A stretch of 64,000 bases of DNA, taken from Podarcis cretensis. Its lineage: Eukaryota. This document shows, piece by piece, positions 1 through 64,000 of this stretch; the stretch's first letter is position 1, and each line of letters starts with the position of its first letter. A program made the translations under genes and the position numbers. The notes under the pieces are model-generated. The model searched no databases, had not been told where the DNA came from, and saw only the letters and a program-made list of their open reading frames with translations. The stretch covers positions 79,112,001 through 79,176,000 of the forward strand of contig OX638154.1 in NCBI GenBank assembly GCA_951804945.1, written 5' to 3'.

Positions 1-508
1 AATTCATGAACTGCTATTCCTCTATGACCCCTCCACCCTGCAAAGCAAAGCATCTTACAAAGCAAAGGGGAAGAAAGAAGAAGGCAAGGAGGATCAACAC
101 GATGGCCGAAAAAACCCATATAAAACCACATTCCACTGAAAATTATAGCCTAACCATTAGCAAGAGTTAAGAGCATAGTACAAGGGTCTTCTGGATCTTC
201 TGAACTACAGCTTCTGTCATCCCTGACCACTGACCATCCTGCCTTGGAGAGCTGCAATTACCCACCCTTACTTCCACAGAGCCTGGGATCAAAGATTAAA
301 GGCAACTCCTTTCAAAATGGTGATTTGCAATTCAATACCTCTCATGCTATCTAAGGTTAAACACTCATGTGTTAGCTAGCAGAAAACAACCACAGTTAAT
401 TATCGACTCAGTTAGAGCTCAAAGACCCTCTTAATTTAGCTTCTGCGGAATCTTCCCAGGTTAAACCTTTTCACCAATACACAGGTATTCCCATTTCAGT
501 ATCAATTA

Positions 509-750
509 CAGTGGTACCTCGGGTTACATACGCTTCAGGTTACATACGCTTCAGGTTACACACTCCGCTAACCCAGAAATAGTGCTTCAGGTTAAGAACT
601 TTGCTTCAGGATAAGAATAGAAATCAGGCTCCGGCAGCGCGGCAGCAGCAGGAGGCCCCATTAGCTAAAGTGGTGCTTCAGGTTAAGAACAGTTTCAGGT
701 TAAGAACGGACCTCCGGAACAAATTAAGTACTTAACCCAAGATACCACTG
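509..750 (+). mobile_element. pogo/Tigger-like (Tc1-mariner superfamily) MITE, family A copy 1
   Basis: TA|CAGTGGTACCTCGGGTTA ... TTAACCCAAGATACCACTG|TA: terminal inverted repeats with TA TSD; internal CTTCAGGTTA repeats; four more copies in window. Confidence 0.9.
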
Positions 751-1084
751 TAGATCAATTGTGCTTAACAGGAACTATATGTATTGCCCACTGTCTATGT
801 GCACAGTTGTGTGTATGTAAAAGAGAGAGGTGGGGTGTAGGGGGAAGAACCACTCCTGGAATCCCACTAGCAAGAAAATTATTGGGGGACAGGGTGAAGG
901 GGGAAAGTGGTGATATGATGGGAAGGGTTAACGTAAGAAGACCCTGGCTGGAGGAGGCAAAAACCCCAAAGTACCCTCTCCTTGCACTGATCTTACACTT
1001 GCACTGATCTTCCCAGCATGCAGCGCAGTGCAGGCAGAATATGTGGTTCTGCCCTAATTCAAACTACCCTTCTAACTATACCAC

Positions 1085-1412
1085 TGAAATATACTCAGTC
1101 GCAAGGTGATTTCATGCTCTTTATTGAGCTCATAGTGGTGAGGAGGAATGAATGAAAGTCCCCTCAAAGTATCTGCTTTATATACATTATTTACACAATG
1201 GGCTGCACATGATTGGCTAATTCCGGAATTCTACTGTAAGCCAATCAGGTTGTGGATTCACTTCTATCTGGAGCATGATTGGGTGGTTCCTGCTAACCAA
1301 TCATACTGCTGCATTGTTCTAGGACCAATCAGACTGCTGCCTTTTGGATCCTATTGTTCTAGGACCAATCAGACTGCTGCAGTTTGGATCCTATTCGACT
1401 CAGTACATAACA
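1085..1412 (-). mobile_element. solo LTR (Gypsy-like, TGTTATGTACTGA family)
   Basis: TG...CA ends; perfect 5-bp TSD ACCAC (1080-1084, 1413-1417); minus-strand TATA (1177-1184) then AATAAA (1120-1125); multiple CCAAT boxes; 40-bp tandem duplication 1313-1392. Confidence 0.85.
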
Positions 1413-2301
1413 ACCACTATCATAAAACTGAGATGGGAGAAAGCCTACTTTCTATTCAGCTGCCATGGCCCCAAGTGCTGCTTAGTAGTGAGTCTCTTGA
1501 ATGGAAGCTGTCTTGAAATGTACTGATGAGTCTGAAGAAGAGCTGGGAAGAAAGTTAAGTGACAACAGCCTTTTATTTTATTTCAAAGAAAACTGTTCCT
1601 AGAAGACTTCCAGTGTTCACATATTCACAGGGCTATCTCTCTTCCCCACAACACCATCATTAATACCCTCAAAGGGTGTTCTGTCTACTTGGACTGATAA
1701 TGTGATTTGCAGCTACGCCGGTCTCATTCTGATCCTCCCTGCCTTTTCTGTGATGACCTTCACAGGAGCGGTGCTTGTTATAGAAAATGCATTGCATATA
1801 CGCTATCAGACAACAAATGTACAGGTCATACTGCCAAATGTGACGAGTTCCTGTAAAAGCAGAGCCTGGTGTCAGGGCTGGAGGGGGAGGGTCGGAAGCA
1901 ATGCTAAATATAGCATTTTTCAACTTGTGTGGTTTTAGGGTTTAAGATCTTATAATAAGGCAGTTCGCCCAAGAGGCATGAGATGGAACAACATGGAGTT
2001 CCTTGATTCATGGTTGCTTTTTTTTGAATGCATGGGGTCTGTTTGGCACTCTCAAAACAGACACTTTGGGGAAGTGGAATATAAAGCAATTGATTGCACA
2101 CAAGACAGTTGTATGTGTGTATTGCAAACAACAACAAAAACAACAAGGCTCCAGAAAAAAACTTTGGCATTTAGTGTTGATCGGGATTGATGGGGTGGGA
2201 GGCTGGGAGACTAAGGCTGGATCTGCATTGATCTGTAAAAACACATTTTAAAAGTTATATAACTCTCAATGCAATTTTCCTTTGATGACGGATCGCTACT
2301 C

Positions 2302-2322
2302 TACAGCGCCCTCTGGTGTCAC
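2302..2322 (-). promoter_or_regulatory. candidate CTCF site
   Basis: minus strand reads GTGACACCAGAGGGCGCTG, close to the CTCF core CCACCAG(G/A)GGGCGC; motif match only. Confidence 0.35.
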
Positions 2323-5300
2323 TACACCACCCTGGAGTTTGTTATAATTATTTCATTCCTATATAGTCAGTGCTAAGCCTTCAGAGAACTGCATTTGAAT
2401 TCATGGTTGGGGAAGATGGCTTAAACTGTGGCTTCCGCCTGGAGGCTGCGTGAGAGATGGCCACCATGTTTGCTGTTCGAAAGCACTCTCATCTTTGGAT
2501 AGATTGTGGCCATCATGTGTAGAGACCCACATGGACAAACTAATTCACAAAATCAATTCCTGAAAATGTTGATAGCACCACTATACAGGCTTCTAAGCCT
2601 CAAGCTCTAGAGAGTTCTGTCTCTGCTACCTTGACTTTCCTTTTCGGATAGTGGACAAAAGCAGAGGTGGTGGATGCTCTGGCATCATTGGTGAAACTTG
2701 TGCTTCCCATCAGGTATTGGACTACCTGTTCCAATAAAGGGCTGGAGGGAATTGGAGCATCCCTACTTAAGCCTTACACAAAGGGATAGGGCGTTGTTGC
2801 TGTTGTTCTGCCAGAGTCCCATCTTCAAGGTAGCTTATCAATGCAACTATTGACCCGCACAATGAGTTATGATAATTGGCAGTGATGAAATTACTCCTGG
2901 GCAGATGAGGTGCCTTCATTAGATGAGACGAACCAGACTTTGTCCTAATCTGGATGGTGTCAGTGAAGGGCTTTGGCTGAACATGGAAAGGGAAAGATCC
3001 TGCTAAGGCAAATTCTAGTAAGTGACAGACACACTTATCTCCCAGGGTGGATGAAATGAGTGCGGAAAGTCATTGTCTGGCAGATTAACTTTTTAATCAG
3101 GCTTCAGAAGCTGGTCATAGCCAGAGCTTATCTTCACTCCCCCTTAAACTAAACCTTTAACTATATTCTCCGTCTTAAAAGATAGTGACTTCAGTGCTTT
3201 TCATTTTGAAAGTGACCCTGGGGTTGAAATCTGGAGCCATCACCACAAATATTTTCCAATGGTCCTGTTTTACAGAAACATTCTCGTTGGAGGGAGATCA
3301 TTTGCTCTCCCTGGCAGCCAGCTCTTCCGCTGCTTCCGTTCTCTGTTACAGTCTAACCTTTACTTTTCCATCATGTGTGTCGTTATATTCTTAATTACAT
3401 TGGCTCCCCTTTCTCCGGTTCAGATGGCTAGCAGGAGATTGCAGGCTTTACTGTACTGCTACATGGCGTTTTCATAAAGCCATGGCATTATTCTGGGGAA
3501 CTGTTTTATGGGGGAGGGGGAAGAAGAGGAAAGTTTAGGAAACCATTTTTGTTGAAAATAATCTTCACTCAGCTAGACCAGCTGTGCAGTGCATCATCCC
3601 ATTGCAATACTCTCCAAGTACAATGTTCAAGAGGGTTTGCTTCAGAGATGAGTCTACAATGTGCTTTGCATTTTTCCAGTCTCATCATGAAAAACAGTGC
3701 ATGGGTTGGCCCATGTTTGAGATTCAGATTCTCCCCTCCCCTTCAAATTTACAAGTTGCAAGGAGAATTGTCCTAAATATAAAAGCTTCACCAAGACATT
3801 TCTGTGCTCAAGGGGAGAAATCGTGTTAATATCTTACATCTTCCCTCTTGAAAGGATGCATATGTCCCTGTGTGCATTGAGCTGGACTTTAATCCTGAAA
3901 TATAGTTTTTAGCATATTGCCAAACAGAATCCCGAATGGGGAAATTAAAGCCAAAGCCCCCTTTTAACTAAACTGGTTAATGAATTGCTGGTCGATAATA
4001 AATTTCTCAGTCTTTAAGGTGCTGTTAGACTCTTACCCCTCCCTGCTCCTCTTGTATGGACGTCAATCATTCCTGATGTATCTCTTTGCCATTGAATAAA
4101 TAGCAATGTGTGATAATGATTGTGTGAAGTGTCACTAGTTCTTCTCGAGAAACCAAGGAATTTTGGTTTGTGTGGCTGAACGAAAAGTTCACAGGCAATA
4201 TACATTTTAAGTTCCCATTCCACATTCCTCCAGGTTACTCTGCTGCTCTTTTCTTATCCCCCTCTGGAAATGTTCACGTTACACATGCTTGAAGGTTTCT
4301 TCTGATTTACCAGGCACTCAGCTATTGATTCTTTTTCTTATGCAGCAGATTCTTCATATTGATCTTTTCAGGGACAAAGTTCATTAAGGGTGCGGACGTT
4401 TCAGACCTCTTCTGTAAAATAGTTTCATTCCCTTCCTCACTTCTAGTGCTGTTATCTCACAAAGAAAGTGATTTTTTCCCTTCTCTCTTGAATTTAGTGA
4501 TAGGTCAGAAAGCACAAATCTTGTTCTTTCCATTGAAAAGTATATTTTCTATGGGATTGATTCTTAACTGGGGAATAGTTTTCTGGGTGCATTAAAAAAA
4601 TGTCTACTGTGCATACATTGGACACTTTCCTCTGCAAAGAGAGAGGACAAATTAAACCCAGTATTTTGTTCTGCCATGTGACTAGTTAAGGTATTCATAT
4701 TGCAGTTGTTCTCTTCTGCTAAACTTCTCTTCTGCTGCTTTGCAGCATCCAAGTGATGTTCAAGTTAGGAAAGAAAATGTATTAATAACTAATTTAGATT
4801 CTGAAACACTGAGAGTCACGTAGCTAGAGCACTTGATTGCACGTGAAGAGATGTGGTCAGATGTGCTCAGTTCACTTATATAAAATGTGGCTCTCGGGTG
4901 GTGGAAGTCCAAAAGCAGTTGAACCAAGAGCTACACACATAAAAGCAATCCACACAAGTGGGAAGATCTGAAATGCATGGACTCTGAGAATTCATCTACT
5001 CTGAAATGTGTTTTAATTAGTCACCGGATGGGGAAACCTATGGATGTTAGCACTGGGTTTTGTGCTACAGGTCTACTACATGTTTGGCAAACCTAATTTT
5101 TCATCACTACTACCTCCTGCCACAACAACTCAATGGCATAGCCACCTTTGTCTTCTCCAGCAACTCTGGAGTGAAGAAACTTGAACATCTGAAACAAGTG
5201 AGGATTGAATGGATGATAGACAGATAGGTAGATCTTCCTCTTCAAGCCTTTGCTGCTGGCCAGGTATGATACCTGGTTTAGGACTTAGCTGATCTGACTT

Positions 5301-5707
5301 TTCTGCCTACCTGGCCTTAGCCTTCAAGCAACCATTACAAAAGAAAGGAGGAGCACTTTGCTGTCATCTGGGTCAGTGGGTTTTTGTTCTGTGTTTTCCA
5401 TTGTCAAGGCTGCTTGCCTTGAGTTGCTGTCCCTAGTCTCATCTATCTTCTCTTGTCTTTGCTCTTGATCCTATTGGAGCAAAACCCCATCAAAGCATAC
5501 TTCCCTGGCACTGAGACTATGGCACTGTGCGAGATCTGGCATGACACTGAAATGTGCCGGCACGTGACATCAGAGCTGTCCCCTTCGCTGGAAAACTGAA
5601 AAGTACAAGGATTTGTTGGGGGCAGGGATCTGGCAGCTAGCTTTTCACACAGTCTTTTCTCTCACTTTTGTGTCAATAGGAGAGCTGAAAATAATGCCAA
5701 CATATTT

Positions 5708-6368
5708 CACATCTGGTAACCAATGCGCTTGCTGGAGGAGACTCTTGAGAGTCCCATGGACTGCAAGAAGATCAAACCTCTCCATTCTGAAGGAAATCAG
5801 CCCCGAGTGCTCACTGGAAGGACTGTGAAGCTGAGGCTCCAGTACTTTGGGCACCTCATGAGAAGAGAAGACTCCCTGGAGAAGACCCTGATGTTGGGAA
5901 AGATGGAGGGCACAAGGAGAAGGGGGCGACAGAGGACGAGATGGTTGGATAGTGTTTTCGAGGTTACCAGCATGAGTCTGACCAAGCTGCGGGGGGCAGT
6001 GGAGGACAGGAGTGCCTGGCGTTCTCTGGTCCATGGGGTCACGAAGAGTCGGACACGACTAAACGACTAAACAACAACAACAACAACCAATGTGCTCCTT
6101 TGGTTTCAGATAGTATGATGATTCTAAAAAGAAGTATGTCTACTCAATTCTGACCAAACTAAGCCCCCCTAGAGCAAAATATACACTAGGAGCCTTAATT
6201 TCATCTGAATTGAGTATACACTTTCCAGTGTCAATGCTAAATACATTACTTCTGGTAAATGAACCACCACCATAGCCACTAGAGGGCTGTATTTGAGTCA
6301 CAGGCTTTTTAGACTTGTCTACCCAAGTACTATCTGAAACCAAAGGGGCACATTGGTTGCCAGATGTG
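5708..6368. mobile_element. MITE-like element with 41-bp inverted arms, left arm split by BovB
   Basis: rebuilt left arm (5708-5729 + 6097-6115) CACATCTGGTAACCAATGTGCTCCTTTGGTTTCAGATAGTA matches the reverse complement of 6328-6368 at 39/41. Confidence 0.65.
5730..6084 (+). mobile_element. RTE-BovB LINE, 5'-truncated
   Basis: ORF2 C-terminus LRLQYFGHLMRREDSLEKTLMLGKMEGTRRRGRQRTRWLD...KSRTRLND; (CAA)n tail; TSD AACCAATG(C/T)GCT at 5718-5729 and 6085-6096. Confidence 0.95.
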
Positions 6369-6485
6369 GCTCCCCCCCCCAGTTCTCCCCCCCCACTACA
6401 ATGGATTCCAAATCCAAAGTTACTCAAAGGCCATAAGATCAGGCCAATAAGGGAGTGTTAAGTGGAGTCACCACAGAATTACTTC

Positions 6486-6490
<5 letters not shown>

Positions 6491-6530
<40 letters not shown>

Positions 6531-6818
6531 TTATTATTTATACCCCGCCCATCTGGCTGGGTTTCCCCAGCCACTCTGGGCGGCTTCCAAAAGAATATTA
6601 AAATACTGTGATACATCAAACATTAAAAGCTTCCCTAAACAGGGCTGCCTTCAGATGTCTTCTAAAAGTCTGGTAGTTGTTGTTCTCTTTGACATCTGGT
6701 GGGAGGGCGTTCCACAGGGAGGGCGCCACTACCGAGAAGGCCCTCTGTCTGGTTCCCTGTAACTTGGCTTCTCGCAGTGAGGGAACCGCCAGAAGGCCCT
6801 CGGTGCTGGACCTCAGTC
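6491..6818 (-). mobile_element. L2 LINE 3' fragment with (TTA)n tail
   Basis: ORF2 C-terminus TRQRAFSVVAPSLWNALP...FRRHLKAALFREAF; typical 3' stem-loop region; (AAT)n tail at 6491-6530. Confidence 0.9.
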
Positions 6819-7023
6819 CTTTTGATAAGGACTGTTGAGTCCGACCCCCTCCTTCTGTAATCCTCATAGAACTCAAGCCCAATGGTTGCCATTAATTGGA
6901 TTATGAATTGATTTTAGAATGTATTTTAATTAATTGATTGTGATTTTATGTAAACTGTGCTATTTTTGTTGTTGTTAGCCGCTCTGAGCCCGGCTTTGGC
7001 TGGGGAGGGCGGGATATAAATAA

Positions 7024-7075
<52 letters not shown>
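6819..7075 (+). mobile_element. L2 3' UTR/tail (second subfamily)
   Basis: GTTAGCCGCTCTGAGCCCGGCTTTGGCTGGGGAGGGCGGGATATAAATAAA followed by (TTA)n; same end occurs at 21263-21365; 5' boundary approximate. Confidence 0.75.
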
Positions 7076-7112
7076 TTTGCCTCCAAGAAAATGAAACAGT
7101 TGGTGCTCAAAC

Positions 7113-7254
7113 CATGGGCATAGCCAGGATTTTTGTTAGGGCGGCAAGCCTTATGTTAGGGGGGACAGAACCTCAGTTAGCTATGTTTTTTAAATTGATT
7201 TTTATTTATTTTGCAGGGACACTTGCCCCCCTGTCCCCCCTGGCTACGCCCATG
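7113..7254. mobile_element. hAT-type MITE
   Basis: TIR CATGGGCATAGCCAGG / CCTGGCTACGCCCATG; TSD degenerate. Confidence 0.7.
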
Positions 7255-7474
7255 CCAAACCTCTGCAGACTCATGTAGGTTAGGATGATAAAGTTTTTCA
7301 CTTTGGGATTTTATTGCTTGTTCCCCTTCTCTTTTTCTTTTGTGGTTTGAGGGATGAAAACACAGCTCCGTGTTACCGCATTCATATTTTAAAGTTCCTG
7401 TAAATGAATGTTGTTGATTCCCAGCCCCCTCCCCCTTTTGGGTTGTAGACTATGATATCTGGCTCCCAGCCGAA

Positions 7475-7603
7475 GAAACCGAAACAGTCATTACAAGGGA
7501 GGCAAAGGTGGTCAGTTGAAAAAGAGCAAATCCGAGTGGGGAATCCCCTCCTGATTAATGCCACATTCTAGTGAGTTAGGTGATAGCTCTGACCCCTATA
7601 AAA
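7475..7603 (+). promoter_or_regulatory. candidate ISRE + NF-kB + TATA promoter-like module
   Basis: GAAACCGAAAC (7475-7485), GGGGAATCCCC (7538-7548), TATAAAA (7597-7603). Confidence 0.35.
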
Positions 7604-8643
7604 CTTCCTGGCTCTTACTATTTAGAGGGACTTCTGTCTGCAGTCTGCTTCACTCAGTTCTTGCCCTTAGGTGGAGAGAGGCTGGACCTGACAATAGTTT
7701 GCTGCCAGCAAACAACTGCTGAAACAGTTGTCTGAAAGCCTAGCAGGTGGGCTTGCAATCAACGACAGAATGAGGTTCACAGGGACTTGCTTAAAATGCT
7801 ATTTTTCAGCTGGCCAGAGGAGAGATTGTTAAAAGGAAGCGATCATCTCTTTGTTGCCATACTTCTCTCTATTTGGCTTCTTTTGAAATCCAAGAAGCTA
7901 TCAGCACAGGTGATGATAGCATCTCTGAATTATTAGCTGTGAACACAATATTTAGTACGCTGGGGATTTTCGTGTGTCACAACAAAGTCTGCTGTCCCTT
8001 TTGTGTAGTCAAAAGAGGAGGAAAGACAGTCTCCTAGGGAGATAATTGAAGCTGATTCTTTTTTTAAATGCTGTTCAGTAGACAATACAGGGAGAAAATT
8101 ATATGCAACAAACAAAAGAAGAAATGCTTCTTGCCATCTTGCCCCCACTTCCCTCCTTTCAAGTTTGAAGTACAGTCTACACTCTTGTTTTAAGTGTCAG
8201 TTAGGGAAATATTTCAGCATCTGTTACCATGGAAAAGGGTGCCTTTCGCTGCAAAGTGATGGACCTCAGAACCATTTTGCGAAATTAAGAAATTAATGTT
8301 GCTAGAATGGAGCATGAAGCAAAATGGAAAAAGGAGAAAGCAGAAAGTGGCTTATTCATGGGATGAAGTGTGTTTGTGGGTGGGGGGAGTGCCAACAATT
8401 TCACAAAAAAGACACTTAGGTATTTCAATAACCATGGAAAGAATCAACTCCTGGTTTAGCAGGGCCAGATTATCTCTATCTACATAAGACTCTGCTGAAT
8501 CCAGTGCAAAGTGCCCATAGCTTAATGCTGCATGCTGAAGATATCAAGTTAATATTAGGGTTTTCCAAGTACCTGGGCTAGAAAGGACCATCTTCCTAAG
8601 ATTCTGGCTGGCAAGAACCCTCCAGAAGAGACTCAGCTAGTTA

Positions 8644-8869
8644 CAGTGGTACCTCGGGTTACATACGCTTCAGGTTACAGACTCCGCTAACCCAGAAATA
8701 ATGTTTCTGGTTAAGAACTTTGCTTCAGGATGAGAACAGAAATCGTGCTCCGGCGGCGTGGCAGCAGCAGGAGGTCCCATTAGCTAAAGTGGTGCTTCAG
8801 GTTAAGAACAGTTTCAGGTTAAGAACGGACTTCCAGAACGAATTAAGTTTTTAACCTGAGGTACCACTG
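8644..8869 (+). mobile_element. pogo/Tigger-like MITE, family A copy 2
   Basis: TA|CAGTGGTACCTC...GAGGTACCACTG|TA; near-identical to 509-750. Confidence 0.9.
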
Positions 8870-10238
8870 TATATAAATTCAGACATTGGTCCTCAACAGT
8901 TTCATAAAGTGCCTGTTCTTCCAAAGCTTGGAAGATTATTCAAAGAAGTCACAGGTAAGAACATTTGGTTCCAAATGAATAGAAGGTCTACCTGGAGGTC
9001 TACCAAGGCAGCACAAACTTTACCCACCTGACCACAGGAACTCCTCCTTTAGGCTCACAACAGCTTTTGAGACCCCCCCCCCCCCAAGTAATGCTGAGAT
9101 CTTTTCAGGATTACAGGCTCGCCCTGTTGGCTTCAGCTGCTGTCCACTGTATATTGCAATGTTGTTTTGAAGTATTTTATGCAATTTTATTGTCATCTTG
9201 GGCTCCCCATGGGAAGGAAAGGTGGGAGATATATGTGAAATAATGCTAGTGATATACATAAATAAAATGTCTCTGGCTTAAAACCATGGGCTGGTAGCAA
9301 CTGTTGGCAAAGCTGTTGCATGAAAATCGAGGCCATCACCTTTACTAGCGATGAAGTCCCACAGAATTTCTTACTTTGACCTAGCTTGGGTAGGAATCTG
9401 AGGACAGAATTCAGTGTCACACAATAATGAACATCTGCACAAGCATTTGGGTTTTCCATCAAACAATTCCCTCTCTCCTCCCACTGTGTGCTGTTCTGGG
9501 TGGGTGTGGGTGTCTCCAGAGCCAATTTGGTGTGTGGAGCATGGGGCAAGAGAGGGGGGAAAGCCCCATTGTGTGGGCAAAATTTCTTGCACAGGGCTTC
9601 AGCTGTTGGGGGCTTGTTAGGTGGATCCCAAGCTGTGTTTACTCCATTTGTGAGCATGCTAAAAGGCAGATTTGCTGTGTTAAGTACCTTTTGACTTTGG
9701 AGTGCTAGTTCTACCTTCTGTAGCAGCAGCACTGAAGGGTGGACTATACACTTCAGATTGAATTACCTATCTTGTTGATGGCTTCTCCTTCAGTCAGTTT
9801 CATCATCAGCCTGAAGTAGTACACTCCTTCCAGGACTGTACCACATGGTTCTTCTCCATGTTTTAACTGGACTTCAAAGTGGCAGAGTTCAGCAAGATTT
9901 CACAGCCCAGCATGCAGATGCTATTATAGGTGTACTTGGGGAAAGTCTGGTGATGACCTGTTTTAAAGGGGTGATGAGATGGAGCACATAATATTTGGGA
10001 AGTTAGAAGTTTTTATTGAGGGCACAATGTAGTCATTGTTTGCAACAAAGCACAATCACATTATTTATTAGCTCAAGAGCGCGCAATACTATTAGAAAAC
10101 AATCTAGCAAGGCCATACAAAATTAGCACATTAATTTTACATTATGTGGAGAGAGAGAAAAGAAATTGAATTGTACATTCTGTGCATTGAAACCTTCCTT
10201 CAGTGGTGCAATACAGCTTGAGATTCCACACAAACATG

Positions 10239-10325
10239 CACACACACACACACACACACACCTTAATACCTTATAACACCTTAATTCTCTGCTACATTAT
10301 TCCATATATATATATATATATATAT
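10239..10325. repeat. (CA)n (10239-10261) and (TA)n (10304-10325) microsatellites
   Basis: direct reading. Confidence 0.9.
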
Positions 10326-10582
10326 TGTTAAGCCACTTAAATTGCTTGCTGTGATTTGATTATCTCACAGAGCAGATCATTTTTATTTAGCTACTGTTGA
10401 GATCATCCCTCCCATTAGCTCCAATGAGCTTTTATGAAACTGTTACAGTTCATCAGATCTATGACTCTGGACGTTATTGATTGATGAATATTTGCAATTT
10501 TTGCAGGGGACCCTGCGATGCTCTGTATTGCTGTTAGCACAACTGACAGCTGACATTAGTTGTGCTACTGCAATCCACTATA

Positions 10583-10708
10583 ACAGGGGTACTCCGTTCA
10601 GTGGCTTCTAGATGTTGCAGAACACAGCTGCCATCACTGGCCCTGCTGCCAAGGACTGGAGAGTTGCAGTCCACAACACCTGGAGGCAACATATTGCACA
10701 CTCCTGCA
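10583..10708. mobile_element. degenerate palindromic hAT MITE (URR1-like)
   Basis: CAGGGGT...AGATGTTGCAGAACACAGCTGCCATC...GAGTTGCAGTCCACAACACCTGGAGG...CTCCTG; same family as 33595-33730. Confidence 0.55.
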
Positions 10709-12497
10709 CCAAACCTAGACATGAACCAGATCTTTAGCCCCTCTAAATATTATTAGTTAGTAGCTGCACAGATCATATTTCTTGGCTTTTGTTTCTGGAA
10801 ATGGCGGAGACTGGTAATGTGCAACACTACAAATATTATTGCTCAACACCAGGCAGTTTCTGGCTCTCGATTATCTGTTCACTCCTCGAAATGTCATCCA
10901 ATGTAATTTGTCTCTCCCTGCTAAAAGCAGCCTTTAAAACAACAAGAACAAGTGTCTTTTATTTGTAGCCTTATAAGCCTTTTGTCATTCATCTGTGAGT
11001 ATCTTCAGAGGCTCTGTAAGGATGGAAATCCCGAATTCTGGTTCTGCACCCACAGAAACCAAGTATACTGGCTTAATTGAAACCGGTTATGGACATCTGG
11101 CAAAATTATGTATATTCAATTCATTTGCTTCTTCCAATGCATATAAAGCCACAGAGGAGTTCATTTGTCACAGGATGTAGGTCCTGCTGGAAATCTGTAG
11201 TGGCATAAAAATACAAGGATCCAGGATTATCTTCAGGTGATCAGCACCACGGACAGCTCACAGTGGTGGCTGGCTACAAAGACACGGGGCAATGACAACT
11301 AGTAAGTGGAGAGCCTCCCCCAACCTGGTACCATCTAGTTTTGGACTACAACTCCCATTAGCCTCAGCCAGCAAAGCTGTTGATAGGTCATTGGAGATCA
11401 GTGCCTTGCTGGATGGAGGGAGCTGCATCTCCGCAGGTAGCAATTGAAAGCAGGTTCTCAGCGATGTGTTATTTTAGCGCACTGGCCCTCATTCTTTCTC
11501 CCTTTAAGTGACAGAGAGCTCGGGTGTCTCCTGACATTTCCTGAACTGTGGGAAACCAATGGAAACAATGGAAATGCAATGATGGAAAGCTGTGCCTTTT
11601 CACCCACTCATAAAATGCACAGACTGACCTGAAACGAAAGGAAAGTGGAGCGAAATAAGGCACAGCAGATGGGGGCAAGACCTCAAGAGCAGGTGAGTGC
11701 ATGAATAACAGCAGGACTTAATAGAGGGGGAATGAATGGCAGAGGGCATGGCATTTTGGGTGTGACTGATTGGGACATGGAAGAAAGTAAAAGCTGCAGA
11801 GCTGTGCCAGACAAGGAATCCCTGGGCTGACTTAGGCAAACCAGCCAGACTGGCCTTGTGAAGAGCAAACCTGTTAACATGAGAAAATGTGTTGGTGGGC
11901 CATTTGGGAGGAATCCTTTGGCCTGGGGAGACAGATGTTGCCAAGGTGATGGGGTGTGTGTTGGAGGTGACAGGAGAAGGGAGTCTTGAGGAAGGGTTGC
12001 TGGGGAGAAGAAGGAGGAAGAAAGTTTGAGATCCATCTTGGGCAGGAAGGCTGAAGGCAGGCTGGGAGAGATGCCCTGGATTCCATCCCTGCACTGCTGT
12101 TTCTCTGGCACATCAGAGCTGCCCTCTTCTTCCTCTGCAAATCCGCTGAATCAAGACCTCCTCTGACATCACTGGCAGCCCTTTCCATCTGCCCTGGTCT
12201 TTGCTTGACCTAGTTCTATTTTCGATTACTGCTAGTCTTTAGGGGGAAAAGAAGTCATTTGCCTTTATAGTTCATGACAGGCGGCGTAGAGCGAAACAAG
12301 CACATCCATACATTCTGCATTCCCTACATTTGCAGCTGTTGGTTTGCACGGTAAAGATGGAGGGTTATAATAAGCCAATATTGTTCTGTATATGCCGAGC
12401 GAAGATTAGCCAAATCAAGGAATATAAAAGGCCATTAGGCAAACAACCAGGCTTAAAAACCCTAGACCACAGGGATCTTGAAAGTGATGCTACTATT

Positions 12498-12698
12498 GAG
12501 AGCTAGTGTAGTGCAGAGGTTGGAGTGTGGGACTTAGACTGGAGAGAACCATGCTCAAATTCCTGTTCAGACCTGTTTACTGGATGACCCAGTGTCAATC
12601 AGTCTCGCTCAGTCTACCTGAGTTGCTGGGAGGATCATACAAGGCATAGGACACTGTGTATGTTGCTCTAAGTTCCTGGGAGGAAAGGCAGGATAGAG
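12498..12698 (+). mobile_element. old tRNA-derived SINE (Squam3/MIR-like)
   Basis: GAGAGCTAGTGTAGTGCAGAGGTTGGAGTG head, GGATGACC...CTCAGTCTACCT core, GGAGGAAAGGCAGGATA L2-type end; boundaries approximate. Confidence 0.6.
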
Positions 12699-13589
12699 AG
12701 GTAGCAAGTCTGTTCCCCTGTGTTGTAATATTCTTGGATGAATGAATGAAGGAGGCATTGGGCAAATGAATCTTCCTGGCATGTCCTCTAATATTTTGAC
12801 TGCAGACCCATCTATACATATTTGATGTTTGTGATCACAGCAGATCTAAAAGGGGGCCACTGTGATTAGGCAAATCATGGCAGCTGTGCTGTGTATCTCC
12901 AGCCAGGAGGCACCAGTTTGTACTGCTGGCTTCACAATGTGATTCCAGCTTGACCACATGCTTGCTGGCAACCCTGCATCTGCTGGAGGTAGCCACTTTT
13001 ACGTCAAGAAACATCTGTACTGGCTTGGTGCTTAAGGCTGCACCTGTCGATTCCAGCTACTTGGAAAAGGGTCTAGTGCGGCCCATCTGCAAACTGTTAT
13101 CTATAATGGCCATTATATGTTTATTTCACACAAACATCCTGGTGGCCCTGCCCTGCCAGAGAAGGCAATCCATGCAATATTTCAATTGATGCCCAATGCT
13201 CTATTGTCTTCCGAGATCCATACTCTTATTGCACCATTGCAAATTGGGAGTAACTGCAGAAGGCAGCCAAGTTAACAGGACTTTTAAGAGTGAGATGTGA
13301 TTGAGACACTGAGAGAGTTGACCCCCGGAGGAAATAAAAAATGTAGTGGAGGCAGGAAGGGGAAGGCCAGAGGACACATTCAGCATTTGATGTACAGGGT
13401 GTTGCTCATTCCCTGTGGGAAAAATATTTTATTCATCATTCAATATGCAAACTTTTACTGACACTTGAGAGTTAGAGGGGTAAACGAGCCGTTGAGATTT
13501 TATGGCTTGTCCAGGGCTGAATATGAAATGTTGTGGAGGGCAATTGCAACCCCCCCCCACCGCCAGTGTATGTGTTTATGTGTGTGTAT

Positions 13590-13820
13590 AATAATTTTTA
13601 TTAAAGATTTTCTGGGGTTACAAAAATGATGTTCTCTTTTCAGGTTGTAGTCTTTTCTACAAATCAGTTACCTTCAATGTGAGACATTGATGTTGTATAC
13701 ATTATATGACATGGGGAGAAGAGAGGCGAGGAGGGGTAGTAAACTCACATCCTTTTACTTGGTGAATGTGTGAGGTTTTTGTGTCAGCGTCACTCGGGTA
13801 GCTTCTCTTTCTATTCATTT
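13590..13820 (-). mobile_element. probable L1 3' UTR remnant
   Basis: TTTTTTATTAAAG (reverse complement of AATAAA plus A-tail) followed by UTR-like sequence; no ORF; boundaries approximate. Confidence 0.4.
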
Positions 13821-14035
13821 ATCGTATTTCCTTGGTAGTGAGAGAGGTTGGGAGGGACCAGGCCCCACCCCCTGCCAGTATTCTGTTTATTGCAGACCGT
13901 AATAATAAAAGGGCTTCTCTAACCCAAACCTCTTGTTTAAAATATGGTTCCCTCCACAAAAAACCCTGGCTGTTAGAGTCACATAATGATGGTTGTACCA
14001 GGTTCTCTGTAGAAAAAAACAGGGGCATGCACCAG

Positions 14036-14469
14036 CAGTGGCGTAGCGTGGGTTGTCAGCACCCGGGGCAAGGCAAGTAATTTGCGCCCCCTAACCCGGG
14101 GCAAGGCAATTAATTTGCGCCCCTAACCCCTAACCTGCCGCCGCTGCCAGCTTCTTCTTGCTGCTGCCTGGGCTGGTCGGGTGTAGTTCTCTCCCACGCT
14201 CAGCACTGCGCGGGGCGGCCACTGCACTGTCCCTCCCCCAGATAGTCCCTCCCTCGCTCTCTCTCCGCTCCGCACTGCAACGCACGCCTGGCACCCTCCC
14301 CCTCCACAGTGGGCGGCGACCCGGCAGCTCGGATCGGATCGGCCAGCACTGCAATGAGAGAGAGTGAGTGAGCCAGGTAGGGGCAGAGAGCTGCGAGTGT
14401 GAGCGCACCCCCCCAAATGTTGCGCCCGGTGCGGCTGGCCCCCCCTGCACCCCGCACGCTACGCCACTG
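14036..14469. mobile_element. young CpG-rich hAT MITE
   Basis: perfect TIR CAGTGGCGTAGCGTG / CACGCTACGCCACTG; perfect 8-bp TSD TGCACCAG (14028-14035, 14470-14477). Confidence 0.95.
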
Positions 14470-14680
14470 TGCACCAGTTCTCTGTGTGGCTCAGATTATG
14501 GGGAATGGCAGGACCATTCAGGGAAGGTGGCCACAGTTTCCAGTTGGATTGAGCCGTTTTGAAGGCATCTCAAGATGGAAGTGACTCAGGGGCTCGCTAA
14601 GGTAGAGACAAAGCTGAATGAGTCACGGTTTCTACCAGGCATTTATGGAGTTTCAAAACAGATGTTTTCCAATAACTGGG

Positions 14681-14836
14681 GCAGGGCAGAACATCTGCTT
14701 TGCATGCAGGGGATTGCAGCTTCAGATATTTCTAGGTAGGGCTATGAATGTCCTCTCCCTGCCAGTCAGTGTAAGCAAGTACTGAGCAAGACGGACCGAT
14801 GATCTGCCTCAGCACGAGGCAACTTCTGATGTTCTT
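14681..14836 (+). mobile_element. ancient tRNA-derived SINE remnant (LF-SINE-like tail)
   Basis: GGCAGAACATCTGCTTTGCATGCAG head and CTGCCAGTCAGTGTAAGC...GGCAACTTCTGATGTTC tail; related remnants near 45335-45460 and 62735-63250. Confidence 0.55.
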
Positions 14837-16272
14837 ATCTTGACTTTGCCTTTATGATCTTCAGAGTGAGTTTTTCCAGGCTATTTTCTTTCTTTCAGCT
14901 CAGCGTAGGTACACTATAAGGAACGACTGGCCCATCCCAGAAAGTATATGACCGAGCAAACCGCAAAAGACACTTTCCGTCTATTCTTGCAAGGGGAAAA
15001 TAGGAATCATCAATCGTTATTTGTATCATCCTGGTAATCATAGGAGTGACTGCTCAAAAGTATCTCTTTTTACTGATTTTTTCTTCTCACCCCATTTGAT
15101 TTCTCCCCTTCTTTCTTCAAACCTCATCGGAAGATAATGTCTGATGTTAGCAGAGATGCAGTTAGGGGCTGAAAATTGCAGTTATTTTGCCTTGCTGCTT
15201 TCCCCATCTAATGGTGGCATATCCCCCTTCAAATACACTGATGAAGCCCAGAGAGACACAGTAAACGGTGCGAGCCGGATCTGTTGTTCGGATAATTTGC
15301 CTTTTCCTCTTGGCAGACAAACAGTTTCATCAGAGGCTGTGGATAATGTTCCATGATTCTGCTCTCAACAGATATGTTTCCTGAGTGCTAGTTAACATCA
15401 TTCCTATTATGACCCTTCACTTGGTTTCAAAGATCACTTTCTGGAAAAAATATGTCTAGGTTGCCGCAATCCATATATATAGCCTGGAGCCACTGAGTAA
15501 AAAGCTCTGTGCTGTAGGAAGGAAAAAGGCCCAGAATTAAAAGCTGCAAGGCAGCACAGCGCTTGAATCCAGGTAGTTGGTGCTAATCAAAACCAGCAGG
15601 CAAACTCCCCAGGGTTCAACTTTGCAAATGGGACATTTATTTTGGAAAATAAAGGGTTACACCCAGAAACAATTGAGCATGCACAAAGGTGGTGGAGACT
15701 AGCTGCTGGAGTTGTGCCAACCATGCAGACGATGCAGGAAATTGAAATGGACTTTTGAATCAATCTTGGTTTGAACTGCAAAAATATTGACAATCATTAG
15801 ACCAAAGCCAGGGCTCATAGGACAACTGAGAATTATGAACCCCATAGATTTGATGTACAAACCAACTGATTCTGAATATCACTGGGAAAACCACACATTT
15901 AATATAACACGCTGCTTGACCTTCAGTGTCATGTGTCTCTTGCCCCCTTCTCACTGATAGGCTTATCAATTGACCACCCCAGTCCTTTCAGTTCCCTCGT
16001 AAGTCTTTCAACCATCTGCGGGCATAAAATATGACTGCTGTTGGCTGGCAGTGTCAGAAGTACTTCAGCATGTTGTGAGAGAAGGACAAGATGAAGAGCT
16101 CTGAGGAAGCCGCTTTGGTAACAAATCACCAATTTAGCCTCCCTAATATATCATGAAAAACAGCTGCAACAGGTTTCGACTTTATTTATGCCGCAGGCTT
16201 GCTTACTAAGTGCCGCAGTTCCAAGGAGAACATATTCATTATAACAATGGTGTGTGCGTATACTTAAAACTG

Positions 16273-16771
16273 GCAAAGAAGTGGAAAGGAAACAAGACAC
16301 CCACAAAAGAGGATTGGTTATATAAACTATCCGAATTTATAGAATTGGAGAAAATAACTGCAGCAAAAAAGATATCAAACAAACCAGAAATTAAGGTCAC
16401 AATGGATATGGTTTGCAGAGTATATGAGCAAACATTTCTCTAAAGACAGCATGTTGATATGTTTAGACTAAGCTTGTAAAGTTGATCTAGAAAAAAATGA
16501 CAGTTTAACAAGAGAAGTAAGGTAGAATTATTTGAATTGCAATGCAAACAAGAATTTTAAGGAAGAAAAGTTGATGAGCACTGGTGCAGGGAAGTCACGA
16601 GGGTGTAGTTTCATCTATTTATTTTATGTATTTCTTCTTTTTTACCTTTCTTTTGTATGGTGTTTGGAAGTGTATGTGCATTATGTGTTTTTATGTCTGT
16701 AAGTGTATGTGCATTATTGTTTTGTATGTATGCCTAAATAAATAAAATATTTTTACAAAATAAAAATTAAA
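16273..16771 (+). mobile_element. L1 LINE 3' fragment
   Basis: AKKWKGNKTPTKEDWLYKLSEFIELEKIT resembles the L1 ORF2 C-terminus; T-rich UTR, AATAAA, A-rich tail; candidate TSD TAAAACTG (16265-16272, 16772-16779) at a TT/AAAA site. Confidence 0.75.
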
Positions 16772-17585
16772 TAAAACTGCTTGAGTTTTGAATCTCTTTC
16801 CTTTTCCTTTGGATGGTTTTGTCATCTCTCCAGAGATTATTATTTTTTTTTACTAATATCTAACCCACTCACAGTAAAAGCCAAATAAAATAAAAGGCAT
16901 TCTGATTACGAACAGCCTGGCACACATTATCCGCCCCACGATGGCACATTTTTGTATTGACTCATCAGGGTTTGGGTTTTTTGTTTTGTCTTGCATCATA
17001 GCTACATTTTCTCATTCGACATTGGCCGGATACTCCATCATGTTCCTAAAGCAGCTATTTGTTATGCAAGGCCTGCTCCTGCAGTGTGACTGACTGATAA
17101 CTGCAGCTCTTTGAAACTGAACACTACATGATTAGACATGGTGCCAGAGCCTCTATTATGCACCAAAAGACTTTCTCGCCCTTAGCTACCTTTAAAAGAG
17201 GTTTGACATGTCTTAATCCCCACTTGATAAGGCTAACCGTGGGCCTCACTTCCCATGTTTGTTGGTTTCTCCGTGTGAGAAGTTGCCTGAAATTACATCA
17301 TGAGTGTAATTTCCCAAACTGGTTTGTTTCTCGCTGTGAAGGACTGCCCTACTGCCCCCTGTGTTTCGCACCTGCTTTGATGCAGAATCAGGCCACCAGT
17401 CAACAGTGCTTGCTGGCAGACAAGACAGGTAGATCCTACATGGTTGGATCAACATAGGATAGCCCATAAGGCTGGACCCTGATTGGTGTGTGTTCAACTC
17501 CTGAGTGACCAAGATGATGAAGGGTCTGGAAACCAAGCCTTATGAGGAACAGTTGAGAGCGTTGGGTGTGGTCAGCCTGGGGAAG

Positions 17586-18194
17586 TGTGCTGGTCCCGAG
17601 GGTTAACCGTGCGGCAAGGTCCGAGTCCAGTCCGAGGTCGAGGGTGCGGAATGGAGGCTGTCCGTCATAGGTGAAGCTGGGTCCAAGGCAGAGAGTCGGG
17701 TGAGGTCAGGAACTCTGGCAGAAGAGCAGGGCAGGGTGCAGGCAGGAACAGGCTACCAACAACGTTGCTCCTGCAACCTGGGACTGGGGCTGGCTGGCTT
17801 TTATCTGCCCCAAGGCATAGGGCGGGCCCGGTCCACAGGTGACTCGCCTCTCCTGGCCTGGAAGCGAGCACTCCTCCTGCAGGAACTTAGTTCCCTCTGC
17901 CTCTCTGCCCTGAGCCTCTGCAGCTCAGGAGAAGCTGGAGGGTTACCGGACCCAGAGGCAACCTCAGCTTCCCCTGACGGGGCTGAGAGTGGAGCACCTG
18001 CAGGCAATGGGTCCTCCATCCCCTCAGGAGCCAGAGCAGACTCAGCTGGTGCCTGCACCTGAGGATCCAGCACAGGTGAGGACCCTTCAGGCTCATGCCC
18101 CAACCCCAGCTCAGCTGGTTCTGGAGGTGGGCGATCCTGTGCAGGCTGGGATTCCTCAGGTTCAGCCTCAGAGTCTGAATCCCAGGCTATCACA
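17586..18194 (-). mobile_element. solo LTR (Gypsy-like) with an open frame across U3
   Basis: TGTG...CACA ends; TSD GGAAG/CGAAG; minus-strand ATAAAAG TATA-like box at about 17798-17804; frame from LTR nt 2 (VIAWDSDSE...RRSAR...) open to 17801. Confidence 0.8.
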
Positions 18195-18241
18195 CGAAGA
18201 GAAGACTGAGAGCTGTCTTCAAATATCCTAAGGGCTGTCAC

Positions 18242-18770
18242 TGTTGGATCAATCCATCAATCTCTGATGGATGATTTAGAAGGATTGGGTCCAGAATCAC
18301 TTTTGCTGTGCATGTGTTCCAGTATCCATACTCAGCAGAGTTACATCTCAACACAGCTCCTTCCGTGGAAGCATCTTTGGTGCTGAAGGTACACACAGTA
18401 GACAATAAACATTCATGGATGCCATGAAGAGTCAATCAAGTGTAGAGGTTGACCTGATAGGCATAAAAACATGTTGGTAGCAAATATATACAGACATTTC
18501 ACCACTGCAGTGGTCAAGGCATGCTCAGAGCGCTACAAGAGTCCAAGAGTCTCTCTCTGCTTCTCTCACCACAAGATGCAAGCAAGAAACTCACAACAAG
18601 TTACACAGAACCATTATCAGTACTTCCTGTGACACTGTGCATGTCCAAAGAACAGTTCCCACAGAAAACGTCCTTGCATAGACTAAACGGTCTCAGCCTT
18701 CTGCTGCTTCTTGAAACTTCTCTGTTTCTGGAACAAAGGATTCTCTCTCACACAGAGAGAATATCCAACA
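18242..18770. mobile_element. solo LTR (TGTTGGAT...ATCCAACA)
   Basis: 8-bp terminal inverted repeat with TG...CA; perfect 5-bp TSD GTCAC (18237-18241, 18771-18775); orientation not determined. Confidence 0.85.
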
Positions 18771-18790
18771 GTCACATGGAATATGGAGTA

Positions 18791-18955
18791 CAGCACTGGA
18801 TTTATGGTGGTGTGGGCAGTTATGCCATACAGGGAGCTGAGCTAAAGGGGTGCCTAATTGAGAAGATCCATAATTGAGAAGATCCATTCGGGGGCACTAC
18901 ATTTTGGCCTTGCACAGGGCACCATTTTGTAAAAGACTACCAAAGTCCGCCCCTG
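18791..18955. mobile_element. hAT-type MITE
   Basis: 8-bp TSD ATGGAGTA/ATGGAGCA; imperfect TIR CAGCACTGGATTT / AAAGTCCGCCCCTG. Confidence 0.7.
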
Positions 18956-20248
18956 ATGGAGCAAGCGTTTTCCTGCTGCTCCAGAGGGCAGAGCTTGAAC
19001 CAACGGATTCAAATTACAAGAAAGGAGATTCCGACTAAACTCTAGGAAGAACTTTCTGATGGGAAAGGAAAAAGCTAATAGCTGCTTGACAGCCAAACAG
19101 ATTACCTCAGGAGCAGGTGGACTCTCCCCAATGGGAAGTTTTTAAGCAGAGTTTGGATGGCCACTTGTCTGGGATTTTTTAGCTGTGAATTCTTGGGGTC
19201 CCCCTCAAACCCTACAATTCTATGATTCTTCAAGTTGGTTTTATTTGCTTTCATGTTTTTATACTGTTTTATTGCATATTTGTTTCAATGGGTAAAGTGG
19301 TACTGTGGAGAATACATCTCTCTTGAGGGCCAACATTAGTGTAAACGCTGGCAGTCTTCAAGCCTACGGCGTTGGTTAATGGACTTTAGCTACACAATAG
19401 TGCTCTTTCTGTCTTCTAATTAAAGTCTATAAAATAATTACCCTAGAAATTAGGACAGTTTTAATCTTTGATATGTATAATGAGGTTTAAAGGCCATCGT
19501 TGTGGCTGGCATTGTTTGTACCATCACTGCTTAATTGCGTCCTATTGTTCCCTGAAAACCGAGTATTGTGCGTGCAAGTTTTGAAGGAGTCTCATAATTT
19601 ATTAACTTACTTTTTAATAATGAACTTTGAACAGCATCCCATTCAGTCCAGCACAATAATGCTAGAGCAATTTACGAGGCAGGATACTAATACGGTGTGC
19701 CTGCCATGGTCTTATCTTGTGTGTACCACTTTGAAGCAAAGTAGCTCTGGTGTGAAAAAACCATATATAATTCATGTATTCTCCATCTCCCTTTCCTCCT
19801 CTCTCTCTCTCTCTCTCTCTGCAATTTATGGGCTGGATCTTTGTTACCTAAGGGTTGCTAAAGGCAGTGGTTTTTGTTTCTTTAATAGTAAGGATGAGAG
19901 CAGTAATTTTAGGACAGCAGAATGGGGGAAGAGGTAATTTAACCTTGCCCACCTATGATCCCAATGAATATCGCTCCCTGCATTGCAATTAATGGTAAGG
20001 GGAATTCTCCCATAGCTACCAATGGGAGCTTTCCTCCATTACTCATAACAGCACAGGGAGAGATTTTCATGACAATGTGGCATTGTCAGGCAGCCTAATC
20101 AGAGTGAGGTCAGTACTTCAGCTATGCAAACGACATGGCATTGTGTGGTCTCTGAAGAATATTCTCTCATCAGTAGGTCTGTTCCATATGATATAGGAAT
20201 CGACCCTTTATTATGGTGACATCTGCCCATTGGAATACCCTCCCATTA

Positions 20249-20427
20249 CAGTAGTACGTGGGGTTACAAACACCTCAGGTTACAGACTCCGCTAACCTGG
20301 AAGTAGTACCTCAGGATGAGAACAGAAACCTCGCGCTGGTGGTGCAGCGGCAGTGGGAGGCCCCATTAGTTTCAGGTTAAGAATGGACCTCTGGAACAAA
20401 TTAAATTCGTAACCAGAGGTACCACTG
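20249..20427 (+). mobile_element. pogo/Tigger-like MITE, family A copy 3 (shorter, diverged)
   Basis: TA|CAGTAGTAC...GAGGTACCACTG|TA. Confidence 0.85.
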
Positions 20428-20619
20428 TATACATTCAACTAGCCATCTCTGTTGTCTTTTCAATACCTACTGAGAACCTTCCTTTTTCAACAAGCCTTTT
20501 AAGTGGAGTAATGTTTTCTCTCTATAAAATTGTTTTATATACTTTTTGATTTTCAATGCTTTTGTTGTTAAATTGCTTTGAAATGTTTCATAGGAAGCGA
20601 GCAATGGAAGAAGAAATCT

Positions 20620-21100
20620 GCTGTAGAGTTTGGAAAATGGCTTGTTTGTTTGTTCTCCATAGGTTTGGCCACCTCTTGAGATATTGCCACCAAATTTGGC
20701 ACAAGGGTTCCTCAGGTGGAGGCTGTGGACTTTTGTTGATGTTTGGATGTCAGCCGCCATTTTGAAACAAGGTGGTGGACCAAAATGTCGCTTTGGTGTG
20801 TCTTCGTTGTTTTTTGACATAGGTTTGGTTTCCTCTCAAGATATTGTCAGCAAATTCAGCACAAGGGTTCCTCAGGTCAGGGTGGTAGAGTCTGTCATTG
20901 TTTAGATGCCAGGTGCCATTTTGATTCAAGATGGAAGTCCAAAACATCACTTAAGTCCAACTTCACCTGTTTTTTTGGCATAGGTTCAGCTGCCTGTTGA
21001 GATATCATCACCAGACTCAGTATGAGGGTTCCTGAGGTTGTTGCTCTTTGTTGACATTTGGATGCTGGGCACCATTTTGAATTAAGTTGGTGGACCCAGT
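20620..21100. repeat. three diverged ~160-bp tandem units, probably a Helitron-like or DNA-transposon remnant
   Basis: units begin ATAGGTT at 20659, 20819 and 20980; each has GATAT..CA..A..T..G.A..AGGGTTCCT.AGG and CCATTTTGA....AAG.TGG. Confidence 0.7.
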
Positions 21101-21261
21101 TTTTGCTCTGACAGCTCCAAACCTACAAATCACACTATACATTAAAAAAAACAATATGTTTTGGTTTCCAGTCATATAAATAAGAAAACCCTATTTTGTT
21201 TTGCTTCTAAAAATGATGTTAAGGCTGCACCTTGGAGAAAGACGCAGCTGTGAATAGGGAG

Positions 21262-21262
<1 letters not shown>

Positions 21263-21306
<44 letters not shown>

Positions 21307-21365
21307 TTATTTATATCCCGCCCTCCCCAGCCAAAGCCGGGCTCAGAGCAGCTAACAACAGTAAA
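21263..21365 (-). mobile_element. L2 3' tail with (AAT)n
   Basis: reverse complement of the 6975-7075 end. Confidence 0.8.
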
Positions 21366-21722
21366 AGAGCACATGGTACCTAAGCTAAGGTGTTTTTGCA
21401 CTCATATCCTAACAAAACTCACTTTTAAACTTCCAGATATCTGCAGGTAAAAATCCAGCACAAGCCCACTGTGTACACATTTTTTGTTCCATTGTCAAGA
21501 CTGTCCAAAAAGGATTTGTAAGACTTAAAAGCAAATCCAGTTTTTACCAAAGGTGAAAGTCAAATCAGTTTGCCTGCCCCTGTCTGGATACTGTTGAAAA
21601 CAGACCACTGCACTACATATTCCTTTGAGTCTTGTGCAGCAGGGCACTTATGTGCTGAACTCTCAGTAGTAACCCTCTGCCCATTTTTTCCTCAGGGTCG
21701 TTAAAAGCTGAGGAATACCAGT

Positions 21723-21876
21723 GGGAGATGATAGCTCAGTTGGTAGAGCCTGAGACTCTTAATCTTAGGGTGATGTGTTCAAGTCGCACGCTGAGCCAAA
21801 TATTCCTGCACTGCAAAATATTCCTGCACGGGCTAGATCCTCGTGGTCCCTTCCAACGCTGCAATTCTACAATTAT
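21723..21876 (+). mobile_element. Squam2/POM-type SINE, tRNA-Lys(CTT)-derived head with CR1-type tail
   Basis: TAGCTCAGTTGGTAGAGCCTGAGACTCTTAATCTTAGGGT matches tRNA-Lys-CTT; ATATTCCTGCA body; GGTCCCTTCCAAC...AATTCTAC tail. Confidence 0.75.
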
Positions 21877-22345
21877 AAGAACATAAAAAAACCGCATAAT
21901 CAATATGTTGCACAGCATCACTACTTCTATTTTAAATTATGTCAAGGTATCTGCATAAATTTGGACATCGCACTCCTAAGGATGTGAACCTGTGGTCCTC
22001 CAGATGTGAGTGGACTGCAACTGCCAACATCTCTGACTACAGGCTATGCTGTCTGGGGCTGATGGGAGTTAGAGTTCAGCAACATTTGAAGAGTCATAGG
22101 TTCTTCACCTATTTAAGAGACGTCAGTGACTCATAAGCAGAAAAATTTCCTCTTCCTCCAGGCCTTTGGGTGATGGAGGAAGATGTCGGAAGACACCTGT
22201 CCGGCTTGTACTGTGAAGGAACAGGTGAAGTGAACTGTACCATGTTAATTAGATTTATTTGGTTCTAAGGCTTGATTTTATGTTGTCGTTTTTTACAGTT
22301 GTGACCTGTGCTGGGATCGTTTTGGGGGTATACATTTTATTAATG

Positions 22346-22379
<34 letters not shown>

Positions 22380-22388
22380 TAAGTAAAT
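22346..22388. repeat. (AGTA)n microsatellite at the end of a degenerate L2 tail
   Basis: direct reading. Confidence 0.85.
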
Positions 22389-22487
22389 AAGCAAGCAAGC
22401 AAACATAACTGGGCACTGTGGAACACAAATATAAGGCTGGGACACGTCTTCAGTAAAGGCTGATCTATCTCCCCTAAAAACCATGTA

Positions 22488-22713
22488 CAGTGGTACCTTG
22501 GGTTACATACGATTCAGGTTACAGACTCCACTAACCCAGAAATAGTACCTCAGGTTAAGAACTTTGCTTCAGGATGAGAACAGAAATTGTGCTCCGGGGG
22601 CGCGGCAGCAGCAGGAGGCCCTATTAGCTAAAGTGGTGCTTCAGGTTAAGAACAGTTTCAGGTTAAGAACGGACCTCCGGAACGAATTAAGTACTTAACC
22701 TGAGGTACCGCTG
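22488..22713 (+). mobile_element. pogo/Tigger-like MITE, family A copy 4
   Basis: TA|CAGTGGTACCTT...GAGGTACCGCTG|TA. Confidence 0.9.
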
Positions 22714-23297
22714 TACACTAACATAAAAAGGTTAGCTGTTGTAGACTGGCCAGGAGGGGTTGCCATGATGCGTCTGCTATTACCTTAGTCAACCAAGGGA
22801 GATATTGCTGAAGCTGAAGAAGATTCCATGTGGAAGAAGAAACATTAGGAATCATTTGGGCTGGGCTGTATGTTTGGTATCAGACAGTGGGTCTTACCTA
22901 ACCTCCTGGCAAGTGGACCGCTGCTGTTTGCTGGGAGGGACAGTGGGTGTGGCTTGGCAGTGAGGAGGTTGGCGCTGTGCAAACACACGACCAGAGCCAA
23001 TATGGTGCTTCTGCCAATGTTTTTGCACAGTGCTGACCTCCCAACTCTCCCTGTCGGGAAGCAGCAGCGACTCCACTGCAGGGAGGTCAGGTTAACTGCA
23101 ACCAACCAACCCTACTGTTCACTACTGCGTATATCACAGTGATGGTAGGGCTACAGCCTAAAATGTCCCCTCCATCACCAGTAATTAGGATGCTGTGCCA
23201 TCCGTTGTGTTTCCTCACCTCAATGAAAACTGAACTTTCCTGATTGTTTGGCTTTGATTTTCTGGTCTTACCTGTATTTTGATAATACATATGCTGC

Positions 23298-23780
23298 TGT
23301 CAGGGCCAACAGGAGAGAACAGGTTGTTTGCAGAACAGAGAAAGACAGTGACACGCCAGCTAACTTACAGTAAGTTTCTTTATTACATAAGCAGAACAAA
23401 GGATACACTGAGACTTCGAAGGGATGCTCCTTTCTGGCTGAAGCAATTGCTTTGATTGGCTTGTGCCTCCCACTTCATCCCATTCCCTCTGTGTCAGGCC
23501 CCTCCCTCTGTCTACAGTGAGTCCCGAGGGACCCTCTCTGTTTCTCCCTGGCTCTCTGTTCTGTGATATGCTTCAGACACCTTATTCTGGGGGTGGCGGC
23601 TTGCAGGCTGTCTGGGTGGCTCTGTGGCGAAGCTGCTAAGTCTGATCCCTATCTTTGCTCTGTGCTGGGGCACCTGCCTGTTTCTCATCTTCCTCCAAAT
23701 CCTCTCCCTCTGTGCTCTCCCTGGGGGGCCCTTGGTCAGGTGGTTTCCAACATTCTTCCTCATCCAGCCAGTCCCTGACA
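23298..23780 (-). mobile_element. solo LTR, TGTCAGGGACTGG family
   Basis: TGTCAGGG...CCCTGACA ends; minus strand starts TGTCAGGGACTGGCTGGATGAGGAAGAA like 40012 and 55337; minus AATAAA near 23379-23384; TSD degenerate (GCTGC/CCTAC). Confidence 0.75.
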
Positions 23781-24082
23781 CCTACTAACTGCCATATAGT
23801 CAGTCATAACTGACTAATGCTGCAGTCTTAACATGTCAGGAAATGGTCTGAAGACAAGGACTGGGGAATGCATCTATGGCAGACCAGCTTCTCTCCGATG
23901 GACAGCTGGAGGGGGAAGAGTTCCCCCCTCTTGTCCACAGAGTGTTCAGAAGCAAAGAGAGAGACAGGAGCTGAACATCTTAGGGGGGAGTTACCCAGTT
24001 ACGAGATAATGACAGCAGAAACAGAAGGGAGGGGGCTGCTAGTTGAGACGTCACTTGTGCTTGCAACATGATGCTATAATAG

Positions 24083-24435
24083 ATAAAGGTAAAGGGACCC
24101 CTGACCATTAGGTCCAGTTGTGACCGACTCTGGGGTTGCGGTGCTCATCTCGCTTTATTGGCCGAGGGAGCCGGAGTACAACTTCAGGGTCATGTGGCCA
24201 GCATGACTAAGCTGCTTCTGGCGAACCAGAGCAGTGCACGGAAACAGCGTTTACCTTCCCGTCGGAGCGGTACCTATTTATCTACTTGCACTTTGACGTG
24301 CTTTCGAACTGCTAGGTTGGCAGAAGCAGGGAGCGAGCAATGGGAGCTCACCCCGTCACGGGGATTCGAACCGCCGACCTTCTGATCAGCAAGCCCTAGG
24401 CTCTGTGGTTTAACCCATAGCGCCACCCGTGTCCC
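24083..24435 (-). mobile_element. Sauria SINE (Squam1), full length
   Basis: GGGACACGGGTGGCGCTATGGGTTAAACC head and (ACCTTT)n tail; TSD GAT(G/A)CTATAATA. Confidence 0.95.
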
Positions 24436-26497
24436 AGATACTATAATAAAAGGACTATAAATCCATCAACTGCTTGTTAATTCTTATCTGTGAAGTTACC
24501 AAAGGGAAGGGAGGACTCTCCATGCCTGAGATAATACTACTTGCCTGGGCGTAATTCAATTCAATTGAATTCAATAGGACTTACTTGAGTAGACATTGTT
24601 AGGTTTGCACTATTCCTTTCAACATTATCCCAACCCAACCTGTAGTGTTTAGAACTCCTTTCTGCAAGTAGCTTGTCCATCACTTGACTCAGGCTTCATT
24701 GGAGATTCTTAGAAATTATGCGTTTCCACACCCTAGTCCGTGTGACACCTGAATTACATGAAAAAGGGTTTCAAAACACGACAGGACATTTTTTAGTGGC
24801 CTTCTCATGATGACTGCAACACATGTTCTTCTGGATTCTTGGTGTCTGTTCTATGGACCTATTAAGGTTTACGAGTTTCTGGAGCTCCATTGCAAGGAAG
24901 GCCATCTCTTAGGGTTCTTCAGCCAGAGCTCTCGTTTCCTGGGATGGCTGAAACTCAGACATTTAGGGCAATGCATATTTTTAAATAATTGATCTGAAGG
25001 CTGCCGTGGAGGTTCGGTTCCTTGCTATTAAGTATTACCTTCCTCCTCGCAATTCCTGGGGTGTCTGGCATTAAAAATGAAACGACAGCTTTAACAGTGA
25101 ATTCTGAGCTTTTGTCATATTGAATAAAAACCTTAATGTTGCTTTAATGGAGGGCGAGGGGTTTTTGGGTGATGTTTATTAAACATATGCTCACAGTTAC
25201 TGCGCAATCTATTTTCCCTGGCAAGACCACAAATGCTCAGAAAACTGCCAGCAGTAAAGAATGTGTGACTGCATTTTTTTTACAATACCGAAGGCTGTAA
25301 AAAAGATAAATAAGCTCTGCTAAACCATTTTAAGCACTCATTTACACAGGCATTTAGTCCCTCTGCGAGAGGTCTCCCTCCTTGTATATTTCAATCCGAG
25401 CCTATATTTAATGCATTCCTATGAAAAATAGTTCCAGCCTTTTCAAACTTGCATTTACATCCCCGAGCACTATCAGATAAACTAATATTAAAAAATGGGG
25501 TTTGATTATTATTATTTTTGCTGGGCACAGCGGCTGAAACAAGCTGCGGGCAGGCGATCGTCAACCATGATTCCCCCTTGCAGATCGAGAGCCTCCCAGG
25601 CTGGCAACCGTCACCTAGTTGTGAAATGAGATAGAAATCCCATTAATATACTTTAGGATTAGCTTCAAGGTTTCATTAACTGTTAATGCCGCCTTTACCT
25701 GAAGTGAGTATGTATCTCACACAGTATATTTACGGCGGTGGTAATGGCTTGCATTGCAATCCCTGCCAGGTATTCCATTCTGGAGACCTGGGGTTTTGCA
25801 CAGAGAAAGAGGAAAGGGATGGGCGGGGAGCAAGTTATTTTAAATGTATGGCTTGGAGAAAAATAAACAGCTGCAAGATGTTAGGAGGTTTTGGCCCTGG
25901 GGTATGACAAACAGAGGCTTGAAATCACCATGGTTTGCCCTGTATAAAACAAACCTCAGCAGTAATGGTTTTTTGTTTTTAAAGAGAGTTCAGCATTCCT
26001 AACTAAAGAAAAGAGATGATTTTATTGGAAATGAATCACAGAATCATAGAATTAAAGAGTTATAAGTGACCCCGAGGGTAGTCTTGTATGTGAGCCTCTG
26101 TGGACATTGTAGGCTTGCCCCCTAGGACAGTCGACACCTGTTTGAACAGGAACAGAAGGGGGCACATGTAATAGATGACTATATAAAACCCTCAATGATT
26201 CAAGGCCTACATATTAGTAGGAAAGTCTCTTTCTATACTGATATGCCGGAGATCAGCGGGGGCAGGGGGCGGGCTGCTGCTTGTGGTCCCACTGATGGGT
26301 GTAGCTTGTGCAGGAACCTGCAGCAAGATCTCATCTGTAGTGGCATCTCAGTTGTACAACTTCCTCTGCATGGAAGTTTAGTATAGCAATTACACTCATG
26401 GACCTTTGCTGCCTGGTGAAGATTTGTTCCATACGTAAGTACATGAGTAAGTAGGTTTTGTAATGTTTCAGGGGAGTGGGAGTGGGTGGTTGGTAAG

Positions 26498-27424
26498 TGT
26501 CAGGGACTGGACTGAGGAGGAATAGTGGGAGCAGCCCCCCTCTTTTTCTGAACCTTCCCAAGGGCAGGAGGACAGTATTGATTTAGAACAGTGGTTTGCA
26601 GAAGGGCACAAGTCCAGAGGGGAAAAGCTGGGAAATACTGGGTGAGGAACAGCTAGGAGAGGAAACACCAAGAGAGAGAGACAGCTGGCAGATTCAGTGT
26701 CCTTGGACAGCATTCCTGACACCCCTTCGCCCAAGACTAGAAGGGCTTGGAAAGTGTTAGAACAGAAAGCACAATGGCAAGAAGCTCAGCTTACCTGACG
26801 TTGGAGTGATGTAGATTAATGGGGACGAAGTGTTAGAATTCCTGCTCCATGATTGCAGTCATGAGATTGTTGTCTATCACATGAGGGTATATGTTTTGAC
26901 TCCACAGAGTGGGAAGTGACGGAGACAGGATGTTTGTGTTACTGTGTTCCGTGAGGTGGAAGACTTTTTCTTTTTCTTTTTCTCTTTGGTGTCTGATACT
27001 AGAGAGAGTGCTCTGTGTGTGTTTATATGCAAATAAAGTAGATTAGCCAAAATGCTGAGTTGTTGAGGTCTGTTACGCATGATGAGCAAACTCTGCGGAT
27101 CCCTAAGTGTGCCGGTGTCGGTTGGCATCGGTTGCTGTGATGTTCGGGCAGAAGAAAGCTTATGAAGCTCCCGAACAATTGACCAGGAGGGAGGGAACAT
27201 GCCAGTCGGGCATGTGTCTCTGCCAGGGTCCTACTCGAGTGTAGGCTGAACTCCTGACATGGAGGGGGTGAACCTTTACTGGGAGCAATGCCATTTTTGA
27301 GAGAGATATACGTCCATTTGTCTCTTGCTGTAATTATTAAAGAAACTCTGGTAAGAAGTCTCCTTTTGTTTGATCTTTTAATCACTGCCACCGGGGGAGG
27401 GTTCCAATACCCTGAAGCCTGACA
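26498..27424 (+). mobile_element. LTR-like element, TGTCAGGGACTGG family (right end uncertain)
   Basis: starts TGTCAGGGACTGGACTGAGGAGGAA; decayed acidic then SPKTRR frame; AATAAA near 27032; candidate end CCTGACA at 27424 with degenerate TSD GTAAG/ATGAG. Confidence 0.55.
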
Positions 27425-28740
27425 ATGAGGTGGTGAAGAGCAAAGTGAGCAGGGAAACATCCCCTAGTAGAAAGTATATAATCTGGCTAGGTGCTTCTTC
27501 TGTATTTTGACGATGAAGGCTGCAGCCAATGCATCATGGGGGCACCAAGTTGACAAAGGCTGATTTGCAGCATTTTAAAATGCCACTCTGTAACCTAATA
27601 GCACTCTGTGCAGCTTACAATAAATTGATCAGGGACGGTGTAAGTGTCCCGCAGTGTCAGTGGAGGCAACTAAGTGTCCAACCGACCAATTTACATTGTG
27701 AATAATTTGCATGATTTTCGGTTAAACATTTCTGGAATACCAGAAGATGGCAGTGAGAAACAGCTGGAGAGCTGAATGTCATAGCAGAGACATACAACTG
27801 CTGCCGCTGGATGTAAAATGATGCTGTATTTATTTCGGAACAAAATGCCATCGATATTGCAGACGTGAGAAAGCATCTAAACAAAAGACACCGTTCAGTA
27901 AATGGCTGCCTTGCTAGATCTCAACGTTGCCCATTTGCATCTTTCATTGGGCCAGAAAAATCATGATTTTTATCCTATTTGTTCAACAGCCAAAAGATGG
28001 AAGCTTATCAGATTTGTCCTGTAAAAGTGACACGGTGCGCCGGATTAATAAAAAAAAGGAGAGAAAAGCAGAATGGTTTTTTTTATTTTATTTAAATTGC
28101 TCACTTTACATATAACGGTGTCTTGTGGAGGGTGTAATGAATTGAAGTGGGCTGTGCAATTTAATTCATTACAGCCGTCAGGCATTCAAATGGTGCTGCA
28201 CTCTATCTGCTTGTGTGCCTCTCTCTGGCCGGTGTGAAGGTGCTACCCATTTATACCTCATTTTGTGAACTACCCAGGTGGTGAAAACAAATAAAGGAAA
28301 AGGTTACAGGGTGGACAGCAAGAGCTGATCCTGTTCCTAGAGGTGTGAATGATGGAATGGGAGAACCAGCAAACAATATACTGCGGCCAGTCATGGGCTG
28401 CAGTGAGGCAGAGAGAAACCTGCTTGGTTAATGAGGCAGCACTGGAGGAAAATCAGACGCTAAAATGCATGTATTGTCTTTCGGGACGTGTAGACAGCTT
28501 GGGTTTAGTTTCACTGTGAATGTGATGGGTACAATTTAGAGAATAGCTGGTATGCACCATGTGGCAGTGTGAATAAATATTGGGCTTCCATGGCTCTGGT
28601 AGATCCCCAAATGTGAATTAGGACTCATATGTTGAAGACTGTGAATGAGTGTTCTTGTAGTGCAGGACCTGGAAGAATATCTTCTTTGTGGTGGCACCTC
28701 AGTTATGGAGCTCTGCTTCCTTGGAAGCACAAACGGCGGC

Positions 28741-28830
28741 AATGTTTGATCATGTTTTTAATATTCTGTTGAAAGCTGCCCAGAGTGGCTGGCGCAACCC
28801 AGCCAGATGGGCGGGGAATAATAATAACAA
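28741..28830 (+). mobile_element. L2 3' tail
   Basis: AAGCTGCCCAGAGTGGCTGG...CCAGATGGGCGGGG plus (AAT)n, same end as 6491-6818. Confidence 0.8.
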
Positions 28831-28835
28831 TAATG

Positions 28836-29114
28836 TTGTTGTTGTTTAGTCGTTTAGTTGTGTCCAACTCTTCATGACCCCAATGGACCAGAGCATGCCA
28901 GGCACTCCTGTCTTCCACTGCCTCCCGCAGTTTGGTCAAACTCATGTTTGTAGCTTCGAGAACGCTGTCCAGCCATCTTGTCCTCTGTCGTCCCCTTCTC
29001 CTTGTGCCCTCAATCTTTCCCAACATCAGGGTCTTTTCCAGGGAGTCTTCTTTTCTCATGAGGTAGCTAAAGTATTGGAGCCTCAGCTTCAGGAACTGTC
29101 CTTCCAGTGAGACC
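28836..29114 (-). mobile_element. RTE-BovB 3' fragment inserted in an L2 tail
   Basis: MRKEDSLEKTLMLGKIEGTRRRGRQRTRWLD; (TTG)n; candidate TSD CAATAATG. Confidence 0.92.
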
Positions 29115-30198
29115 CAATAATGACTTGCAACCAGTCCAGAGATTGGTACTGGCTGTCATCTTCCTTCTCCTTAGCCTCCATGTTGCCTCTTGCAGAACAC
29201 AGCAGCAAGACCCAAATTCAGTCCCTGATGTCTCTTGTTGAAAGGTGGATAGCTTCTACGAGGCAGGGCCAAGCTGAAGATGATATTGCAGGTGCTATTG
29301 CATTTAATGTGTTTTTTAAAAGGAAAAAGATGCAGATAGCTGCTACAGGGGGCCTTGAAAAGGATTGGGAGCATGGTGGGCAGGGAAAGGGAGTTTAGCT
29401 CTTTCACATTACAATGGGGGGAGAACTTTCACAGGCTGCTGCAAGTAAGCCATACGGACTCTCAGCATGAGAAAGATCTCTCATTGTGTCAACAATAGTG
29501 AGCTTCATCTTTTGCCTTGCTGCTTAGTTGAGGCTAGAGGGCAAGTCTAGGCCCTCTGTCCTCCCTTCTCCCACTTTCTGCATTGTTTATTATATAGGGG
29601 GTTTTTTTGTTTTTGTTTTTACCCTTCGCTGGCAGTCAAAAAATGGAAATGAGTTTTCTAGCACCTGAGGGGAAGCTGCTCTTGCTCAGACTTGTCAAGA
29701 TATGGTCAGGGGCGAAAGGTTGAAAATAAAGACAAGGGTATTAATTTGTTGAGCTGAATATATATCAGCAGGCTGCTTCGTCAGTGACATACTCTGCAGT
29801 CATTAGAATATCTGGCAGGTTTGAGTAAACTTGGTGGCAAATTCACCGGTGGATTGAGGTGAAGTTAGGTTCAGAGAGAATGCAAGCTGACTTGAATTGC
29901 GATGTCTTTTCCTTGGTTCTTTAAATGAGTTTATCGTTGCTAAACTTCTCGAAGTTGCTTACAGATCCACATACCAGCACACAGCTTTTACTCTCTCTTT
30001 ATGAGGAAACTCTTGTTGATTTATGTTTAAAAAAAGAAAAAAAGGCTACAGATAGGGCTGTGAACCATTTAAAGGTAGGGGTTTTTTTGGTTTAAAAAGA
30101 ATGATCAACCATCTGCCTTTACATTCATTAATGAACAGCTCCAATTATACATGTTTACATATTGCCAAATCATCAGCATATGTGTCCTTTTTACTATA

Positions 30199-30576
30199 GG
30201 GACGTGGGTGGCGCTGTGGTCTAAACCACTGAGCCTCTTGGGCTTGCTGATCAGAAGGTTGGAGGTTCGAATCCCCGTGATGGGGTGAACTCCCATTGCT
30301 CTGTCCCAGCTCCTGCCAACCTAGAAGTTCAAAAGCATGCCAGTGCAAGTAGATAAATAGGTACCGCTGCACCGGGAAGGTAAACGGTGTTTCTGTGCGC
30401 TCTGGCTTCTGTCACGGTGTCCCATTGCACCAGAAGTGGTTTAGTCCTGCTGGCCACATGACCCAGAAAAGCTATCTGTGGACAAACGCTGGCTCCCTCA
30501 GCCTGAAAAGCAAAATAAAAAGCCCATAGTTGCCTTTGAGTGGACTTAACCGACCAAGGGTCCTTTACCTATTTAC
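30199..30576 (+). mobile_element. Sauria SINE (longer subfamily)
   Basis: GGGACGTGGGTGGCGCTGTGGTCTAAACC head and CCTTTACC tail; TSD TTTTTACTATAG. Confidence 0.92.
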
Positions 30577-30711
30577 TTTTTTACTATAGCATATAAAAGC
30601 AGAGGAAAGGGTGTATTCAGATCCAATGAATGAATAGCACACCATTCCCTTAAGTACAACCAGTGGTGCAGGTAAATAATTATTTTGGACCTGGTTGTAA
30701 CCAGCCTAGTA

Positions 30712-30971
30712 CAGTGGACGCTTGGGCTGCGAACGTGATCCGTGCGGGATGCACGTTCGCAACCTGTAGTGTTCGCAACCCGCGTCTACACATCTGCGCA
30801 CATGTGGGTTGCAATTCGGGGCTTCTGCACATGCGCAAAGCACAAATTAGCGCTTCTGCGCATGTGCGACTGCCGAAACCTGGAAGTAACCCATTCCGGT
30901 ACTTACGGGTTTTGGCGGTCCACAACCCAAAAAAACACAACTTGAAGCATCTGTAACCCAAGGTATGACTG
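30712..30971. mobile_element. pogo/Tigger-like MITE, family B
   Basis: TA|CAGTGGACGCTTGG...CCAAGGTATGACTG|TA; internal TGCGCATGTG repeats. Confidence 0.8.
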
Positions 30972-31220
30972 TAAGCCTGTGATATTACCAGCACCTGCCT
31001 GAATCAGTAGTGAAGTTTCACAAGGCAAAACAATCTAGGCACACATACTGTGTCTTTTTGAATCCAGCTGGTCTTTTTGTGTAGGAAATGGATTGCCATT
31101 AACACAAACCAGAAGGATGTTTGATCCCTGTTTGGAACTGGACAGATGAGATGATTCTTGCGTTAGGGAATATATACATGGCAAGAGCTTGATGTAAACC
31201 AATTGAACTAAATTGCATTA

Positions 31221-31480
31221 CAGTCGTACCTTAGAAGTAGAAGAGAATCCGTTCTGGAAGTCCTTTCAACTTCCAAAACGTTCGGAAACCAAAGTGCGGC
31301 TTCTGATTGGCTGCAGGAAGCTCCTGGAGCCAACCTGAAGCTGTGGAAGCCCCATTGGACATCCATCCGTTAAAAGCTTCCAAAAACAGTTCACAAACCG
31401 GAACAGTCACTTCCAGGTTTGTGGCGTTCAGAAGCCAAAACGTACAAGAACTAAGGTGTTCGAAAACCAAGGTACAACTG
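31221..31480. mobile_element. pogo/Tigger-like MITE, family C
   Basis: TA|CAGTCGTACCTT...AAGGTACAACTG|TA. Confidence 0.85.
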
Positions 31481-31954
31481 TATTGCTTTGTAGATTGATG
31501 TTAAAATATAGATGGAGTGTCCCCTGGCTCTGCTGATGGATAGAAACTGCTCAGACATTATAGGCTTCAGGAAACAGGGCATAAAGTACAGGCTTTTACC
31601 CACTTTCCTTTTGAGATGCCCCAGCTGCAATGCCATTTTATTTTTTTTTGCTGTCAAAAAGGCATCTGGCTCACTGTTGCTTCCTTTCATAGAAATACCA
31701 ATTGCCTGTTTTCGTGCAGCAGACTGGGATGTGTGCTGCACACTGCCAAAAAGAGGAGCAGGGGAGCAGCTGCATTGTGGATAATATCGGGATTCTGTAA
31801 CATGCTGGCCAGCAACCACATGAGAAGGCATAGCATGTGAAGCAAACATCAATATTTTCTCAATGTGCGGAAACATTAGAGGATATGCAACTCAGTATTC
31901 AGCCACAGCAATGTTATAATTAGAAAGAATAACACGAAAGCCAGTGGCGATTCT

Positions 31955-32117
31955 NNNNNNNNNNNNNNNNNNNNNNNNNNNNNNNNNNNNNNNNNNNNNN
32001 NNNNNNNNNNNNNNNNNNNNNNNNNNNNNNNNNNNNNNNNNNNNNNNNNNNNNNNNNNNNNNNNNNNNNNNNNNNNNNNNNNNNNNNNNNNNNNNNNNNN
32101 NNNNNNNNNNNNNNNNN
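31955..32117. other. assembly gap or masked segment (163 N)
   Basis: run of N; content unknown. Confidence 0.95.
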
Positions 32118-32187
32118 GAAGCCCACACACGTTGTTTTCGTAAGAACTTCCATAGACCAAATTTAGGCTATCTACAGTATCTCTATA

Positions 32188-32468
32188 AAGGTAAAGGTAA
32201 AGAACCCCTGACCTCTGCGGGTCATGTGGCCAGCATGACTGAGCCGCTTCTGGCGAAACCAGAACAGCACACAGAAACACCATTTACCTTCCCGCCGGAG
32301 CGGTACCTATTTATCTACTTGAACTTTGACATGCTTTCGAACTGCTAGGTTGGCAGGAGCTGGGAATGAGCAACGGGAGCTCACCCCGTCGAGAGAATTT
32401 GAACCACCGACCTTCCGATCAGCAAGCCCTAGGCTCAGTGGTTTAGACTACAGCTCCACCCACGCCCC
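32188..32468 (-). mobile_element. Sauria SINE with internal deletion
   Basis: (AAAGGT)n tail, head ...CACCCACGCCCC; TSD TACAGTATCT(C/A)TATA. Confidence 0.9.
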
Positions 32469-32506
32469 TACAGTATCTATATATGTATCTATATATCTAT
32501 TTTGCC

Positions 32507-32743
32507 TGTGCAAGTAGATAAATAGGTACAGCTGCGGCGGGAAGGTGAACAGCATTTCTGTGCACTCTGGTTTCCGTCATGGTGTTCTGTTGTGCTAGAA
32601 GTGGATTAGTCCTGCTGGCCACATGACCCGCAAAGCTGTCAGTGGACAAACGCCAGCTCCCTCGGCCTGAAAACGAGATGAGAGCCACACCCCATAGTAG
32701 CCTTTGACTGGGCTTTAACCATCCAGGGGTACTTTACCTTTAC
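32507..32743 (+). mobile_element. Sauria SINE, 5'-truncated
   Basis: GTGCAAGTAGATAAATAGGTAC...TTTACCTTTAC. Confidence 0.9.

Positions 32744-32800
<57 letters not shown>
32744..32800. repeat. (ATCT)n microsatellite
   Basis: direct reading. Confidence 0.95.
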
Positions 32801-33594
32801 GGAAACTTTGATAGCAGCTTCCTTTGGGAGTCACAGATGTAAACAGATATGAGAGGCCTAATGCACTCCCCATCAACTAATACCCAGTGATCTACTGCTG
32901 TGGACTTCTTTAAAAAAGGATCACAACTGAGCTTTGTTTTCAAGTAGGCAAAGCTGTTCAGGAGGAGAAAGTGAGCAACATTCTGACACACGCTCAGAAA
33001 AGCACGGAGGGCTTATTTTCTGCCTGTAAGCGTCCAAATATTTGCAGTAAAACATAAGCTAAATGACTGTCTCCTTCCAAATGTGAGATTTAGCAGCATG
33101 TCTAGAAAAATGCAGGAATGGTTTGCTCATCCATTCTGATTTCTGAGAATTGGGGGAAATGACAAGAGGGCCATTTGTAATGCACTTTTCAACCTCCACA
33201 AGCCATGATAGCTGGGCGAAAAAATATGGGATACCTCTATGGAACAAGAGACGCGTTTCTGGAATGGAAAGCAAAACAGAACGGCAAGAATAAAGGCAGC
33301 GTCACTGCTGCATATTTCACAGGCCATGTCAAGTTAGCAGAAATAACTGAGCTTCAATGTTCTTGTTTTACTGTGGGAAGAATTTGAGTAAGGAGGCACC
33401 AGGAGTGTTGAGTCTTCATCAGAGGGTATATACATCTGCTGCATGTGAACACCACCAGATTAGGTTTCACTTCATGTTTTCTCAGGTTCTGCCCACCATA
33501 TAAAGATTTGTAACGATAAGTAGCATGAGCAGAAATTTGCTACGTGAGCCGCTCTATGGCCCCCATAAACAGCCAAATGCCTGGTCCTCTAAGA

Positions 33595-33730
33595 CAGTGT
33601 TTCCCAACCTTGGGTCTCCAACTGTTTTTGGACTACAACTCCCATCATCCCTTGCTAGCAAGACCAATGGTCAGGGATGATGGGAATTGTAGTCCAACAG
33701 CAGCTGGAGACCCAAGGTTGGGAAACACTG
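33595..33730. mobile_element. fully palindromic hAT MITE (URR1-like)
   Basis: CAGTGTTTCCCAACCTTGGGTCTCCA / TGGAGACCCAAGGTTGGGAAACACTG; perfect 8-bp TSD CTCTAAGA. Confidence 0.95.
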
Positions 33731-33849
33731 CTCTAAGACATGCACACTTCAGTTCTTTGAGCTTTAGTTTCTACTTGCCTAAAGCTGTCACTCAGATCAT
33801 TTCTTGGCCACAAGAAGCCAATGTGATGCCCTTCAGATACTGTTGGGAT

Positions 33850-33995
33850 TAGGGTAGCCATATGTCCTCTTTTTCCAGGACACACCCTCTTTTTTCATGG
33901 TTATGTACAATGAGAGTCGCCATAGAGATCTATAGTTAAAAGTAGAAATCAGCAAATGTGTCCTCTTTTTTGCTTTTCAATATAAGGCAACCCTA
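33850..33995. mobile_element. hAT MITE (TAGGGTTGCC type) nested in an older URR1-like MITE
   Basis: TAGGGTAGCC / GGCAACCCTA; TSD GTTGG(G/A)AT. Confidence 0.85.
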
Positions 33996-34404
33996 GTTGG
34001 AATACAACTCCCATCATTCCTGACTGTTGGTCATACTAGGTGGGGTGATGCAAATAGAATGTCTGACAGTAGGCCCTTTTAAACTGTGTGTGTGTGTTAT
34101 TGTTTTTGTTTCTTATTATGGCATGTATTTTTGTGTTTTTATATTGTAAACCGCCCTGTGATCTTTGGATGAAGGGCAGTACTGAAATTTTAATAACAAC
34201 AGCAGTAGCAGCAACATCTCAGCTTCTGGTTCTGGTCTGCCTTAATGGAGGCAGTTCCCACGACAGCGGGGAGATCATTGGTGAAGGAAAAACAGGCATG
34301 ATTGAGGGTAATTATCCTTGCAAGTTTTCCCCAAGGACAGGGATAGAACTTCTATCCAACATGAACAGAAGTTATTAATATTGCAGTTGTTGTATAAGGG
34401 ATTG

Positions 34405-34576
34405 TTATTTTGACTGGAATGTAATAGAAATTAATAAGATTTTGGAACGCAGAAATAAATCATATAATTTGATATTTGAATGACTGGCATTAGTAATTGT
34501 ATTATAATTTGGTATTGTTATAATGAGGCTATTATTGGATTGTAATTTAAAATTAATAAAAAATATTATTAAAAAA
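34405..34576 (+). mobile_element. probable L1 3' UTR and A-tail remnant
   Basis: AT-rich stretch ending AATAAAAATATTATTAAAAAA; boundaries approximate. Confidence 0.45.
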
Positions 34577-35015
34577 CCCCAACAGCAACACCTGGAGGCC
34601 ACCATATTCACTACCCCAGTCATTGACTAACAACTACTTTACAACCCTCTGTTTCTAGGGCTGTTTGGTCTAAGTTCATTAGCAACTAAAGAACCATAAG
34701 AAGAAAGAGCAGGGCCCCTGAATTTGTCAATCAACACTCAACACCCAGACAACAGAGAGACCAGGCACACAGTCCACCTGGTCCGAGTCACCTCCACTAC
34801 GGTGAGATGTACTGCATTTCTCTTTAAGGCATAGCAATGATTTCTTAATTTTCAACTACTCATATACATCAGCACACACATATTATATGCAGATATGTGC
34901 TCACTCATGCCTTCTTTTTTATGTTGGTTGCCTCTATTCTGGCGATGCATAAGTGACCACCCTAAGAAGGGTTGTGGAAACAAAGAAACCAGGGTATGGT
35001 CTAAAAGCAGATGAG

Positions 35016-35120
35016 GCCACCACCATGCTGAAGCTAAGCAGGTCTATGTCTGGTCAGTAGCTGGATGGGTGACTTCCTAGGGACCACATGTATGACAGGA
35101 AGAAGGTGGGAATATAAATG
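35016..35120 (+). mobile_element. 5S rRNA-derived SINE (SINE3-like) remnant
   Basis: GAAGCTAAGCAGGTCTATGTCTGGTCAGTAGCTGGATGGGTGAC aligns to the 5S internal control region (GAAGCTAAGCAGGGTCGGGCCTGGTTAGTACTTGGATGGGAGAC); ends with L2-type GGAAGAAGGTGGGAATATAAAT. Confidence 0.7.
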
Positions 35121-36019
35121 TATGGGGGGGAGCAACTTAATCCTGATTGCTTTTGTCTGAGGACAGCTCTAATATGACCCCTTGAATACATGTTGCACAA
35201 TGTAAGAACCTGCAGGCAAAAACAGGGGCCAAGAATCTAACCAACCTCAAGGAGGGCTTTCAAGTAGAAGAATGTGTAAATCTCTTCCTTCCATCAGTCC
35301 ATGTTGTGCTTTCATGATCGTATATTACAAATCATCACCAAAAGCATTCCCTACTGTCATTAAGACTCCATCTTTCAGAAGAAAAATCCTTTGCCTTGTC
35401 ACCGTATTTTAAATGCCAGTTGGGGAAGGCCATGAGAGATATCCAATAATCAGTATGTGAGGGAGTGTGGGATTCCGTAATAAACCGAACCACTTATCTG
35501 AACCATTTTCTCATTCAGTATATTGGGCTAGATTTTCAAAACATGTCATTTTCAAAGCATTTAGATCCCCACAGGTGAATGAGCATACTTTCTCGCATCG
35601 TGAAATTGGCCCTGTGGAGGACATCAAGAACCAGTTTTGTGTCCTTTAGAAAGACAATAAACAGTCAAGTTTTACTTCAGGGTCACACCAGCTCACTCTC
35701 TGATCTTCCTGCTGCCTCCATCCTCCTTTTTGTGATACTGTTGAAGTCTTCCTCCTCGCTTCCCTTTCTCTCTCCTCATGCTTCTTTTCTTCTCCTTCTG
35801 CATGAGCTGTAGCAGTATCAACAGTTTTCCCACTGGCCCATTCAACTCCTTCTCCTGCCCTAGTGTCTCCTGCTGAGGAAGAGTTCAGGGGGAGTCAACA
35901 TCCTTTCAGCAAACAGAATCAAACCCCAACTGCCTTTGGTAGCATGGAGAGAAATTTGTGACCAGGTCCCCAGTGGTGAAAGTTTAGCTTGTGGATTCGA
36001 AGGGAAACCTGTGTTTACA

Positions 36020-36219
36020 GAGGACCCTGATGCTAGGCAAGATGGAGGGCACAAGGAGAAGGGGACGACAGAGGACAAGATGGTTGGACAGTGTTCTCGA
36101 AGCTACCAGCATGAGTTTGACCATGCTGCAGGAGGCAGTGGAAGACAGGAGTGCGTGGCGTGCTCTGGTCCATGGGGTCACCAAGAGTCGGACACGACTA
36201 AACGACTAAACAACAACAA
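36020..36219 (+). mobile_element. RTE-BovB 3' fragment
   Basis: TLMLGKMEGTRRRGRQRTRWLD...KSRTRLND plus (CAA)n. Confidence 0.95.
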
Positions 36220-37052
36220 ACTGGGCCAGCGAAAATGTGGGCTGAGAAATAAATGGAAGGGGGGCGGATTGGAGGGTCATCCTGTTTGAAGAATCAAATA
36301 CATTTCCTATCATCCGTTGCCCCAACCTGCCTGCCCTCCTTGCATAGGTGGCCGCGGCTGTATAATTGATGCTGCGATGTAGTCTGAAGGATTCTGTCGA
36401 GATTGACAGGACGGATGCCACTCAGCCCTAGCTTTTGGGCCATTGCCTCACTGTCAGAAGTGACACTTTCACGAGCTCATTTATTGCATTGTTGCTCCCC
36501 TAAGTGATTGCCAATGATGGGATTTATAGGTGCGTGTTCAGAGTGGCTAGATGAGATGGGCTTTCTCTTCTCTTCTCCATCCCCCCCCCCCCCGCCACCT
36601 CCACCTTCACTTGTATTAATTCCAGAGTTACTGCCAATGAATAGTTGTATCCAGATTGATGGGCAGTGTACTATAATTGCCTGTCAGAGACATGGACCAC
36701 TTGATGCTGGAAGCTGGACTTTGATGGAGGCGCTACAGGGGAGGCGAGGAGGGCAAAACTGTAATTGACAACATTGCAGCCCTGCTTGCATCTGCTTATT
36801 TCTTTGCAGATAAGCTGTTTGTGTTAACTTGAGCATTTTTTTAAATGAAAAAAACCACAAAAACCCAGCACCTTACATTTTGCTATCTACAATTCCCCCA
36901 CCGCTGGACTTAATTATAGGATTATAATTGCCAATTAAGCGATAAGTCTTGTATTCCTGGGTCACTGTGCATGAATCTGATGCAATGTGCATGGGGGTGG
37001 GGGAGAGAGAAAGAGAATCAGACCGAATGCACTCTCCAATATTTCTAAGTCA

Positions 37053-37797
37053 TTGCGTGGCGAGTTCCCGCCCCCTCCCAGGAAGAAATAAAGACACAGG
37101 ACACCAGGTATTAAGGTTAATGGGCAAAATAGGCCACAACTTTATTGATTACAGGAATGAGCGGTATTGGCTTAGGCATTGGCCCTTTCAACTAGCCGGC
37201 TTCAGCCCGATTGCAAGGGTTAACCACCAGTAGAGGGAGTCCTGCTGAACTCCCCCGGAGTCACCGCTTGGGGGCCCACACCTCCATAGGTTTCGGACAG
37301 GGCAAGTCCTTTATCGGACTACCCTTTTCTGTGGGGGGAGGTGATGGTGCTTCCCTCCCCCCCCTTCTCATCCACTTAACCCTCCCTTGCCAATGCCTAA
37401 CTGCCAATGCCATGGAGTTGTGACGAGTTGCTACGAGGTAGGCGAAAAACCAATTGGCTGTATATGCCAATTACCAATTGGAAAAAAATCCTACCAGGCC
37501 CCGAGGCGACCAACCAAAGTCCATAGCAAGTCAAGGAGCCTACCTAAAGGGAGGGAGGGTGGGAAACTGATCAGCTGGCTGGCGCGGATGCAAAGAGGGG
37601 GAGCTTCGGCCGCGCCAGCTCTAAATAGGGCAGGCCATGCTTCCTTTCTCAGCCAGCTGATTGGCTGGCTGAGAGTGTGATGCGGCCGAGGATTCCCCTA
37701 TTCTCGCAGGGGCTGGGCATGAAGCCTGCAACCCCACCTCCTCCCAAGCTCGGAAGTGGCTTTCTCAGCTAATCTGGTTTTTCGTTGAGAACCGGTG
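37053..37797 (-). mobile_element. non-autonomous LTR-like element, possibly DIRS/Ngaro (tyrosine-recombinase) type
   Basis: GC/CpG-rich; minus strand carries CAATGCCTAAGCCAATACCGCTCA...AATAAAGTTGTGGCC and ends GCCACGCAA; no TSD or TG..CA ends seen; related to 38967-39991; 5' boundary approximate. Confidence 0.55.
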
Positions 37798-38966
37798 TGC
37801 TTAGATGATCTGACCAAGATGGAGGAAACTCAGCCATTGCACTTCTTGGGTGCTTTGGGGCGAATTGCCATTGTTCACTGGGTTGTTGGGAGGGTAAAAT
37901 GGAATACGGAAGAACCATCTATGGTGCCTTGAGATCCTTGAAAGAAAAGTGGAATATAAAATGTGCAACATAAAGAAATACAAGGGCTGTGCATGGAACC
38001 CTCAACCGACCTTGTATCTATACTTTTTTCCCCCTATCCAGGGGTAGCGTATCCTGTTTTGCCACCAGCAGAGAAGCAAAGCTGGCATTAGCACCTATTT
38101 CAGGTGAGATTCCTGAGGTCTCAGTGCTCCACAAGATGTTGCATGATTTTGGCGAGATCTTGATGGTAATCAGCGCGATCGTGTCCAAAACTGGCTCCAC
38201 TGCCAGAACTGCTTCCCCATGGGTGGTGGAGGTGGCAGGGCAGGTGGGGCACCCATGGGGGGGGGGGGGCTCATCCCACCTAATGGCTGCACTGCCCCCC
38301 CCTCTCCATCTGTTAATTTCTGATCTCTTTCTTTGTTGTTCTCTCTGCTTCGATTTGTGATTCGCATTTTGAGGCACTCGTCGTAAAATGAAGCTGTTTG
38401 TTGCCTATTCAATCTTACAAGGAATCCTTAAAATTACTATCATTTCCCCCCTTTTGCCAGAATCAGAAGCTTACAGGCTCAGGAGCCCCTCCAGAGTGGA
38501 TTAAAGCTGCCAAATTGCAGGTTCAGGGATTTATTTATTTTTGGGAGGGAGGAGAAGTAAAAGGAAGCCACTTTCCTCCATAACCTATATTAAGGCAATA
38601 CTTTTATTAAGCTGACTGAAAGTCCAAACTCCATATTAGTTTCATATTTTTAAGGGGAGGAGTGAGGGTTTCTCTCTTGCTCTTCTATTCCTTAGAAATA
38701 ATTAAAAAGTCTTTGCGTGTACTTAAATAAAACAAAACATTAGCAGCTTCTCACTAGCTGTCTTAGAATTTTGGTATTTGCTGTGTTGGGAAGGCATGCC
38801 CTCCAAAAGGCATTGCAATTGGAGGCTCCCCTTAGTATTGCCTTCAAAATGTTGAAGAGCTCTGGAGTTTTTCTTTTTTCTCAAATAGAGCGGTCATCTT
38901 TAACAGGGGTGAGGTGAGGAATCATCCAATGCTTTTCAGAATTTTGCTAAATCCGCTCCATCTCAC

Positions 38967-39991
38967 TGTGGGGCGAAGTTGCAGTGGACTGCATGGCCAC
39001 CTCCTCTCTCTGGGGGCGGGGGACGAAGTCCTGCGTTGCCCAGGGATCCCAGCCACATCAGCCACCAACTGGCCAATCCGCTGGCTGCTGGGGGCGTGGT
39101 CGGGACTGTTAAAATCTCAGGCGCGAGCCAGGGGGCTTTCTCTTGGCTCGCTTCTTCCATATCCCATCCTATTTGCAGGTTTTCTTCCTTGGCCTTGCTA
39201 TGGACCTCGGTTGGTCGCTGCTGAGGGGCCAGGTTGGAATTTTTCCACTTGGCAAAATTGGTATGGGGCCATTTAGTTTTCGCCTACCTCATAGCAATCA
39301 TCACAACTTTGTAAGGTTGGCGGATACGCATTGTTTGACCTTATGAAGGGGAGGGGAGGTGTGGCCATCACCTGCCCCTCCAAGCTTAAGGGTATTCCAT
39401 TAAAGGAATCCAGGGGTGTGAATCCTGTCCGAAGCCCGGGGTGGGGCTAGGGTCAAGAGAGCCAGTGTGGTGTAGTGGTTAAGAGCGGTAGTCTCGTAAT
39501 CTGGGGAACTGGGTTCGCATCTCCGCTCCTCCACTTGCAGCTGCTGGGTGACCTTGGGCTAGTCACATTTCTTTGAAGTCTCTCAGCCCCACTCACCTCA
39601 CAGAGTGTTTGTTGTGGGGGAGGAAGGGAAAGGAGAATGTTAGCCGCTTTGAGACACCTTCGGGTAGTGATAAAGCGGGATATCAAATCCAAACTCTTCT
39701 TCTCTTCTTCAAGACATGACCCCATCAGGAACACCTGGGGGAGCTCGAGTTGGTCTGCATTGATAGGGCTTCCCCTTCTGGTGGTTTACCCTTACTGGAC
39801 TCCCTGCGCAATGGGCAGGAGACAGATATAGTCGGGTCCATTCAATGCCTAAGCCAATACCGCTCACATTCTGTAATCAATAAAGTTGTGGCCAAAATTT
39901 GCTCAATAACAATTAACCTCATTTCTGTGTCCTAGTGTGTTGATTTGCTTATAGCTCAACGAGGGGGTGGTTGCGGGGTCTAGACATGCAA
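38967..39991 (+). mobile_element. related LTR-like or DIRS-like element containing a SINE
   Basis: same ~50-bp block at 39843-39893; ends ACATGCAA; 5' boundary approximate. Confidence 0.55.
39457..39710 (+). mobile_element. Squam3-like tRNA-derived SINE, full length
   Basis: GAGAGCCAGTGTGGTGTAGTGGTTAAGAG head with A and B boxes, L2-type AGCCGCTTTGAG...AAAGCGGGATAT end, (CTT)n tail. Confidence 0.88.
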
Positions 39992-40011
39992 GAGTATTTC
40001 AATAGCTTCAC

Positions 40012-40600
40012 TGTCAGGGACTGGTTGGATGAAGAGGAGCGATAGCAGGCACCAGCCGGAGACCCACCCCCCCACTAGGGAAGCCTCAGAGGAGGAAGAC
40101 CCAGAGCCTGGGGAGTGGTGGTGGGACACCGAGGACAGGTCAGAGGATGAAAGAGGGGGGCAGAATGGTGGGAGGCTGAAGAAGCAACAGGTTTGAGTGA
40201 GAGAGAAGAGCCAGATGCAGAAAGCAGTGCAGACTCAAGACATGAAGCAGAGAAGGAGGAGGCAGAGGTTATAGAAACATTCACAGAGCTTGCCTTTCCT
40301 ACTGTAGCAAGCTCCACTCCCCTTTGTCTCCAAGATCACAGAGAGCTTTCCATATAACAGAACAAACAGCCTGTGTGGCCCCTCCCTGTGTAGTTTAAGG
40401 CTGCTTGGGAGAAATCTGGCTGGGGAGGAGACTTAATGGGAAGTAGAAGGCAAAGACCTTCAGTATGGCAACTGTTTCACTGGGGCCAGTCCTCTTCGCA
40501 GGCATTGCTGCCTGGTATGCTGTTTCTTTGAAGAAAGAGCTGACTTTTCTGCTTGTCTCTGCATCTCGAGTGCTGACCTGCATCTGAACCAGCCATGACA
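40012..40600 (+). mobile_element. solo LTR, TGTCAGGGACTGG family
   Basis: TGTCA...TGACA ends; perfect 5-bp TSD TTCAC (40007-40011, 40601-40605). Confidence 0.9.
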
Positions 40601-41938
40601 TTCACTTCTTGCAAAGTCCATGGATTACGAGCACAGAAACACAGAGACATAGAACCGACAGGGCTATGGTACAGAAAACCAGAGCAACACAGTGGCAGAT
40701 GACTTTGTGGGGGCCTTGATCTGATTAGGGGTGTTTGGTTGACTACAGGAGCATAAATATCATTCCTCATCACCATAGCTGTCAACTTTTCCCTTTTCTT
40801 GTGAGGAATCCTATTCGGAATAAGGGAATTTCCCTTTAAAAAAGGGAAACGTTGACAGCTATGCTCATCGCCCCAACTTGCCTCATTATTTGACCCCAGC
40901 ACAGAGCAATTGCACATGCCTAGGGAATATATTTTGTGGGAAAACCCTGCCCCTCCAAGAAAAGAACAGTAGGTTTGGGGGTTCAAAATGCAGAGTACTA
41001 TAGCTCCACTATATTACTTTCCCTGTGAACACAAAACTCCTCCCTAATCTTTGCAGAGATCTTATTTTCATTAATGACCACACTTTTTAAAAACTGTGGT
41101 TTTAGCATGATGTTTATTTTGCAGTACCTTGGAGAGCTTTGGTCACAGACACAATTAAAACACGAATTAAGTAGGATGCAAACTGAGCATGATTGCCGAT
41201 TTATGCCCAGCTCGCTGTCAGAGTCCAGCCGTGTATCTTTCTGAACTTTCCTTGCACTTGGGGTTGTAGTACCATGGGGGGGGGGGGAAAGCTGTGAAGT
41301 GTTCAGAGCCTTTTAGATTTCTTTTGGAATTTTAGTAGCTGTAGCACTAAGAGTTTGCCTTTTGGCCTTTGCTGAACGAATCAACCTTTCTGCTGGAAGT
41401 TCAAGTGCGGGAGACGTAATCTTTTACCAATGTATTCCTTTTGCGAGAGAAAGTCAAGGGAACATTATGTACGGCCAGCCCCACTGTTTCACTTTGCTAA
41501 GTGCATTCCGGAATTCTTGCTGTATTTATCAGAAGACACCAGCAATGCATTGCTTTTTGTAGCAAAATGGCAGGCTGCCGATCTTCTGCTTTTTTGTCTT
41601 ATTGTTTTAACATCTGGGAATCTCTGCAGAACTCTGCAAATCATTTCAAAAGAAAACATTGCTAAAGGAAATTAAGTATATTGAAAACAGCATGATTAGC
41701 AAGAGAATAAAATATTTTCATAAGTATTGAACATATCTGCTGCTGTTGCCGCCAGTGGTTCTCATCCTGCCATCCTTCCCAGCCTGCCATGATGGGTGGT
41801 AGCTGTGGATGATGACCTGGGTCTGCCCTAAGAGACAGCCTAGTGTGGGAAGGAAATACTAAGGAAATGGGACACCATGATGCATGGAATTTGCATGCCA
41901 GTTTGCATACACCTCCACTGTGCAAACATCTCCCATGG

Positions 41939-42068
41939 CAGGGTTTCCCAAACTCGGGTTTCTAACTGTTTGGGGACTACAGTTCCCATCATCCCTGACC
42001 ACTGGTCCTGCTAGCTAACGATGATGGGAGTCCAAGTACAGCTAGAGACCTAAGTCTGGGAAACCCTA
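41939..42068. mobile_element. palindromic hAT MITE (URR1-like)
   Basis: CAGGGTTTCCCA / TGGGAAACCCTA; TSD TCC(C/T)ATGG. Confidence 0.88.
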
Positions 42069-42341
42069 TCCTATGGTAACTCTGGGGATAGCCCAGGTGT
42101 CATACAGCTCTGTCTCTGTCTCATATTGTGTGTGTGTGTGTGTAGTAGGTGCTGATTCAGCTCATGTAAGACCCACTGTTCTCCTTCTCCACGTAAAACC
42201 AATCTACAACATCTCGGTGGCTATTCAAAACCCTTGAGCATGTTGCAGCATGAATTTAATGAGGAGCTACTGATCCACATCAGAAGAACTGGGCATGGTG
42301 ATCACAGCAGATGCTTTTGGTAGCAGCTATGGATGATGTCA

Positions 42342-42703
42342 GGGACGCAGGTGGCGCTGTGGGTTAAAGCCTCAGCGCCTAGGGCTTGCCGATCGAAAGG
42401 TCGGCGGTTCGAATCCCTGCGGCGGGGTGCGCTCCCGCTGCTCGGTCCCAGCGCCTGCCAACCTAGCAGTTCGAAAGCACCTCCGGGTGCAAGTAGATAA
42501 ATAGGGACCGCTTACCAGCGGGAAGGTAAACGGCGTTTCCATGTGCGGCTCTGGCTCTGGCCAGAGCAGCGATGTCACGCTGGCCACGTGACCCGGAAGT
42601 GTCTCCGGACAGCGCTGGCCCCTGGCCTCTTAAGTGAGATGGGCGCACAACCCCAGAGTCTGTCAAGACTGGCCCGTACGGGCAGGGGTACCTTTACCTT
42701 TAC
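42342..42703 (+). mobile_element. Sauria SINE (CpG-rich, young subfamily)
   Basis: perfect 15-bp TSD CTATGGATGATGTCA (42327-42341, 42704-42718); (ACCTTT)n tail. Confidence 0.95.
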
Positions 42704-44254
42704 CTATGGATGATGTCACCTGAGTTGCAGCTTGATGGGATATGTATGAGGAAGCAATTTGGACACATTTCCCCCCATACATTGGCCTGTAACTTTTTAT
42801 TTTACTGGATGTGGTTGACTAAGGTTTATCTGATGCCCTTTAAAATGAATGAATATACAGTAATAAAAAACAAGATTCACTGCGTCTTTCCTTTTCCCAG
42901 CAGTTGACAGTCACTTTGTTTGTAACACAAATGGCACACAGAACGAAAAGAGTCACGATATTCCTTTTGGCTACACTAACAGTATTCAGAATGGGATAAA
43001 AGTCGTTGCCTGTAAGGGAAAGGGCGGATCAAGGAGATAACCTAAATGTTTTTCTCGCTACAATCATGGCGCAGTTATTGAGCCATATATAGATGGGCAG
43101 CAAATCTGTTACGGAAGAGAAGTAGGTTGTCAAAAATACAACACCTAGGCTCCAGGTGCCATTGTTAGTTAACTCATTAGCTTTGCCATATTTCATAGTT
43201 TTGAAGGTGTAAATGCCACAGTTGATTGCCTCTTGTCTCAGCTTGCTTATCAAGAACTGCCTTGAATGGGTTTTATTAAGCAAAGGTAGAAGTGAAAGAT
43301 AGGATAAAGAGAGGGGGTCATGCCACCCTAATCTCTGCACCTTGCTTCCCCTGAATGTAAATAGGCAGGTATCTACGTACAGAGCAGAAGTACTGAAAGC
43401 CCTTTAAAGATAAGGAACCAGTTCTTTTGCTATCTTCTCCAGGTGCAGGTAGCAGATCTGATAATGAATCTATGCATGGCTCCAAATTGGAGGGCTTTCA
43501 TCTGATTTATTTATTTTTTTGGCCTTGGTTTTCAAAGCTACCGGTAACTGATTAACCACCTGCCCTTTTTAATGGATGAATTTAGGTGCAGTGCAATTGA
43601 GTTCAATGGGACTTGCTTCCTGGGCAAGCGTGTGTCGAATTTGAAGCTTCAATAGAAATGCATTTGCTTCTTCCCAATATAGATGCAGTTTTGACATACT
43701 GAGGAAGTGCCACTTAATAAAAGAGGCAAAACATCGCTATAAGGAAAGCCACATCCTAATGTGTTTCCTTGTTATAGTCATACAATTATACACCACAACC
43801 AACAGAGCCTCAAAGCAATAATGTGTGTGTGGAAAGTTTTTACTTACCAGATGAACGCACCTGTAATAGAAATTATGTATAGCATAGGTTCGCCTTTCCT
43901 GTTGCATACTGTGGAATGTGCTTAACCCACATCCCCCATGTACCCTTTCCCTTGCATGGGAAGATAGGCTACAGAGGATTGAGTGGATGAGACCAATAGT
44001 TGGTCCAATGGTCCAATGGTCAAGAAGGCAGTTTCTGCACATGCTGTTGAGGAAATGAGGGGCAGGTGGAGCTTGTCTGTCTCAGAAGGCTAAGGAGTAA
44101 ACCCTACACAAATCTGGAGTGGATTCCCTAAGAACAGTTGGATGGCGTCTTGCACGCCTCCTTCCAACCAAGCTGGTGCTCTGCTTTCCTTTTGATCACA
44201 TCAGTGAGGCCAAGGGGTTGTGTTCTTGTAATCCATGCAGCTCAGGACCTCAAT

Positions 44255-44530
44255 ATGGCTCAGGGCCTTCTCTGCAGTGGCTCCCCATCTGTGGAATGCT
44301 CTCCCCAGGGAAGTTCGCCTGGCGCCTTCATTATACACCTTTAGCCACCAGGCAAAAACAAGCCTTTGGCTGACCTGATAAACATCCTATACCGTTTTAA
44401 AATGTGGCTCTTTGGGGGAGGGTATTATTGGGTTATTGTTTTTATTTTAATTTTATATATTGCAATCTTTTTTTGTGAACCTCCCTGAGACCTCCGAATA
44501 TAGGGTGGTATATACCGTAAATTCAATAAA
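44255..44530 (+). mobile_element. older L2 3' fragment
   Basis: AGGGCCTTCTCTGCAGTGGCTCCCCATCTGTGGAATGCTCTCCCC (RAFSAVAPHLWNALP) plus GTGAACCTCCCTGAG...AGGGTGGTATA end. Confidence 0.75.
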
Positions 44531-44934
44531 AATATATTTTTAAAAAAACTTGATTAAAAGGATGCCAACCTGCCCTGATAATGCTCTGGGAAACTGTGGC
44601 AATTCCTAGGGACTCAGGTTGTTGATGCAGAAGAGATTTTGTGTGTGACTATTTAGAAATTGCTTGCCTAGCATGCAGCACATGGACAAATGTGCTCCAT
44701 GAAGATACATGCCCGTGCCACATGTAATACAAGTAGAACCCACCTGCGGAGGACTTGATGAAGGATTCCTGTTGAAAGCCCTCCCAGCGCCATAGGAATT
44801 TTTGCAATAGCTTTCCACTTAAGCAAGCTGTCAGGTCCATGCACAAGGGTGTTGATCAATGGATATTCACAAGGCACCAATTCATTATAAAACTCTTGTG
44901 CTTAGAAGTAGTTGCCATTTGTAAATGGCATTCA

Positions 44935-44938
<4 letters not shown>

Positions 44939-44981
<43 letters not shown>
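44939..44981. repeat. (TC)n microsatellite
   Basis: direct reading; a shorter (TC)n lies at 19799-19820. Confidence 0.95.
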
Positions 44982-44986
<5 letters not shown>

Positions 44987-45559
44987 AAAGGTAGGGGGCA
45001 TTTATCAAGCAGACATTTTCTCATGAACAAACCAGCAAAAGAAATTCTATATACTGTGTAATGTACTTCTGAAAGGAACACGAGCAGCAAGGAAACAGAT
45101 GGCCCCAACTTGGTCAGGTGAACAGCACCATAATAGGTCGCCTGAGGCAACGAAAGAGAGGGGGTACGTGGGTGGGGTGGGTGGTTGAAAAGCAGTAGAT
45201 GCTGCTCTATTTTTCAGAGATTCATTTCCCCATTGTCCTGTTACATTGCCTCAAAGGGCCAGCTGTTTTACCATTGCTTGCCTGAGCAAAAACTGGGTTA
45301 TAATGAGCCTGAAATGTCTGGATAATATATAGGCTTTAGCTATATAGTGCTTTGCATCTAGGAGGTCTAAGGTTCAGACTTGGGCATCTCCAGTCAAAAG
45401 ATCTTGAAGGTAGCAAGGTTAAACCCTGAAAGGTCCTGCCAGTCAGGGCAAACAGATACCCTGCTTATGATGCCAGTTCTGATCAGCAGATGCCCCACCT
45501 GGTTTCACTTCTCTGGGTTTTGGAAAAGAGCAAAATGAATTTATTCTGCTCTGCGGAAA

Positions 45560-46080
45560 GAGTGGCAGACGCAGTTGATGGACTATATGGAACTGGCTGA
45601 AATGACTGGCAGAATCCGAGATCTGGGAGAAGAGACAATGGAAGAGGACTGGAAGAAATTTAAGGACTATTTACAAAAACATTATAAGTTGTATGAATGT
45701 TAAGAATCTGCATGACTTGGAAATTTTAGCTCCTGCAATTAGATTAGGAAAATAGAAAGTTAAGTTATAAGTAAGAAAAAGTTGAAATTTAAAGTTATTT
45801 TATGTATTATCTTAAGGTATAAATATTTGACAAAAGGTACTTTAAATTTAGAAGTAAAACACTCTGAAAAATATAAATAAGATACGAAACAAGGTAATAA
45901 TTTGCTGATATGTTTATTGTAAAGAACGCAGGGTGAGGGAGATGTGGGGAAGTCCAGTTAGTAACCTAAAAATGTATTTTGAAAGTTGGATTGTTTTTCT
46001 TTCTTTCTTTTTTCTGGTTTGTCCTTCTTTTTCTTTTCTGTAAACTGAAAATGTAATAAAAATTTTAATTAAAAAAAATA
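45560..46080 (+). mobile_element. L1 LINE, 5'-truncated
   Basis: EWQTQLMDYMELAEMTGRIRDLGEETMEEDWKKFKDYLQKH (L1 ORF2 C-terminus), AATAAA plus A-tail; perfect 18-bp TSD TATTCTGCTCTGCGGAAA (45542-45559, 46081-46098). Confidence 0.92.
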
Positions 46081-46575
46081 TATTCTGCTCTGCGGAAATT
46101 CACATTTCCACAAAATTCACTTGGATCTGCGTAAAGGCAACATGCTGGATCAGGTGTTTGGGTGTGTGCTGTGTGTCCTGGAAAGCAGACACAAAGTTGA
46201 AGGTTGGTGCAGCTCAGAGATCTGAACTTCATTTCCACCCTGCTTCACCCTGTCCAAGGCCTCTAAGCTAGCAAGCAGCCAAGGGAAAGATCTCTCCTTC
46301 CTAATTTTGGAAACCTCCCTCTACTTCTGGAGTGAGCTCAGAACCTTTTGGAAAGGAGAACGTCCTGGGCCTGTTCTGGAAATGCTTTGGCAGCCATGGT
46401 TCTTGCACAGATGGGGGAGAACACTGCTTCCGTTCTATGTTTGAGCTGCCAGCAATATCTGTGGCAGGCTGCTGTGTCAGAAAGAGTGTTGGACTAGGTG
46501 GACCTTTCCCTTGGACTGTTCCAACAAGACAATTAGTAGCATTTTAAATTAGGACTCTGAATGAAGTGTACACAG

Positions 46576-46861
46576 AATAGAAAGATGGTAATGGAACATT
46601 ACTATTTTCATTTATCATCCTTTTCATTCGCACCATCCAATATTTCAGCAAGCAGAGGTTTAGGCAAGTGCTAATGAAAACTTTCATCAGAGCATAAGAG
46701 CTGTCTTGCTAGATCACACCTAACATCCATTACACCAAAAGTCAGCTATGGCCCAGCAGATGCCCTGTGGTAGTTCAAATATCTGCTGAAATGTTGACTG
46801 GAATGAATAAAATGGGTGCAAAATGAAAAAAGAGGTAATGTTCCATTAACATGTTTCTATT
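46576..46861. repeat. inverted-repeat element (old MITE-like)
   Basis: 27-bp arms 46576-46602 and 46835-46861 match at 25/27, with further inner symmetry. Confidence 0.65.
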
Positions 46862-48847
46862 TTCTTCATACTTTATGGGGGGGGGATTCCTAATATAAGA
46901 CAATAATGGCAATAGTCATTCTTTAATGTTTGCACCAATATGACTACAAGATTTGGTTTGGATCTTGAATCAGAAAATAAGAATAAGCTATAACCATTTT
47001 TCCTTTTGGCAGAAGTGCCTGAAATTTGCAGGTGTATCATCCCCTCCAGAGTGGATAAAGCATGAAAAAAAAAAAAGGTCCAGGGACTCTGGGAATGGCT
47101 ACGTTTAAAGTTAGGTTGTGGTTTTTTAAAGCAAATGTCTATAACTTTTAACAAAAAGTTATTTTGAGGCAAGATATTATGAAATTTGCAGGCAATGTCA
47201 CCTCTTCTAACACCATAAATCCTACTCAATTTCAGAAAGATAGCTGTAACAGTTTTTTAACAAGGGCCATGATTACAGTTTTGAGGTAGGTAAAAACAAA
47301 AACAACCTTAATCACCATTGATTTATGGGCAATTGTCCTGCAGCCATGAATAAGGTGAGCCTGCGTAAGAAATTTGTCAAATAAATCCAGACGCCTTTGA
47401 GCTAGGTAGCTTTAATGGGTCCCTGGGCAGGCGGGGAGGAGAGAACCAAAGGGATTCACTTTCTAGGTAAAACCATTCCCTCTGATTACTTTATTTGCTG
47501 TGCCTTGCAAAAGATCTGACTTTACCTGCTCGACTTGAGGCTCGGTTAAACAAATTCTCTCTTCAGATTTTCCATGCATCTGATAAGATCTGATTCAGTG
47601 GATAAGATCAGATTTTTGCAAGGCATAGCCATGGAACAACGATGAAAGCTCTTGGACCTTGGGGAATTAATTGGCACACAATACAGTCAAAATATGGATT
47701 GAGCAAAAGTGTGGAGGATCCTTTAATTGCTTGAATTCTTTATGTGGGTAGCACGAACAACAGAACCAGGTAATGAAGCACAATGTTTATTTTGATACAT
47801 TTCTAAATGTATCTTGGGGAGAAACGAACTGAAACCCAGATACTTCTTTCTGTGAGCACCTATTTATGTGCTACAATGACTTCCTTTTCAGTGCCCCCTC
47901 CCTCTGGAGACGAGGCTGGGTGCCCCCCTCCTTCCTTCTTTTGGTCAATTGAGTATGGCACAAGGGTAATAAGCAGTCTAATAGATGCTGTAAACCACCC
48001 CTTTTTAATGCATAATGTAATTGAGTCAGAAAATAGTGCCTATGCTGATAGTATCCCTGGTGCTTTAAGGGCTGGAATTATGATTAGACAGAAGCAGATA
48101 ATGCTGACTTCTAATACATTAAGCTGCAACATTATACAATTTGCCTTCCGCGGTGCAGTCACTTTTCACTGCTTTTGAATTATGTAGCGCCATCTTAAAC
48201 GAGTTTATTATTGTACTGCAACAGAATGCTAAATCCTAGTAAGGGCTCTGCTATTGTCGTCAGGTGAACCGTACACAGGCTATGTTTCTAGGAGCCATTT
48301 GTGATGCTTAGATATTTCTGCCAACCTTGGGCTGCATTTGAAACACGGGGTGTGGGATATGTGGGCAGAAGGTGCCACCAAGGGGGTGATTAGGAGCGGG
48401 GAAATACCATTCACGATTCCCTTCTCCCCACACTTCTCCATTCTAAACCACCTCTGCTGTAAAGCAGCAGTAATGGCTGTTGCCTATTGTGGCTGGTCGG
48501 AAGGGAAGCAAGGCGGCCAGCAGTAGGCGGAGTTAGAGCTCATCATGGGCGGAGCCAACAAATTATAGTTTTGTCTCCTTCTCCCTGATGAGTTCTACAA
48601 AACAACACGGAGGCTGAGGAGGAGGAAGCCGGTGACACCCCAATGGGGGCTGTTTCAGAGTAAGAAGAGATACAGATGGGGTCTGGATGAGGGCAGACTG
48701 AGGTTTGTGAGGCAGTGCCCCATTTGCCCTAATAGACCATTCTCTACCGCAAAACAGATTTTTTTTTAAAAATGACGACACTGTAACACACGTTAATAAG
48801 AGTAACATGTAGCTCTCCTTTAATCTGCAGCTGTGATCCAGACAATT

Positions 48848-49096
48848 AGAAGAAGAGTTTGGAAGAGTTTGGATTTGATATCGCGAAGGAGTTTCAAAGC
48901 GGCTAACAATCTCCTTTCCCTTCCTCCCCCCACAACAAACACTCTGTGAGGTGAGTGGGGCTTCAGAGAAGTGTGACTTCAGAGAGAGTGTGATTGGCCC
49001 AAGGTCACCCAGCAGCTGCATGTGGAGGAGTGGGGAATCGAACCTAGTTCACCAGATTACAAGTCCACCACTCTTAACCACTACACCACACTGGCT
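48848..49096 (-). mobile_element. Squam3-like SINE
   Basis: reverse complement of 39457-39710. Confidence 0.88.
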
Positions 49097-50306
49097 GTGT
49101 GACTAAGGGGAGGGGACCTGCGTTTTTCAAACAGCAACCCTTGATGCCAGAGGAATCTTATAGGTGACTTTCACAAACATTTTAGGATTGCTGAAGGCCA
49201 TTGGAGGAGAAGCTGAAGCCAGGCAGCCCCACCCCACCAAGTGTCCATTTTGAGTTCCAGTGGAGAACTGCTTCTCTTGCAGTCTCAGGATGAGTGCTGT
49301 CATGATGGCAATTATGCAGCTACATAGGGTGCAGATCTCAGAGGGGCACAGTACTGACCTTTGAGGGGAATTTTTTAAATACAGATTAGTTTTTGTTCTA
49401 TCTTATACATTCCTGATAATATTTAACTTTTATTTTGCCGGCACGGCTTGCAGTTGGCTACTCCCATTGCTGGAGGAAATACACCACCGTGTCTGGATCC
49501 AACGCCAGCTGAGAACCCCCTAGCATTCCAGATGCTATTTATGTATCACATAAACACACTGTGTTGCATTTTAAGTGCTGTTTATGTTGGACTTTAATTG
49601 CTGTGAGCTGCTCTGGGAGTGACGTTTTGGCTGGAAACAGGATATTTGAATACCGGCGATCCTAATTGGAAGTTTGCTTTCCAAAGAAAAAAATAAAAAT
49701 AAAATCCTACCAGGCATACCCAAGCCCGTGGATGCATCTCAAGCAGGTCTTTGGATCTCAGCCGGGATGTGAATTGCAGTGGGATGCAATCTGGAGATGT
49801 TGTTCCCAGTCGAGCAAAGGGATTCATGCATAAAAGAAGCTTCTACGCCAGGATATCCCTTGCTGGATTAGGGTGTTTGCTTAAACCTTTTTCTTTCTTT
49901 CTTTTTGCCAGTGGCCAAATTGGAGAGACAACATTGGCGAGGCAACAGTTCCTGAACAGAATAGCAATCAGAGATGGTTGTGCGTGTATGTTCACCTACG
50001 CTCTCTCCAGATGGTATGATTACTCTGCCCTCTTGTTTTCCCTTTGCTTTATCAAGAGTGCAAAGTCAGGAGACTCTCCGCAGATAGCAGTGGATTGTGG
50101 AAGTTACTCCGAAAAAGACTGAAAGCCCCATAACTCATAGATGCAGTGAGGTGTGAGTGAAAGATGTTCTGCACTCACACTTAGGAATTCAGCTCATCAA
50201 TTACAGCCGACTGTCAAGATACTTTCAGGAGACATTCCAAAGGGTAATCTAGAAAATATGTTAGGATTTTTTTTTAATCTTCTTTTTCCAACCCAGCTAC
50301 ATTATG

Positions 50307-50307
<1 letters not shown>

Positions 50308-50348
<41 letters not shown>
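50308..50348. repeat. (AC)n microsatellite abutting a MITE end
   Basis: direct reading. Confidence 0.95.
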
Positions 50349-50349
<1 letters not shown>

Positions 50350-50588
50350 TGGTACCTCGGGTTAAGTACTTAATTTGTTCCGGAGGTCCGTACTTAACCT
50401 GAAACTGTTCTTAACCTGAAGCACCACTTTAGCTAATGGGGCCTCCTGCTGCCACTGCGCTGCCGGGGCACGATTTCTGTTCTCATCCTGAAGCAAAGTT
50501 CTTAACCTGAAGCACTATTTCTGGGTTAGCAGAGTCTGTAACCTGAAGCATATGTAACCTGAAGCGTATGTAACTTGAGGTACCACTG
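50347..50588 (-). mobile_element. pogo/Tigger-like MITE, family A copy 5 (opposite orientation)
   Basis: CATTGGTACCTCGG...GAGGTACCACTG; reverse complement of 509-750; TA sites replaced by (CA)n and TG(TA)n. Confidence 0.9.
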
Positions 50589-50821
50589 TGTATATATATA
50601 TCTCCACTGATGGTTTTCTTACTATCCAGATGGCTTCTGCATAGGGGCTGTAAAAATGATGGTTAGAGAGCTTTTTTTCCTCCTCTTGCTTCTCTTCTGA
50701 CAAAATGACCACAAATATTTTTATGCCATTTTGGTCACACAGTCGATATCCAGATGTTATTGTAATCTAAAAGCAATCTAATCATTAGGGCGACCACTCC
50801 ACCCCATTATAGGAGTCTTAG

Positions 50822-51057
50822 NNNNNNNNNNNNNNNNNNNNNNNNNNNNNNNNNNNNNNNNNNNNNNNNNNNNNNNNNNNNNNNNNNNNNNNNNNNNNNN
50901 NNNNNNNNNNNNNNNNNNNNNNNNNNNNNNNNNNNNNNNNNNNNNNNNNNNNNNNNNNNNNNNNNNNGAGGACGACCATCCCAGATAGAAGGAGTGTACC
51001 GTTCTTCGGTCAAGGATATACGATAGCTGCGCTCCCCTGCTAGAACCTCCAAACAAG
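50822..51057 (+). pseudogene. RN7SK: 7SK snRNA retrocopy, 3'-truncated and tailless; 5' part falls in the 146-N gap (50822-50967)
   Basis: 50968-51057 GAGGACGACCATCCC..GATAGA..TCTTCGGTCAAGG.TATACGA.TAGCTGCGCTCCCCTGCTAGAACCTCCAAACAAG matches vertebrate 7SK nt ~145-232; gap length matches the missing ~144 nt; 19-bp direct repeat CCCATTATAGGAGTCTTAG at 50803-50821 and 51058-51076. Confidence 0.88.
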
Positions 51058-52007
51058 CCCATTATAGGAGTCTTAGTCAATTAATTGCATGAGTTGGCTA
51101 TTCCATTAATTTAATAGTCCAATCTGCATAAATTCATGTGGGAGAATCAACAATGTGTTCTAAAGAAAAAAATAAAAATAAATAAATAAACCCTTTCTTT
51201 GGGTTGTAGCCAATGGTGGTCCTTATGCAGATGGTAGAAGTCTTTCTATTTGCAGAAGAGTCTTTGATCTTTGCTTATAGGAGGTGAGGTGATTTTCACT
51301 CATTTCTCCTGCAATTCTCCCACCAACTTCCAGGCTATTTTGGAGGGTCTCTGAACTCTTGAGGAAAGATTTTTAGGGGTCACTGGAGGAATGGGGAATA
51401 GGGGGGGGGGGATGCCTTCTCTCTGCTTCCATTAGTGGGGGCAACTACTGGATCAAAAGCCTGTTTGCAAATGGAAAGGATCTGTTTAATCCAACCCATT
51501 GTTTTCAGATAAGGAACATTGTTTGGATGTAGATTTTTAGTTTATTAAGCTGAATATTGTGCATGAGTATTGTGCATGTGTCCTCTGCCCTCCCTCCCTC
51601 CCTTCTTTGCAGGCCAGTTAGTCCAGGAAGTCTTCAGCTAACCATAGTTTTCCTGTTATGTCTCAACCAGTAAACTATGGTTGGAAGGATCTTAAAACGG
51701 CCATTTGAAGTTGGAGGAGAGGAGGGGCAGCATGAAGGTCGAGCGAATGGGCAAAAAGCTCATGCATACCTTGGCTTAATAAGTCAAGATGTGTACATCC
51801 AAGGCCGTTGTTTTACATCTTGTAGAAGCCGCTTTTTAATATGCAGAATGATTTCCTGCCTCAAGATTGACACTTCTTTCATTTCAAAAGCCCTGTAAAA
51901 CAGGCTTTCTTTTTTTGCCTCTCTTCTTTATTTTTCTTCTTTTTATCTTTCCTTTGGAGTCCTATGTCTGGGGCCTTTCTTCAGGTCCAGACATTGTATA
52001 CTCATGG

Positions 52008-52254
52008 TGTTAAGTTGTGGGTGAACATATCAGACGACACAGCGATTCTTCAAACAGCTCTTGTTTATTCACAGGCCAGAACAGAAATGAACTGAAGGGT
52101 TCAGTCAGCCTGCTTATATAGAGCTCCAGTACAACGTAACTGTAACAATTTTCTAAAACTATCCAATCACTGAACATCACTTTCGATCCCTTATTTGCAT
52201 AACTATCTACAGTATCCCCCTGCTGGCCCAGGGTGAGAACTTCAGTACATAACA
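52008..52254 (-). mobile_element. solo LTR (TGTTATGTACTGA family)
   Basis: TGTTA...TAACA ends; perfect TSD CATGG (52003-52007, 52255-52259); octamer ATTTGCAT, CCAAT, minus TATA (52114-52120) and AATAAA (52064-52069). Confidence 0.9.
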
Positions 52255-52408
52255 CATGGGGTGGTAGATGGAGGCCCCTGGGTGAGAGACAGGGAAATGA
52301 CGTACTCAGAGGGTGAGAGACTGGGAGGAGAAAGGAAAAAATCCAAGGTGAAAAGTGAGAGAAGCTACTGTCCTCAGTGGGTGACAATGGTCAAGCATTA
52401 CTTTTAGG

Positions 52409-52452
52409 TAGGGTTGCCATATTTTGAAGAGCAAAAAAGAGGACGCTATGAT

Positions 52453-52498
<46 letters not shown>

Positions 52499-53133
52499 TA
52501 TTTATACCCCGCATATCTGGCTGAGTTTCCCCAGCCACTCTGGGCAGCTTCCAATCAAGTGCTAAAAACAATACAGCATTAAATATTAAAAGCTTCCCTA
52601 AACAGGGCTGCCTTCAGATGTCTTTTAAAGAGAAGATAGCTGTTTATTTCCTTCACATCTGAAGGGAGGAGGTTCCACAGGGTGGGCGCCACTACTGAGA
52701 AGGCCCTCTGTCTGGTTCCCTGTAACCTCACTTCTCGCAATGTGGAAACTGCCAGAAGGCCTTCGGCGCTGGATCTCAGTGTCCGGGCTGAACAATGGGG
52801 GTGGAGACGCTCCTTCAGGTATACAGGACCGAGGCCATTTAGGGCTTTAAAGGTCAGCACCAACACTTTGAATTGTGCCCAGAAACGTACTGGGAGCCAA
52901 TGCAGATCTCTCAGGACTGGTGTTATGTGGTCCTGGCAGCCACTCCCAGTCACCAGTCTAGCTGCTGCATTCTGGATTAATTGCAGTTTCCAGGTCACCT
53001 TCAAAGGTAGCCCCACATAGAGTGCATTGCAGTAGTCCAAGCCATTCAAAGCAAATGAATGCAGTGTGTCTCAAATTTTACCCCTGAAAAAGAGGGTGTG
53101 TCCTGGAAAAAGAGGACACATGTGGCAGCCCTG
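52409..53133. mobile_element. hAT MITE (TAGGGTTGCC type) interrupted by L2
   Basis: TAGGGTTGCCA / TGGCAGCCCTG; TSD CTTTTAGG/CTTTTAAG; same family as 33850-33995. Confidence 0.8.
52456..53043 (-). mobile_element. L2 LINE 3' fragment with open ORF2 C-terminus
   Basis: LDYCNALYVGLP...LQLIQNAAARLVTG...HITPVLRDLHWLPV...RAFSVVAPTLWN...FKRHLKAALF (ORF 52579-53049); (AAT)n tail. Confidence 0.95.
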
Positions 53134-55336
53134 CTTTTAAGGGAGGACTTCATATTCAGCTTATTCCATTTGCATTTTGGGTAGCTGCTATTTTATTGAA
53201 TGATGAAAAAGTTTAATAAAAATCGCATTGCATATAAAAAAGCAGACTTTATGCTCTAAAATAAAGTTAGCTCCTCCCCACCCTTTCCTGTCATCAAAAC
53301 TTTGCTACATTTGTATGTTCACCGAGCAACCGAAGCAGCCATTGTGTCAGGATGGCAGCAGCGGCTGGGGTGGTGGAATTATTTCTGAAAATGTTACATC
53401 TGTATGTAGCCAAAGATGCCTCTGCTCTTTATGGAGCCATTGTAACTTTCCCATTGTAGTTTAATGAGTATGATATATGTGCCTGGCCTAGGTAGCATTT
53501 TATAACACCCAAACTGCACGTTTGTTCTGAGCTTTTGTGCTGAGAGGGAGAGTGATCAATTCCATAGACCTACTGGACCGGCTGCTGAGTGATCTATGAT
53601 GAAATGAGCAGGGAGAATACCCTTTTGCAGTGCCGCCAAAACTTCTTCTTTATTACCCCAGTTCCTCTGGAATCTAGTGCGAAACGGTTCCACAAATAAA
53701 GGGGAGATATAAGTCGAGGAACAAAATTCTCAGCTCAAGTTCTGAATTCCCAGAGTTGAAAAGCATGGGATATGCATCCTAATTCTGAATGAGAATACTA
53801 TAAAATTATGTGTGTGTGTACATGTATACTCGAGGCTACTGCCCCAGCTTGCTCAATTTGAGAATACTGATCCCGGCACAGTTAAAATATCTTGGATTAT
53901 GAATATCTTCCATCCAGAGCTTAAAAATCAAAGCTCTGCTCCTCCTTTCTGAACAGCCTCCATTAGCCTGAGGCTGTCTTTCTGGAGAGAGAATGAGCTC
54001 ATCCTTTCTCTTCAGTAGCTTCAGAACAAAGAGCTAACACACCCAAGATGCAGACCTGCAGATTAGCATATGCATAGACTTTTAACAGTACATTTTTTCG
54101 TGTGATTGAGCCAGCAGAGATACAGCCCCTGTTAGGCTCTCTGCAACTCTTGTTTAGCTTCAGTGGAAGTTTCCATGCCGGCTGCGCTGTCTACAAACAG
54201 GCACATACAGAGTTATTTTCCATTTCAATGTACAATTAAACAATTACTGTATACTTAGCAGCTGCTGTAGAGTCCTACTGCTCTGTGTTCTGTAGGTGAT
54301 GGTAGCTCTGCACTGGACTATTCAGTTGTGGGTTTAATACTGGCCTCAAAGGTGGGGCATTTAGATGTTGGCAAACCAGTCTTTCCAGGAACTGCTGGGG
54401 GGTGCCAGGCATATGGACTCTGTTACAGACCTCCCATCACATCTAGCGAATAGTGGGAAAGGCCACGATAACACCAGTCTGCAGCGAGAGAGCCATAGCA
54501 TCCATATCAATTGGACAGCCTGACGACAGTGCTGGAAGGCATTTGACCTATGTCAGGGACAATTAGAGAAGCTGTTCCATGCTGTGCTGGTAAATTGTCC
54601 TTGCGGGCTGCAGTGAAGGTCTAAATGAGACTTTAACTGGTGGACAATCTTAATTTGTTGCAAACTAAGTGGATACAGGTGCGTTGACAGCACTGCACAT
54701 TCATTGCACAAAAGCATGGGACATCCATAATGATTTGTGTGTGGACAACTTGATTCAATTCACTGTTTAGTACATCTGGGGCTGCAAATTGCCTCTCTAT
54801 TTGTGTTCAGCATCCGCATCCCAGTGCAGATGGCATTTTCAGGCTCCCCCCCCCCCCGAAGGTTTCTTGTACTTTAAGGAATATTTTGACTCATTGTCTC
54901 TGCCCCAAAAGATTTCCTTTGTAAATCCTTGCTATTTCCCCCCGCATCTTCTTCTTAGCAGCTTTTGTTTATTTGTGGCAAGGAATTCTCCTGATGAAAA
55001 TGATCGTTTCTTCATTTTTTAAAAAAACTAATCTACCAGCATTATAGCCAGGCCAGATTGACAGGTAGGCTTTTCCCTGGACTCCAAAAGATCTTAAAAT
55101 GCTATATAGCTAAAACACAATGGTGGAAACAAGTGTCAGCAAAGCAAAACAGCATGGAGAAGCCTGCAATGGCTGAAATAAATTGTAATGTTTTCATAGG
55201 AGGGAGCTAGTAAAGGGGTGGGGGCAGGGGGTATCTATGCATGCTATCCAGCCAAAAAATACAGAGCCTCTTTACATAGCTTTGGGACTTCTCCAGGGCA
55301 AACCCCTTTCTCAGCTACACAGCCTACTGAACCTTG

Positions 55337-55831
55337 TGTCAGGAACTGGCTGGATGAAAAGGAGTGGTAGGAGGCATCAGCCAGAGAACCCCCTAGGGGA
55401 GCCTCAGGGGACAAAGGCTCATCGCTTGGGGAGTGGTGGGTGGTGAGACAGCTCAAAGGATGAAGTGAGGGGGTGGGCAGAATGGTTGGATGCTGAACAA
55501 GCAACAGGCTTGAGTGAGAGAGAGGAGCCAGATGCAGAAAGCAATGCAGACCCAGGACATGAAGCAGAGAAGGCTGCAACAGATTCACAGAAGCTTGCAG
55601 GTCTTACGGTAATCAGCTCTCCAAGAGCACGGAGGGCTTTGCATGTAGCAGAGAGCATAGAGTTTAAGACTGCTGGACGGGGAGGAGATTTAGTGGAAAG
55701 TAGGAGACACAGATAATCAGTTCTGGCAATTGTTTTACTGGGACCTTTCTTGCCTGTAGGTTTCTTGGTTTGTATTTTGTTTCCTTGAATAAAGAATGAA
55801 ATTTACTCCTTGTCTGGCACCCTGCCTTACA
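55337..55831 (+). mobile_element. solo LTR, TGTCAGGGACTGG family (right end uncertain)
   Basis: TGTCAGGAACTGGCTGGATGAAAAGG start, clear similarity to 40012-40600, AATAAA near 55788. Confidence 0.7.
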
Positions 55832-55922
55832 TCTTCCTTGAGTGTTTCTGCCTGGCTGGAATGTACCCTTGAACTCTGATAATATCTCTTTCTTCCCTGA
55901 ATGGAGAGTTGAGTGGGTGTGT

Positions 55923-56146
55923 GTTTGGATTTGATATCCCGCCTTTCACTCCCCTTCAGGAGTCTCAAAGCAGCTAACGCTCACCTTTCCCTTCCTCCCC
56001 CACAACAAACACTCTGTGAGGTGAGTGGGGCTGAGAGACTTCAAAGAAGTGTGACTGGCCCAAGGTCAACCAGCAGCTGCATGTGGAGGAGCGGGGAAGC
56101 GAACCCGGTTCCCCAGATTACAAGACTTAACCACTACACCACACTG
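55923..56146 (-). mobile_element. Squam3-like SINE
   Basis: reverse complement of 39457-39710. Confidence 0.88.
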
Positions 56147-56636
56147 TGTGTGTGTGTGTGGGGGGGGGGGGGGTTGTAGAAACTAGTCTTGTTAACAAAG
56201 GTAAACTTTGCCACCCACATTTGCCTCTGGCCCTGCCCACCACTGGAATGTGGCCGCCAGAATATTTCCTAGAAGCACATGTAGTCCTTAGGCTGGAAAA
56301 AAGTACCTCATGTCATATGTTCCATTGATTCCAGTGACTCCTGTTAAAATAAATGGGGCTCAACTTTGGCTCAAACATGGCCAATATTTATAACTGGTAA
56401 ATGTAAAGCAATGGCCTTCCCACTTTCTACCTGCATTGATGAAGCCCTTGTGCCCTGTAGAAGATTCTGCAGAGTGTTTTAGACTGAACGCTTGGTCCAT
56501 GCAAAGTCTCATTGTCGTTTCCAACTGACCTGACTGTGTCCTAGTACTCCTGAATGCTCTCCTGGGGGCTGCACATTGTGATGGAGGGTTAAGCTGTCAT
56601 TCTGGGAAGCTTTTATGTTATTTCTGCTCTTGAGGT

Positions 56637-57113
56637 GTTGTTGTTTAGTCATTTAGTCATGTCCGACTCTTCATGACCCCCTGGACCAGAGCACGCCAGG
56701 CACTTCTGTCTTCCACTGCCTCCTGCAGTTTGGTCAAACTCATGCTGGTAGCTTCAAGAATGCTATCCAACCATCTCGTCCTCTGTCATCCCCTTCTCCT
56801 TGTGCCCTCCATCTTTCCCAACATCAGGGTCTTTTCTAGGGAGTCTTCTCTTCTCATGAGGTGGCCAAAGTATTGGAGCCTCAGCTTCACGATCTGTCCT
56901 TCCAGTGAGCACTCAGGGCTGATTTCCTTAAGAATGGATACGTTTGATCTTCTTGCAGTCCATGTGTCTCTCAAGAGTCTCCTCCAGCACCATAATTCAA
57001 AGGCATCAATTCTTCGGCGATCAGCCTTCTTTATGGTCCAGCTCTCACTTCCATACATCACTACTGGGAAAACCATAGCTTTAACTATACAGACTTTTGT
57101 TGGCAAGATGATG
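56637..57113 (-). mobile_element. RTE-BovB, 5'-truncated
   Basis: KAMVFPVVMYGSESWTIKKADRRRIDAFELWCWRRLLR...; TSD TCTTGAGGT (56628-56636, 57114-57122). Confidence 0.95.
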
Positions 57114-57954
57114 TCTTGAGGTATCCATGATAGTATAAATACAGGGTCAGTCCTACTGCTAGGCTGAATGAGGGAGGTGGCTCAGGCAGTTGGTATTAGG
57201 GAGGTGGCAGAAGTCCTCCCACATAAGCTGAGTTCCCTAAGCTCACTTGCTCTGAACCTTCTAAGGTAACCTGCTGTCCGCAGGCACGGCAGAGAATTTT
57301 GTCCTGTTTCTAACATTGAAGTAGGATTCAGCTGCCAGTCTGGTTGGATTCTATGTGTGGAACAGGGAGGGTGCCATTTTGCCTTTCACCTCAGGCACCA
57401 AAATGTCTTGGTCCAGCTCCATATTGACATGTAAAATCAAACCCCCAAAACCATCAACATTGTTTCTGATATAATGAATTGGCCTTGCTTTGCGCCAGCT
57501 ATTTTCTATGCCTCTTTCCAGGCTTCCTCTTCTGTGCAGCCTTGGGCTCTGGCTGCTCCTATAACTGTGTTGGCAAGGCCCGATACGTGATAAACCACCC
57601 TGCAACAATCTGGATTTATTGAAAGAGGATTCCTGTGGCCTGCATTGTTCCACTTAGTGCCAGAATGAATGAGTTGCTACTGGACTCCACCACCTGTCAG
57701 CTGTAGCCAGCATGGTGAATGGCTGGGAATGAAGGGAGCCATAGTTCAATACCATTTGGAGGGCTGCACCTTCAGCACCTTCATTCACATAACCGCCTGT
57801 CTCCACCTCAACAGGTGCTCATGGCTGTGTGTGCAAACTGTGCCATCCAGGGCAGGTTATGGAGCCAGGAGTCTGTTCACTAAAGCTCATGTTACTTGAT
57901 GAAACCCATCTGGGCCATTGGGAAGTATGTGTAGCCCTACCATTAGCTGGTACA

Positions 57955-58309
57955 GGGACGCCGGTGGCGCTGTGGGTTAAACCACAGAGCCTAGGGCTTG
58001 CTGATCAGAAGGTCGGCGGTTCGAATCCCTGCGATGGGGTGAGCTCCCGTTGCTCGGTCCCAGCTCCTGCCAACCTAGCAGTTCGAAAGCACCTCAAAGT
58101 GCAAGTAGATAAATAGGTACCGCTCCAGCGGGAAGGTAAACGGCGTTTCTCTGTGCTGCTCTGGTTCGCCAGAAGCGGCTTAGTCATGCTGGCCACATGA
58201 CCCGGAAACTGTACGCCGGCTCCCTCGGCCAATAAAGCGAGATGAGCACCGCAACCCCAGAGTCGGCCACGACTGGACCTAATGGTCAGGGTTCCCTTTA
58301 CCTTTACCT
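57955..58309 (+). mobile_element. Sauria SINE, full length
   Basis: canonical head and (ACCTTT)n tail; 13-bp TSD TACCATTAGCTGG. Confidence 0.95.
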
Positions 58310-59680
58310 TACCATTAGCTGGAGGTGCTATTTGCACCTGTAGCCATGGTTGTACACTGAGCAGGGGTAAAGATACCGCTGCTAAGCACTATGGGACTGG
58401 ATCTACACTGACCTATTTAATGCTATTTCCCCCCTCTTAGAATGATATTAGATATGTTGCTCTAAAAGTCATAGGGCATACTTGTTAACTAAAATGTTAA
58501 CAAAGGCTTTTCCCGTCAAATGTAAGTAATAACCAGCCACACCACTTTCCAAAATGCTGTTTCTTTCTTGCTGCTGGTTGCTGGTTGCTCTGCTCCACCC
58601 TCTGGTGTCGCATTTTAATTCTTCCTCCCTCCCTTCCCTTTCTAAGTGTGTATCGTGACGTATAAATGAGCATGTAAATCTGTGATCTCTTTTTGCCCTC
58701 TTTTTTTCCTGGCACTGTGTAACTGTCCTTATGGCGCTGCCAACGCCGCTGCGTTGTCTGATACGACGATAAGGTCGTGTAAAAGCCCTTTCTTAAGGGT
58801 GCAGAGCCGTGTCCTGCTTTTAATATACGCTTTGCACCGGAAACCTTTTCAAAACACATTTAATTAAAACGGGGCTTGGGAGACCTCAAGCTCTTCTCTT
58901 GCTCATCCTGCTTGCTTTCTTGCCCACAGCAGAGAGACACAATGGCTTGTCCTGATTTATGACAGCCGAACGAGGCACCAGAAGAGGAAGCTCCCTTTTT
59001 ATAGCTTGTTTAAGGGTCGCCTTCTCTAAAGTCAACGCATGTTCCCAAGCATGAAAAAGAGAATGTGGCGGTGGTGGTGAAGAGGAGGGGACAGAGTCGG
59101 GAATATGGGAGGGGAAAAAACAAATAAAAGAACTGTGCACCATTTTCCTTTTATTATTTGTTGCTGGTCTCTACGATGTTCCCTCAGGGCACACAAAGCT
59201 GATTTCACTGTAAGATTAGAAGACTTGCCGAGTGCAAAGTTGTCTGCCTGGCAGGAAGTTGCGAGGCAGGATTTCTTCAGTCGTTCCACAGCGCCACACC
59301 AGGGATTCCTTCCTTGCCTTTGTGCTGCTTCGCTTTGGTGGCTGTGGTCTCCTCTGATGTTTCGGCACAGCGCAGAGGTGATTCATTTGGCTAGATGGTA
59401 ACCCTCAAGCTCTTAGCTCTTGGCAGTTTCTCATTAGTGTGCCAAAGTTTGCGGGAGAACTAGTGTGCTTCCTTCCGCCTCTTGCTCTCTTCTGAGGAAC
59501 ATACAATACCATCTTTCTGCATTTTTCATGACGCACACAGATACTTGCAATGACAGACACAGTTAAGCACTTTAAAGTCTCCTTGATTTCAATGGCATGT
59601 TCTTTACTCCCCAGTTGCTATGGATGGGATTTAACAGGGCTTAATTGGGGCTAGATTGGGCCCATTTTTGCATTTTTATG

Positions 59681-59920
59681 CAGTGTGGTGTATTGGTTAA
59701 GAGCAATGAACTCGTAATCTGGTGAACTGGGTTCGCGTCCCAGCTTCTCCACATGCAGCTGCTGGGTGACCTTGGGCTAGTCACACTTCTCTGAAGTCTC
59801 TCAGCCTCACTCACCTCACAGAGTGTTTGTTGTGGGGGAGGAAGGGCAAGGAGATTGTTAGCTGCTTTGAGACTCCTTAGGGTAGTGATAAAGTGGGATA
59901 TCAAATCCAAAACTCTCTCT
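59681..59920 (+). mobile_element. Squam3-like SINE
   Basis: CAGTGTGGTGTATTGGTTAAGAG...GGATATCAAATCCAAAACTCTCT. Confidence 0.88.
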
Positions 59921-61903
59921 AAAAGCTCCCTTGTTCCATCCCCAGCATCTTCAGCTTGGACTTGGAGAGACCCCTGTAGCTCAGAGGTGTTGCGTCCTTT
60001 CCTGGTGCAGAAGGTCAACAGAACCCACCACACCAGCCCCGTCCTCACTACCAACGCCGCTGGGTACACGCACATGGGGTGTGGAGGGTTTATGGAGCTT
60101 GCCTGCCAGCTCAGTCCTGGCCACCGGAACCTTATTGCACCCCTGCCCACCGTGCAGCGAGCAGCTTGGTCGGCCAATGCTGCCCTTTGTGGGCAAATCT
60201 CTCCCCTCCCAATGCTGGCCAGGCAGCTATTCAGCGAGGGGGTTGGAGATGCGGCGGCAAGGCCAGGCCAGGCTTTGGGGCCCAGACCCCTGGTGGCAGA
60301 ATGGGGATCCCTGCATGGGGATGGTTGGCTCGTGCCCCCTAAAATTTGTGTGTCTGAGGCTACAGCCCCCAGACTTTCCCCCGCTTTGCTCCTGCTGTAG
60401 CTGCAACCCTTGGGAGCTACTTCCAGTCAGTGTTGACAAGCTTCCGTAGTTTGGAGTTGGCGTCTATGGATCTCTCTGCCTTAACTACACAATATGTTGT
60501 GCCTGCTTAAAACGTTTTTCTTTAGGCATGCCAACCCAGACTTGCATAAGTTTTATGAGCTTTAAACTTGATTTTAATTAGTTTTTAAATGTGTGGTTTT
60601 TTAAAAATAATAATAATACAGTGGGGATTATGGAATAGCTGACAAAATGCCACTCCGCTTGCCATGCTGGCATTTTTCCATGGGTCAGAGCAGTGACCTG
60701 GCACACTGACCATAACTTCCACCCCAATTGCTTATTGGTAGCCTTCTGGCCCACAGAACTGGCCTTTAACTATTTCCATGGGTAGATCTGGAAATTATTT
60801 TAAACAGCACAGACTGGCTGTTGGTAAGCTAATGGCTATTAGCAACAGCAAATAAATTGGCTAGGTGTTTTGTGTTGTTTTAACAGCTTCGCCAGACAGC
60901 TGCCTTGGATTGAGACAATATTCCGTAACTCTGTTTACCAGGTTACTCTTTCAGCTTGCCATTTACTTTATGTCTGTGTCAGGAGAGCAAATTTTTATTG
61001 ACTCTGATCCACGGCTCAGGGACTCAATTCCCTATTGTTATTAGAAATGCAGAAGGCTGTTCCTTTAAAAACACACACCATTGAAAGACGTATTTGTTTG
61101 GCTTGGCTTATTAATATTTGATTCCAGTTATTTTCTACTGTGACTTTGTTCGGTGCCCTGGAATGTCTGCACAAAGGACACTTTATAATGCAAATGTTGA
61201 TTTGATTGAAAGTTCTCAGGGAAACCAGATGCGGGCGTTTTTGTTTTTGTTTTTGGAATTGATTGCAGTGCCATGCGTCCTTAAGGAAAGCTACAATAGG
61301 CAAAACAATGAGAAAGGTTGTTGTTCTGGAGATTCTATCCTTGCTTTTGTTTGGGAGTTCTATCATGCGAATAGAAGCTGATTCTCATTCATCCCCCATT
61401 TCTTCCCATTGTGTGGGCCTGTTGTACCCTTCATTTATCTACTTGCCTCAGAGATTAGCTACTTCATTTTGCTACAGGTGCTTCCCAGTGTCATAGCGAG
61501 GAGCAACCATAGCAAGACAACCCTAAAACAATAGGTGCTCCATTAAAAAAAAAAAAAAGTACTTCCTATTGCAAGGGTTTTTGAACTACCACTGCTGTGA
61601 TCTATGCAAGGAACCTCCCTGCTGCGCAAATCTTAGTAGCCTAGGTGGATTTGCAATGCTTGCAATTGCCTTTTCCCAATTCCGCCAGATGAAAGTATTG
61701 TTGATAGAGTGATCGGTTCACAGAATCTGCACACCTGTCATCACACCTGGTGGAAGCAAGCATTTGGAAGCAACGGAAAGCAGCACAGTCAATGTACTCT
61801 TACTGAAGAAACTTTCCTGAATAAATTAATTGGTGGAACTAAAAAGTAAATAAAAATCCATGCCTTAGTCTTGGAGTTGAGAATTAGGTCTCATCACTTC
61901 AAT

Positions 61904-62404
61904 GTTGTTGTTGTTGTTGTTTAGTCGTGTCCGAGTCTTCGTGACCCCATGGACCAGAGCACGCCAGGCACTCCTGTCTTCCACTGCCTCCCGCAGTTTG
62001 GTCAAACTCATGCTGGTAGCTTTGAGAACACTGTCCAGCCATCTCGTCCTCTGTCGTCCCCTTCTCCTTGTGCCCTCCATCTTTCCCAACATCAGGGTCT
62101 TTTCCAGGGAGTCTTCTCTTCTCATGAGGTGGCCAAATATTGGAGCCTCAGCTTCAGGATCTGTCCTTCCAGTGAGCACTCAGGGCTGATTTCCATCAGA
62201 ATGGATAGGTCTGATCTTCTTGCAGTCCATGGGTCTCTCAAGAGTCTCCTCCAGCACCATAATTCAAAAGCATCAATTCTTCAGCAATCAGCCAAACTCT
62301 CCACTATGACCTCTTCATCTTGGGTGCCCTGCACGGCATAGTTCATGGCTTCTCTGAGTTATTCATGTCCCTTTGCCATGGCAAGGCAGTGATCCATGAA
62401 GGGG
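61904..62404 (-). mobile_element. internally deleted BovB: 5' end (62293-62404) fused to 3' end (61904-62292)
   Basis: minus strand starts CCCCTTCATGGATCACTGCCTTGCCATGGCAAAGGGAC...GCCGTGCAGGGCACCCAAGATG (BovB 5' terminus) then jumps to GGCTGATTGCTGAAGAATTGATGC (ORF2 3' part); 11-bp TSD ATCACTTCAAT (61893-61903, 62405-62415). Confidence 0.85.
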
Positions 62405-62825
62405 ATCACTTCAATAATGGAAGCTTAATGGAAGTTTTCCCCATCCCAAGCTCAGGCAAGAGGTTCAGTACCTGGGCTTGGGTTTTGTTGGTATGAATAT
62501 TACTTCTACATTGAGTGATCGTCCTTTCTCAGGAATGGGAAGACAATGTTGGCTTATACATAGTTGGCTTACACCGAGGTGGCTCACTGCTCCATCTAGC
62601 AACTGCAGTGCTCTCCAACTGTTGGATTCCAGCAATCATCATCCCTTGCTATCGGTCATGCTGGCTGAGGCTGATGGCAGCAGAGTCCAGTGATATCTAG
62701 TGGGCACCACATTGGCTACCCCTTCCCTACACAGCCTGGCAGTGGCTCTTCATGATTTCAGACAAGCGGCCTCTCTTGGCTTTACCGGGAGATGTCAGGA
62801 TTGAAGCTGGGTCTCTGCACACAAA

Positions 62826-63205
62826 CAGACTCTCCAAATGTCCCTATTTTCCAGGGATAGGCCTGGATTTACAGAAGCTGTCCTAGTTTCCGATTTGATC
62901 CTGGAAATCTCCCACCTTTCCTTAGGACGTCCCCATTTTCATTGCAGAAATGTTGGAGGGTATGGAGTTATGCGACCCTTGAGCCAAGGAGGTACAACTG
63001 TTAGAAGACATCTCAAGGCAGCCCTGTATAGGGAAGGTTTTAAAAAATGTTTAATGCATTATTATGTGTTTATATGTATTGGAAGCCACCCAGAGTGGTT
63101 GGGACAATCCAGTCAGATGGGTGGGGTATAAATAATGAAATTGCTATTGCTATTACTATTGAATAGAATGCCCCTATTTTTATAGGATAAATGTTGGAGG
63201 GTATG
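62826..63205. mobile_element. composite MITE with duplicated right terminus and captured L2 tail
   Basis: AAATGTTGGAGGGTATG at 62948-62964 and 63189-63205; left end CAGACTCTCCAAATGTCCCT; L2 3' end at about 63000-63135; sits inside an old SINE. Confidence 0.65.
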
Positions 63206-63283
63206 TGTAAAGCAAATGCTCTACCTGCTCTAATACTGAGCTATGGCCCTTTCTGTTAAGTATTCCAGGTTAGATCTCTCCTA

Positions 63284-63432
63284 GATAGCTCAGTTGGTTG
63301 GAATGTGGTGCTGATAATGCCGACGTTGTGGGTTCAATCCTCGTATGGGACAGATGCATATTCCTGCATTGCGGGGGGTCGGACTAGATGATCCTCAGGG
63401 TCCCTTCCAATTCTGCAGTTCTATGATTCTAT
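63284..63432 (+). mobile_element. Squam2/POM-type SINE, tRNA-Ile-derived head with CR1-type tail
   Basis: TAGCTCAGTTGGTTGGAATGTGGTGCTGATAATGCC matches tRNA-Ile; GGACTAGATGATCCTCAGGGTCCCTTCCAATTCT...TTCTATGATTCTAT tail. Confidence 0.82.
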
Positions 63433-64000
63433 ATCAGACAGGTAACATCTCAACAGAATATTATCCAGGCGCTCCATGCTTTCCTTGCACAATAGCTGAA
63501 GGCTGCCAGTTCTTGTCTCTGTCAAATTGGATGTAAACTCTATTTCTCTTCCACCTCAAAATGCAGCAATTCTCACACTGAACGGTGACAGTTACAGAAA
63601 CTGTCACGACTCCTTTTAACACAGCAATCTGAGGAGGTAAGTTTTTTCCTAGGTCAGGCTACTTTGGAATGAGTTTCTTCTCTAGGGCTGCAATGGGTCT
63701 TCCCATTAGCAACTCTGTCGGGCTATGTAACTAGTAGCTATCAGCAGTGTTGACCTGTAACTTAAAAGGGCAACTATGCAGGTCATTCTTCCTCAAGATT
63801 TCCTTTGCCGTCTGTCTCCACTCTGCCTGCATCCTTGCTGAGGGTAGTGAGGGCTAGTGGTAATCTGGTGGAAATAGAGGTCTGGGACAACTGCTGTAAA
63901 ATTGAGTTGCATTGTCTGTCGTTGAGTTCATCTGTTGCTCTTTAAAAGGCCACCCAACACGAAACTTCGTTCACAGTAATATCTTCTTTGAGCAAATCGA

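Follow-up and report, generated by a model that had tools for sequence, protein, structure and literature searches.

In chromodomain-bearing Gypsy retrotransposons of lizards, the pol frame passes the integrase chromodomain and the PPT and then continues into the 3′ LTR, where it encodes a tail of 100–140 amino acids. This LTR frame is under purifying selection between subfamilies, which is weak in the acidic linker and stronger in the basic end. We consider it fairly probable that the LTR-encoded tail is a second chromatin tether, i.e. a flexible acidic linker with a basic tip that is predicted to grip nucleosomes.

The LTR at 17586 and its pol frame

The window analysed is a stretch of 64 000 nucleotides from Podarcis cretensis (assembly GCA_951804945.1, contig OX638154.1, positions 79,112,001 to 79,176,000 of the forward strand). 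It harbours a solo LTR of such an element, with the following features:

17586..18194, minus strand: solo LTR, 609 nt, of a chromodomain-bearing Gypsy retrotransposon (from genome matches and PPT-linked relatives)
18195..18199, no strand: one side of the target-site duplication (TSD), partner at 17581–17585; 4/5 bases alike
17804..18193, minus strand: 130-codon frame from LTR nt 2, which is the C-terminal extension of Gag-Pol/integrase in the 3′ LTRs of full elements
17933..18193, minus strand: acidic Pro-rich linker, predicted to be disordered, weakly constrained (composition, model and omega)
17882..17932, minus strand: Ser-Pro and, after it, a predicted basic helix under strong constraint (prediction made for the corresponding part of copy L100)
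17861..17878, minus strand: RRSARF in the window copy, an HMGN-like core
17797..17806, minus strand: TAA stop inside the TATA-like AGATAAAAGC (putative promoter role)

The LTR has the ends TGTGAT...AGCACA and is flanked by CTTCG and CTTCC. The adjoining stretches at 17500–17585 and 18195–18250 may be the remains of a single CR1-type LINE fragment that the LTR cut in two. As described in the first-pass annotation, the frame starting at LTR nt 2 is open for about 130 codons; exactly 130 were counted, up to a TAA stop at LTR nt 392 (window 17801–17803) within AGATAAAAGC. This frame stayed open in 57 of 5000 dinucleotide shuffles of the LTR, and some sense frame did so in 211 of 5000. The antisense strand is also open, for about 150 codons (window 17714–18166, plus strand). 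Neither AATAAA nor a canonical TATA is present in the window LTR, and the labels ‘U3’ and ‘TATA’ are used here for putative elements.

A genome search with this LTR returned 2381 first-look candidates, of which 40 were scored and the 30 best fetched. Most of these 30 best-scoring matches showed 5 bp duplications, as judged by eye, the copies of the family were spread across many contigs and positions, and the 130 codons were open in 24 of the 29 copies extracted (one 5′-truncated copy was dropped). When the genome was searched by pattern for purine tracts preceding the LTR start, 71 matches were obtained, from which 38 distinct loci with a junction of the type GGAGGGGGGATGG followed by TGT were fetched. 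In these relatives of the 17586 family from the same genome, a chromodomain is located directly upstream of the junction, a 5′ LTR lies about 5 kb away at most of the 38 loci, and the two LTRs of a pair are often 96–99 % identical.

The chromodomain was in frame with LTR nt 2 in 18 of the 37 scorable copies, with 14 and five copies in the other two frames and one copy unscored. One natural copy possesses a single 1544-codon frame comprising Gag, zinc knuckle, protease, RT, RNase H, integrase, SH3 and chromodomain, which runs 117 codons into the LTR. Pfam analysis of the L100 frame confirmed the order gag-PR-RT-RH-IN and placed a chromodomain at the integrase C-terminus (PF00385, E 9e-15, residues 1358–1405), i.e. 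elements of this family carry a true chromodomain upstream of the PPT. Paired TG..CA LTRs, a PPT and a short TSD are all present as well, and by the features tested the 17586 element is a Ty3/Gypsy chromovirus.

The first-pass annotation had proposed that the LTR encodes a long C-terminal extension of the integrase, and had named beforehand what would speak against it. The proposal held on each of these points: pol reaches the PPT without stopping and is in frame with LTR nt 2 in both LTR groups, i.e. the 17586 family and the TGTCAG-type LTRs described below; no shared in-frame stop precedes codon ~115–140 of the LTR frame; and codon-level constraint is present between subfamilies, whereas shifted frames show none. 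In raw RNA reads from a relative, coverage of the region between integrase and LTR is only about 0–5×, which is too thin for evidence of expression, and these reads are mostly in element-sense orientation, if the libraries were stranded; most LTR reads continue into unrelated flanks.

Nearly all out-of-frame copies of the 17586 family slipped at a single G-run, a G8 tract within the coding sequence about 25 nt before the 3′ LTR and just before the PPT, which varies by −2 to +2 (L073–L110). The in-frame spacer length is the mode, being found in 15 of 33 measurable copies, with the rest at −2 to +2, and 20 of 36 copies deviate in the length of the G8 run, compared with 0–3 for ten shorter runs. 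On a tree of 35 of the 38 copies (L094, L097 and L108 were left out), the out-of-frame copies were scattered, requiring 11 changes versus a shuffled mean of 12.0. The slips therefore look copy-specific, and a separate lineage of out-of-frame copies was rejected.

A mere assembly artefact was likewise rejected, since the length variants recur in independent contigs in three of four runs; the variants are thus real, with an uncertain in-frame share (in one run the minus-1 form accounted for 690 of 756 depth units). One shift ends pol at LTR nt 3–5 and the other about nine codons into the LTR, so every form of the G-run retains the chromodomain. The run could act as a switch between tailed and tail-less integrase, and the presence of a slip-prone run ahead of the tail suggests that the tail is not essential in every copy.

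VRDW LTRs and the TGTCAG clade

Four TGTCAGG(G/A)ACTGG elements at 23780, 26498, 40012 and 55337 had been described as unrelated to the 17586 LTR at DNA level, yet opening in the same frame. All four are present, as are the peptides quoted for them (VRDW and related), and blastn finds no likeness to the 17586 LTR. They had been treated as one family, but fall into three, i.e. 40012/55337 (81 % alike over about 240 nt), 23780, and the host LTR at 26498:

23298..23780, minus strand: solo LTR of a VRDW family, internally deleted, without RRSxRL; family frame constrained, putative link to pol
26498..27424, plus strand: host VRDW LTR in two segments, 26498–26830 and 27260–27424, 70–73 % like the pol-linked LTRs of L064 and L125
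26831..27259, plus strand: nested, different high-copy LTR (TGTTAG...CCTGACA)
40012..40600, plus strand: solo LTR with an exact 5 bp TSD, ending in a CpG-decayed RRSLRL-type motif; family frame constrained, putative link to pol
55337..55866, plus strand: a solo LTR belonging to the 40012 family; its 3′ end was placed approximately, from a CCTTG duplication

The element at 26498 is a nested one: the VRDW LTR, which ends at 27424, is interrupted by the different LTR of about 430 nt. The nested type gave 5031 first-look candidates in the genome. It was seen inside VRDW-type LTRs in at least three places, i.e. at about the same spot in the window and in L180, and reversed in L067, which may reflect an insertion hot spot or a recombinant LTR. 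The RRSxR-type tail that all of these LTRs were thought to share is found in the 17586 family and, in a form altered by CpG decay, in the 40012 family; the 23780 family and 26498-like copies lack it. When full-length copies of the 40012 and 23780 families were sought, no chromodomain turned up in 38 loci, nor in 50 loci, and we therefore only infer the link of these two families to pol.

LTRs of the TGTCAGGGACT type are also chromovirus LTRs: copies of the L115 type, L125 and L130 read from the end of the chromodomain into LTR nt 2, and among the 50 loci of this TGTCAG clade examined, the junction was in frame at 29 of the 33 that could be scored. A protein search revealed additional families. 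In a very young family of the clade, pol extends 101 codons into a 410 nt LTR in both complete elements obtained (a third fetched region lacked an LTR pair). The LTR pairs of the very young group (L279–L297, L299 and L301) are 99.8–100 % identical, and many copies possess a 1334-codon frame. This group has separate gag and pol frames, a chromodomain that by eye lacks the first and third cage aromatics, and a long acidic stretch before the PPT in addition to the LTR-encoded tail.

In a quick tree of the integrase ends, the TGTCAG families group together (SH-aLRT 96), and neither the 17586 family nor Anolis falls within their clade; the 17586 family is placed among frog, fish, gecko and Anolis chromoviruses, deep support being weak. 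At about 14.9–15.7 Mb of C8 in genome G000 (L112–L136), around 20 near-identical copies of a decayed chromovirus end share the same strand, which suggests that they form a tandem segmental array.

Selection on the tail and its basic tip

Selection was computed on natural copies, without a consensus, using 73 LTRs of the 17586 family. Between subfamilies, whole-frame omega was 0.24–0.66 in seven pairs, six with p<0.05 and one non-significant (p=0.17). The tip (codons 83–115) gave 0.09–0.46 and the linker 0.34–0.74, compared with 0.84–2.98 in shifted frames and 0.64–1.10 after the stop. Shared non-CpG variants comprised 45 synonymous and 61 non-synonymous changes (27 % synonymous expected, p=0.0004), and 13 and eight, respectively, in the tip. 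All four shared in-frame indels are multiples of three (18, 18, 3 and net 30 nt), while those shared after the stop often break the phase. With an omega of 1.32 versus its nearest relative, the window copy is itself a relic in neutral decay.

The same holds for other families. In the 40012 family (15 of 30 copies aligned), 18 synonymous and 25 non-synonymous variants were found (p=0.0045), and in the 23780 family (16 of 25 copies aligned) six and two (p=0.002), with the first widely shared stop of the nt-2 frame at codon columns 140 and 135, respectively. In both families the synonymous excess is limited to this frame; one shifted frame of the 23780 family is open to column 137, yet contains no synonymous versus seven non-synonymous variants. 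In the young group, tip omega over 36 codons was 0.06–0.08 in four of six pairs, with two pairs saturated, and linker omega was 0.30–0.72. Taken together, these data reject purine bias alone as the cause of the open frame.

In composition, the first 85 residues of the 17586 tail contain one K/R, 18 D/E and 16 P, and the last 45 contain 12 K/R. In a single-sequence AlphaFold2 model (mean pLDDT 58), the chromodomain is folded, the linker is unstructured with low confidence, and a helix with a pLDDT of about 87 lies immediately before the RRSxR motif. RRSARL is present in 44 of 73 copies of the 17586 family and CpG-type variants in 11 more (RRSAHL in eight, RRSACL in three), while in the 40012 family RRSLRL is intact in one of 15 copies, and most of the rest differ from it as CpG decay of Arg codons would predict. 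RRSxR[L/I] was found in only three lineages and is absent from the 23780, L117, L125, VREELEV and youngest families; tailed families lacking it, such as the young one with the tip KRFRKRP, have in common only a Ser/Thr-Pro and a basic stretch. Searches with the window tail in Pfam (no families), with the tail in PDB sequences (no match) and the ESM Atlas (no usable match), and with tail alignment A1 among short proteins (none among 13 candidates) do not show novelty.

The tail also occurs in protein databases. A Podarcis muralis UniRef protein (P0002) contains it at 91 % identity, and three Anolis carolinensis clusters (P0006, P0007 and P0009, with 17, 94 and 366 members) carry a tail; these proteins are 51 % identical over the whole alignment (pol). 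These automatic entries, named ‘Gypsy retrotransposon integrase-like protein 1’, already include the tail, while the record name says nothing of its LTR origin. In Anolis, the chromodomain is followed by about 100 poorly conserved acidic Pro-rich residues and the end SP..RRSARIAAK; RRSxR[LI] arose in 15–21 of 200 000 shuffles of these tails. Judging by a junction-like peptide, the Anolis tail is probably LTR-encoded, too. Another Anolis protein (P0017), which closely resembles P0007, has just 14 residues beyond the chromodomain and is possibly a frameshifted copy.

Function of the tail and related systems

As a chromatin tether, the tail would remain on the mature integrase, where the Ser/Thr-Pro and basic helix would contact nucleosomal DNA or histones. 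By analogy with HMGN, Dsup and Dot5, the last Arg of RRSxR[L/I], where present, may serve as an arginine anchor in the H2A–H2B acidic patch, and tail and chromodomain together would keep the integration complex bound to chromatin. Since not every tailed family has RRSxR[L/I], an acidic-patch reading cannot rest on the motif for all of them. Solo and 5′ LTRs would carry the tail sequence passively, because it lies upstream of the putative promoter with no pol in front of it; from the LTR anatomy, solo LTRs, including the window copy, would not make the tail peptide from their own promoter.

Other explanations account for part of these data. The region has a GC content of 63 %, about 4 % of the shuffles keep some sense frame open, and half of the full-length copies of the 17586 family are out of frame, as would be expected if the open frame were a by-product of purine- or GC-rich promoter DNA that pol merely enters without meeting a stop. 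Considering, however, that the synonymous excess is confined to the nt-2 frame in four families or groups, that shared indels are in phase, and that out-of-frame copies turn up in many parts of the tree instead of forming an inherited lineage, such an origin is extremely improbable. An acidic Trp segment acting as a targeting or activation motif had been suggested by the first-pass annotation, and Trp clusters do recur in the VRDW families, with mild constraint on the linker (omega 0.3–0.74). Selection nevertheless centres on the basic end, the clusters are not general, being missing from the Anolis tail and from the 17586 family (which has one Trp near the tail start), and the linker shifts in length by 18–30 nt and is barely alignable between species. 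It is thus very unlikely that the acidic/Trp segment is the functional part, whether as an activation or as a host-factor-binding motif.

The two remaining alternatives also take the tail to be functional. Every tail ends in basic clusters, the exact motif varying by family, and KRFRKRP in the young family as well as the Arg-rich tips equally fit nuclear import or plain DNA binding. The tip could accordingly be mainly a nuclear localisation signal of a translated and selected tail, possibly regulated by phosphorylation of the preceding Ser/Thr-Pro, with Ser/Thr-Pro-x-Arg/Lys as a candidate kinase site. A C-terminal signal of this kind is known for Ty1 integrase. On the other hand, an omega of 0.06–0.08 over 36 codons would be more specific than a simple localisation signal usually needs, and the same RRSAR[L/I] spelling in two lineages with pol only 51 % identical probably points away from it as well, which makes this role rather doubtful overall. 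The feature common to all families is a Pro-initiated basic helix and not the motif, which would suit a structural arm of the integration complex, engaged in non-specific DNA binding or helix-mediated integrase multimerisation without histone contact; this leaves the HMGN-like spelling in three lineages unexplained, and we regard it as unlikely.

Returning to the chromatin tether, it is tempting to speculate, albeit only tentatively, that squamate chromoviruses made the LTR promoter region into a second, swappable targeting module of the integrase. Some lineages would use an HMGN-type acidic-patch anchor; in the youngest, strong selection on the tail and the lost cage aromatics suggest that the tail took over targeting; and the slip-prone G-run may provide one family with both tailed and tail-less integrase. 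The tip is a short, conserved and testable peptide, and chromatin choice by vertebrate Gypsy elements is largely untested. Thousands of lizard solo LTRs are relics of a sequence with dual use, as coding sequence and putative promoter, and U3 conservation in these LTRs should not be taken for conservation of transcription-factor sites. Should the tip bind the acidic patch, the HMGN-like motif would extend to integrases, and the lizard elements would offer an animal parallel to the plant LTR-encoded CR motif and the foamy-virus Gag anchor.

The extension of pol into the 3′ LTR is already known from plant chromoviruses, and the lizard tail is a variant of it. According to PMC3059260 and PMC3605345, the gag-pol frame of the CRM group A enters the 3′ LTR, where the LTR encodes a putative targeting domain (the CR motif), and that of the beet chromoviruses Beetle and Bingo also extends into the 3′ LTR. 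The lizard ORF likewise runs into the 3′ LTR; however, the CR motif stands in place of a chromodomain, whereas the lizard elements, which belong to vertebrates, retain a chromodomain upstream of the PPT and gain a second module from the LTR. The accessible portion of PMC3601003 contains nothing on coding LTRs. Our search, which did not extend to subscription journals and Repbase, turned up no paper that describes the lizard tail or places an HMGN-like or arginine-anchor motif on the integrase of a retrotransposon, so that a prior mention is possible.

Cryo-EM shows that HMGN RRSAR (RRSARLSA) and Dsup RRSSR (RRSSRLTS) grip the acidic patch by an arginine anchor (PMC12487698), and RRSARIAT of Dot5 binds it likewise (PMC13347269); HMGN2–nucleosome binding is modelled poorly by AlphaFold 3 (PMC12487698). 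The lizard tails share the RRSAR[L/I] core and a disordered context with these proteins, and the Anolis RRSARIAA matches Dot5 in 7/8 residues. In contrast, the two residues after RRSARL differ from the SA of HMGN, the lizard motif sits on a retrotransposon integrase with predicted binding, and several sister families lack it. Foamy-virus Gag tethers via an arginine anchor that governs integration sites, and, as in the candidate lizard module, a retroelement protein thereby ties the integration complex to the nucleosome acidic patch, as seen in a structure for Gag and suggested for MLV p12 (PMC9040877). Unlike the LTR-encoded candidate on the lizard integrase, however, both are Gag products of retroviruses.

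With the V-clade (Sushi-/Amn-like) vertebrate chromoviruses, as presented in PMC2774666, the lizard elements share the Ty3/Gypsy domain order, the C-terminal integrase chromodomain, TG..CA LTRs, the PPT and a 5 bp TSD, while the lizard families carry a selected tail of 100–140 codons in the LTR. Most of the fish and frog relatives retrieved extend no more than 60 residues past the chromodomain and have no acidic linker with basic tip, and fungal relatives mostly lack such a tail, too. Among the 64 proteins with a located chromodomain, six have RRSxR in the tail, i.e. five lizard proteins and one short fungal one; in the fungal chromovirus protein (P0046), the motif reads RRSARS and lies in a tail of 24 residues.
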